This document shows positions 1 to 64,000 of a stretch of DNA of 64,000 nt, one piece after another. Position numbers and translations under genes: made by a program. This DNA is from Tricharina praecox (taxonomy: Eukaryota): positions 434,001 through 498,000 of the forward strand of contig NW_026250405.1 in assembly GCF_024521635.1 (NCBI RefSeq), written 5' to 3'. Each line of letters starts with the position of its first letter. Position 1 is the first letter of the stretch. The notes under the pieces were generated by a model that saw only the letters and a list, made by a program, of their open reading frames with translations, had not been told where the DNA came from and did no database searches.

Positions 1-491
1 CCCACAACCAATCTAGACCTGATAAACCACCTGGCGCTTCGGCGGCCCTCCACGGCCCATTAAGAGTACGGTTATCACTACGCCGTGCACCCGCAGCGAT
101 AAGCGCCAATCGAAGCTCAAGCTCGAGCTCAAGCCCCAGGTATACTACCGCACCTAGTCAGGTACATGGGGCAAACATCGTGCAGACACCTCAGCTTCTC
201 AGGCGGATTCATTCATTCAACATCCAATCTATATTTCCGACTTCAAGCATGTAGGTCTAGGTAGACTATCTAGAAACATCTCAAGATCGCAAGCCATTAC
301 AAGCCCATTAAACCCTCCCTACGATCCTGTTCCAAGTTCCAACCTCAAAGAATTTATCATCGCATAAAACCGAATAAAAAACCAAACCAACATCGAACGA
401 ACGAACGAGAGTAACGAAGGTATAAGGATATAACGCCCCCAAGCGCCCATGTTTCGACGACAACGACGACAGCCACGACACTTTCTTCTAT

Positions 492-1992
492 CTATCTGAC
501 ACCTGTCCCGCCAAGCTCGAAAACCTTTTGCAGCGCCGTCTGGAATATCTGCACGTTGTAATCGACCAGTCCCTGCTTTTCGATGCCCTCCTTGCGCATG
601 AGACAGATCAATGCGAGGAATCTGTGTAACGGCGATCAGTAACACGCACCAACAAACGCATGAGAGAACATACTTGTTGATTTCCCGCAGGTACAAGACC
701 ATTCCGTTCTGCAGTCTGATCACACTGCTGACTTCGGGAATTTGCTCTTCCGTCTCGTCTAGGACCCTGCCGGGCGAGACCGGCGGCGATATTTGGCCAT
801 GTCCGTCATGGCCCGTCTTGCGGTCGTAACTGCATGCACTGCTGATCAGGAACCTGGGCATTTCTAGAACGCAAGACCACGTACCCATAAATTTCCGAGA
901 CGTCAACTATGACGTCGATGAAATCGCTGCATATCTCATAGCTCTGCACGTCGACTGGGCTAGAATCCGTAGCGATGTAGATCTTGCTGAGAACATCGAA
1001 AAGGAACGCCTTCTCGATGCCCGAGTTACTGCACAGGACGTTGAGCAAGTTCTCAAGTGTGCCCAATTGCGGCAGGAGCTTCTGGATGACTTTCGAAAAC
1101 GCTTCGAATATGCTGTGGTCGTAGATGCTGGTGAGGTGGTACGAGATCTGGACGTTATCGTAACCACCATCCTCTAGCTCGTCTTGGGTCCTCTGCATGA
1201 TATCCCGTTGCGTGTCCAGTTTGTATTCGTCCGACAAGCCGTCAACCTTGTGGATGAACACCTCGATGTTGACCATAGGATATGACCTCTGTAGCGCAAT
1301 AATGGTGGAATGCAAACGGGATAGAGGGTCCAGAATCTCATCCTGCGCATCAATGACCCAGATTAAAGCTCCAAGCTCGCCAAAGATGTTGTCGAAGTCG
1401 AACGTGTCGTCCAGAGGGTTAAGCTGGCCGGGGAAGTCCCATACTTGAAAATCCATGAACGAGCTGTGGACATATCTGTCAGCGCATGGACGGGGGTGGA
1501 TTTCGAGGCTCTCGGGGACGAACCTGATAGGGTCCTTCTGAATGCGGGTAGTGGACTCCAAAAACAGCGTTTCTGTAGGCGGCATCTTGTGGAATACCAC
1601 AGAGCTGATCGAAGACTTGCCACTCCTATGTGCAGAAAGTTAGTATCAGCGCTTTCGAGAAAGAGTGCACCTGCGAAGCCATACCTTCTCTGACCCATCA
1701 ACAGAAGCCTGGGCTTCCTATTCGTCCCTGATGGAGGAATACCTCCTGCATACGGTCCCGTGCTAGAGGTTGGACTCTGCATTCTCTTGCGACGTCTGGC
1801 AAATTCTGCTGTATCAATGTATCGGGCCTCGACACTGGAAGCTGGTGAGAGTTCCTGTTCGTCCGGTTCCTGTAGGAATCGTTCTAGTGAGTAAGAGCTT
1901 CTTCTCTCAAACTTGGGATGTGACGGCGGCCGTGCGGTCGCCGACGAATCCCCATCAGTGTCATCGATGAATCTCGTGTTTTTCCATGACAT
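492..1992 (-). CDS. GTR2: Rag/Gtr GTPase subunit Gtr2 (RagC/D homolog), 424 aa, 5 exons: 1992-1685, 1625-1524, 1463-885, 829-674, 621-492
   Basis: Spliced protein has [14 protein letters not shown] (G1), [23 protein letters not shown] (G3), FIHKVDGL (G4), [19 protein letters not shown] and a C-terminal roadblock-type region. All four GT-AG introns restore the frame. Confidence 0.95.
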
Positions 1993-4900
1993 GCTTGGAA
2001 ATCGCAATTCGCAAAAGCACAGTTAAGTGTTCAATGTGAGAGAATGAAGGAAATGGGAAAGGCTCGCAAGGTCCGTGAGAGGTAGAGGGAAGAAAGGGGA
2101 AATTGGTAGGGGCGAGTCTGATGGTATAAAGAGCAGCAAGTCCGCGAGCAGGGTACAGTTGAAAACAAGGAAAGACTGTCTATCTAGCAACAGTTGCTTC
2201 TCCCATGGTCCCAGCGCAGGTCCGCGGAAAGGTCCTTTCAGAGCAGCGGCGCCCCAGTCTCCGGGAGGCAAGGGAGCGCGGTGTTGTCGTGAGATGGTAG
2301 CCGTTGTTGTGGTGTGGGGTGTATGTCTGTATTTGTATGGGCTGCGAAATATCCTCGCGAGTCGTGGAGTCTTTAGAGCGAAGATCGTTGACGGTCCTTC
2401 TGCTCCTCCGGCAGCGGAATTGCGATGAGATTGGAAGTCCTTTGTGTTCCTTTCTGTCTTCCTTCCTTCCTTCTATGTTCCTCCGGCTGACATGCGTGTT
2501 GGGCGGTATGTTGGTTGTTTCAATGCCTGGGCAAACAAAGGGAGCCACCGCCCGCTAGGAGAGGGTTGCTTTTCGTTCGTACCCAGGTCCACGGTATGGG
2601 ATTGAGGCCGGAGGCTAGGGATGTAGTAGGCGACTTCCCAAACGCGTCCGTGCGCGGGGCAGGTATAAAATTTGTTGGTGGATGCAGCGGGCTGGTAGGT
2701 TGAGGTGGTGGTGGTTGCGGTGGGGGCTGCCGTCCAGGGAAGGAGAAACTTTTATGCAGATAGACAGTCTAACCTTAGGGTATCCAGGGAAAGGTTACGC
2801 ATGATAGTTGATGAAGAGCGATTGGAGCAGGCGGGACTGGACTCAAGGACTCGGAGACCAGAAGATGACATGAGAAAAAATGAGACGAACGGCCGGCGTG
2901 AATAAGTATGCCATATGGCTGTTGCGGCGGCAGCGAAGACGAGGGGCCAGGGCCTGAGGGAAAAGAAGGGAAGAGAAGGGCGTGAAGAAAAAAAATCGAG
3001 GAAAAAAAACAAAGACAAGCCTCTCGGAAAACTTAGGGAATGGACCGGAGGGAATTGAGGATGAAGAGATGGTGGGTGGCGGGGCTGAGGTCGTACCGTT
3101 TGTAGTCTTATGTCTCTCTCCACCTAGGTCTCGGTATGTATTGACTTTGCCTCTATGTAGATCTGTGTGTGTGTATGTGCGAAGATAATGTTTGAAGGTA
3201 CCTTGACAATAATTCAACATCCGAAGCTCGGTCTCGGTGCCGGGAATCTTACTGTTTCCTGCTGGTTCTCCTGCTGTTTCTTTCTTACCCCACCAACTTC
3301 CTCGGTGCAAGAAAACCTGGTCTGTATCAGCTTCCTTTCGGAGGGTCAGAGTCAGAGCCAGAAAGTGCAGCTGTATAGGAAGAGACACCCATCATCGCAT
3401 CAATCAACCGTTCATTGGGCGGACTACTCACTTTTCTGCAGATGAATGCGTTGCACTCTTTGCTTTGCTGCTGTTTGGTGCTTTGTTCGATAAGCAGCGC
3501 CGTATCTGCAGCTTCTTGCCTGCTGCCTACTTTGACTGTGCGCCTGCCTGACTTTGATCTTGAAGCTTGGATTGGTCGATAGTGGTTAACGTGCGCAGCG
3601 GGGGTGCTTTGCTTGCTTGCAACAGATTCTGTGCGGACGATGTGGGGGAGGAGGAGTGGGCGGAGGAGCTTGCTTGTTTGCTTTCCCAGTAGTCGATCGG
3701 TTGTAGGCGAGGCGTGACGAGAAAGGATCACACGACGGCGTGCCTTTTTCGAAGCTGTCTGTCTCTGCTCTGTCCGGCGCTGAAAATACCGCACCCTATT
3801 ACCCACAACCTTGGTTTTTCCCGGCAGTCAGGATCAGCCAATTACCCCGTCCGTCTGGTCGTCTTTGCTTATTTGCTTTTTGGAGAGTAGGGACGGAACG
3901 TCACAACCGCAGGCTCGAAACTAGCGGGTATAGCTGGGCTGACGGGCTTTTCGTTGCTGGACCTGGTTGATATATCAAGGTGGATGCTTGGTGTTTGGAG
4001 GAGGGTGTAGGAGCTGTGGGTGAGCGGTGAGTGGTAGATTGGTCGGTAGCGGCAAAGGAGGAGGGAGGTTTCGAGTTTCCAGGCAATCAGCGGACTTGGG
4101 AGTGCTGATTCACAGCTAGCAGACCGGGGCGGTAGTTAACAGCGATGGGACGGATGGATGAATAGGTCCGACGCGACCAGAGCGATTGATGGGATGTCGC
4201 GTTTACTTGTTCGTGGATTCGGAGGAGGCGGATTGGCTGGGCTCGTCGGGGTGGAGTCGAGATGGTTGGTGGTTGGTGGAATAGTTAAGGATTGTTCTTC
4301 TCTGGACTGACGTTGGAAAAGGGAGAGAAAGACGTCTTGGTGGCACGGGTACACAGACAGAGTCATAACTCCATTCGCCTTTCTTTCGCAATTGACCTCT
4401 CCGTCTCCATGACGAGGACGCGACAACCCGGCAACCAACCAGCAGCCAACCAGCAGCCAAAGGAGCCGCACGAACTAATACCTAGTACAGTACCAGTAAC
4501 TTTATCCATAATCATCATCATCCCATCAACCCACGGACAAACGGCCACAAACCCCACACCCATCGGCCATCACTGAGCCGAACGACTGCACCTAGCACTC
4601 TCGGAGCAAACAAGGCAAACACCAAACAAGTGAGATGGGCCATTGCAGAGACATATATGTGCTAACTGCCGAGCCGTCATCATCAGCAGATGTGTTTCAT
4701 CTCGGAACTTTTCGCGCCATGAAGCCGGTGGATGAGCATGGAAGAATGGAAGCTCCGAGACGACGCAGGCACACAGGCGATACCCCTCAGAAGGAAAGTC
4801 TTGAATGCATACAGCCAGACTTATTCCTCGCACCAGAGGCAAGGGTTCATTCCCGATTCCCGATGCTTCTTCCCGTCCAGAGATGACGTTTCTCAGCACT

Positions 4901-5376
4901 CGAGCTTATTGCTCGGCTGTGGGAAGCATCTGGACTCCGCAGATCATCCGTCACATTCAGAGTTCCCGATGTTTATGGGATCTGCGGGAAATGTCTGGAG
5001 CGGCTGTCAGCCGCTGGCGAAGCACTTTACTTCACATAGCCGCGCCGTGCATCCGCGGCACCGAGGCCGATCGAGCAGACATTTCGTATATGCATCTGCT
5101 CGTGAGCAAAGTTTCGTTTGTGAAACCGTAGCTCTTCATCATAAGCGTACGATTTCTTGTCTGTATGATACATATAGCCACAATACCCTACACAGTTTCC
5201 AAAGGCAGACAAGGCGAGACGTCAGCTTGATTGAGCTAGATAGAGTAGAGTGAATCGAGATGATATTCTTGTGGAGACATCACCAGAATTCAACTGATTC
5301 TTTTCCGGCTGCAGCTGTGTTGGTGCTTTTTCTATCACGTGATGGCCAGGTAACTTCCTGCGCAGTCCGCAAGGAA

Positions 5377-5382
5377 ACGCGT
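5377..5382 (+). promoter_or_regulatory. MCB element (ACGCGT) upstream of MIS12
   Basis: Perfect ACGCGT about 55 nt before the MIS12 ATG. MBF/MCB control of G1/S genes is established in ascomycete yeasts; function here is inferred. Confidence 0.45.
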
Positions 5383-5436
5383 CTCCACCATTCCCTCAGC
5401 ACCAGCACCCCGCCAACCCACCCGACCGCAGACACA

Positions 5437-6515
5437 ATGGCCTTCCCTCCCACCGCATCCTCCAACGCTTTGCTAAGCGAACACTTTGGCTACACGCCGC
5501 TCACGCTTGTCGACGATGTCATCAACAGTGTCAACGAGCTCGTCTTCGGCGCGGTGATGTCCGTCGAAAACGCCCTGTTCAAGATGAAGCCTGAAAGTCT
5601 GGGCTTCAAGACGGCCCCGGGAATGATCCGTGATGTGGACGATAACGGGAAGCTCATGCTTACGGAAGAGGAGATGGGGGAACTCCAAAATGGACTGCAT
5701 CAGCTAGAGACCCTGTGGACGGATGCTGTGGATAAAGCGTTCGATAAGTGGGAGATCTACGCTATGAGGAACATCATGGTCGTGGATCCGGATCTGGTTC
5801 CGTGGGTGCAATTGGCGCATCACAAGGTGGGGTTGCGTGTCTATGGGGGTTGGGGACTCGTGCTGACCAGGAGAAGGGAATCGACTTCACCGTGCAACCT
5901 TCACCCGAGAACGCCGAAGACAAAGACAAAGCCAAGGTTCCTGAACCCACCGCAATGGACATTGACACGGACACGGACGTCCCCTCCGCAACCGACGCCC
6001 ACCCAGTTCCGCGCGAGCGCCTCCAACTCCGTCAACTCCGACAGAGCAACCTGGCCTCGTACGCTTTCAACCTCAAGCTGCACGCCGAAAAAGCTGAGAA
6101 CGAGCGGCTTATCGCGCAGTTGCGCACTCTCGTCGCATCTACGAACCCCTCGTACACCGGCGAGCCAACGCCATTCTCCCTAATCGCCGGTGCACAGGGG
6201 ACGAAAGATGCGGCGACGTTTGTGGCGTCGCAGTTCAGCGGGATTAAGAGTCTTGTTGCGGATGTGACTCCGAAGTGGGATGAGATGCAGCGGGGGTTGC
6301 AGAAGGAGCCAGACGTGGCTCTGGGTCCTGAGGCTGAGAGGAGGAAGTATATCGAGGTTATGACTAGGAAACATTTGGAGGTTATCCCCGGGTTGAGGTT
6401 GAATGCGCAGGGTGAGGTCGTCGGCGGGGATTATAATTACAACGATAGGAAGGATTCCGAGGAGGTACAGAGACTCGAGGAGATTGCGGGGAAAGTCACG
6501 AAAGGCGGGCGGTGA
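5437..6515 (+). CDS. MIS12: Kinetochore MIND complex subunit Mis12/Mtw1, about 342 aa, exons 5437-5826 and 5877-6515 (alternative in-frame exon start 5871)
   Basis: N-terminus LLSEHFGYTPLTLVDDVINSVNEL...GLHQLETLWTDAVDKAFDKWEIYAMRNI is the Mis12 family signature. An intron (GTGGGG...GCTGAC...AG) joins ORFs 5260 and 5748. Confidence 0.92.
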
Positions 6516-6898
6516 TTGCAGGAATTTGCTTTCGTTTGGGCGGCGTCTTTGGCGTTTTTTACTCGATTGGTTATATATCATAATGCCACAATTGTTATTC
6601 TACAATACCATGATGGCAATGTGATGAATTCCAGTCCTACCATATATATATCTGTGTGACCGGATGAAGTCTGCGGGGCTCCGTTCCATCGATCGGCGAG
6701 CCTTCCCGGATCCCGAATTGGTGGGACGCGACAGTCAGGGATCAGTGTTAGTTCCACCATGACGGGCCGTGAAATCTATCTCTCCGGTGCACAAGCCAGA
6801 ACAGCGTATGAAACACGCAACGGTGTCCCTCTCACCCTCCACACCACACTACGCCCACCACCTCACCACCGCCGACAACACAATCAAACAAACCAAAT

Positions 6899-7772
6899 AT
6901 GTCCGACGGCGTCCCCCGCAACCGCAAACCGCCTCTCCCACCCGCCTCCCCAGGGTCTAAAAAGTCCTCCAAGAAAAGTGCCGACGACGACGACGAGTCC
7001 CTGCCACGAACCATCAGCTTCGTCGACCTCCTGCGCGTGCTCTCGGGGCTCCTCGTCCTCAGCTGCGTCTTCAGCTGGCTAATAACCGATGGCTCCTCAC
7101 TGACGTGGAACTACCGGCCCCGCATCAGCCGCTGGCGCACTCTGAAATCCATCTTCGTACGTCTCTCCCGCCGCCCTCTCCGCGCCGGAGGAGGCCGCTA
7201 ACAACCCCTAGCAACCCTCCGTTCTCCTGACCGAGCACGAGCTGAGTGCGTACACGGGCGCGGACGCCGGGCAGCCAATCTACGTCGCCGTCAACGGCTC
7301 CGTCTTCGACGTCTCCGCGAACCCCGGCATGTACGGCCCCGGCGGCGGGTACAGCTTCTTCGCGGGGCGGGACGCGGCGCGCGCGTTCGTGTCTGGGTGC
7401 TTCGATACGGATCTGACGCACGACCTGCGCGGGCTCGAGGAGATGTATATCACCGGCACGGCTCGTGTGGAGGATGATGCCGAGGCGGCGGAGATCGAGA
7501 CGCTGGTCACCGAGGGGAGGCAGGAGACCCAGGGCCGCGTTAGGTGGTTGAGAAAGAGGCGCGAGAAGAGGCGCCAGGAGGCGCTGCTGAAGGTCAAGAA
7601 GCAGATTGATCATTGGGATAATTTCTTTAGGTTCCATGATAAGTACTTTTATGTCGGCCAGGTGTTGCATGAGAGTTTAGAGGACATGCCGGTGAGGGAG
7701 CTCTGCAAGAAGCAGGGGAAGGGGAAGAGGGGTGGCAAGGCGGGCAAAGCGCCTTCGGGTGGGAGTAGGTAG
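6899..7772 (+). CDS. Membrane-associated progesterone receptor family cytochrome b5-like heme/steroid-binding protein, 272 aa, exons 6899-7156 and 7212-7772
   Basis: N-terminal TM helix (LLRVLSGLLVLSCVFSWLI), then LTEHELSAYTG...PIYVAVNGSVFDVS...MYGPGGGYSFFAGRDAARAF. Intron GTACGT...GCTAAC...TAG. Confidence 0.9.
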
Positions 7773-8272
7773 GCGTGGTAGAGTGTACGATGTTGTATGC
7801 GTCTGTCTCTTTGTCTCTCTGTCTATTTATAAGTGCAAGTGGGAAGATAGTTTTGTTTATTTACTACGTACGTCAGTGGACTCAAGCGGGCATTGAGTGG
7901 AAGTGTATCAAGAACCGTGCTGAGATATTCGTATTCATGTCTACTCAGCAGGCGCACGGTAGGATACCGTATCTAAAACCAACGCAGCACTTGAGGTATG
8001 ACAGCGAGCATCGAGTCTATCGAGAGATTGCGCAGATATAAGGACGAATGAATGATAGTAGAGCGTCATGAAGTCTGTTATAGAGCACGCGTTTTGAAAC
8101 AGATGGTGGACTTGGAACGTGAATTCGTTATTTTGTTTTGATTCGCATTCCCAGTATGCACAAAGAAGAAGACCCTCAACACCCAAAGCAAAAGGCACGA
8201 AGAGAAATTTTGTATTTTCCCCTCCACCCAAAAGAAAGAACAAAACACGAGTTAACGTCCTATCTTTTCCTT

Positions 8273-8801
8273 CTACTCGGCAGCGGCGACAGCTCTCGCT
8301 AAAGACACGCATATCCGTCAGCAATCTCCCTTTGTGGTGGCTGTTGAATTCGTGGTGGCAAAACGTACTGTAGATGGAAAGCTTAGAGTGTCCAACAATC
8401 TTCTTGATGACACCCCTCTCCTCGAGGTCGGCGAGCGCCTTGCGGGCGAGCGATCCGTTGATCTTCAGTCTGTCGACGAGAACAGCGGTGGTGATCAGAC
8501 GGTAGGTGAGGACGTCCTTGTTAAGACGCTCCTGGACAAGCTTGTCCATGATGACGGCATGCTGGGCCTTGTCCTTGACTATAGTCGCGCGTCGATATCA
8601 GCGTCGCAATTCGCAAGATCGTGGGCGTGCGGTGGGGCAGTTCATACCCTTTCCCTTGGACCACTTCTTCTTCTGCTTCTTTCCTCCTTGAGCTGCGGCG
8701 GGGGCCTATCGTCGAATCCAAATCAGCCCACTATCCTTCTTCCTCTTTTCCCCTTCGATTCCCAAGTGCCGCCCTCCGGAGGTATCGCGAAAACGTACCA
8801 T
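8273..8801 (-). CDS. RPS25: 40S ribosomal protein S25 (eS25), 98 aa, exons 8801-8799 (ATG only), 8705-8648, 8578-8369, 8298-8273
   Basis: MAPAAAQGGKKQKKKWSKGKVKDKAQHAV...[48 protein letters not shown]. Three canonical introns restore the frame. Confidence 0.96.
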
Positions 8802-8945
8802 GATTGCTGTAGCTTGTTGTTTGAAACGGCGTGGCGGCTGGCGTTCAAGGTGGGGAGGTTCGTTCCGTCGTCGTCAGTCGTCGTATCTCGAAATCCGTGT
8901 GTGTTGCGGCGACAAGCTCAGCTGCGATTTGTGTGCGATCGCTAG

Positions 8946-9001
8946 TGTGACTTTGGTGCGATGTGTGCGAAACGCCAAGAGCCCACAGGGCTCGAAGCCC
9001 T
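8946..9001 (-). promoter_or_regulatory. Putative ribosomal-protein promoter motifs (Homol-D-like AAGTCACA and AGCCC repeats)
   Basis: TGTGACTT at 8946-8953 is a 7/8 match to Homol-D CAGTCACA on the minus strand. Also an inverted repeat GAGCCC-aca-GGGCTC at 8979-8993 and AGCCCT at 8996-9001, 145-200 nt upstream of RPS25. Confidence 0.35.
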
Positions 9002-9573
9002 CAACTGCAGCAGCTTGAAAAATGCATAGATTAAAGGCTTGCAAGCTCAAAGAGTATATTCAGTGGCTATTGAGAAGGTAACCGAGAGAGATAATGGTTT
9101 TTCATGCAGATTGAATTTCGACTCCGAAATGAAAGAAGCGAGTGATAAGCTCGAGACCAGTCTATCAATACAGTGTTCACGAAGGCAGTAGCCCGCAACA
9201 TGGACCCCGCAGCAGAGTATGCTTGTCTTTTCCGTAGCCCAAGATCATAAAGTTTTTTTTTGTTTAATCATCATTGCATTCGTCCTTACTAGATCATGGC
9301 AGTTACAACTCAGTTCCATCCCACTGTCCTGCCCGCAACCAAACAGCGCGACATGTGTACCCCATTGCCTTCCGCCCGGTCCATTGCCCAAGGTCATGGA
9401 GCGATAAAGCAAAAGTAACATGCCAATAACAGATCAAGTGACATCCTAAACACCGTGCAGCATAAATTACCAAAATTCATTCATAGCATCATACAATTGG
9501 TATCCCACACACATCACGGAGCAGACAAAAACCCAGCAAAACTCCGCACAGATATAGCACCAGCACCGCACAT

Positions 9574-10323
9574 CTATGCCATCATATCTTCGTCCTCTAT
9601 CGCCCTAGCCGCACCGACAACCTCTTCAACAGCTTGTTCAAACGCAGCCCTACTCTCCTCCAGTATCGCCGTAAACTCCTTCATAGCCTTCCTCTGCTCC
9701 TCAATCTCCCTCATCATCACGTCATTCCTCCTCCTAGTCTCCGCCAACTTCTCCTCCTCCCTCTCCACCGCCATCCTAAGCACGGGCCTAAGATGCGCCT
9801 CGACGACATCCCTGGGCGGCAACAGCGACGGGGTGACTGGGACCGCGCCCTCAGGCGCGGCCCTCCTCCTCTCGATCGCCTCAGCCATCAACTCATCGAG
9901 CGCATTGAGGCTCTGCACGACCTTGCGCCGGTGGAAGATGAGGTCCAACTCCGACGGCCCGCGGGTAACCATGTGTGTGGTCATGGCCGTGTGTAGCATT
10001 TCGAGCTTGCGCGGATTCGCGCTCGCGAGCTTCGGAAAACAGCTGCTGAAGTTCACAACGGTTATCGGCGACATGCTTTTGCTGAGCGCGCGGTTGTAGG
10101 CGGCGCGTAGCGCTGAGGCTCGTGCGCCTTCGATCAGAGGGACGTCGGGAGACTGCTCGTCGTCTTCTTCTGGTTGTTGCTCATCTTGCGGTTGCTCAGC
10201 TTGCGGTTGCTCGTCTTGTGGTTGCTCGTTTTGCGTTTGCTCGTCTTGCGGAGGTTGGGTTGCCTCTTCTTGCAGGGGTTGCGGCTCTGAGGGGGTTGCG
10301 TCGGCCAGCGGAAGTTCTGCCAT
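9574..10323 (-). CDS. NNF1: Kinetochore MIND complex subunit Nnf1 (PMF1), 249 aa, intronless
   Basis: Q/E/P-rich N-terminus, then GARASALRAAYNRALSKS...NFSSCFP...IFHRRKVVQSLNALDELMAEA...P and a C-terminal coiled coil, typical of Nnf1. Confidence 0.85.
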   Translation of the reverse strand: MAELPLADATPSEPQPLQEEATQPPQDEQTQNEQPQDEQPQAEQPQDEQQPEEDDEQSPDVPLIEGARASALRAAYNRALSKSMSPITVVNFSSCFPKLASANPRKLEMLHTAMTTHMVTRGPSELDLIFHRRKVVQSLNALDELMAEAIERRRAAPEGAVPVTPSLLPPRDVVEAHLRPVLRMAVEREEEKLAETRRRNDVMMREIEEQRKAMKEFTAILEESRAAFEQAVEEVVGAARAIEDEDMMA

Positions 10324-10592
10324 TTCAAAGTGGTGTTGGTCGTGGAGTGCTGGGCGCGTGGGGAGACGCGACGAGACGTCGGTATTTCATGGGAGATGGT
10401 ATGTGCACGTGATTTCATAGGAAGTCACTCCGTTTTGGTAAAATACAAACGAGTGATAATCATCACGTCTCTAAAGAAAAATGGCAAAATAGATCCCAAG
10501 AACAGATATCGTAATACAATTCAACAGCAAATAACGCCTTCAGCATTAACAAAACCAATGTCCCAGGAAAAAAATAAAACAAGACTTCGCAT

Positions 10593-12287
10593 TTACGCTG
10601 CCGGTGGCGGTACCACCACCTTTCCGCCCTCGACAATGGTCTGAAGATCCACCTTCCCTTTATCATCCCACTCCACCCTCTTCCACGTCTTGACTGTAGC
10701 CACGGTCGCATCAATTTCGAACAATCTGACACGACGGATGTAGTCGTTATATCCACCATACCCACCGAACCCGCTTCCTCCCGCGTAGCAGAGCCACATC
10801 TTGTCTAAGAGGCAGTAGTCGTTCGCATGATCGTGACCAGCAGAGACGACAGTGACTCCCGCGGCGACCATAGCATCCTGGAAGCCAGAGTTGTGACTGG
10901 GAGATGTTGGGTTCTCGCGACGCTCACCGACCATTGGAACACCGGCCAAACGGTACTCCGGCAGTGGAATGTGAATGAACGCCATGTTCATATGGATGTA
11001 CGAGTATTTGTTATGCGACTCCTTTAAGCTCTCAGCTGTATTTTTGAACCAGTCGATCTGGTAGTCCTTGATCCAGTCGTAACCATCAACGTTTGGGTCA
11101 GGACTGTAGGAGTGAGAATCGAGGAACCACAGGGTCAGCGCTTGGTGCTCAGCGCGGTTGTGGGCGACGACTTCGACTCGGTAGTTGCCCGCGCCGCCCT
11201 CATGCACGAGACGGCCTTTTCTGTCTTTGACTAGAGGACCCATTTCCGGGCCGACTTCGGACAACGAGTAGGGGAGCGATGCGGTCATTTTCATGATCTG
11301 CTCACGCGTCAAGAAGGATTCGTCGTCGTGGTTTCCGAGGATGGTGGCGAAGGGGATCTTTCGCGAGATAAACGGTTCAGCAAATTTGTAAAGCGCGGTT
11401 TGGACATCTGGAGCTGTGTCGCCATTGATCTGGTCGCCGGTGAGCACCGCGATGTCGGGTTTCTCGTCGTCGAGGATCTTGCGGAGGAAGTCGAGAGTTC
11501 GGGGGTCGGCCTCGCAGTTCTTTGCAGTCTCCGGTGGGGCTGCATCGCGACACTTTCCAACGCCAGTCGAAAGGTGAAGGTCTGTCCAATCAGTCCGCCA
11601 TCATCAACCAGCAAGGGAAGGAGGATTACCAGCAACTTGAATGATCTTGAGCTTGTGGTTCTTCGGCATCATGACCTGCGGTTTCTTGACCTCTACTTTC
11701 TGTCCCCTCCTCACCGTCAATCTCGGCGTTTCGCCAACGCTCATTGACCCCTCCTTCAGCTGCCAGCCCTCCCGCACCTCCACTGCGTCGGGACCAAACA
11801 GCACCTCCACCGCGGTGATGGCAACTTCGCTCAGCTTCGCCTGTCGCTTGATCCATAGACCTCCCGGTCTTGCTTCCCAGGCTGTTTCCTTATCTCCCGC
11901 GCCCTCCGAAGGTTCTGGCTGCTTTCTACTAAGCCGCACGTCCAATACAACCTTCTCCCCAGATGCGGGCGTAAACTCGGTCTCCTTCTTGCGCTTGAAG
12001 TGAAGGAAGCCCTTCTGCAACCACGAGCCGCCAAGAAAAAGGTCCTTCGGAATCTTGGTCCATCCGTCGTCGGCGCTCAACTCGCAATTAGACCACGGCG
12101 AGCATTGGAGGTAATCGATGTCGGTTATGATGGTGCCGTCATGATGTTCGGGAAGGAGGTAGTGCACCCCCGTATGGACCTTTTGCGGCAACACGCGAAA
12201 ACGAGATTCCAGAACGAAGAGAAGACCAGCAAGAAGGAACGAGAGAAGCGTTACTTTGATTATCGTGCGCACTATTCGTCGCGCCAT
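10593..12287 (-). CDS. DCR2: DCR2/SIA1-type calcineurin-like metallophosphoesterase, 548 aa, exons 12287-11630 and 11581-10593
   Basis: N-terminal signal/TM anchor. Metallophosphoesterase motifs KIIQVADLH, GDQING, GNHD, FIHIPLPEY, GHDHAND and GFGGYGG. Confidence 0.88.
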
Positions 12288-12810
12288 GATGGGTGGTAGG
12301 GCGTTGTGGGGTCACCGCAGGAAGTAGGGTGATGTGGTGGTGGTGGCGGTGTAGAGAGGTGAGCTGAAGGTAGCGAAACAATGGTGGCATATCCGTGGTC
12401 GTGACAATGCTGGCTCTACGTGCATGTGACAAGGATCAGATGATACAAGTATTGATTTCCGTTCAAAGGAACTGAATTTTACAGTAAAAGCACAACCGGG
12501 TGCTTGACTATTGTACATACAAAGTTACAGTCATCATCATCATAATCATCGACAGGAAGGACGTAAGGAAGTACAGATAAGAAAGCAAACGGAAACGCAA
12601 AAACAACAAAAGCAAGCACCGATCTTCCCGCTGATCCAAAACCCATCCATCGCCATAACCCCAGTGTAAACAAAATCGAAGTAAACAAACCGTTTGAATA
12701 CGCCCGTAGTCATACCATCATGTGTATCTTAATCACCCCATCTTCATTATCGCCTCCACCTTACTCTTGATCTTCTCCAAGTCGGCCTCACTTTCGGTGC
12801 GAGAAGAACC

Positions 12811-13536
12811 CTATTTCTCCCCATCATCCTCATCATCCGCCGACTTTCCGGCAAGGAGATCCACAAATTCGCGGTACCTGAACACATCTCCGCCTCCACC
12901 ACCACGCTTCAGCCCCTTCCTTCTCGTGAACCCCTTGAGCGCGCGGTCCACATCCTCAGAACTCATCCTCTCGCCCATCCCGGTCAACGCGCTCCTCAGC
13001 TCTTCCACGTCAACCATCCCATCATCGTTCTCATCGAACGCCTCAAACGCGGCCATTAGGTCTCCCACAGGCGAGAGAAGACTCAGGTGCTGCGAAAGAT
13101 GTGTAAGGTACGAAGCGAGATTGAAAGGCGACGGCGCGGAGGAGAGGTGTTGTGATACGGCAGCCGGAGACGCGTCTAGTCCGAGAGACGCGAGCATAGC
13201 TCCAAGGTCTTCCGGCGAGATCACACCGTCACCATCTTTGTCCAGCAGCGTGAAGGATTCTTTGAGTTGGCTGATTTGGACCGCGGAGAGCTGGTTAAGA
13301 GCTCCGCTGGCGCTGCGCCGGAGCGATCGAGGTGTTCCGGAGGGGTGCGCTGCGGGGGAGAGGTAGGACGAGAGGGGCGAGGGTTTCGAGGTACGCGTGT
13401 GTGTTGACTGTAATGACTGAACGGTGTTATTGTTAGTTTGACCATATGCCAATGTGAATGGTGGGGGAACCGTTGTGAAGAGTTGGGTAACATGCAAAGG
13501 TAGAGTACTTTACATGGAGCTTGTACTTACCATCAT
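12811..13536 (-). CDS. rlc1: Myosin II regulatory light chain (EF-hand), about 203 aa, exons 13536-13531 (ATG ATG) and 13416-12811
   Basis: RRSASGALNQLSAVQISQLKESFTLLDKDGDGVISPEDL and AFEAFDENDDGMVDVEEL resemble fission-yeast Rlc1, including the basic phospho-site before EF1. Intron GTAAGT...CTAAC...CAG. Confidence 0.8.
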
Positions 13537-13860
13537 GATGCAATTGGCCGGCTTTTGTTTTCTTTCTAAAGAGATGTCGCGACAAGGAAAGGAGTGGATG
13601 ATGAAGAGAAGCGCGCGAAGGAAGGTAGGGGTGGGTGGTGGTGGCTATTAGTTGAGTGGGTGGCTGGTTGGTGCCTGAGTTCCAGCGGCAATTGTTGTTG
13701 TCTCGATGAAGCTTCAGGTACACAGCCAAAACCCCGGCCATCTCCACAGCAACTAGGACCCGCCGGCCAACAAAGTTACCACACTTTCTCCCCGCCAAAA
13801 ATAATTTCTTCTGCGGAGCCGCGTCCGTACTCTCCCCCGCACACAACACTGTCCACACCA

Positions 13861-14589
13861 ATGTCTTCAATAATACCGCGATTACGACCGCTCCTACGCG
13901 CGACAATACCATTCCGCGCCGCCCGCTTCCACGCAATCTCCGCTCACTACGCGGAGCCCCGTCAAATCCCATTCCTCCCATTATTCCTGCAGCCATCCAC
14001 CTACCGACCAAACTACAACAAGAACGCGGGTGGTGTCCAGAAGGATGGAGATAGAAAAACGAAAGGCCCAAAACCGTGGAATCCGGCTACGTTCTTCATA
14101 GTGCGTGCCGCCTACGGGTTACGAAGATTGGCGGGTTCGCTGACAGGAACGCAGTGGATCTTTCTCATGATCGGTTCGCAGGCGATCCAGCAGTTGACCC
14201 TGAAGCAGGAGCATGCGGATTTTCTGCGGAAGGCGGATGGGAGGATTGCGGTGTTGAGGGAGGTTATTGAGAGGTTGGGCAGAGGGGAGGAGGTGGATGT
14301 GGAGCGTATGCTCGGAACGGGCGAGGATGCGGAGGAAAAGGCCTGGGAGGAGGGTATGTATCCCACCAATTCGTTTGCAGGCCAGGGAAGAGATATTGAC
14401 GGCAAATCTACAGTCATCAAGGAGATTGAAGCGGACGATGTACTCTGGCAGGCACAGAAACTGCAGAAGGAGGCTGCCGCGAAGCAGGCCGAGATACGGC
14501 GGCTAGCAGAGGAGGAACAGGGCGAGGAGGTAGTGCGGGAAGGGAGACGGAAGCGAAGACGGGCTCGGGAAGAAGCCAGATTCCTTTAG
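13861..14589 (+). CDS. Conserved fungal hypothetical membrane protein, DUF5321-like, probably mitochondrial, about 204 aa, exons 13861-14100, 14155-14353, 14414-14589
   Basis: Arg-rich presequence-like N-terminus, WNPATFFIWIFLMIGSQAI TM segment and LREVIERLGRGEEVDVERMLGTG. Two GT-AG introns of 54 and 60 nt. The family name is from memory. Confidence 0.75.
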   Translation: MSSIIPRLRPLLRATIPFRAARFHAISAHYAEPRQIPFLPLFLQPSTYRPNYNKNAGGVQKDGDRKTKGPKPWNPATFFIVRAAYGLRRLAGSLTGTQWIFLMIGSQAIQQLTLKQEHADFLRKADGRIAVLREVIERLGRGEEVDVERMLGTGEDAEEKAWEEGMYPTNSFAGQGRDIDGKSTVIKEIEADDVLWQAQKLQKEAAAKQAEIRRLAEEEQGEEVVREGRRKRRRAREEARFL

Positions 14590-15034
14590 ATGGGGAAACA
14601 GTCACTGCATATCTACGGGGTTCCATCCGAACGCTGTCGATATAGTATTCCATGTAAGATGCTGAGGAAGCACTCACAATTCTCGATTTGCATACCCCGT
14701 GCATATAGTATCCGTACACATGGATTTGGCGGTAGTTCATTATCTAGCGACAAGCGGAAGCGAAGGTTAACATGTCCGATATTTCCCCGCCAAAAAACGC
14801 CCAGACAAACAGATGCACGATGCCCCACTATATACCCCCGCCGTTCCGATTCCCGACGGATGAGCTTTAGGTTGTGCGTATATGAAGCCCATCCATCTCT
14901 ATTTCCTCCCACATCATCGTCCCGTTTTCAATCCACATCTCCATCTCCACCTCTACCCTTCGCGATTTACCCGTAATCAATCGCTGAAAGTACACCTCCA
15001 CCACTATCACACCCACCACCACTCTCTTGCAAAA

Positions 15035-15995
15035 ATGACCTTCGAAACCAAAGCTACAATCGCCAGCTTCGGCGGTAAGCTGCTGAAGCTTCAACACGAC
15101 AGTGCGTCCTCTTGAGTCCGCGCCCCCAAATAACCTCTAACTCTCCCTAGGCAAATCCACTGGCACTCCCATGGCCCTAAACCTCTACCTTCCACCTCAA
15201 ACCAACACCACCAAAGTCCCTGTCCTAATCTACCTTTCTGGACTCACCTGCACGGGCGACAACTGCGCAGAAAAGGGCTTCCTCCAACGCCACGCCGCGC
15301 AGCACGGAATCGCGATCGTGTACCCCGATACCTCACCCCGCGGGGCCTCTATCGCTGGTGAAGATGACAGCTGGGACTTTGGTACCGGCGCCGGGTTCTA
15401 CGTGGATGCCACCAACGGCCCGTGGGAGAAGAACTACAAGATGTACTCGTACATCACCTCGGAGCTTCCGTCAACACTCTTCCCCGCGTACAAGGACCAG
15501 CTGGACTCCTCGCGCGTGTCGATCACCGGACACTCCATGGGCGGCCATGGTGCATTGACGCTGTTCCTCAAGAACCCCGGAATGTACAAGAGTGTGTCCG
15601 CATTCGCGCCCATATCGAACCCTATCAACTGCCCGTGGGGACAGAAGGCGTTTGCCGGATACCTGGGCGAGGATAAGGAGGCGTGGAAGGCGCACGATGC
15701 GACGGAGCTCCTCAAGGAGTGGAAGGGCAAGGGTTTCAAGGCGCTGATCGATGTCGGCACTGGAGACAACTTCTACAAGCAGGGACAGTTGCTGCCAGAG
15801 AACTTTGAGAAGGCGGCGAAGGAGGCGGGTGCCGAGGTCGAGGTTCGATATCAGCCTGTGAGTTACCTTCCTACGAAAATTAACAGGGAGGGAGAGGGCT
15901 AATGGACTGTGCAGGATTACGATCACAGCTACTTCTTCATCTCCACCTTTGGTGAGGACCATGTGGCCTACCATGCGAAGTTTTTAAAAAACTAG
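15035..15995 (+). CDS. S-formylglutathione hydrolase (esterase D), 284 aa, exons 15035-15101, 15151-15857, 15915-15995
   Basis: LSGLTCT, PDTSPRG, WDFGTGAGFYVDAT, nucleophile elbow GHSMGGHGAL, CPWGQKAF and YDHSYFFISTF. Confidence 0.95.
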
Positions 15996-18900
15996 TGGGT
16001 ACTCACCCTCCAGATGGCCAGAGACTTTGGGCTGATGGCGGGAAGGGGTAGTGGGATGGTGAAGCTATAGGCTGGCTGGGAGGGAGTGTGTGTGTGTGTG
16101 TGCTGAAATGAATCTTGTTATATACACATGTGCTATTGCTCGCCGTTGCTCTACTTATGCCTGAGAAGCATAGAACCATGATGGTTCGCTGGCTGGGAGT
16201 CCAGTGTTCGCCAGCCTCATTTTCCATCCAAGATCGGTACCTTGCGGCCTTGCCACCACTTGAATCTCCGAACAATGCATTCATTTCCCGGTTCTCACAC
16301 ATTCCGTGGTCCAAACTTCAGCCCTCTAGTTTCATGTGCGCACACGCCTTGAACCCCCAGTCGGGCGAACGAAATGAGGTAGATATGTATCAGAGACATC
16401 TCCTGAGTCCTCTACCAATCGGCGCAAAGCCCAGGCCTGTACATCACCGATGAGGCATCCGTCTAGAAGGCGCGGACGCCGTGTCTGCCCTCCACCACCA
16501 CCACCACCAGGCTCTGTCCTGCCCCACCCCGCGTGCTCGTCCACTAGCGCACTAGCGCACCCTGGCATTGTGGCTTATCGATTATCGGGCTTATCGGAAC
16601 TTCGGCTTGTTCCGGATAATGGTTGGCAGCAGCGGCCGCTGGCGCTTAATTACATACAGACTTTACCGTGATTAGCCAGGGGGGGGGACGGATTAAGCGC
16701 TAAGCGTGCGGGTGCGGGTGCGGGTGCAGGTACCCGTGCTCCCGTGGAGATTCTCGGTCGCGCCTGGAGGATGTGCCGATGGATGGATGGAATCACCGAT
16801 CAAGCTCGGCTTCGCGCACCATGGATTCAATCCGATCCGTTAAATGCCCGAAATGCGGCCCCTGTCGGGAAAACTGCGGTGCCACGGCTCAGGTCGGGAC
16901 CGAGCCGTGTTGTGCCATATTCTGAAGGTTTCGGTATGTCCGTCCTGCGAAAAGATCGGTCCCGGAGCCGTCGTCCGGTACTTCTTTCCACGTCGCCTGT
17001 CCGGATCAGTTCTAGCTACAGCCTACAGCCCACAGCCTACAGCACAGTCATGAAGATTTACGGGTTGCCGACGAGGCGTGAAGGCGGGCCGGTGATGCAC
17101 ATTACATACATGAGTAACTACATGTGGTGCTAAAACCCCGCATGTATGTACTGTGCCACTCGCTTGATGGTGGGATGGTGGAATGGAGTCCGTACATATG
17201 AAGGTCCAAACAAGGCACATCTTCGAGAGCGGGGTCAGTGAGCTCGAGTGGTGATGCAGAGTTGAAGTGTGGCTGGATGATATGTACCGAGGGCTGCGGA
17301 GTGTACAGGAATCGCGGGGCATGATTCGTGACAGTGCCGGGGTCGCCGACCCGCCGACTAGTGTAACTATCTCCGTCTACGCCCGGGTAGGGCAATCATT
17401 ACCCCGGATTGCCCCGGTGGATTTTTCATGCAGCACATCTCGGGTACGGCTTCGTCTGTAGGAGCTACATCGATCGGCTCTTCGTGGGTGCGGGGTAGAG
17501 GGATGAGTTTACCGGTGGCCGGTAAATTTTGCCCAATACATCTCTGCCTACTCATGCACATGTTCCTACGAGGCAAAACAAGTGGCTCTCCCAGAAACTG
17601 CATCGTATGTACATACATGCCGGCGACTTCGCGTCTCCACATCCAATATCCCGTAAGCGCATCTATCGAGCGAAGAGTGCCGCTTGAGGGTACATACATA
17701 CGCTACAGAAGCGCGGCACTTTCAGGGTGCGGGTTAGGTCGATCGAGGTGTGATCGATATGCGCTGTTGGGGTGGGGCGGACTACCGCGGAGCACGATGC
17801 TAGAGGGATTTCCGAGTTGGCGTTGACCGGGCGCTCGACTGAAGGCCTGTTTGCAGAGTGGTACTCATGCCATTCATGTTTATACAACCCGCCACCCGCG
17901 CCTTTAGGTATCTCGACCAAGTCCAGAACCCAGCGTCTGCGCCGGTGAAGCGCGGCTCGCCGAACGCTTCCGGAGCGGTAACACACAGATGCGCCGTGCC
18001 GATTGATAGATAGATCTGTTGATTCAACTGGTAAGCTGTCAGATACACTCTATGTCCACCGGGACCCCGCCCATATATATGCTCATATCGGATCAGCAAT
18101 GACACCATGCATCGCACCGGGTAATGCTAAACCGTGAGCGTGGATTATGCACATCTACCAGCCCAAGGTGTGGCTAATATCGAGTAACCGAGTGGCCAGG
18201 ATCGCAACGGCGGGGATTGATGGATGGATACCGGCGTTTATGCACCTCCCTCCTCCTAGAATCAGGGTTCGAATCTATGCGATAGATATATAGGACCGAT
18301 GTGCGACGGGGATCGTGGGTGTAAAAAGTACGTACCCGGGCTGGAACGGCTGGAAGCCTGGAACAGAGCTGACAACGATTGGCTGCGGGGACGCCGTGAA
18401 CTTTACTGGCCGTCGACCCCGCCTGACTGTACCATCCCATCCCAGCGCCATAAACTCGGATTCCCCGGGTCGTCGATCAGCATGAACCTCCAAACTCCGA
18501 TTCGAATCTCTATCCCCTCAGTCGTGATTAGATCGTTCGAAAGCCCGGCCGTGGGCTGGGGAGCCTGACGCCTGCAGGATGCAGGGTGTACATAGAGTGC
18601 AGAGTACGGACGACAGCTGTGGCTCACATGACCGTTGCCCATGAAGTTCTAGAGCACTTGGAACAGTGGCTGACGGTTGCATGCATCCTTGGTACTTGGT
18701 ACAGTAAGTATGTAAGCAGTTACTTGTATGATAGCTGTAGTTTGTTTCCAAGTGTAGCAACTTCTGCCTAGTGGGGATATGTTTACTCTGGATTCTAGTC
18801 TGACAATTGATCTGGCAAACAGGATAATGGGGTGATGAAGATGCTGGAGCTAGGATTGTAGTGGTTGTCGGAAGGCATGAATCAATGTACAGATGTAACT

Positions 18901-19466
18901 ATGGGCATTGGACCATGAGGTGCCGCTTTTGTTCACTGTAGTATGGACGGACTGGATTGCCCAAAGGGAAGCATCATGGTGATGGTGACCAACATTGACT
19001 TGTGAGCAACAGCTAGAATACAGTAGAATAGACTCATACAACACAAGCTCGGAAGCAAAGGAAATCCATCCCCAGCGCACAGTCCTTCGACAATACTGGT
19101 ACAGAATCCACCGCAACACAGACAGTACAAGTACAGACTCCACAAGCCATCAACACATACATAGGAGACAAGGAGAAAATGAAAAAACAGAATCTATTGA
19201 CCGCACAAACGGAAATCGATCAAGTGAAATATGTAAGGAAAGAATAGATGGCCGAGCTCAGGAAGGAAAGAGAGGTAAAAAGAGTCAAACACAAAGAGGT
19301 ACGGCAGACACAGACAGGCACGTACAGTGCAGATACAACAAGGAAGGAAAGCGAATCCGAAGGGATGAGGGAAGAGGAGGAGGAAGCCACCACCACCACA
19401 GCCAATCACAGCTGGTGGGGGCGTCCAGTTCGAGGCACAGCCGGAGATCGTGTGTCGAGGGCTGAC

Positions 19467-19687
19467 TTAGGTCCGACTGCTCCACAGTCTAGCAGCCATT
19501 GTTGAAATCTAAACAAAAGCAAATGTCAGAATGTGTACAAACAAGCAAAAGCAAAGAGGACACTACAAACCTTTTTGGTGGAGCGGAACGCGGAAGTCAT
19601 CTTTCGTCCACAGTAAAGCCCACATTTCTGACAGACGGGGACCTGCGAGGTCACTTCGTAACCGCAGCTAGGGCAAGTGAATCTCAT
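19467..19687 (-). CDS. Putative zinc-ribbon microprotein, 52 aa, exons 19687-19571 and 19508-19467
   Basis: MRFTCPSCGYEVTSQVPVCQKCGLYCGRKMTSAFRSTKK/ISTMAARLWSSRT*. Two CxxCG knuckles, a 62-nt phase-0 intron (GTTTGT...CTGAC...TTTAG) and a pyrimidine-rich leader upstream. Confidence 0.65.
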
Positions 19688-22600
19688 TGCGTTGATTGAT
19701 TGAAGGTGTTTGTAGTGGAAAGAGTCGAGGAAGACCCGAAGGAGGAGGCGATAGAGTACGGTGAGGAGGATTGAGAGAGAAGATGCTGAGGTGTTTGGAT
19801 GATGTCGGGAGAGTTGGTTTGGAATATGTATGTCTGGCGAGCTTGCTGAAGAGTGTTGGTGAATATCTCGAACATAGGCAATTGGATCTGGTCCTCATAT
19901 ATGATTCTTTAGGCCTCTGAAGGATTGAAGTTAGTGGGACGTTGTCCCCTGAACTGCTCCATACCCACCACCACCTCCACCTCCACCTCCATTCAATGCG
20001 AACCCACTATACCAAAGGATCCAGCGGTCTGGGGGACATGTTGCACAGCCGTTTCCCTATCGCTCAGGAACGGTCTCCCTCCTTTTCTGGCATGGAGCAC
20101 CGACTGGTGAGACGCACATACTGGGAGTAATTGTGGATATCGTGCGTGCATGAGAACGAGTAGGGCGGAAGGATCGTTGGAGGTGGTATCGACCAGATAA
20201 CGCAGGAGGTTCGGCAAACGACAGCCTAGCAAGCGACCGCTGTGGCAAATGCAGGGAGCGTCATGTGTGGAAGGTCTGCGGAAGCTTCCATGGAGCATGT
20301 GCTGCACGGCTGCACGGCTGCACGGGCTGGCTGCCTTCCATCGTTGGTTCCATGCTCCATGCACCATGCTCCATCCAATCTCAGTCTGCACCAACGACGC
20401 TGGACGATGGTTTGAGCGCTATGGGGGCTGTGTGCTGTAGCTCTCCCGCTACGGCTAAGGCACGTGCGGCGGAAGGGCTGCGGCCGGGCCTGTAAGCTGT
20501 GCAGAATCTTTCCATGCCTTTGGAGGGGGTGGGCAGAGGATCCGGTAATGCAGGCTTTAGCAGTGGTCAGAGCTTTTCGGAGGCGAAAATTCGCTCGTTA
20601 AGCTGCAGGCAGTCATGGTCAGCGGTTGGCAGCAGAGAGACCGTGCACGCTTGGGCCGTGCCCTGGTGTGGTGGTACAGAAGCGCGCGGTTGGTGGCTAG
20701 CCGACTAGCGACTCCCTCCGCAGAGATGCACCGCCACCGAATGCCCGTTTTGCATTGGGCGACCGTTTAGGACCGATCGCACTACGGTGCGGCCAGATGG
20801 CTAGCAGTTAAGGAGAGGGGTAACTGCCGTGAGAGGTGCAATGGCTCGTTCGCCTGCAAATCGCTTGCTTGCTGGCACCGTGCCGCACTCACGATCATAG
20901 CATTCACCGTCCTACATACTCAACCTCACCGTTAATCTAGTGACGATAATCGCAACACCCGCCCGCGCCGGCATCAGTTCATCATTCTATCAAAACAACC
21001 TTGAAACAAACTACCACTTCCGCTCCTTTCCATTGTTTCCCTCCTCCACCACCCTTGCTCGACTCCATCGTCGCATATCGTACGGAAGACTCCGTTGCCT
21101 TCCTTTGCGCTCCTGGGAGGGGTGGCCAGTCGCGGGGAGGAGCTGCAGGCTCGCTGGACGCACTTGAACATCTGTAACTCCCCCTTCGAATCTGTTTTAC
21201 ATTCCCTGTAACGTCGGCGGGGAAGGGGGGGGGGAAGAGGAGGGGGGGGTGGCAAAATAAAACCGAAACAGACAGCCTACGCGAGCTCGCTTCTCCATCT
21301 TAGACACTCGCTTATCTTATTATCTTATCGATTGCACTTCCGTTAAATGCTTGCGGTGAGTTCTGTGTTTGTCGACACGCACTGTGCGCGCGGGAAAGGC
21401 GCAGCCACTTACGCAGTAGCCGGAGTAGGTAAGGGTCTGGCTGTTCGTCTGTGCATAGTCATGGCGTCTGTGGCTGCCTAGCCTCTCTCTCTCTCTCTCC
21501 GCCGCTCGTTCACTCGCGTCGCTGTAGGGCATAGATTTCACAAGTTTTTTACTTTTCCGCGAACAAAAAATATTGAAGCCGAAAAAAAGGTCGGAGCAAT
21601 TACCGCACTATGATCGGTTTGCGCCAGTTTTGCCGCCAGCCCTGAAGTGAACCGCCAGGATAGTATGGGTTCTAGCGCCCCCCCTCCCCCGCGCGGAGGT
21701 TTATCGCGATTGCAGAGTTCGGAAAATTCTTCAACGAAGCACCATCCGTGTGCGTTCCTGACTAGGTACGTACCATGAAACACGCAAATCGCATTGAGAT
21801 TATCATCACCCACCGTCATCATCGCGATCATCCTCAGCAACATCCTCAGCACCATCCTCAGTCCACTACCTATGGTTTTTTCGGTTTCGTCATAGCACAT
21901 TCAATTTGGTCTTGATCATGATGACACTCAGCCAACTATGGGTATGAAAGGAACATTCTTTGCTGTCGATCGATACCAAGTGTCAAAGTTCCAAAACCGG
22001 CAATCTTGAAGAATCCTTCGCATTCACCACCGTCCTCTATGTACAATAAGAGGGCCCCCCCCCTATCTCCGCTCAAAACGGGAAAAATGGCATTCAAAAC
22101 AAAACAAAACAAACACCCGGAAATCCTTGACGGTGATGCCCAGTAACTCCATGGCCCATCCCATCCCGATTTCAACTTTGTAGGGCGAAAAGAATATCGC
22201 CCGGCCAATGATCCGTGTATCATCAACCCGGATGACCTCTTCCAACGTCGTACCGGTCAAGCAAGTAGAATGACAGCTGGTTGCTAACCGGCTTCCGGAA
22301 CGTGTGTGTGTGTGTGTCTGATTCGATTCAGGAACTAACCCCCACCCCCCGGAAAGAGAAAATGCTGCCAACGAACGCCCATCGAGTGGGTTGATTCGTT
22401 CAGCACGCATCTACCGATGCAAGTCAAGATTGTAATGTTCCTGTGACGCACACCCATCCACCCCCGGTGAATGGTGGCCTAATGGCTACATATCGTGATC
22501 TTCGGGGATGGCTGCTGTGTCTCCGCTGCTGCTGCTGCTGTCGCCGCCACACAGTGACGTCTCCGGTGTCGATCCGTAAGCTCACGATGCCCACGTCGGC

Positions 22601-23979
22601 GCGGATGATATAGGGCATCGAGGGGAGCCTGTGATGCTGTGAGGCCATCAACTGGGAGGCATTGTTTCGGATAGCACGACCGAGAGCTCTGAACACTCGC
22701 TGTCGATTATCCCTCCTGTCTTCCCTGTCGTGGGCGGCAATTCGAGATTAGGTGGCTCTCGGCTGACAATGGACCTATTCAGCCAAGGGGTGAGATGATG
22801 GATCGTATGCCATGTGTCGTGTGGAGGGTGAGTGGCCGGCCGTCGTGACGGTCATCTTCATTCGATGCATACCGTACGCATGAAGCGTCACCTACACGCG
22901 GCCAGATCATCTAGAACGGTACGGAATGCCCATCGAGCGGACTCTGCTCGTACACTTGGAATCAGCATCGATCAGGACGAGTTCGTTTTCTGGAGATACC
23001 GAAAGAGCCCCGAGGGAGAAGTTGCAGTTGGGCCGCGCCTTGATTTGGGACAAGCGCGTGAGCCGCTCGGATCCGATGCAGATGAAACTAGCGGCGCGAC
23101 GCAATCGGCCGCTTGTCTCAGTATCACTGGATCGGAGTCGTGTAGGGTACCCATAGCCCAGCCATGGTCGAGGCAGAGTGCGCGGCTGAGAGCGGGTGAC
23201 TGAGCTAAGGCGGAGCGCAAAGAGGGGTTGCAGGGTTTGGGGACGATTTCGCGAGGCAAAGGGTGGACCAAGAAGAACCCCCATGGCTTCATGCAGCGCT
23301 AAGGGAGTCAAGAATGCTCAAAGTACCAGACAATAAAGCACGGCTCAAGCACTCTCGAGTCCCGCCGCCGCAGAACACCGATTCTAAAGCGTGTGCAACC
23401 TCCTATGCGACAGCAACCGGCCATCAACAGAGCGTAAGGTAGTCTCAATGCATCCGCTATATATCGACAGCCCCGCCTAATGCCGTGATATTCCTGAGCA
23501 GCTAGCTAGCAGCGAAACAATAGCTTCGATTCGATTCGGTTCGGATTCCTCCGACACACTGCGGCTTCTCTCGCGCATTTCCTCTCCATCCTCTCCTGCG
23601 CGTGGCGTGTGTGCGACCGCGCAAACTCCCGTCGGCCATCTCCCGCATCCTAAAGTTGCGGTTCTCCGGGTTCGGAAAGAAGTAGGGTCGGTCCGTCCCT
23701 TTCTACTCTACGACCTCGCGCTTCGAGCAATATTGATCCTCCTGTGGCGCGTAGCAGCACCAGCCAGCATAGTTTCCCCATTCGAGGTAGCTCAAACAAC
23801 CGCGCGCGCGCACGATCGATATCGCTCCGAAACCACGGCCACAGCCACAACCCACTACCACTACCACTACCACACTTCTTTCTTACTTGCTGCCCATCTC
23901 TCCATCCCTTCCCATCCCATCCCATCCCATCCCCCGTCCCGTCTCTCGTCCGAGCTCGATCCCTAACCTCGCCCACGCG

Positions 23980-24897
23980 ATGGCCGCGCATTACCGGAAG
24001 CACATCGCGCCTATCGCGACGTTCCGGGATGTCCGCAGCCAAGTGGGCCTGCTCCATCGGTCGGGCAACCGGCGCATCTGGGGCTTGGGGTCGGAGGTTG
24101 TCTGCCGCGAGAGGCCGATCACGGCTGTCGAAACGCCCAACGACGAGTTTGCGATCCTCGAGTTCCTCCGCGAGAACACCAGGATCCCCGTGCAGAGGGG
24201 ACTCCACGAATGGCTCGACAAGGAGAGCCAGGTGCACTTCTCCCTCAAAACGAAGATTCCCGGCGAGTCGCTCGAATCGTTGTGGCCGACGCTCACCTGG
24301 CGGGAGAAGGAGAGGATGGCCGACGAAACGGCCAAATATCTGAAGGAGCTCCGGGGGCTGACGTCAAACTACTACGGAAGGGTCAAGGAGAGTGGCAACG
24401 TCGATACTCTGATGTTTAACTACCCGCAGCCTAAACCACAGGGCCCGTTCGCCACCCAGGACGAACTTTGGAACGCGATGGTTGCGACGCTCAAAGGCCA
24501 GATCCCCCGGAAGGCTCTCTCTCGCTTGCGGGCCCAAATGCCCGAATGTCTGCCCTGGACCTACACGCATGGCGACCTCGGCTTCGGCAATATCATTGTG
24601 AGAAATGGCCATGTCGTGGGGATTCTAGATTGGGAGTGGAGCGGCTATTTCCCGTGCTGGTGGGAGTACGTCAAGTTCCGGGCCGGGCTTTCGATCTGGA
24701 TCGATAGGGAGTGGTGGGATCTGCTCGAGTACCGACTGGAAAAACATCAGGATGCGTATGAATTCTATGACAAGTTCCACTCGTTGGTCTGGAAGGTCGA
24801 GAGCGCTACTAGGAGTATAGACCCGACTAAGGTCAAGATAGGTAATGCCGTTCTTGAAGAGTTGCTCGAGGATGAGAACGGGGTATCGCTCGAGTGA
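23980..24897 (+). CDS. APH/choline-kinase-like phosphotransferase, 305 aa, intronless
   Basis: Brenner-type motif YTHGDLGFGNIIV followed by GILDWEWSGYFPCWWEY. N-lobe NDEFAILEFLRENTRIPV and IPGESLESLW. Confidence 0.9.
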   Translation: MAAHYRKHIAPIATFRDVRSQVGLLHRSGNRRIWGLGSEVVCRERPITAVETPNDEFAILEFLRENTRIPVQRGLHEWLDKESQVHFSLKTKIPGESLESLWPTLTWREKERMADETAKYLKELRGLTSNYYGRVKESGNVDTLMFNYPQPKPQGPFATQDELWNAMVATLKGQIPRKALSRLRAQMPECLPWTYTHGDLGFGNIIVRNGHVVGILDWEWSGYFPCWWEYVKFRAGLSIWIDREWWDLLEYRLEKHQDAYEFYDKFHSLVWKVESATRSIDPTKVKIGNAVLEELLEDENGVSLE

Positions 24898-27858
24898 GAC
24901 GTCAAAATGGGAATTTCTTATGATGGTTCTTTCCTATTAGATTGTTGAATGGTAGTTTTCGTTATTCGCGGAGGTCATTGTCTTTTTTTTGCACGCCATT
25001 TCCGTCCTTCTCTTCTGTCTGTGGCCTTGATTCGCGTTGAGGTCTTTTTTATACCCACACCCCCAGGGGGCCGTCTTTTCTGTATATCAATGTATTCCCT
25101 CATTTTGATTCTGCTTCTTGTCAATTCCTTCTCCTTTTCAATGTAGTCCGGCTTAGCTCTTTACATGTTTAGTTATTTATTGATCCATCGATTTCGTTAT
25201 GTATCAGTATGTCAGTTTGTGTTGCTTTGCGACCACGATTTCTCAGTGCCATCCACTAGTTACCGAGGCCGAGGTGCTAAGAGTACGTACGTAGCCCGCT
25301 GTAGATTAATTTTACTATGAAGATCTTCTCGAAGATCTCTCGGGGGAGTCTTCGGACGGGGTTACATATCTAGGAGAAGCTTCAGCCAAGAAGCATAGAA
25401 GCCCACTCGCTCCTCCGCCCGTGCGTTCCGACGGCCGAAAAGATCAGCCCACCATATCTCCCCAGCGGAAGTTCCCACCCGCCGTCGGCCGCTCTAGTAA
25501 ATGATCCCCCGCAAACCCAAACTCAATCTGTGACGATTTTCCTCCCCCGGTGACGTGTCGCGCTTTCAACACGCGAGTGATATGCATGATCTGCAAACGC
25601 CAGTGCAATTGACATCCGAGTACTGTACCGTAGGCTGAGACTACGTTTTTTTCCGAGGGATGGAAAAAATAAGCCGGAGTATGTACCTACCGTCATTTCC
25701 CGCCGGTTCGCAACAATCTCCCATCCACACACCCCCTCTCCATCGACATCGTCGTCGAGTGATATATATGACCTGCTGCCTGCCTATATGCACAGCCTCC
25801 TTCCTCCCCAGGCTCCCCCCATGCCTGTCGCGTCTCTGTACCACGCGGCACATGAATGCCTTATGTCTGCAGACCGCGTTTAAACGTAGTTATTGCGTGC
25901 AGACAAACGCATGAGCGCGACGGGGGTTGGATAGCCGCATCTGCCGACGGACGGAAATATCTTCCGGAGCGGAGCGCAAACATCATACATACATACATAC
26001 ATGACGATATATACGAGTAGACATACATATGATGTAGTTGGGCTAGGGGGTATACATACATACATGATATAGCTTGTTGATAGACATAAAGCTTACGCTC
26101 GCTCGAGGGGCTGGGACTGGGGCAGGGACCCGCAGACAACGGTACTTCATACATAGTAGTTGTGGAATGTGTGGGGATCTTCACGAGCTTGACGGTTGAC
26201 CACTGAAAAAAAGAAGGAAAAAAGACGACACGGAACTCACGGACTCGGTCGTCTTGACTCGCGACGTTAGGACTTCCAATTGCGCTGTGACTGGTCACTG
26301 GACGGTGAATACCGTTGGTAGTTGACCCCACGACCGGTCACAGGGGAATGCATTCATGCCGATCGAGTTTGTGAGTTCGTACAATTACTACCTAGTAGGA
26401 GCGACTCGAGCTCGGCACTCGAAGAAGCGGTGGATCTATCTATAGCGCTGAAGGCCCGGGGCCGAAGGGACGATCACGAAAGATGTGCTGTACCACCCTT
26501 ATCTTCACTGATACTATTACATGATGACAACGAATATGTAACTGTATGTACGGCAGTGGGATTCGGCCAAGTTCGTACGTATGAGAAAAAGTGTGGGTGA
26601 CGGCTTCGATTCCTTCTCCCGCTGCCAATCCCGCCGTTTTGCACATCTTCACATGCGGCTGTCATGGCTGGCCGGGCTCTTTTATGACACGGGCCCGGAG
26701 ATGGATCCATGGAGCCGACGGGACGATCGTAGAGGTCATATTAAATCTCTATATGTACCACCATTATCTGTAGCCTTGTTGAAAACGGTTGGATTTGCGT
26801 ATGTACAATGAGATTCCTTTTTTGTACGATACATAGCGATCGAGACTCAGGAGTAGGACGAAGTCTCTCCACTGGCGCTGGAAGGACGAAAGTTGTTCTG
26901 AATCACATCCACTTTATACACACACTGTCCTCCTCCATTAGCCCGAGGAACATCGAATGCGCAAGGCAACAAATTCCACCATGGTATGTACATACGCTAC
27001 ATGCACAGCGGGCAACGAAGTCACGTTTATCCCCCCCAGCCAACCCCACTTTTTGGAACCTTTGCAAGTGTTTAACCCTTCCATTCAGTCAAGAACCCGA
27101 GTGTGGCGACCACTACTACAGGGCCATGTCCGCACCATCCCCGCCTCCAGCCCGCCAGCCCGCCAGCCCGCCCCAGCTCCTGTTTGTATCGTTTAATCCT
27201 CCAGGCTCCGAGTCCTCTCACGGATACCGAGAGCATCTGAAATTGCTCAATCCCAATCTTCGTGATAAGGTGAGCACTGCAGGTGAGCCATACGTATTGA
27301 GAGTGCGGTTTGGCTGCTTCTAATGGAAGCAGACGATGCCGATGAGAAGTGGAAACAATCATTCTTCCTTGTTGAGACGGGTCTGGGCTCTTTCTAATTC
27401 ATCTTCCCGATGGATGGATGCTTTAAGGGACTTTTGGTCAGCGATCTTCAAAGGGGCGGAGGAGAAGAGCGAGTGATGGGCTGTGATAGATATCCATAAC
27501 GACCGACAAACCTCACCCTGAGGTTATAATCATAAGTGTGGTGAGAATATTCTCCCTACAGTTTAAGACCAGAGGCGTGTGCGTTCGAGACAGTTGAAGG
27601 AATGATGCACAGTCCTGGCTTCATTGGTCCGTACATACATATCAACCATACCAGACGAGCTCGAGTCTAAGGATAATACTCAACTCGATATGCGCACGTC
27701 CATATTGGGCCATGGTTACGTCACTCGCTTTCTCACACTCCCTTCTTCGCTCTTCCTCTCTGCCTTCTCCACATCGACAGTACATTGAACAATACCATCA
27801 CTGTACAATACGGCCATCACTAGCACAGTGCACACCGTCCTCCGCTTCCACTGCCGTC

Positions 27859-29665
27859 ATGCACGACGTTTACGGAGATGCAGCTCCTCCCGCCCACCGC
27901 CACTCAATAGTGTCATTCGTTTACCAACAGCTTGAACGTCACGAGGTCGAGGGAGCCGCACTGCAGAGGTGTGCCAGTGCTCCTGGGCTCTTGGTCAAGA
28001 CAGCTCATAGGTACTTCCTTGCTCTGGAGGAGGATAAAGAAGGGCTGAATTGATGGAATCGTAGCTATGAGTTGAACAAGGGTGATGCGCTGAAGATGGA
28101 GATGAGGCATGTGATGAAGTTGGAAATCGAATTGGAGAAGGAGTTGAAGATGGATGAGTGTGAAAGAGTACAGGAGGTGAATGGCGAGGGCACGATCGCT
28201 ACTGCACATACTATAGGACGCCGTCGGTCAATTCTCCACCAACAAGCCCGCCGAGCGTTTCGTCGTCGTCACCGTCGTATCACTCGTCTAGAAACTGCAG
28301 CGGATTCCCAGCCGCCGCTGCTGTCTGCGGACCCGGCGATCACTGCTCGCCTCAAGAAGCGTCCCAGTCTGTTCCTGAGGATCTTGAACCGGGCCATGAA
28401 GGAGCAGCGATCTCAAGAGCTAGTCACTCGAGTTCCCTGGTGGCGTTTTACACGTATACGGGCTTCACGTGAGCTCGCAGGATATCATCCATCTCTGGTA
28501 TCAGAGCTTCTACGGTACTATGGTACCGACACCGTGAAGAAGCAGCTTCTCCCTACCATGGATTCCAGGGAAGATAAGCATAAGACATTTATCCACCACC
28601 CAATCAACCCCCTGATCCTATCCTCACGACATCTCAAGACGGAGCGTGAACGGAGTGTTCGGGGCAAGCTGCCGGCACAGAGCAAACGATCCTTCTTGTC
28701 GCTGCGGAGATCCCGGCTGGAAAGCGCTAGTCAGATCAGGCTCATGAACAGGCACGGTGAGAACTGGAAGCTGCTGGAGTTTGCGCAGGCAGGAGGAAAG
28801 AACGGACCCCCCATGGGGTTGGGAGGGTTGCGCTTGGCCGGTAGGTTCCCTTTCCGACTCTCAGGGCATGGCACATCTGAGACAAACGGAACGTGTTGCA
28901 GATTTCCTGCCGCCGACAACGCAGAGACGTATCACATCCAAGTACACATCCATAGAAATCCCTCCACGGATCAGCTCTCTACCCGGGCCGTACAACCAGC
29001 ACAGGCCTACCACTATGCGCCGCACATCGGTTTCCACAATCGGCTGGACCGAGAGCATAGTGGAGTTCGAAGGGGACCTCGGTTCTGTGCACGTCTCGGG
29101 GGAGAGGAAGTTATTGGATGTCGATCAGGATCTTCAGCATCAGCTTCTGCTCCCTCCTCCTCCTCCGCTGACATCTGCTGGGATCAGGCGGAGCAGCAGC
29201 TGGAGTCTCGAGGCCGCCAGTGCGCTAAATGAGATCATCACCACACATACGGTTGATTCCCACCAGGGAACGGCGTCGGCTGCGGTACTGGCGGACGATC
29301 TTTCTCCGTCCCCCGCTCGCATCGCAGCCAAGAATGTGGTCGTGAGTGGCCACTGGGAAGCGGCATTGCAGATGATGCAGGAGTTCGAAACGGATGCTCA
29401 ATCTCAGTCGAAGATCAGCACCAGCTCCTCGAAGAGACGGCGGGGCACGAGTTCACGAGCAAGGACGTGGAGCAAGAGCAGCACGAGATACGGCGCGGGG
29501 AGTACGTACGATTGCGTCAACAGATACCCCGAAGGCCATGTCGATCAGGAATTGCGCGATGTTTGTAAGATGGCAGTGATGAGTAGGAGGACGAGGAGGG
29601 CAGCTAGTGCTGGAGATATCACTTCCTTGCGTCATCCGTTAACTGCCGGGGCTTTGTTTAATTGA
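27859..29665 (+). CDS. Hypothetical protein, about 563 aa, exons 27859-28010, 28065-28840, 28902-29665
   Basis: Three consecutive long ORFs are joined in frame by a 54-nt (GTACTT...TAG) and a 61-nt (GTAGGT...CAG) intron, total 1692 nt. No recognisable domain. Confidence 0.55.
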
Positions 29666-31949
29666 TTTACATACTGGACCGACCTGGTCCGTTTGTTTGT
29701 GTGAGACTGGGGCTGAGGCCGTGTATGAGGGTATTCTTCTTTTTTCTGGTTTGTACTTGTGGGATTGTTCTACATTCCAGTTTTTTTTTCGTGTATTCCT
29801 ATGTACCAGTACTATGGACGGCGGGGATGTTGGGTGATGGACGTCGAGACGGGCGGGTTGGCTGATAGTGGCGACGGTCGTGAATGGAGTTGTTCAAGGG
29901 TAGTTGGAGAAGTTGGTGTTGATACATACTTGCCTTGCGCGCTCGCTCGCTCATCATCATCAAGTGTGACTAACTCCATACATACAGAACAAGAAAAACG
30001 GAGGCTGACGTCTGCGACTAACGTTACGCTCTGCTTACTATTCTACGGTACTCTATGTACTGGCCCCTCCCTCCGCGTTCGGCAGGAAGGTACTCCTTGC
30101 AGATATGTAGATATCTGTTTTGTGGGGTAAAAAGGGAACAGAAAAAAAACCGGGTGTTTTCCTTGCCCATGGCTCCTTGCCCATGGCTCCATGGCTCCAT
30201 GCCAGACGCGATGGGATGGTTGCGGACCCTGTCCTGCCCTGCCCTGTCCTGCCCTGTCCTGCCCTGCCCTGTTGGCCTGGACAGGACCCTGCATCATCAT
30301 GACCCATGGTCCGGGGGGTGCGCACCACTGGGGAGGGGAAGGGAAGGGAAAAATCTTGGTGCGCCCTGCCCTGCCGATCTTGGCCGAGATGGGGGAGAAA
30401 GAGATGAAGCGTGAAGATGGAGAGATGATGGGTGCAACGTTTTTTTTTCTCTCTCTCTTGCTTTCTTTCCACGCGGGGTTCTAGAGGAAGATGCGGATAT
30501 AGAAATGGAAATGGAAATGGAAATGGAGGAAATGTGATTTACTAGTAGATAGATGAGATGGGAGACTCGAGAGTCCGCTGTATCTTTCCTTTTTCGTCGT
30601 CTTTTCTTTTTCGTGTCTTTTCTTTTTCTTTTCTGGGAACTGACGATCGCTGTGGAATATCTAACTACATCTTACCTACATATCTAGACTCCTACATATG
30701 TGGAGTATACGATGGATATGTAGATGTGTATGTAGAGCAGGAGATGGCTGGATCGAAATACTTCCTGTAGACTATAAATTCATGTCTCGGACTGCCTGGT
30801 GCAAGAGAAGTGCAAGTTGAAGTGCAAGTTCAAGTCCGAGACACTCGGTGCTACTATCACCACTATCACCACCTCCACCGCCGCCCCACCACGGCGCCAC
30901 CACCGAGAGAAACAAATGAAAACACAATATCTACAACACAGCACAACACAACACAACACAACGTCAAGGGAGGCGGTGAGCGGAAGATACGATACGATAA
31001 CTACGTAGGTACTCTATGTTCTCCAGGTAGTGCATGCCCGGCTAGCTGGCAGAACAGATTGCGTATTTGCATTCCACTATGGGTACAGATACTAGTGTGT
31101 AGATACCAACCCGCGAGACTCGAGTTCATGGACGCGGTCCCGTCCCATCCCTTCCCATCCCTTGTCCTCCCTTGTCTTCCCTTGCCTTCTTCCCCGCGCG
31201 CGCGTCAGAGGCAGAGGCACGTAGAGGCAGCAATCTCCCCGTGTCCAATCTGCCCAGAGTGCCTATGACGGGTCGCATGGTCCGCAATGATCAGACCCAA
31301 GATTGCACGGAGTCTGAGCGACAGACAGCCACAGCCGGCGGCGGGGCCGGAGCCCGAGCTGGAGACGTCGCGGCCCCCATATGTAGTCCGTGGTAGGTAC
31401 TGCTATACTATACTATGTATGCTCTACTAATAGTCCGCGATGGGGTGAGGGTGACACCGTGACACTCCTATGTACTCCTAGGTGCTAGTAATGGAGTGGT
31501 GGTAGTGGTGGTTAACCCCCTCCCCTCCCCCTCTCTGGCGCATTCAGCACGAGCATCGAACCACCAGCCGCGCGTGTGACCCGCTCTCGCGCGACTATGA
31601 CTCGGGAGGGAGCCACGAAGCGGTGAGAACGGAGGGATGGAGGGATGGAGGGATGGGATCGATGCACGTCCCACGACATCGATGGATGACGATCTGTCCG
31701 TCCGTCTGCCCGTCTCTCCGTCTGCGAGTCTACGAGTCTGCCCTGTCTGCGACATTGAGGGTGCGTCAGATGTCTCTCAGATGTCTCTCTTGAGAGAGAG
31801 TGTTTGTGAGAGAGAGAGAGTGAGAGAGACGTGACCCGACCTGACCGATCACCCGCCGGCCCCCCCGCTCCCCCGGTCGCGAATATAGTATACTTAATGC
31901 ATTGACGTGCCGGTATTTCCCTCAGACGTCGGCTTTCGTCTTTCGTCGC

Positions 31950-32031
31950 TGTGGTGGTGGTGGTGGTGAGGATGGTGGTGGTGGTGGTGGTGGTGGTGGT
32001 GGTGGTGGTGGTGGTGGTGGTGGTGGTGGTG
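31950..32031 (+). repeat. (GGT)n microsatellite
   Basis: Near-perfect GGT run with one interruption. Confidence 0.9.
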
Positions 32032-35000
32032 ACGGCGGCAAGGGGAAGAACGAGGACGGTGACGGTGACGGTGACGTTGGATTCCTCAAACGGGGAGCTG
32101 GAGTACCGAAGTTAGCTAGGTAAGTAGATACGGCCTGACCACCGTGAGTCGTACCTAGAGTGCCTACCCCTCTACTCTATCATAGAGAGAGCGTGTGTGG
32201 TGTGTAGATACCGGAAACTTGTATTTGAATTTCCTTGCCCCATCGCCCTCGCCGGTCGGCGGTTGGTATCACGAGTTTCTACATAGGCAGAGATTCTCAC
32301 AATTTCGGGCACAAGGCAAGGCATGGCAAGGCATGACATGGAGTCATGGCCATCAACATCAACATCAACGATCAGGCGTCGCGTCCTTGACCCGTTGCAC
32401 CCCCTTCCCCCCCGTCTCCTCTCCCGTTCCCATCGGAGGTCCACTGTCCACAAGGCACGGTCCCTCCGCGCGCGTCTCCGGTAGAGTATGTCATGGATGG
32501 TAGTGGCGGTACACACTCCGGAAGTCGGACAAGCGTGCCCATCGTTCAGTTCAGAGTTCAGATCGCCAGACTTCCGGCGCCGAACCGCAGGGGAGGGTAT
32601 GTATGTAACACAGCGCGCGGCGCTGGGTGATTCTTGATGCCTGACGCCTTCGTACGTGTCGCACATTGACGTCTGTGAGACCGACGGAGGGACGGACGGG
32701 GATGGAGGGACGGAGGGACGGAGGGAGGGGTATGGAGGGAGGTGAGACTGGTGAGTAAGTATAGATATACTCATCTAGGCAAGTATATGTAGATACCCGG
32801 AGGATCTACATATCTGCTCCCAATGCCCATCCCTCGTGAGTCGTAGGTGGAGTAGGTATGGCCCCCGACTCCCCGGACGAGTACCTATCTCCTACCAGAG
32901 GTGGCGGCGAGGCCGAATATCAGCCTACCCACTGCCCAGTGTACCCCATTACGTCCCCCACCCTATGTAATCATAGTATAGTAGAGTACACGCAAGCTGC
33001 AACACGAGCTGCCGAACCACGGGAAGCAATCCCCAGTGCACATTGCACCTCGTACAATGCAAATCTTGATCTCGCGATCTCCCCTAATACTCACAAAAAG
33101 CAACCGTACATATCACCCATCTCATCCATATATCATACATAATTCATACATATCATCCGCGGTCGCAAGACCACATCTGGGTTCTATGCACATATCATTC
33201 ATACATATCATACATATCATATGTATACAACCACCAAATGACGGCATCATCGACGATCCCGCTTTGTATGTACTTACATACATATGCACTCTAACTACTG
33301 CCCAGAGTAGCATAGCCAGAGTAATAGGTTACATACCTATGCAGATCATCATCACGTGTGCGCCGCGTAGCTGCGCAGCATGTGCAGCCTGGCGATCCGG
33401 AACGTCGGCAAGCGTCCGGCGACCTGTGAGGCGACCTGGGCGGAGAGAGAGGGAGGGACCGCTTGCCGTCGCTTGCCGTCGCCGGTCGCCGTCGATGCGC
33501 GATGCGATGGGGGTGCCAGCCTGCCAGGAAGGGAAGGGGCGATGCCCGATGGCCCGATTGCGTTTCGTGCGGCCTCCCCATTAGGCCGATTCGATTCGAT
33601 TCGGGGTGGGACGAGGGGCGTCGGGGGATGGGGAGCCGCGGGGAGGAGCATGGGAGGGGCCTGGGGAGCAGGCGGGAGGCGGAGGCGACAGACCACTCGT
33701 CAGCCGCTGGTAGGCGGCTGGTAGGCGGTCTCTTTCGGTGAGTAGGTACCTACGCTGCTACGCACGTGCTCCGTCCCCACGATCGAGATGGTTCACACGC
33801 CCTCCGCCCCCCGCCCCCGTGCCCCCGTGCCCTCCCGCCGCGAGCAAGCTGGCTGAGGAGGCGCAAAGCAAAGCACTGGGCTCGAGGGCTCCCGCAAAGG
33901 GCTCCTCCCGCAAAGCTCCCGCAAAGGACGCCACAATTCCAATCGAAATCGACGCTCGACGCTCGACGTTCGGTCTTCGGTGTTTGGATTTGGAATACCT
34001 AGAGTAGGTACCTGGGTAATGGCAAACAACACGATGCATCGACGATGAAGATGCTGATGATGACGACGATGATGGTGAAGAAGACCCACGACCAAGAGCG
34101 CGGGCCACGAGCCACGAGCGCGGGCCAGGTCCGGGTCCGGATGGCCGAATGTGTCGTAGCTGGTAACTGGTTTCGCAACCATCGGAAATTCATACATACT
34201 GGAGGATTCAATAGTTCTCACAATGTGACCTGCCCACAAACGTCGGAAACGTCGGAAATTCGGAAGTGTCGGAAATGGCGAGCTCGGTATATCCGCCGCT
34301 GGAGCACGTGGGCAGGTACCTATCTACAAAGGTACTTCGGTATGTACCATGTGTGTGTTCGTCGCCAGTGACCACGACTCACGATGACCGCGCTCCCGTC
34401 CAGTCCGGCACATCCCGTCCATCCAGTCCGCCCCGTCCAGCCCGCCCCGTCTAGTCTAGTCCGTGGGGTACCTGGGGGGATTTGCAGTGGAGTCCCGCTG
34501 GGCTGGAGACTGGGCTGGAGACTGGACCGGGCCTCGGACGGTGGTAGCTACTATAACGGACGGTGGTAACGGAAGTAGGAAAAAAGGTAAGTCATCGGCG
34601 GGCCGGTCATGGAGTCAAGTGTATCTACGGTATGTGCCGGATGGATCATCGAGCCGCTCACCTTATCGCACTCCCCGGTCCCCCGCCCCTCTTCCGCCCC
34701 CGCCTCCAAGCTTTGCCCGGCTCCACGCTTCCACGTTTTCCCCGCCGCCTCCTCACTACTAGGTCCATAATAGTCTATGTAGGGAGCGGGAGGTAAGTTA
34801 AGTCGACAAACCAAACATCGTGCCCAACCGCGACCGCCGATTCACATGCACTACACATCTATATGTATCATATGTCTGTATGGTACATATGGTACATTCC
34901 TAACGCATAATGATAATGTGTCTCGCACTGTCGCACGGATACACCGCAGCAAATAGTCTATGTACCTACCGTACTATATTGACGGCTCGGAGCGCAAGAG

Positions 35001-37373
35001 TCAAGGGGAGGCTAGGAGCGCGTCAATCCGTACATCCGTAGGTGCTTGTTAAGAATCCGGGGGGGGGACTACTACTCCATAGTACAGTTTACGGTGATTC
35101 GGTGAATCGTTTGAGACTTAAGACTCAAGACTCAAGAGGTTGGTGTTTGGTTTGGTTTGTTTGGTTGGATGGTTTTATCAGTTGGTTAAATGACGGGATG
35201 ATTGGATGGTTGGATCATAGATGGTCGGTTGGGTTATGAATCATGATCGTATTGATTACCAATTAGCACATACTATGGTACCGGTAGTGAAGCTACATAT
35301 CGCGAGTATTTCTACACGTGAGGTGCATACATAGCCATTATCATAGGCAGGGCGGCAACTACCATAGTAGCAATCTACGTATGTACGATATGCCTCGCCT
35401 ACCCCCGCCCCCAGTGCCCCCACGGGCGGACTCGAGTCTCGACAACACTCACTTCTGGCGGGGGAGTAAGATAACATCATTTCGTCTAAGGTCTACGGTC
35501 TACGGATCTAGGTATGGAGATATGGAGATTTCTCAACCTCCTAGGTATGTACCATGGACACAGGAGGTGACCTCCCCACCCCTCCTGAAGAGAACTGCAA
35601 GACCTCTAGACCTACCTATGCTATCTAGACCCCTCCCCACAGAATTCGAGCGGCACATATGATACATAGCACTGCACGGAGGCGGGCTGTAGTACAGTAC
35701 CGTACAGTATAATACCGTACAGTACCCACGCAGAGTAGGTATGCAGGTATGCAGCACGGCTCCGGCGCGGAGTAACAACGATGACGATGGATGGATGCCT
35801 GTCGGGCCTACCTAAGTACGCATATATCACACACAGATACCTGCGTACGGAACCGTCTCGACTCTTGATCACTGGCGGGCTGGCTGGCGACGGGCTGGGT
35901 GAGTGGTGAGTGGTAAGTGGTGAGGGGTTTAAACGCTTCACTTCACTTTGAGGTTTTCTAGAACTGGGGGTTTCTGGAACGGAGGGCTTTTCGGTCCCCG
36001 GAGACTTCTAACTGGGTAGCCGGGGACTCGGGGATCTCCAAAGTGTTCTTTGTTCTGTTCTGTGACTTTTTCCGGGGTCTCAACTCTCGAGATAATGGTA
36101 CCAAGCCTCAAGGCACAGGACAGCACAGGACAGCACAGGACAGGACAGCACAGGACAGCACATCACGACACAGCACGTCTGCACGGAAGGCATAAATCTC
36201 TCCTCTTTGGGTCTACTACGTCTACTACTCTATATATTGCGAACGAGGTGGGTCTTTCAAATTCCGTCCTGCCCTGTCCTGTCCTGTCCGAGAGTGTGGT
36301 GAGTACATAGTGGAATCATTAGTTTTGTTGCCGTGCGTGCGTTAGGCGGGCGGTTGGAGCGAATATATATGTATGTAGTCGGGGGGATGAGATGTGATGT
36401 GATATCCGAGACGTGCGTAGATAGGTAGGTAGGGAAGAAGAAGAAGAACAGAGACGGGGAAGAGCTGAGGACCCTTCCGGCCGGTTAAAGGCATCCAAGG
36501 GACCAAACGCGTCTGTCAGGGTACCTAGGAAGTGCGCACCGTATCTCGGGCCGGCCCGTAGACTCGGTGAGCCATTCCAGCAGACATGCACATGTCTACG
36601 CCTCCGAATGCGGCAAAGTTGTTCCGAGCCGTGTCCCCCGACCGGTCAAGAGTAGATGTCTGGATGATTGCAGAGTCGAGGTTCTCGGCGTGGGGGGCGA
36701 GGAAGGCACGATATCGAATGGAAAGCAGAGACGCGAACGGACGTCTGTGGTAGGTCCGGCGGAAGTGAACGCATCCGTCCGTTGATAACCATGTAGAGCA
36801 CCAATGTTGCTGTGCCAAAATAAAGATGATCCGGCGGCGGCGGCATAGAGTGTGTACATGAGCATTGAGTGTGGATGGACCCTTACCTTACCCCCACCTA
36901 ACGCTTCACGGCCTGTGGGGCAGGAATGCCGAAAGTCGAGAGACCGACCTAGAGGAGAGTACTGTACTTAGGGACCAAGTACCTGACCTCTCCTTAAACG
37001 GGGTGGATGACATAATTGGTGGATGATATATTTTTATTTTTTTTATTTTAAAATTTGTGCGGACGATCAAACACTCTAGCGATCGACTCCTTCCACCACT
37101 GCGCTGCGAGCTGCGACGGACAGGAGAGCGACGGATGAATTCGCTCGCTCACTCTCGCCGTCGGGGGAGGGGGGGGAGAGAGGGAGCGCACGAGCGAGTG
37201 TGCTGTTTGTTCGCTAGCTATCGCCGTGTCCTCTTCTCCTGTTGCGTGGTTATTGCTTTTGTGGCCTCGAACGGCGAGTTGTGTGATACACAAATTGTAC
37301 GTACCGCCGTGTGCGTTGCTCTTATCTCTGGTTGGGAGGTTTGATAGCTGTTGCGCGATTGTGACCGGCCCGC

Positions 37374-37415
37374 ACACCACCACCACCACCACCACCACCA
37401 CCACCACCACCACCA
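37374..37415 (+). repeat. (CAC)n microsatellite
   Basis: About 14 tandem CAC units. Confidence 0.9.
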
Positions 37416-40400
37416 CACAACACTGGGGCTGTTTCACGAAGGTTTGATTGATAGCTTCCGCGTCACAGATGCTCAAGGAGAAAGATAAATCTTGTTGCCT
37501 TCGGGGGACGGTGAAGTAATGTGAAGAAGGGGGGCTCGGCCTGTGGCCGAAGAGTGACTGAGCGAATTTGTCGTCGAAACGATGTTGGGGTTGGGGGTTG
37601 GGTTGGGGGTTCGAGAGAGACGTTTGAACATCATGTTGGTTCGTTGCGGTGTGATAGGCGAGTGTGCAAGTACGAGACCTGTGTCTGTGTGTGGGGTGCT
37701 CACTTTCACTCGTTCAGGGTCCCTGTGGATGGCGGTCGCTAAGCACCAAAGGCCCTAGACCGCATGCAGTGGTTTGGTGTGGTGAGATCGATGCACGATG
37801 ACGCAGCGGAGTATCTAGAGCCATGTAAGCCGGCAGTTGGCATCTCAGAGGACCTCCGCAACGAACGGCGCCCGCGGCAACCTTGCGTTGTGGTGTTCTG
37901 GCTTTCGGGCGTTCGGGCGTTCTGGAGTTCTGGCTTTTTGGCGTTCTGGGCGTTCTGTAAAGGGCGGCCGTCGGTATCTCTTTCTCTCTCTTTCCCTTGA
38001 ATGGACGGCTCCGGTGGACGGGTGAATAGCTCCCGTGATCTTCACGGCGCTCATTTACCCAACCACCTCCCATACGTACGGGGTTGCGAGCAAGTCAGTA
38101 AAGTCAGTAGGGGATGAGACGCCGATACATGCCCAACCCGTATCCTTCAGTACCCGAGATCAGCGTCATCAGCGTTCTCTGCAACTTCGCCTCTCGAACT
38201 TGAATCATGAGAATGGAGGAGCCATGAGAAGTCGTCATTTGCAGCCCAAGGGGGTGAAGATCGGCGGGGCTGTGACTCGACCGAGTACCGGTAGGTACCT
38301 ACAATGGCAACTATGCCATAATACTCTACCTTGCACCTTGCCGCTCGCGCGCACTCACTCAGACTCCACAGCCTCGGTGAGGCGGGAAACCGGCGGCTGG
38401 ATGGATGGATAGCTGGCTGGCAGCGTGATGTGGTGATCATGAACGCATATCCAAGTATGGGTGGGGTAGATCCTTCTTCGTCGAGTCGCCGGATGGTGGT
38501 GACCATCACCGTAATGGTTGTTAATGTTGTTGTACTTTCCTACTACATCGATGTGGAAGGCCGTGTTGTTGTTGTTGGTGTTGTTGTTGTTGGCGTCGAC
38601 TTGCCCCCATCATGTCCTCCGTCCCATACCATCCTGTCCTGTCCTTCCTGTCACGTTGTATGGTCGTTGGGGCGTGGGCACAGCGGGAACGCAATGTTAA
38701 TGCTGTGTCAGAACGTGCGTGTGGTTTGTGTGGACGGGAGTGGGGTGGATGGACCCTGGGAGATCACCTCCCACGTCCTGTCGTCGGTCCGGCTCGTTCG
38801 TGACAGGAAAGAAGGACACGGGATCCGTAGAGAGGAGGGAATAGAAGAAGCAAAATTGGAGGAGAGAGAAGAAGGAGAAGGGGAAGAAGGAGAAGAAGAA
38901 GGAGAAGGAAAAGAAAGAGACGCACCGGTCAAACCGGGGCACATTTCTTATGTAGTCTCTTGAGCGACAGGAGTGAGAGCTCAAGCGACCTGCGCGTGAA
39001 ACGAAGAGAGAGAGCCACGCGAAGATCGGGCCGGGGCGAAATCGGAAGTTTGCTGAGGCATCGATAGTGTCTATCCTGCCATCGTGAAAAGTCGGCCCTG
39101 CAACCACCCTCACCCCCCCAAACAACTAAGTCCGTTCTGCAAGTGGGCCATTGTGGGCTAGGCCGGACATTCGGTGCGTGGGGGGGAAGGAACCGAGGAG
39201 TCTGGTCAGATTGGTGTGGCTTTCTCGTTGCACGCAGCAGCAGCAACAGCAGTTCTAACTTCTGGATACCCAGCCGTTTCCGAGGAGGTACAAGGGTTTG
39301 TACAGTGTTCGCGCGTCGACAGCCAGTAGACGATGGATATAGTACTCTACTTGAGCAGCCCCCCCTCTGATATCGTTGCGTGTTGTTATTGTTATTGTTG
39401 TTGTCGTTGTTGGCCGGTCGGTCGGTCCACTCTTGATCAGCACGCGAGCCAACACAAGAGATACCGTAGGTGCACCAGCCTACTAACCCTATAGGCCCGA
39501 AGATGCCATGTCACCGATCCATCAGGGGGCGTGGAGGCTGGCGGTTGTGCTCGTGAAGGCTGAAGTGAGCGGGGAACACAATTCGACGTGGACTCGCGAA
39601 GCATAGATACATAAAAGTAGAGTAGTGCATGCACTTGAGGTACCTATGCACTTAATCAGAAGGATATCGATCGATTGGGAACGTTAGCTTGCGTCTCGAG
39701 TGGTTCCAAATCATCATCATCATCGTCATACGGTACGCAGCAGCAGCAGCATCATCATCATCATCTAGCAAGCCGTGTCCTCGGTCATCATCGTCATCTT
39801 CCACTGCTACCCCTCGATTGGCTGATGAGAAATCCAATCAGCTATTTCTTTCCCCCTCCCCCCTTCGCCGCAAATTCCGCGAGTGGAGTAGATACCATAC
39901 GTACGCTCTAAGCGCGGATCCGGGCCACATGCTTGGCCATGTTCTGTTCGTGTGTCGGCCATCATGATCCGAAGCCGGTGCCGGTGCATGGCTGTGAGAG
40001 GGAATTCGAGCATTTTTTCTCTCTTTCGAATCGGTATGTAGAGCGGGCGCCTACGGCTGGCGAGCGAGCACGCACTGCGGGAGACCGTCCCCGAGCCGTG
40101 CCGAGCCGCCACTCGCACGGGCGGAGGGGGAGGGGAGGAGCAGCAACTCGACTCTGCCCGTCATGACTCGGTGCTATCCTACGCCTACGCCTACCGTGCT
40201 GCTATGTACTGCCACTCACAACTATTCCTACGCCTATCGTACTCCCGTGTACTCCCACTCATAACCACTCCTACTCTTCCTCTTCTTCTGCTGCGGCCAC
40301 CGATGCGCACAACCCGTGCGGGCACATGGGGCCTCCGGGCGGCTGTGGGTGGCTAAGCGGGCGGCTGGAGCCACAATCACCGCCCGGGCGCATGGTCACG

Positions 40401-42593
40401 GGCAAGGCTGTCTAGTCCGGCTGACTCGGTCGAAACGCAGACCACAGAAAGCGTCTGGCTGACTCCTTCTGAACGCGCAGGCCACAGGGCATGGAGCGAG
40501 GGAAGAGGGAAGGAGGGAAGGAGGGATTCAAGCGGTGGCCTCTGGGACTCGTGCTGTGCAGCCAAGTCGACGTCTGCGGGCCCCCAAAACGGCGGCGAGT
40601 CTACAGCCCACCCAGATTTGGTCTCTCTCTTACGGTCTCTCGCTCTCTCACGGTCTCGCTGGGGGGGGACTTGGCTAGATACGGTACTCTACTTCTGGCC
40701 GGTGTGTACTTCCTTATTTCGCATGCACTGCAGGGGTGCCCGAAGCGGCCTAATCGAAAGCCAGCCTAGCCGTGCATGGCTGGGTCCTTCCAGAGCGTCA
40801 ACAGTCCATGTATGGAACCTGGGTATGTCGTCACTCCCTACTTCTCGGTTCAAGATGCGGAATTCTGAGTGGTGTGATGGTTTCCGTGTGTCGAGTCCCT
40901 GCAAGGCAGCGCAACTCGTTTTCCCCGACACGACTACACGCACCGAAAGTTGGCCGGCCCACCAGTTCTGGCCCTGCTAACGGAACCGGAACGAGGAAGA
41001 GGACGGAGAGGAAGGCCTTTGACGACGGAGGCAAAAACATCGAAGAGTGAGAGCGTAGAGCATAGACCGTGAGAGCGTGAGGGGAGAGAGTGTGAGTGAG
41101 TGAGTGAGGCTACGGTATATCGAGCATCCATTCCCTGGCAAGCAGAGCACCAACCCCTCCCACCCACCCCTCTACCCGCTACCCCCACCGTCGCCCCTCT
41201 CACCGCTCCGACTGTCGTTAGGCACCTCCCTCCCTCCCTCCCTAGCCAGTACCCCCTACCCTTACCATCCATCCATATCCCATATGGAACCCTGTCTCCA
41301 CCACCACTCCCCAGAGTCCACCACCTCCACCACGACCTTCACCACTAGTTACCATCACCACCACCCACCACCCCAGTCAGCCCCCCCAGCTCTACCGCCT
41401 TTTCCCTTCGTGACGACAAAGAAAGTCCGGGTCGCAGTTTTCTCACAGGTCTCAAAACCGAAAACGCCCGCTCCGTCCAACTCACCACTCTAAAACATAC
41501 CGCCTGCCTACCGCCTACCGCCCACCGCCCCAATTATCACTATCCACCGCCACAAACAGAAACACAGTAACACACCCTCTTCACACAGTACCACCTCCCC
41601 ACCCACCCATCACTCACCCCCCCCAATAAGACGGAAGACACTCAACAGGGACCCGTGCCGATCACACTGTGTTGCCTCTCCGGATCTTCCTCGTCCTCCA
41701 CTCCCTCACCGCCCCCCCTCCACCCCCCTCCCAGCATCGTACCGCTCCTTGACCGTGACCTTGCTTACTTGTGTTGCCTGGCCTGCTTTCTCAGCATCCT
41801 TCCTCCATTGCTCACATCTGTCCCGCAAATCACACTGCCAAAAAAAAAAAAAAAAAAAACCTCCAGAAAAATAAATCCACTTCATCTATCCATACTACTA
41901 CCACTACCATCTACCACTACTACAAGTAGCTGCGACGCCAAGGGTGAGTGAGAACGAACAGCGAGAGGCGAAAGTGAGCTGAGCAAGGGAGAGAAAGAGA
42001 ACCACCGACACATGTCCGGTCCCACCTCTCGTCTTCTAAACAAAAGTCCATCGTCCCCTTCCCATCCATCCTAAATCGACTTTTTCTCTCACGATCGGAC
42101 CTTCCTCCATAACTCGCCCTCTGCCTCCCCTCACCGCCAGCCTTCTCCGCAGAATACATATCACCTACAGACTGGGGATCGGCGCATACAGCATTCTTCC
42201 TAGAAGCAAAATATACTCCGGCCGGTACCTGGTTAACGCTGACTCTCCGCATCTGTCAACGCCTCGTCTGGACAAACCCTTCGGCCCACCCCCGTCATCG
42301 GTCAGTCCACAGGACCAGCAGCCTTCCACATATACACAGCGTCTTCCCTCCACACCACAACAACTCACACCCACTACCACCACTACCTCCACTTACCACC
42401 ACCATTGCCACTACAACCACCACCACTACCACCCACAACAACCACAACAACCACCGATAATCATCACCAACCACACCCAACCCGCATCCGAACCAGACTT
42501 CAGGATCGAGGCTTCAGATCTTTGTCTTACGTCTGTACGTTTTCACGACAGTGATTATTCGGAAGGGAGGAGACAGAGAAGCCACCGAACCAT

Positions 42594-44636
42594 ATGGAGT
42601 TTTCATCAGTGTTCAGAGGTATGTTCGAATCAGCATTTTTCCCTTTCGCACCCCGCGAGCGCGAACCCCTCCCCTCCCAAGACCACGTCACACTGACCCG
42701 ACGAACCAAATAGCCGCAAATGGCTCTGTCCCGTCACCGAATGGCACCCTCATCGCTTCGATAGTCCCACCGAAACTGGTCGTCCGCTCGGCTTCGACGT
42801 TACACGTACAACGGGTCATCAACCTGAATCCGAGGTTCGCGGCGAACGTCAAATTCATGAAGTGGTCGCCAGTGCCTAGCAACGATGTCATCAGCGCAGC
42901 GTGGAATGGATTTTGGTGCAAGAGAAGGAGTGGGATCGATAACTCGGAGGAGGAGGGCACCATTACCCAACGGGTACTACTGGCAGACAGCGACATAATA
43001 CAGGTTTTCGACGTCAAAGATGAGAAATGGACGGCAACAATCAGCCAGGGCTTCGGAGGAATCAAGAACGTTGAATTCGGCAGGAATGCGGACGAAGTCG
43101 TTGTGTTTTCCGAGTTCCAGGTTGGTACCATCCGGTGCTGTCTATTGCGATGGTTAGGACGCAGGACTCGAGACTGACGATGATGGTCCCCACAGCTCAA
43201 GGTAACGGTTTGGAATCTCATCACCTCGAAGCACGTAGAAATTTCGCACCCAAAGTTCTCGAACAAGGGTTATGGATACCGACCGTTCACGTCGCATTTT
43301 GCTATCCTCACGCGTAGCGGCACGCACGATGTGGTTTCGATCCATCAGAACACAACATATAGGGTCTGCTCGACATTCACCCTACCGACGATAGACGCAC
43401 AGGGCCTCAAGTGGTCGCCGTGCGGGAGATGGTTGGCTGTTTGGGATTCGCCGACGGTTGGATATAGGGTTTTGGTGTACACGGCAGATGGCCACCTTTA
43501 CAGGACGCATGAGAAACCGTGCGAAGGACTGGGAGTCAAGACGGTGGAATGGAGTCCATCGGGGGATTTTCTGACGATTGGAAGTTATGATGGGAAGATG
43601 TGCTTCTTGAGCAACTACACATTCTCACCGGTAAGTTTTGGCTGGGTCGCGATCTCGATGAGGGAAAACATGAACTGATTCGTCATAGGTCATCTCGATG
43701 AACCATACGCGCACCATCAGGTTGCCCGGTGTCACTGTGTGGTCGGAGTGCGCGAACTCGGCTGGAAAGCGATATTACGACAAGGTCCAACAGCCCACCA
43801 CGCTGCCAACCCTGCAGTTCAACCCAGCCGATCCGACACCGAAAACGGGCATTTCTGCGATGGCTTTCAGCAATCCCGACGGGACGCTGGTCGCGACCAA
43901 GAACGACAACATGCCTAGCAGTCTGTGGATTTGGTCCATCAAACTTCTCCGTCCATACGCTGTTCTCGTCCATCTTAACCCGATCAAGTCGTTCACTTGG
44001 CACCCAAGCATCCCGGATCTACTGATGATTCAATGCGAGAATGCAGGCGATGATTCGGTGGATTCGTCGGGCGTGGTTTATTTGTGGAGTTCGACATGGA
44101 AGGAGCCGAGGACGATCCAGGTTCCCATGGAGAAGATTACAGGTTCGAATTGGGCGAAATGGGTGGTCACGCCGCGGCCGTCGCGTAGTAACAACTCGAG
44201 CGTCGCCTCGTCGAGTCCGCAGCCCTACAACGGTCGGATCGATCGGAGTCACAGTCCGGGCGATGAGGTTGATAAGCGGCCCATGATTTTGTTTGGAGAC
44301 AGGGAAGGGTTTATCGTCGGATACGTCGAGGACGAGCAGGTGCAGGAGGACGTGATGGAGCAGGACGACATGGAGAACCGGGGATGGGCCAACTCGAACA
44401 TTGATTGGGACTACTACTCTCCTTCGCGCGATATTCCGAAAAGATCGCTATCGTCGGCCTCTCAGAGCTCGAACCTGTCGATTCCGGGCGCGCGTCTTTT
44501 CGATGTCAACAAGTCGAGGGGTGGCTTGGGCGCTGTGTCTGAGCCAGCGAGGAACTCGTCGCCGATGCAACAGGATGCCGACGATACGTTCGATTACCGC
44601 GTCAGAAGGAAGCACAGCGTTTCGGTCAGAACATGA
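42594..44636 (+). CDS. WDR8: WD40 protein WDR8/WRAP73 homolog (spindle pole body / spindle anchoring), 604 aa, exons 42594-42618, 42714-43120, 43196-43630, 43689-44636
   Basis: MEFSSVFRA...SPNGTLIAS, FSEFQLKVTVWNL, DAQGLKWSPCGRWLAVWDSP, VYTADG, GLGVKTVEWSPSGDFLTIGSYD and NDNMPSSLWIW are typical of WRAP73/Wdr8. Three canonical introns restore the frame. Confidence 0.88.
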
Positions 44637-47600
44637 CGGCCGCGCCGAGGGAATTCCTCACTATAATATTTCCTATGTTCTCATGTGCTTTGATACCGGT
44701 GTCTAAGGTGTAATGATTGCTTTTGCTTTATCGGGATTTTATTTTTTTCCGCTGTGTTTTTTTTCTGGGGCATTTCCAGTTTTAAAGTTGGTAACGGGTT
44801 GGGCAAAACTATTTCTTAAAGTTTTCTTTCCTGACGATAACATGACACGATATTGGGGGTTCATTTCTGTGTTTCTCGTTCTCCTTTATCGCCTTTATTG
44901 CTGTGTTTTTTTTTTCTCTTGGTTTTTTTCTTTTCTCTCTCGTTCTTTTGTTCTTTTCATTGATTGGTTCAGCCTTGCGGTGTCACTTTAGTTGTCTGTC
45001 GGTTGGGTCATCACGTTTTGTTCTTGGGAATGGGAATTTTTCGGCGACGGGCTGGCACAGTTTTGTTTGTTATTTTTTTTTTGAATGTACATTTTTTTTT
45101 CTTCTTCCTTGTTAGAGCAGCCTCAAATCCTTTCTTTCTCTATTTCTCTCTTTTTCATTTTCCTTTCCTTTCATTTCTGCTCTGGGACTATCTTGTTTCT
45201 TTGATTTGCTCTTTTTTTTTGACAACTACAAACTTACTTCTATATACCGTATGTACTTTTATGTTTCGTTTCGCTTCTTCTACTACACACATCACACACG
45301 CGCACACATGTTGTTTTCTGGCTTGATTCGCCTCGCCCTGCCCTATGTATGTGTTCAACCGCCGCCGTTGTCGTGTTAGTGAAGTACTTCATCGCAGGAG
45401 TTTTTTTTGATAGTTTCTTTGGTGGTTGTGGTGGGAATGAAATTCAATATTGGTTGGAACTGAACTGGACTGTCCTTACGTGCCTTATAGAGAGTACTAC
45501 TGTGAGATTTGAATTGGGAATCAAGCCTCCTTCCTGCCATCCATCACCAGGTTGTTGGGAATTGGGGATTGGAAATTGGGAATTGAGAATTGGGAATTGG
45601 GAGTAAACTGGCCTGGCCTGCCTATGTAGACGATCTATGCGCCTAGTATAGGTACCTAGTATAGGTGGTAGATGGGATCTGCTCATCTAACAGCCACTGT
45701 GTTCTAGCTCGGGCCCCACACATACATCATCTCGTCTCTGCGTCTCGTGTTGACCTTCTGCCTTCGCCTTGTCCTCCTTGTCTTTCTCGGCCCGGCCGAA
45801 GCGTGCTTCTGGTTCTGGTTCCTGAAGATTTTTTCCCTGCAACGATGCAACGAACGGAACGAACGCACGGAAGGTGCCTTAGAGTAGAGTACAAACGAAC
45901 TATATACCTACACCGCTGCAGCCGACGACGACAGAGCGGAGCGGATCCGATCGCCTGTGCTCTACACATGACTGGAACGGAGAAGCTGAGAAACTGAGCG
46001 CTCACCGCTCGACGGGGCTCGCCGGGCTGGTTGGGGACTCGTTGGGCACTCGTTGGGGTTCGCCTCGTTTGGCCTTATACCCTACTACACTACACGATGG
46101 ACACGGCGACGACGACGATGACGGCATCGAAGAAGGGAGCAGTGGATACCCAGACGACTCGCGACTCGCGGGGGTGCGTATATAGGTATATGTATAGGGC
46201 GCTCTCGCACCGAAATGTGTACTCCACTCTTCTCCGAGTCTCCGACAGCACACGTGCAACGCCGACGCCGAGAGGTCGCCGATATGGACGGATGGAAGGC
46301 GGACGGTGGGCGGACGGAGGGCGGGCAGCTCCGTGGTCGCTCATGGCTAATTCCGGCGTGTGTTCACTCGAGATCGGAGAGGCGAGAGGCGAGAGGCCAG
46401 TCAGCCTTCTTTCCTCCTCCCCAAACCCCTCCGCTTCTACATGTGTAGATGTCTATGTAAACCACCGAGGCTAGCACTCGCTCGCACGTACATGTTACAC
46501 GCTTCCGGCTGGCTGACACGCCGGCTGGTAGACAGGCTGGCAGGCAGGCTGGCCACGTTGCGGCGTGCGGGCCATCCATCTGCCATCTCCCCTCTCATCT
46601 CGGTACGTAGGCACGGTAGGTACGGTAAGGATCCGCCTGCTTCCCCTCCCTCGACTTTGGCTTCCCTCGACGATGGCTCCCCTCCATCGAGACTGGCTCG
46701 ACTTTGGCTCGTGTGCTGCAAAATTTTCTGAGGGGGGGTAAGTTCCGTCGACTACACTGCGTTGACCACACTACGTCTACTAACTAGCGGTGAGGCGTCA
46801 CTTTAACTTACCCACCCAGCATACCCAGCATACCTAGCACAGCTTTATGGAGGGAAGGAATAGTCGGGGTCGGACCGATTAACCGGAATGAGGTACGCTC
46901 GGTCTGTGGCCTCTCTTACAGTTCAGGCTCGGACAGGCAAGGCGGCAGAAACGGAAACGGAAGAGAAGGAGAAGCCTTGTGGAAGGTTCCGGCCGTCGGT
47001 GGGGCGGGGGTGGAGGGGAGGGGGCGCTTTGCAAAACGGAAACTCGAGTCGAGTCCTCCCCTCCCCTCTCCTCGCTCATCGCGAGCTAACGAGACGTGGG
47101 AGGAGGAGACCGCCGACGCCGCCGAGGGCGGAAGAACGTTATTCCGCCCCCCCCCCCCCGGCCTGGACTCTGGAGACTGCAGCCTGGAGGTTGCAGCCTG
47201 GAGCCTGGTGGTGATGATCCCTGCGCTGTACGCTGTCCAACCATTGGCTCGGGTGTTTCGAAGCGGTGGGTGCACTGGGTGGGCACTGGGCACTGGGTTG
47301 CGAGTGATGCTGCGAATACATCATCAATATCATCGTCATCATCAACGGTAGGGAGAAATTAAAGTAAATAGCTGGGTGCTAAACACAGTGCCGCACGGAC
47401 ATTAGATGGGCGGATGTCACCTCCATTCGGCAGTGAAGTACTATGCTCTAGGTACTCTACTATTCTACTATTCCCACGAACGAACGAACGTACTGGCAGA
47501 TATCTCTGGCCCAGGACGGGGGTTTGGAGCGAGCTGCGAGCCGTTCACTGGCGGGCGCCGGGGGAGCGAGCTGGTCACTGGCGGGGGAGGGGGACGGGGA

Positions 47601-50189
47601 GGGGGGGTATTTTTAAGTGTGCAGCCGGGCGCCGCCCCCGCATACACCGTTGGATCTCGGAGCTGTTTCCAATTGCTTCGCTTTGCTTTACTTTGCCTTG
47701 CAAACGTACATGCACACATACACACCTACATACACACATACCTCGTACGGAGGCAGAACAAGTCACACACACGCACACACCACACACACGCACACGCATA
47801 TTGCACAGATGCTGGCGGTATGTATGATAGCCCAGAGCCTGGTAGGATCGTCGGCGCCAACTGCACCGCGCTGCACCGCTTAAACAAAGGAGAAGGAGGA
47901 GAAGGAGAAGGAGCATGTATCTAGAAGCAGAAGAAGGGGAAGGGCGGTTACTGATCGGCGCTGCAGCTATACATATACCTAGCATCTACTATGCCTACCT
48001 GGTAGATAGATAGGTAGATAGATAGACACAGGTAGGTACATGACGGCCTCTCCTTGTTCATGCTTCTCTTCACTCTACTACTCTGCGTGCGTGCGTGCGT
48101 GTACAGTAGTTACGACGGAGGGTTGTTCCGGCAAAACAGCGGAGCGTATGTAAAGTTTTCACACGGATACCGTGGGTACAGTACAGCACATATGTTTGTT
48201 TTGTGACGCCGGGGGCTGCTGGCTGGCTGGATTTGCTGGCTTTACTGGGCCGGTAGGTAGGTCGGTATGGTGCTGACCTGGCTCGCTGGAGCTTGGAGGA
48301 TGCGAGTACCGTGTTTAGGGCGTCCGACACCGACCACGACGACAAACACGACGGAGTCCGGAGTGCTGACGGCTCTCTGCGCTGTCGTCGTCGACTTCGC
48401 TGTCGTCGTCTTCGCTGGTTGGCAGGCTGGCAGGCTGGTTGGCGAGCCGGGCGGGCGTGGTATGTATACTACAAGGCGCTGATCTGGCAGCGACATCTCT
48501 CTCACTCACGCGCATCCCCGAACGAAGTCGGCGGGGGATGGGCAGCTCAAGTAACGACTAGCAGCGGCGGCGGCGTCGGTGGAGGTGTATGAAAGTGTAT
48601 CTGCCCACCCAAGATTGCGGCACACCATCTCCCTCTACACCCCTCCACACCACACCCCATCACGGACCAGATACAGATACAGATTAGATCGCGATGCCCA
48701 CCTATCGATATCTGACATGCAGCCGGGGGTGGAGTGGAGTGGAGGACGGCGGGATGGGGCGGGGGTGGAGTACAAGTAGAGTGGAGCGGGAACGGAAGTG
48801 GAAAACGGGAAACGGGTACATTTGAGAGCTCGTATGTACATATGACGACGACGCTGGAGTGTGCCGTACGTAGGTGCACTTATATGTAGGTGGACTAGGT
48901 AGACTAGTTACGGCGGGAGGGTGGGGAGGGCGGGGGGAGAGGGAGAGATCGGCGGGGTGCGAGGGCGGGCGCCGGGCGGGTATTTGTCTCCGTACCGTAT
49001 GGCGGGTTCGCACATGGAGGGGAGTGGAGTGGAGTGGAGTGGAGTGGAGTGGATCCGAGTGGGCGTGTGTAATGTGTAATGTGTAATGTGTAGTCATCAG
49101 CGTCGCGTTCCAAGTCCATGTATGATTTATGTGGTAAGCCAGTCAGCCACGCGTTCATCCGAGAGGCGAGGGCGAAGGAAGTGGCGAAGAAGGTGGCGGA
49201 GAAGGTGGCGCGCTTAATGATGACCCAACGCCACGGTCATGGGCTGTCACTCATTCTCACCTATTCTGGGGGGCTATGGGATATTCCGGTATCCGCAATA
49301 AGTATGAGTACATACATTGTATGAGTACTGATGATTGCATATCACTCATCACTCATCCGTGGGAACGCACATACCGATACCACGGTGTGTATAAGCTCCG
49401 GCGAAGAGCTCGGAATGTACTGGACTCATGGTTGCTTGATTGGAAATCCAACATGTCAGCTGTAGCATGTCATGCTCCTCGGGGTGAAAGTAAGCGGTCT
49501 TCTATAATCGCCGCACTGTACGAGGGGGCGAGGAGACAGGTTTGGAAGCTTAGGTCTTCGCTTTGAGACGGTGCTCGCTCAACGGTGATCTCCTCCTCCT
49601 CCTCGTCCAACGTCGATACATCCATCCGGTGGAAATAAGTCAGGCCTCGTATCCGCACAGCAGGAACCACGACCTAGTATGTACCACAGTACCTACAGTC
49701 GCTGCCTACTATATATCTCCTTGGTTTTTGTCGGTAACAGCTTCCATATCTACCAACAATATCGATGATCCACACGATGATTCATACTGACCTTGTGACG
49801 AACACCCAGCCCTACGCTGGTGCTAGAAAAAGGAAGAGGAAGCGGCAGTGGTGGGCTTGAATTTTACGGTGACCACAAGAACCCGAGAAAGAAAAGCGGT
49901 CTAGACTCTAGAGGCGGGTGTGGCTTTACGCATATCACCACACCTATAGGGACCGGAAGCATCTCTTCGTTGTGGCCAGTCCGGGCCAGGCCAATGGGTA
50001 TCTCAGGGAGGGGTTCAAGATGGGAGACAATATCACGAGTCTGCCATCAATACCGTGACTACCGTACACTGCTTAGACTAGTGACAGGAGTAGTTATCCA
50101 GTGATACGTGAAAGACGATGGCAATCCGGAAACGCACTTATCCTCTCTGTCTCCGACTCTCCGAGTACTCGCGGGCACTAGCATCGTAC

Positions 50190-50370
50190 CCCATCTCCCA
50201 TAGGTATCCCATACCCCATCCCGTATCACATACTCCATCCCGTATCCCATACCCCATCCCGTATCCCATCCCATATCCTATACTCCATCCCGTATCCCGT
50301 ATCCTATACCCATCCCGTATTCCATACCCCATCCCGTATCCCATACTCCATCCCGCACCCCATACCATCT
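50190..50370 (+). repeat. Degenerate minisatellite (CCATCCCGTATCCCATAC-like units)
   Basis: Repeated ccatcccgtat/cccatac motifs in tandem. Confidence 0.8.
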
Positions 50371-50984
50371 CCTGTGTCCCCGCCCTTGCCAACACCAATA
50401 CCAACTCCGAATCCAACTCAACTCAACTCCAAAAAAGTTCAAAGAAGTCCAAAGAAGTCCAACCACGAAATCTCACCCGTTTACTTCAAACCCGCACCGC
50501 CGCTCACTCGATAGATCGCTACCTTACCGTGGCCACTCGCCCTTCGAGCTCCCATTCACGCTAGTATCGGTTCCAACTAGAGCTCCAATGTTCAATCGCC
50601 CTCCGAGCCCCATTAACCTACATATCGGTACTCAATCGGTACTCAATCGGTTCGCACTCAAGCTCCCACTCGAGCTCCAGTCCACCCGTCCTCCGCCTTC
50701 CGAGCTCCCATTCACCTACTCTATCGGTTCCCATTCACCTACCGGTACTCTATCGGTTCCCACTCGAGCTCCCACTCAACTCCCACTCGAGCTCTAGCCC
50801 ACCCATCCTCCGGCTCCCACTCGAGCTCCCATATCATATATCCACCCGCCATCCACCCGTCCTCGGCCCCCGCGCGCTCACGCTTAGTGATAAGTATCGA
50901 GAGTATCGTCACGATTGCGTGTAATCGGCGGCCTGCCCCTCCACCCCCCCCCCCTCTCCACTCCACTCCATTGAACGAACCATC

Positions 50985-51128
50985 GAACCAGCCAGCGATG
51001 GAACCAGCCAGCGATGGAACCAGCCAGCGATGGAACCAGCCAGCGATGGAACCAGCCAGCGATGGAACCAGCCAGCGATGGAACCAGCCAGCGATGGAAC
51101 CAGCCAGCGATGGAACAACCCAGCGATG
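50985..51128 (+). repeat. 16-bp minisatellite GAACCAGCCAGCGATG, 8 perfect copies plus 1 variant, decaying to about 51500
   Basis: Units start at 50985, 51001, 51017, 51033, 51049, 51065, 51081 and 51097; the variant starts at 51113. Confidence 0.95.
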
Positions 51129-52833
51129 GAACGAACCAAAGAACCCACGAACCGGCGACCAAACGATGGTACGAACCAGCAGCCTACACCTCGAACGAAC
51201 GATGGAACGAATTAACGATGGGACGAACCGGCAGCCTACCCCCCGAACTGGCGATGGAACGATGCAACGATGGGACGAACCAATAAACCGGCGATGGGAC
51301 GAACCAACGAACTAGCAATAGAACGGGCCTATGGACCAGCTATGCAACGAACCACGATGGGACGAACCACGATGGGACGAACCAGGGATGGAACGAACCG
51401 GCAGCCTACCCCCCGAACCCACGATGGAACAAACCACGAACCAGCGATGGAACAAACCACGAACCAGCAAACCAACGAACACACGAAATAACGATGGAAC
51501 AAAACAAGTAAGCAAGCACGACAAACGCCCCTTCGCCGTCGATTAGTCATCTCAATCAGTCGGTTCAGCCGGTCATGTCAATCGGTCAGTCAGTCAGCTG
51601 GTCAATCGGTCGCACTCCTCCCTTCCGCTGGCGTCGCTGGCTTCGCTGCTGCACCCATAGCCATCACCTGTCCCGCACCTGTCCCTTGCCCGCGCCCACG
51701 AGCCCACGAGCTTCCCGTGTCACCAAGCAATGTAGTTAAGCATCTCAGCCCGGCACTTCTACAATCCCTAACTGGGGGCCCATTGGAAACTCTAAACGCG
51801 GATAAAAACGATCCCATCTTCTAAAACGTAATGCCTACGGTACATCACGAGATCTCACCTACCATCTTGACCCCTCTACATAGACCCCTCTATTGCGATT
51901 GCCCGGTATCGGCCAGCGCACCCGTGTATACGTAGTCGCATACACACACACAAACACACACCACTGACGCCAATATTTACCGTTTCGTTTCGTTGTTTCA
52001 AGTGTTGTTCAACCTTCATAGATGACTATACGGCGCCGATAACTATGTTACACAACCCCCCTCCTCGTCCCCTCCCGTCTTCACCCCTCCTCCCCCTCCT
52101 CCAACGGCCCCGCACTGCCACCGTCTAAAGTCCCATATGTAGGCCATCCAAGACAACACGATGCAAAAAAGCAAGTCCAACGCCATCACCTTTAAACAAC
52201 AACAAAAAAATAATCGCTGTCTACCTCCCGTCCCCCCGTTCATCCTGTCCCCCGTCCCCCGTCCGTCCCTCCCCCACATTTCTCCCGAACGAACGCGGCA
52301 GATATCCCAATCCCCAACCCCCCGTCTTCCACTTGCCAACTGCCATCTCCTCCTCACCCCCGCCCCGCTAAACAAAACGAAACAGAAAAAATGAAACACA
52401 AAAAAAACACCCAGAGAACTCCCGTACCCCATCTATATATAAACATTATCAAAAAAACACAGCAAAAAATCGGGAAAGATGCGATGCGAACACAAATGCG
52501 GGAAAATCAAAATCAAATAGCCGCCGCCGCCCACCAGCCCATCAACCAGCCCCCCGAACATAGTAAAATGTAAATGGAAATGGAAAAGGAAAAAAATCCA
52601 CCAAATAAATCGTGGGGGGTAAAATGGAAGAAAACATGCCTGCATGGAGAAAATGGAACTCAACCGCAAGCCCCCCGCACAGGAAATGCTTACGCGCGGA
52701 GGAGGAGGGGTAAAATAGAAAAAAACAAGGTGGGAAATAGTATTGTCAGGCCCAGGTTCGATTATGGTGGATAAAAGAAGCAAGAATAGTCACATTCCCG
52801 TCTGAACTCTGTGCCCTGCATACTTTGTTGTTG

Positions 52834-52834
<1 letters not shown>

Positions 52835-52868
<34 letters not shown>
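52835..52868 (+). repeat. (TG)n microsatellite in the presumed 3' region of the FYVE gene
   Basis: About 17 TG units. Confidence 0.9.
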
Positions 52869-52870
<2 letters not shown>

Positions 52871-52978
52871 AATTATTTATCGGGTGTTATGGGTCGTATG
52901 GCTAATGATGGTTGATGGTTGATTGTTGAGAGCGAGAGGCAGGGCGACTAGCAAAGAGCCGTGGTCGTCTCGAGCAGT

Positions 52979-54041
52979 CTAGAACGTGCTCCAGCTCCAA
53001 TCCCTCGGAACGGAGCCGACATAGCTGCCGACCTTGCCCGCGAGTCCAGCGACATCATCTATGCGTCTTGGGATCGGCTTGATGCCCATGCCAATGCTGC
53101 TCGGGGGAGAGCCGGAGAGCGTCGAGCTGGTGGAGCTGGAGCTCATCGAACCGGTGCGGCGGACAGCACGGATCCGTCGGTAGTCGCCGTAGCATGTGTC
53201 GCAGACCCTGGAGGAGGTTCCCTCCGGATGGACGCGGCCGTTCTGGTTTAGCGGGAGGAAGTGGTAGGCGTGCTGGGAGCAGAATACATTGCCGCACCTA
53301 ACCGATATTGTCAGCTTTCCATTCGGCCTCGTGTGGCGTGGGATGCACGGTATCAGGGGGGAGGGAGCTCACCTCCGGCAATGGTGTCGGCGGACGTAGA
53401 ATGTGAACTGCTTGATGCAGGCGGGAGAATCGCAGATGGCAGCTTCGGCGTCAGGCTGGAAGGGCACGCGAGAGGCGTTAGCGATTACGTTCCGAGCACG
53501 CAAGAGGGACAGCACGCAAGAGCCAAGCAGGGTCCCGTCACCACCCAACCAGATGTGGCCGGATTCCAACCATATATAACAGCCCGGAACCACAACCATA
53601 ACCAAGAGAGAGAGAGAGAGAGAATGCAGCGCAACATACCTTCCAGTGCTGTCTCTTCGGCGGTCCAGTAACCTTGCCCGCGTCCTCCTCCTCCTCACAG
53701 ACGTCATCGCCAATCGCATCCTCAAAGTCATCGTTGTACTCGGCCTCGCGTTTGAAGTCGCCGAACAGGTCGGCTGAAGTTACCGACTTGGGCGAGGTGG
53801 ACAGCAGCGACGAGCCAGTGGTCGGTCGCGACGACGAGATGTGGTCGATGGCGCGCAGCACCGCGGGACGGTAGAGCGGCGACTTTGGAGGGTGCAATTG
53901 GCGGCAGGGTACCGGGATAAGGTTGTGCTGAGGGAAACCGTTCGCGGTGTTGGGCGGCGACGTTTGGGGGGAGTACTGGGTGCTGTGAGCGCTCTGGGCG
54001 CTCTGGGTGCTCAGGCGGCGCACTGGTGGCTGGTGATACAT
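52979..54041 (-). CDS. PIB2: Pib2-type FYVE zinc-finger protein (putative TORC1 activator), 267 aa, exons 54041-53640, 53455-53373, 53297-52979
   Basis: FYVE signatures WKPD (WxxD), RRHHCRRCGNVFC and RVCDTC. Upstream LYRPAVLR resembles Pib2 region E, and the C-terminal GSVPRDWSWSTF* resembles the Pib2 tail motif. Confidence 0.85.
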
Positions 54042-55375
54042 GGTGCTTGTGTGGGTGGACGGGTGGTGGTAGTGGTGGATTCGAGAGTGAGGGTTATGGT
54101 CCCGAGAGTGTGTTATGGTCCCGCGAGTCGCGTGAGGTATCGATGATGGGTTGGATGGGTGCGAGCTGTAAAAGGGTGGAGCTTGAGGAGAAGGGTGGTA
54201 AGAGGTAGGAGGTAGGAAGCAGCAGAGGAGGAGCAGGAGGTAGGAGAGTGGAATGGATTGGCGGTGGATAAGCAAGGAGTATGTATGTAGGTCGGTAAGT
54301 AGGTAGGTTATGAGTGGGTAGGGTTGAGGAGGTGGAAGTGAGTGGTGGAAGTGGTGGGGTGGGATGTTATGTTATGTTATCGGCTGGCCAGACCGGCGAT
54401 TTATGGGGGGGTGGTGGTGGGTGCGGATGTATGTATGAGTATGTAGGCAAGCAAGTATGAAGTATGTATAGGATGCACACAACCACTTAGGATATTCTCA
54501 ATGTTTAGGATCCGATTTACGGCGGATCCGAGGGCGTAGTTGGTGGAGGGTACGTAGGCGGCGGACGAAGGAGCAGCGGGGAGAACACTTGGGTAACGGG
54601 GGTTTTTTGTTGGGGGGGGGGGGGGGGGGGGGACGGAAGCCGGAGTAGCGGGAAGGCGAGTGGACTTGTGTGCGGGTGGCCGTACAAGTAGTGAGGTGAG
54701 TAGTGGGTAGTGAGTAGTGGGAAGATAGTGGGTAGTGGATGGTGGGAACAGCGTGGAATCAAGTAGCAAGGTAGGCTTCAGGCTTCAGGCTTCAAGCTTC
54801 AGACTTCAGATTCGAGACTTTCACGCTTCAGGCTTCAGGCTTCACACTTTTCAGGCTTCAGGCTTCACGAGTTACGGTAGCGTTCCTGCTATCTACTCTA
54901 GAGTATGGGCTCGAGTGTGTAGAGTTAGGCTGTCTCCGGTCTGGATGGCAGTTTTGTGTTTTGTGGACAAGGACGACGGACGGACAGAGTTGGGACGAAG
55001 GGGATGTCGACGTAGAGTAGAGTGGTCACTAGTTTGAATGTATGAGACGAAGACGAAGCCGAAGCCAAAGAAGAAGAAGACGACGAAGACGACGACGAAG
55101 ACGAAGACGAGGACGAAGGGGGGATAAGGGGATCACTCCCGGGCTCACCATGTCCGGCTCCTGCTCTCATGCGCAACCACCCACTCCGGCCTAACGCAAC
55201 GAACGCGCATGGCGTTTTGATTGAGCTGCATCGCGCTCTCGCTCTCACGCAGCTAGAGTAGAGTACAGTAGTTAAAGTGCCTTTCGCTCTTCGCTCGCTA
55301 GGGGGGAGAGGGGGAAGGGAGGGAGGGAGGGAGGGGGGGAGGGGGGGAGGGAGGGAGGGAGGGAGGGAAGGGTGG

Positions 55376-55442
55376 ATTGGAATGCGAAGATAACGAAACC
55401 CCGTCTGATTGGCCAGACACTCGCCGGCCGGCCGGTGATTGG
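55376..55442 (-). promoter_or_regulatory. Three tandem CCAAT boxes upstream of the PIB2-like gene
   Basis: ATTGG at 55376, 55408 and 55438 (CCAAT on the minus strand), spaced 32 and 30 nt. Confidence 0.4.
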
Positions 55443-57847
55443 TCGGATTAGCTTGGTAATCCTGGCCATAGTGGCCATCGTCCTTATCCGCGAGGGTGGA
55501 GGAGAGGAGGAGGATGAGGAGAGGAGGAGGATGAGGAGAGAACGCTCCGACCAGACCGACGCCACCCGGAGAAACAGGAGAGCGAACAAGGGCAAGGGCT
55601 CGCTCGCCTCTTTCGCCCTCCCACTCTCGTGCCCTCCCCGCTCCTCCTGTTCGTGCTGGGGGACATACCTGGGTAGAGTACCGTGTCAACCCGCAACGGC
55701 CATCGTGAGAAATCGGCCGTCGCCCGCAGGCCATCCACCATCTGCAGCAAAGTCCCAAACAAAACCCCAAACAAAACCAAAGCGGTCGGTCGGTCGGCCC
55801 CCGCCCGTCCGCCCGCGTCCGCGTCCGCCCACTCCCACTCAGCGAGCTGCCCCATTCGAAAAATAAGGTTCAGCCACGACACGCGACTGTGCTGGGCGAC
55901 GGCACATGTAATCGAGCGTGCCCATCCACCATCCACCAGCGCTCCACTCCCCTCGATGCCTCTGGTGGTGCCTCGCTAGGCGGGCGAGCGGCCTTCATCT
56001 CGGTGTGGGCCTTCGCACTGGCGCAAGGAGAGGATGGTGACCCGTCTATCTACACATGTATGGATGTATGTGTGTGCGTAGATGTAGCCTGTCCGTCCGT
56101 AGCCCGGATGCATGTAGAGCAGGCACCAGTGCCAGTGATGCTCGGTGGATTCGACGGTTCTTCGTGGGATTCGTGGGATCCTGTGTAGATATCCACATAC
56201 GACTAGATACGGAACCTATCATGTGTAGCTGGGTCAGCGCTCGTCGCTCGATGCCGCTGCGGGACCCTGAACTAAACTAAACGACGTCTACTCTACTCTA
56301 GAGCCAGCTAGTTAGTGCCACTGCCAGAACCAAGTGCAGCTCGTACATACAGAGGCTAGAGTAGGTACTCTAGATACTCTGCTCGGCGGTGGAGTAGATA
56401 CGTACGACGTATGTACATACGTGCATGGAGGACGTGATGTGATGTGATGTGGGTGATGCGGGCCATGGAGCACTGGTTGGAGGAGAGTACCAAGGTAAGC
56501 AAGAAGATGTAGGTACCGGTTGGAGGAGAGATGCGGGAATCATTGCGATCCGATCAGAAACAACAACAGGAACAGCAACTCAACTTCCCGTCTGCCCTGG
56601 CACAGCTCAGCATATCACCAGTGACCACTCGCCGTGGCAAAACCCCCAAAATAATAACAGCAGATCAAGATGGCGGATCGCGATAATCATCCCCTGCGTA
56701 TCCGTCGTCATGTTCATCCCATCGTCAGCCCATGCTGTTTTCTACGCTTCTACGCTTCTACGCTTCTTCGCGCCCAAGATCCAAGACCCAAGACCTAAGC
56801 TTCCAGTTCCCTCGTTCCCTGGCGTTCCCTGGCCAGGGCCGGACCAGCGCCGACTAGCCCTCCAAGTTCTAACCCTCCAAGCTCTAACCACATACATAAT
56901 CCGCAGCCTAAAGAAAGCAGAGTCCATCCATCCATCGGTTTTTCCGCTCCCCTGCCCCCTCGTCCCTCCCCTGCCCCCATCCTCCCCTCCCTCCCCCCGT
57001 CCGTCCATCCACCAGAGCAGCAGCCGGAACCCCCGAAGTCCGAGCGCTCGCGCCAGAGGAGCCAGAGAAAGAAACGACGCTGTTACATAATTCCAGCCCC
57101 CCCCCCCCCGACCCTGTCCCTGTCCCTCGAATTTCTGCGGTGGTGCGGTGGAGCGGTTGGGCGCTAGGATTTAAGCTTTTGAGCCGCACTGTGCGCCCCC
57201 CCTGGAAAGAGGGAAAGAGGGTCTCGGGGGATCGGCTGTGGCTCCTGGCGAGAGGATGGGAGGGAGAGGGAGACAGAGGATGTCCGTGGAGATGGTAGGT
57301 TCCGTGGGTGCGGGTAGTGGGCGGTGGACGGTGGGCGGTAGGCGGTGGGGGGGCAACAGATGGGAAACGGGAATGGCAACGGAAATACATGGCAACGGAA
57401 ATCGCAACCTCTCCCCCCACTCCCACTCACCCCCACCAGCCCCACGACTTGGTTGAATGAATTGGCCACACTCGCAACGGCTGTGGCGGTTCGGTTCGCG
57501 GATACCCGGTCGCCCAGCAGTCTTGCACGCCCAGCAGGCATCCGCATCAAGATCGTGAGATTTGCACGTCACGGTCAAGGTCACGAACGATCGTGCCCGT
57601 GCGCCACACTGCGGCAGATAAGATGGATAGATGGAGTAGATACTCGAGTCGCCAGGTCGTGCGTGCGTGCACAGATCCGATCCGACGATCCCCAGCCAGC
57701 CCCCACCAACGGCGAAACGGTCAACCCAAACGGCCAACCATAACCCAACCCCTCAGCCCCCAACCCCAATCCCAACCCAAAGTTCCGTTGCGAGTGGGGA
57801 GTGGGGCGTTCGAGAGCGACGACGATGCATATCTACATGGAGAGATA

Positions 57848-57937
57848 AAGCAGGAAGAGATGAAGCAGGAAGAGATGAAGCAGGAAGAGATGAAGCAGGA
57901 AGAGATGAAGCAGGAAGAGATGAAGCAGGAAGAGATG
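57848..57937 (+). repeat. 15-bp minisatellite AAGCAGGAAGAGATG x6
   Basis: Six perfect tandem copies. Confidence 0.95.
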
Positions 57938-60813
57938 AAGGCGAAAGCGATGCTACTGTACTCTAGCTAGGGGGATGGCGCGGAAAAGCCGAGCTGCTCT
58001 ACTGTGCTCTACTACCTAGTCTCGGGAGTCGGGAAGGCGTCTCGGCGCCGCTGGATGCGCATCTAGACGTCGTCCATTCACGAGCGTCTTCGAGGCTACT
58101 ATGATACTATCTACGGTACCTTTGCTAGCACGAGTAGACACCTAGATATGTGGGTTATGTAGGAAGGTACATATCTCCACCGCTGTGTATGAAAGATGAA
58201 AGCTGCAGCCAAATTTCATCTTCGTCTTCGTCTTCATCTCTCGAGTCTGCAGTGATCGCCCACGCATACCATCATGCCCACCTAGATCATATGTACGTGC
58301 CTACGGTACTCTGCACCCTCGCCCCACCGTCTCCGTCCCCGTTCTCTAGCCTCACGATATCACATCACAGTCTATTTACTAGTAGCCGTCGTACGACGGG
58401 GACCCGTACCGTACCGTGATAGGTGCTTACACACGCGGTTAAGTCAGCAACCTCGGCCGCGTGGGTGGGTAGCGGGCGGGCCGGCGGGTGTGCGGGTGCG
58501 TGCGGGTGTGCGGGTGTGCGGGGGTAGTCATGTACCGGTAGTTTTCCTTCGCTCGTCTTTCCGCGTGGCGGGCGGTGGGCGGTGGGCGGCGGAGTCCTCT
58601 CGGAGTTACGGAGCTCGACTGGTCAATCTCGCGTCGGAGTTACGCAGCAAGCTCGCCTGGCGGCCGTACCCGCACTCAGAGTACCTGCTGCTGGTCTGGA
58701 GCATCCGGCCTCGAGTCTCGACAACTCGACTCGGGTTGGGTCGCAGCGGAGGAAGCCCCCCAAACCCCCCAAAGTTCAAACCCACGACGAGGAAGGGTGA
58801 ACGAGCGCACGCGACCCACCGTCCTCGTCTCCGTCCATTGAGTTGAAATGGGTGAGTGTTGGCACTTACATACGATCGATCGCTGCCAATGGGAATTTGA
58901 GGTGACACAGCGTCAGTCGTCGGTTCTCCGCTCGTTCAATTCCGTCCGTCCCTGCTTCTCCTCCGCCGCTTTCTCCCCCTCCGCCGCTTTCTCCCCCTCC
59001 TCACTCTACTCCTCCCCACCTCTTCGTCTTCCTCGTCCTCGTCCTCATCTCCTCTAAACAAGCCACCTGATCCCCCGCCCCCCGCCCGATTGTAAACGAC
59101 CTCCACCCCATCCCCACCCCCTCTCGCAAACGAACCCAAACGAACCCAAGAAAAAAAAAGAGACAAAGATTAAACTCCACGATCACGATCGATCCTCCGC
59201 AGGCAGCGGATGGCAAACTTTTATACTATACATAACCCGCCACGAACTGAACCGAGAGCGTTTCGGTTTACATACCTAGGCGATGAGGATGGGGGTGGGG
59301 CATGTGTGGGGGATGGTGGGGATGGGGGTGGGTAACTATGGGGGCGTGTGGGGGTCTGTGTATATATATATGTATGGAGACGGTCAATGGCAACTGCTAC
59401 TACTACCGTAGAGTAGTAGTCTGCAGTGAGTGCAGTGAGTGCGCTGCAGTGTGGGGTACCTTTGAATTTTAGTATAGCAATGCGTTAGGTATTGTAGAAC
59501 TCTAGTAGACCTCGCGTGCGCTGCGTGGGGTAACTCTCTACCAGAGTATGTCCTTACTTACCTATGTGGTGGATATGGTACGATGTGAAGTCGACGATGA
59601 CGATCACGATGAATGAGCGCGGGCAGCAGTGGGACTGTGGGGGGTTGTATAGAGTACCAGTGGTCTCCCCCACCGCGGTCCGCGTGTGATTACCACTTCC
59701 TCTCTTCTCTGGAGGGAGTCTGGACATACCCGCTGGTTAGAGTTGACTCAGTAGAGTAACTAGAGTTAAAGTTAGAGTAACCGAGATCATAAAACGGTCG
59801 AGTAAGAACAGTCTTACAGTGGCGCATTCGAGTCTGGCGCAGCCTAAACGATAATGATAACGGAAACAGAAACAGAAACGGAAACATGTTCGTCCCATAG
59901 ATGATGGCACATGCAATATGCAATATGCATGCATGATTCGAGCATGATTCGAGCATGATTCGAGAGAACTCAAACTCTAGACTCCAGACTCAAACTCAGG
60001 CTCGGAGTCCGGACTGACGACTGACGGACTGACTTTTCATGTAAAGTGTAAGTATGATCCATAAGGCAGGCCAAGTGCGAAACTCCAACCCAACTGCAAC
60101 CCAACTGCAAGCCAGTGAGCCACAGCAAGCAGGCGCACCCATGAGCGCGTCACCGTCACACATATGCTGCGGCTTGTGGCGGGTATTCGAGGACTTTGTT
60201 TACTCATGCTCATTCATGATTCATTGATGATTATCATTGCATGCGACCCGACTATCTAGACCATGGCAATTGCACCTCGAAAGAACGGAAACGTGCTTTG
60301 TACTCTATGTACTCTATGTACTCTATCTATCCAGGCTCACTTCGAGCCATCTCCTCCTTCTCAGACACCTTCTCCTCGGGCACCGTATCCTCCCCGTATC
60401 TATAGTATGCAAACATTCCACACGACTCTCCACACGACTCTCCAGTTCCGCTGTCCTGCTCCAGCACCGGCTTCGAACCTATAATATACACTCCCATGCC
60501 AATCCCACCGCACAGGCACAGGACGGGACTTTAGTTTATATGTATGTACAACAGAACGGAACAGAGGGCAAAGGCAGAGCACACAAATAACCATCCAGCG
60601 ATAGGTATGTAAGTAGTCGGGATCTAACATTATCCAAAACATGACGCTTCGAAACAAAAACCAAAAACCAAAAAAAAATACACAAAAAAAAACGAAACCG
60701 ACTCCCGCCAACAACACTGGTATAAAACACAAACGCCACGCCACCCCCCACCCCTTCTAGATAGATAGATAGAACAGTTAGATGTATGCATAGGTAGATA
60801 GCAAGAATAACAA

Positions 60814-62617
60814 TCAGCAAATCGTGCAGCCCCCCCACGTCTTATCGTTCTTGTTGACAACGATACCGACACCTCTGTCGATGCCACCCTGCACGCCACC
60901 GGCGGCTTCGATGGCCGACCGATCCCGCTCAAAATCGCGGACGATCCTGCCGGCGGCGTAGACGCAGCTGCCGAGTCCGTAACGCACCAGTGAGTCGCCC
61001 GTCAGGGAGCCGACGACGAAAACATTCGACGCGACTTCGAGATCCGACTCAACTCGTCTCCGCATCGTGTCCGCCGAAACCCACGCGGCGTCGACGACTC
61101 CGACTTCCTTCCGTAGCTCGGCGGAAAGGTACCCAAGACTCCCTTTGCGCCCCGCGCAGTATTTGAGTTCCGACACGGACCGCTCGATCACCTCGTCGTC
61201 TGCGGTGAGGATCTTGATCTGGCCATCCGCCGAGACGGTGATGACCTGTGCGTTCGGGAAGCCCTCGTAATTGGCGCTCCAGTCGCGGCTGCATTCCTGT
61301 TGCAGCGGGGGTGTAGCGGCCCCGCGGGCGCTCGCGGGAAGTGTGGCCAGTTTCATTTGTCGGTAGATCTGCGCGTACTCGGGATATGCCTGGGGATGGC
61401 ACCCTTTCAGTGGACTCGGACGCGAAGGCATCCATTTGTATATGTGGATAATCTTCCTGCCGGGATTCTGGCTGAGGATGACATCTGCGGCGGTGAAACC
61501 GGACCCCACGACGAGGATCGGCAGGGCGTCGGACCGCAGATTGGGAATCTGTGGGGGCTTCTGGAGCAGAGGGAGGAAGATCGGGGGTGGGGGGATGGTG
61601 AAGGTGAAGATTCCGGTGGCAAGCACAAGGTGTCGGCACACGATCACGAATGGTTCACCGGACTTCCGTCGCTGCACCCGGATCGTGAATCCCTGCGAGT
61701 TTCGCGTGATTTTTTGGGCATTAGTGTTGCAGTATAACGCCGACGAGATTCCGACGGCTTTAGGGTAGGCAGCGTAATACGAGGCGACATCTCGACGCGT
61801 CGGTCGGATCAGATCGGGCAGCTGCTTCTTGTGAATTCGCTTGTAATGTTCAGGAAACGAATATCCCGGCAGCGTAAACATCTCGGCATAGCTGGGGGGG
61901 CACATGGGTCAGTTACCAAGCCGCAAGAAAGAGCATGGATTGGTAATACCTCAGTGTGCCGATGTCCCAATTTGCCGAAATTGGCTCTTCGGTCCATTGG
62001 CCTCCAGATTCCGCCGCAGATCCCAGAACGATATGGTCGACGCGCTTCGCGGGATTCCGCTCCCACCGCAACCGAGACTTCAACTCTCCAATCTCCGTGT
62101 TCGCGTTTGGACGCAGCAGCGTGTCGAGCAACGTATTCACCGGGAGAGCCTGAGTCGAGTACGAGTGGTTGGAGGCGTGGAAGTGCTCCGTCAGGTATTC
62201 GCACGACTTCTGCGAATCGAGTACATCGTACAGCGGCGTGTTCACCTCCTTCGACAGCTTGCCGTGCAGCACCGCGTCCGGGTGCGGACCATGTGTGATC
62301 GGATCGTACCTCGGTACGTTGCCGTGCAGCATATAGCTCAGAAACAAAGCCGCAGGTCCGTTTCCTGTGAAGAACAAAGGGAACCCTAGTCAGCACTTCC
62401 ATTCATCACAAAAATGCAACTTTTCTTTTCTTTTTTTCCTCCCGGCTCCCCGAAAAGCCCTGGGCGCCCTCTCTTAAACACCAATACAACAAAACTTGGG
62501 CGAGTGATATCTCTCTGTACCTACAATCACAGTGTCCGTCGCCCTGAAGTTCGCCAACTCTCGGTGATATGACGCCATGTCGGATGACGTATAACGGCGC
62601 CGATTGGCCGTCGACAT
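60814..62617 (-). CDS. OSGIN1/OKL38-like FAD-dependent oxidoreductase, 529 aa, exons 62617-62521, 62364-61950, 61891-60814
   Basis: TVIVGNGPAALFLSYMLHG (Rossmann fold), ALPVNTLLDTLLRP, GGQW, LPGYSF, RPTRRDVASYY, VLATG, VVGSGFTAAD, YPEY and GSLTGDSLVR. Two canonical introns restore the frame. Confidence 0.85.
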
Positions 62618-64000
62618 GGGGAGAGTTTAATGTTGTCGATGTAGGTTCGAAAGGTTGTTGGTGGTAAGTTCGGACTCGGTGCGCAATTACTGCACGGGCG
62701 TTGACTGGATAAGGACGAGGTTATGCGGATCGTTCAAAAATTATATTTATGACGACGTTCGAGGTTTAGAATTGAGCGGCAAAAAGTGCCGTGCGCGTGT
62801 CGTAGTAGGTATGGTAGGTGTAAAGAAGATGCTCAATGGATGCGTTTAAGGCGAAGAGGAAGAGAAGAGAAGGAGAAGTAGGAGGAGGAAGAAGAGCAAG
62901 AGGAGGAGAAGGCGGAGGAAGAATTGGTTTCAAATCAACAGGATGGCGGGTTGGTTTTTGTTGTGGCAGTGGTGGTGGTGCGCAGTGGTATGATTTGAAT
63001 TGTCAGACGGAACTGACCCGTGCGAACGGAAAGCACCGGTAAAGTGGAGGGTGTAGAAATCCGACAGGGTATGGGGGCGGGCGGGCGGTTTTGAGGTGGT
63101 GGTAGTGGTGGGGGCAGTGGTGGGCTGGCTGTCTAGATCTCGGAACTGCGAGGTGAGGATGGACAGGAGGAGAGGGAGAGGGGAAGAGGAAGAGGAAGAG
63201 GGAGAGGGAGAGGGAGGAAGAGGGTGTGTGCGGACAAGTACTCAGATATATGATGGAAGGGCGAGGGAAGTTTTTCTCGGGGTGAAGAACATTGCATATA
63301 TCTGATGGCCACTTGCATTTAGAGCAGCCACATGCAAACCAAGTAAGCGCTTCCTTTCAATGATCGATGGCATGCTTGCCGACGACCGTCGCTAAAAGCT
63401 TGCTTGTCATGTTGCCGTAAGTGGTGGGGCGGAGGATATGGTGAGTATTGCAAATGGCGGACCGGAGATGGAGATGGCGGAGGTTGAGATAGTTAGCGGA
63501 GGTAGCGGCTATTAGTGCGGTGGTTGTGGTGATGATGCCGGACGGGTGCATGGCTTGCTTGCTTATTTTTTTTTTGGTTTTTTTTTCTTTCTGTGAGGGA
63601 GGGGCGGATGGATGATGTTGGAACGGTACGGTACGTGATTGGGGCTGAATAATAGCAACGAACAGGCAAAACATGGAACAGAATTGACTCGCGCCGTCGC
63701 CCTTCTGTCTGCAGAACCATTGCAGGCAGAGAATGTTCCATGAGCTATCACATAGTACCTACAGTACACGCTTGCTTGAGAGACTTACTGCCATGGTACC
63801 TAGCAAGTCGATAAAGTACCATGCGGAGACCATCACATCAAGTGCCGGAGTATCTACATATCTGGAGTAGAGGTACACAACCAAGTGCAAGTACCGGTAT
63901 CCTATGTACAGACATACGTCTTGTGACAAATGATGCCAGGTGGACGATGATCGGATGGACAGGACTAATCCCACAAACTTTTTCGTTTCCTCGTTTCGTT

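Follow-up and report, generated by a model that had tools for sequence, protein, structure and literature searches.

A transcribed and spliced locus in Tricharina praecox that probably encodes a small basic zinc-ribbon protein

Genes for proteins of fewer than about 60 residues are routinely missing from fungal annotations, and to our knowledge few small-protein candidates combine a confirmed splice with a conserved reading frame. A 64,000-nucleotide stretch of Tricharina praecox DNA (the window) raises the question at a single locus. Between an esterase-family ORF (15141-15899, PF00756) and an APH-family phosphotransferase ORF (23791-24894, PF01636), does a minus-strand reading frame with two zinc knuckles belong to a spliced gene for a microprotein, as predicted from the letters of the sequence? 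The answer bears on whether stand-alone CPxCG-type zinc-ribbon microproteins operate in fungi too, and the locus lends itself well to a clean test: it has one predicted zinc site, all five cysteines are conserved, the intron is delimited and the neighborhood is largely empty. We find a spliced transcript and a reading frame conserved in one relative, and we consider that the locus is probably a lineage-restricted, unannotated two-exon gene for a predicted basic Cys4 zinc-ribbon microprotein.

A spliced transcript carries the reading frame

The minus-strand ATG at 19685-19687 starts a 39-codon first exon whose translation, P0001, is MRFTCPSCGYEVTSQVPVCQKCGLYCGRKMTSAFRSTKK. It contains the motif C5-P-x-C8-G9, nine residues, then C19-x-x-C22-G23, spelled CPSCG at residues 5-9 and CQKCG at residues 19-23, with a fifth cysteine at C26. 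The ATG, the two knuckles nine residues apart and the fifth cysteine had been claimed in the original prediction and are present in the translated minus strand, and the 62-nt intron with its CTGAC branch site and TTTAG acceptor and the short exon-2 tail are likewise found in the sequence as described (Table 1). The branch-site A lies 17 nt from the acceptor. The predicted spliced product has 52 residues, a mass of 5845 Da and a pI of 9.87, with nine lysines and arginines against one acidic residue, and its stop codon falls 42 nt past the splice junction, within the last exon. The frame begins four residues before the first cysteine, and no in-frame ATG, GTG or TTG was found in the window 5' of 19687 before a stop. 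An exact look-up of the 53-residue unspliced ORF in the protein collection found it absent.

Table 1. Features of the transcribed locus, in window coordinates
Feature	Position	Strand	Description
Coding exon 1	19571..19687	-	39 codons; both knuckles, Cys26 and the beginning of the basic tail
Intron, 62 nt	19509..19570	-	GTTTGT donor, CTGAC branch site, TTTAG acceptor
Coding exon 2	19467..19508	-	13 codons and TAA (19467-19469); in frame over the observed splice joint
3' untranslated region	19047..19466	-	About 420 nt; X1 and X2 contigs begin at 19048 and 19047
5' leader of the short form	19688..19846	-	X2 contig end at 19846; pyrimidine-rich, ATG-free
Upstream stretch	19847..20607	-	Covered in X1 alone; holds ATGs 19898 and 19875
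TATA-like ATATATGA	19895..19902	-	49-56 nt upstream of the X2 contig end
Tandem repeat (GCTGCACG)x3.1	20301..20325		TRF, 100% matches; about 620 nt upstream of the ATG

Two public sequencing runs from two studies, X1 and X2, contain 19300-20000; both are typed as RNA by guess. We aligned their contigs to positions 17500-21500 of the window. One contig in each run joined 19508 straight to 19571, skipping exactly 62 nt; the ends of the skipped stretch read CT..AC on the plus strand and GT..AG on the minus. Even the shorter flank of the joint comprises 255 letters, and the contigs show no further letter differences. Cover of the aligned region is patchy (20 of 30 bins in X1, 14 of 30 in X2) and the X1 contigs differ in depth (4.8, 12.3 and 5.8), so that the two runs behave as RNA and not as genome runs. 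Since the joint occurs in two runs and the 62 nt are present in the window's own DNA, the transcript and its intron are real; the run type being guessed, the joined form could in principle exist as DNA. The splice had been predicted for 19509-19570, and contigs from both studies skip precisely that stretch.

The contigs carry no information on the strand, ends or level of the RNA, and the uncovered parts of the aligned region, among them 17500-18169 and 20716-20983, allow no statement on silence. The spliced X2 contig covers 19047-19846. The spliced X1 contig covers 19048-20316, and a second X1 contig (20288-20607) overlaps it at the GCTGCACG tandem repeat, where the X1 contigs break. Illumina adaptor letters stand as a loose end directly before the contig starts in both runs, a weak hint of a discrete RNA 3' end at 19047/19048, about 420 nt beyond the stop.

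At the 5' side, the stretch covered in X1 alone may belong to an isoform with a longer 5' end or to another transcript that overlaps this one. A start site close to the X2 contig end would make ATG 19687 the first AUG, since there is no ATG from 19874 to 19688; if the X1 extension is part of the same RNA, the two upstream ATGs precede that of the zinc ribbon. The second of them, at 19875, opens a 63-codon ORF whose TGA overlaps the zinc-ribbon ATG as ATGA (19684-19687), a layout at which translation could terminate and start anew, provided that the long 5' form of X1 is one RNA. Upstream of the coding region, the original prediction had pointed to a pyrimidine-rich leader, a TATA-like element near 19900 and a threefold repeat at about 20301-20325, and each was recovered. 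The leader at 19688-19874 is 65% pyrimidine and 9% G and is ATG-free for 188 nt, a length reached by 6% of the ATG-to-ATG gaps on the minus strand; ATATATGA is a putative promoter element, and the GCTGCACG repeat is perfect by TRF. A (CCACCT)x4.5 repeat at 19965-19991, between these two elements, was skipped in the contig alignment.

Exon 1 is conserved in a metagenomic relative

We compared the microprotein with 1.84 billion representative proteins by HMMER and obtained 51 matches at E<=1e-3. A single one of them, P0002 (262 residues, E 5e-13), matched exon 1 over its full length, with its residues 210-248 aligned to residues 1-39. In the other 50, the best stretch was confined to the knuckle region and never reached residue 36; all five of those inspected carry CxxCG...CxxCG modules, four of them in tandem repeats. 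The cluster of P0002 has two members, and both P0002 and its mate P0053 come from JGI/ENA metagenome contigs (82.9 and 67.7 kb); they differ from each other at two positions, both in the leader.

The alignment of exon 1 with P0002 is ungapped, with 31 of 39 residues identical (79%). Invariant are M1, C5, P6, C8, G9, C19, C22, G23 and C26, and the eight changes (F3A, S7N, T13S, L24N, T31A, F34I, T37A and K38S) all lie outside the knuckles. On either side the similarity falls away: 4 of 12 columns are identical in the leader, with a one-codon gap, and 5 of 14 in the read-through of the intron, where the donor and the branch site account for three of the five. The exon differs significantly from its flanks (31/39 versus 9/26, Fisher test p = 5.6e-4). 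The block of conservation has the borders of the ORF itself, as predicted by selection on the protein. The original prediction had proposed conservation of the cysteines in related genomes as a check; P0002 retains all five cysteines, P6, G9, G23 and the start methionine in an unshifted frame, between flanks that have diverged. The comparison is made at the protein level and covers exon 1, as P0002 ends in the intron read-through.

P0002 itself is a gene-caller artefact, made of 209 low-complexity leader residues, the orthologous exon 1 and 14 intron residues. Its read-through opens with V-C and closes with F-stop after the same 14 codons, which would fit a conserved GTxTGy donor and TGAC branch site. 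Farther upstream, its leader can be aligned to that of the window in another frame alone, at 36% identity and with gaps. We therefore rejected the upstream in-frame sequence as part of the protein, an extension that is also ruled out by the stop upstream in the window.

Further searches for relatives gave blanks or false leads. A word-index search of proteins of 29-93 residues yielded no candidate, nor did one of 94-2000 residues, a weak blank, as P0002 lies in that range and shares several 5-residue words with the query; such blanks weigh little for short, Cys-rich queries. The same search with residues 203-262 of P0002 returned P0002 alone. A metagenome scan with 8-residue patterns, which P0002 did not fit, gave 432 matches, two of which passed tblastn. 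One (L001) was rejected because its match lacks the Cys pattern. The other (L002) was rejected because it encodes a bacterial membrane protein of 277 residues whose N-terminal zinc ribbon is generic; the first nine residues of the protein encoded at L002 2218-3051 are identical to those of the microprotein, and its N-terminal knuckle is generic.

The main rival to a coding gene is a spliced long non-coding RNA, in which the ORF would be untranslated and the 117 conserved nucleotides would serve as an element of the RNA or DNA, reading as a zinc ribbon by accident. We regard it as possible and yet unlikely. Such an element would yield the identical picture at the protein level, where synonymous and non-synonymous change are merged. 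The ORF takes up 159 of the approximately 740-1500 bases of the transcript, upstream ATGs lie within the X1 cover, and a Pfam search of the microprotein reached the cutoff of no family. Nor is its codon composition distinctive: GC3 is 0.58, against 0.55 +/- 0.08 for 52 small ORFs of the ORF-poor stretch and 0.59-0.77 for the four flanking ORFs with Pfam matches. What argues against an element of this kind is the shape of the conservation, which begins at the ATG and fades in the intron, leaves exon 1 free of indels next to a leader with a codon gap and a change of frame, and spares all nine motif-defining residues while the eight changes fall elsewhere. In addition, Rfam 15 gave zero matches at E<=1 over 16000-24000, and the strict double-CxxCG motif did not arise in simulated DNA.

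We examined this last point by counting. The strict pattern CxxCG-x5-25-CxxCG occurs in one of the 674 ATG-ORFs of at least 20 residues in the window, namely the microprotein ORF, and in 0 of 100 first-order Markov simulations of 64 kb, while the loose CxxC..CxxC pattern has a mean of 0.33 per simulated window. Elsewhere in the window, a 15-nt tandem repeat at 10178-10285 on the plus strand has one frame that reads as a run of C-S-S-C-G units; it is a DNA-level repeat mimicking zinc knuckles and is probably antisense or out of frame to a long minus-strand frame at 9574-10386. As a real repeat can read as CxxCG in this way, the Markov simulations understate what real DNA produces. Real DNA being non-Markovian, and many windows having been scanned, the motif by itself is insufficient, and the weight lies on two independent lines obtained later, the splice and the conserved relative.

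The same two lines of evidence bear on a chance ORF in pervasive transcription, functionless as RNA and as protein. Rare motifs are expected by chance when very many windows are scanned, and the tandem repeat shows how readily DNA can read as CxxCG repeats; this reading is nevertheless very unlikely, given the same spliced form in two runs from two studies and an exon 1 that is 79% kept beside flanks at about 35% pseudo-identity. At the flank rate (p = 0.36), the binomial probability of at least 31 matches in 39 is 3.5e-8.

Likeness to known zinc ribbons

The nearest Pfam families are generic zinc ribbons. Zn_ribbon_3 (PF13248) scores 23.3 bits (E 4.1e-5), below its gathering cutoff of 27, with residues 4-23 aligned to positions 4-23 of the 26-position profile; Zn_Ribbon_1 (PF13240, 19.3 bits) and DZR (PF12773, 16.7 bits) also stay below their gathering cutoffs. 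The AF2 model has a mean pLDDT of 71, about 78 for residues 1-30, and two short strands. Its top Foldseek matches shown are mostly small zinc fingers or ribbons (rmsd 0.7-1.4 A over 23-26 residues), LysW, HVO_2753, NZF and RanBP2-type fingers and Nop10 among them, with 0 matches in the PDB at E<=1e-3. By sequence, the PDB matches are weak and all zinc-ribbon RNA-binding proteins: the best is bL32 (5li0_4, E 0.0058, 19.9 bits), and HVO_2753-like and archaeal ribosome-bound zinc-ribbon proteins follow at E 0.015-0.03. A protein atlas returned generic small zinc-ribbon clusters only (0.88-0.92).

The match to bL32 suggests another origin, in which the ORF was derived from a larger gene or is a piece of one: it would be either a severed copy of the bL32 zinc ribbon or the first exon of a longer protein that extends into the transcribed island downstream, at 18285-18906. 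The microprotein shares with bL32 the CPxCG-x9-CxxCG spacing, a Val that precedes the third Cys and a Y-x-G that follows the second knuckle, and both are small and basic; bL32 binds RNA in the ribosome. The Ribosomal_L32p profile (PF01783), however, gives 14.0 bits (E 0.058) against a gathering cutoff of 21.3 and is matched at positions 28-54 of 56, so that the N-terminal half of bL32 (1-27) has no equivalent. As only the C-terminal half is matched and the generic zinc-ribbon models score higher, we rejected a bL32 identity and did not file the ORF under bL32. A fragment of a larger gene is highly improbable, since the spliced contigs also run from the stop to 19047 with no further joint and end in adaptor letters, and the frame lacks an upstream in-frame start.

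As for classes of small stand-alone zinc proteins, Tarasov et al. (2008; PMC2253796) describe the CPxCG small zinc-finger class as proteins of fewer than 100 residues in which two Cys/His patterns are spaced by 7-40 residues and one or both are CPxCG-like, and its members as stand-alone proteins of 50-70 residues built on paired Cys patterns. The class makes up 8% of small proteins in archaea and 1.5% in bacteria, in line with the mainly archaeal background given in the original prediction; it is defined by its motif and is neither a homologous family nor a lineage. The 52-residue microprotein, its knuckles nine residues apart, falls within this pattern definition, which for a pattern class is no proof of common descent.

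Brz of Halobacterium salinarum acts as a gene regulator. The microprotein resembles the haloarchaeal class of Brz and HVO_2753 in having CPxCG and CxxCG nine residues apart within 52 residues. Unlike the members of that class, it comes from a gene with a spliceosomal intron and a leader of eukaryotic style. A chain related to HVO_2753 of Haloferax volcanii matches at E 0.015, and the structure 6ydh is at Foldseek rank 5 (E 0.95); the alignment of HVO_2753 contains more than one knuckle pair, whereas the microprotein has one site and a spare Cys. Bacterial zinc-ribbon domains (PF13248, PF13240 and PF12773) provide the best Pfam matches, but the proteins that carry them are longer, with the module repeated or membrane domains added, and none aligns with the tail, which limits the likeness to the knuckles.

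Among eukaryotic proteins, Nop10 and the RNA polymerase subunit Rpb12 are of about 50-70 residues, each contain one zinc ribbon or what is left of one, and serve as adaptors in RNA-protein machines. Nop10 is found among both the PDB sequence matches and the Foldseek matches, and the microprotein is likewise small with a single zinc ribbon. In contrast to these two families, which occur across eukaryotes and are recognized by Pfam, it exceeds no Pfam cutoff and has one relative among the 1.84 billion representatives. The predicted microprotein would join the known small stand-alone zinc-ribbon proteins and is not a new principle. A literature search on zinc-ribbon microproteins in fungi found none, and by their titles and the opening of their abstracts, papers on small ORFs in filamentous fungi and zinc contained nothing on such a protein.

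The predicted product and its surroundings

The favored two-exon gene would work as follows. A spliced minus-strand RNA spans 19047 to at least 19846 after removal of the 62-nt intron, and in its short form the first AUG would open a strongly basic protein of 52 residues. Residues 5-23 would fold as a single Cys4 zinc ribbon, in which CPxCG and CxxCG together hold one zinc ion, and residues 27-52 would form a flexible Lys/Arg-rich tail. Archaeal small CPxCG zinc-finger proteins and zinc-ribbon ribosomal proteins work as zinc-stabilized adaptors that bind RNA, DNA or protein. The most likely mode of action is of the same kind, a zinc-stabilized adaptor whose ribbon surface and basic tail would bind an RNA, DNA or protein partner. 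If the microprotein is translated, the locus would illustrate how a small gene with an intron, overlooked by ORF lists and protein databases, can be recognized by reading the raw sequence.

In a bolder version, the coding gene would be the first known member of a family of stand-alone CPxCG zinc-ribbon microproteins restricted to one fungal lineage, and its product would either regulate by binding RNA or DNA in a zinc-dependent manner or be a factor associated with the ribosome. It would then be a eukaryotic counterpart of the archaeal zinc-finger micro-proteins, with its own intron-bearing mRNA in a gene-free, partly transcribed interval. We hold this to be doubtful; were it true, fungal annotation would miss such genes systematically.

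One part of the original prediction did not stand, namely that the gene could explain the empty flanks at 16-19.4 and 19.9-23.9 kb. The covered transcript spans just 0.74-1.5 kb, which leaves about 8 kb without genes unaccounted for. A Pfam search of 54 stop-to-stop frames of at least 70 residues in 15.9-23.8 kb had 0 matches at cutoff, and the sole near miss was the microprotein's own frame.

Very deep 31-mers matched a G-rich low-complexity stretch at 21212-21252 with 4 mismatches in all four runs, the other two being the soil metatranscriptomes X3 and X4, whose matches were confined to 31-53 low-complexity letters at 21214-21251 with 4 other letters. We attribute these matches to a probable sequencing artefact, the loose ends being poly-G, and do not count them as expression. 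A second transcribed island lies at 18285-18906 (18285-18818 in X1, 18353-18906 in X2), with a gap in cover between it and the microprotein transcript; its frames have no Pfam match, and it could be a separate RNA. With further transcribed islands at 20288-20607 in X1 and 21032-21182 in X2, the interval between the esterase and APH ORFs is partly transcribed.
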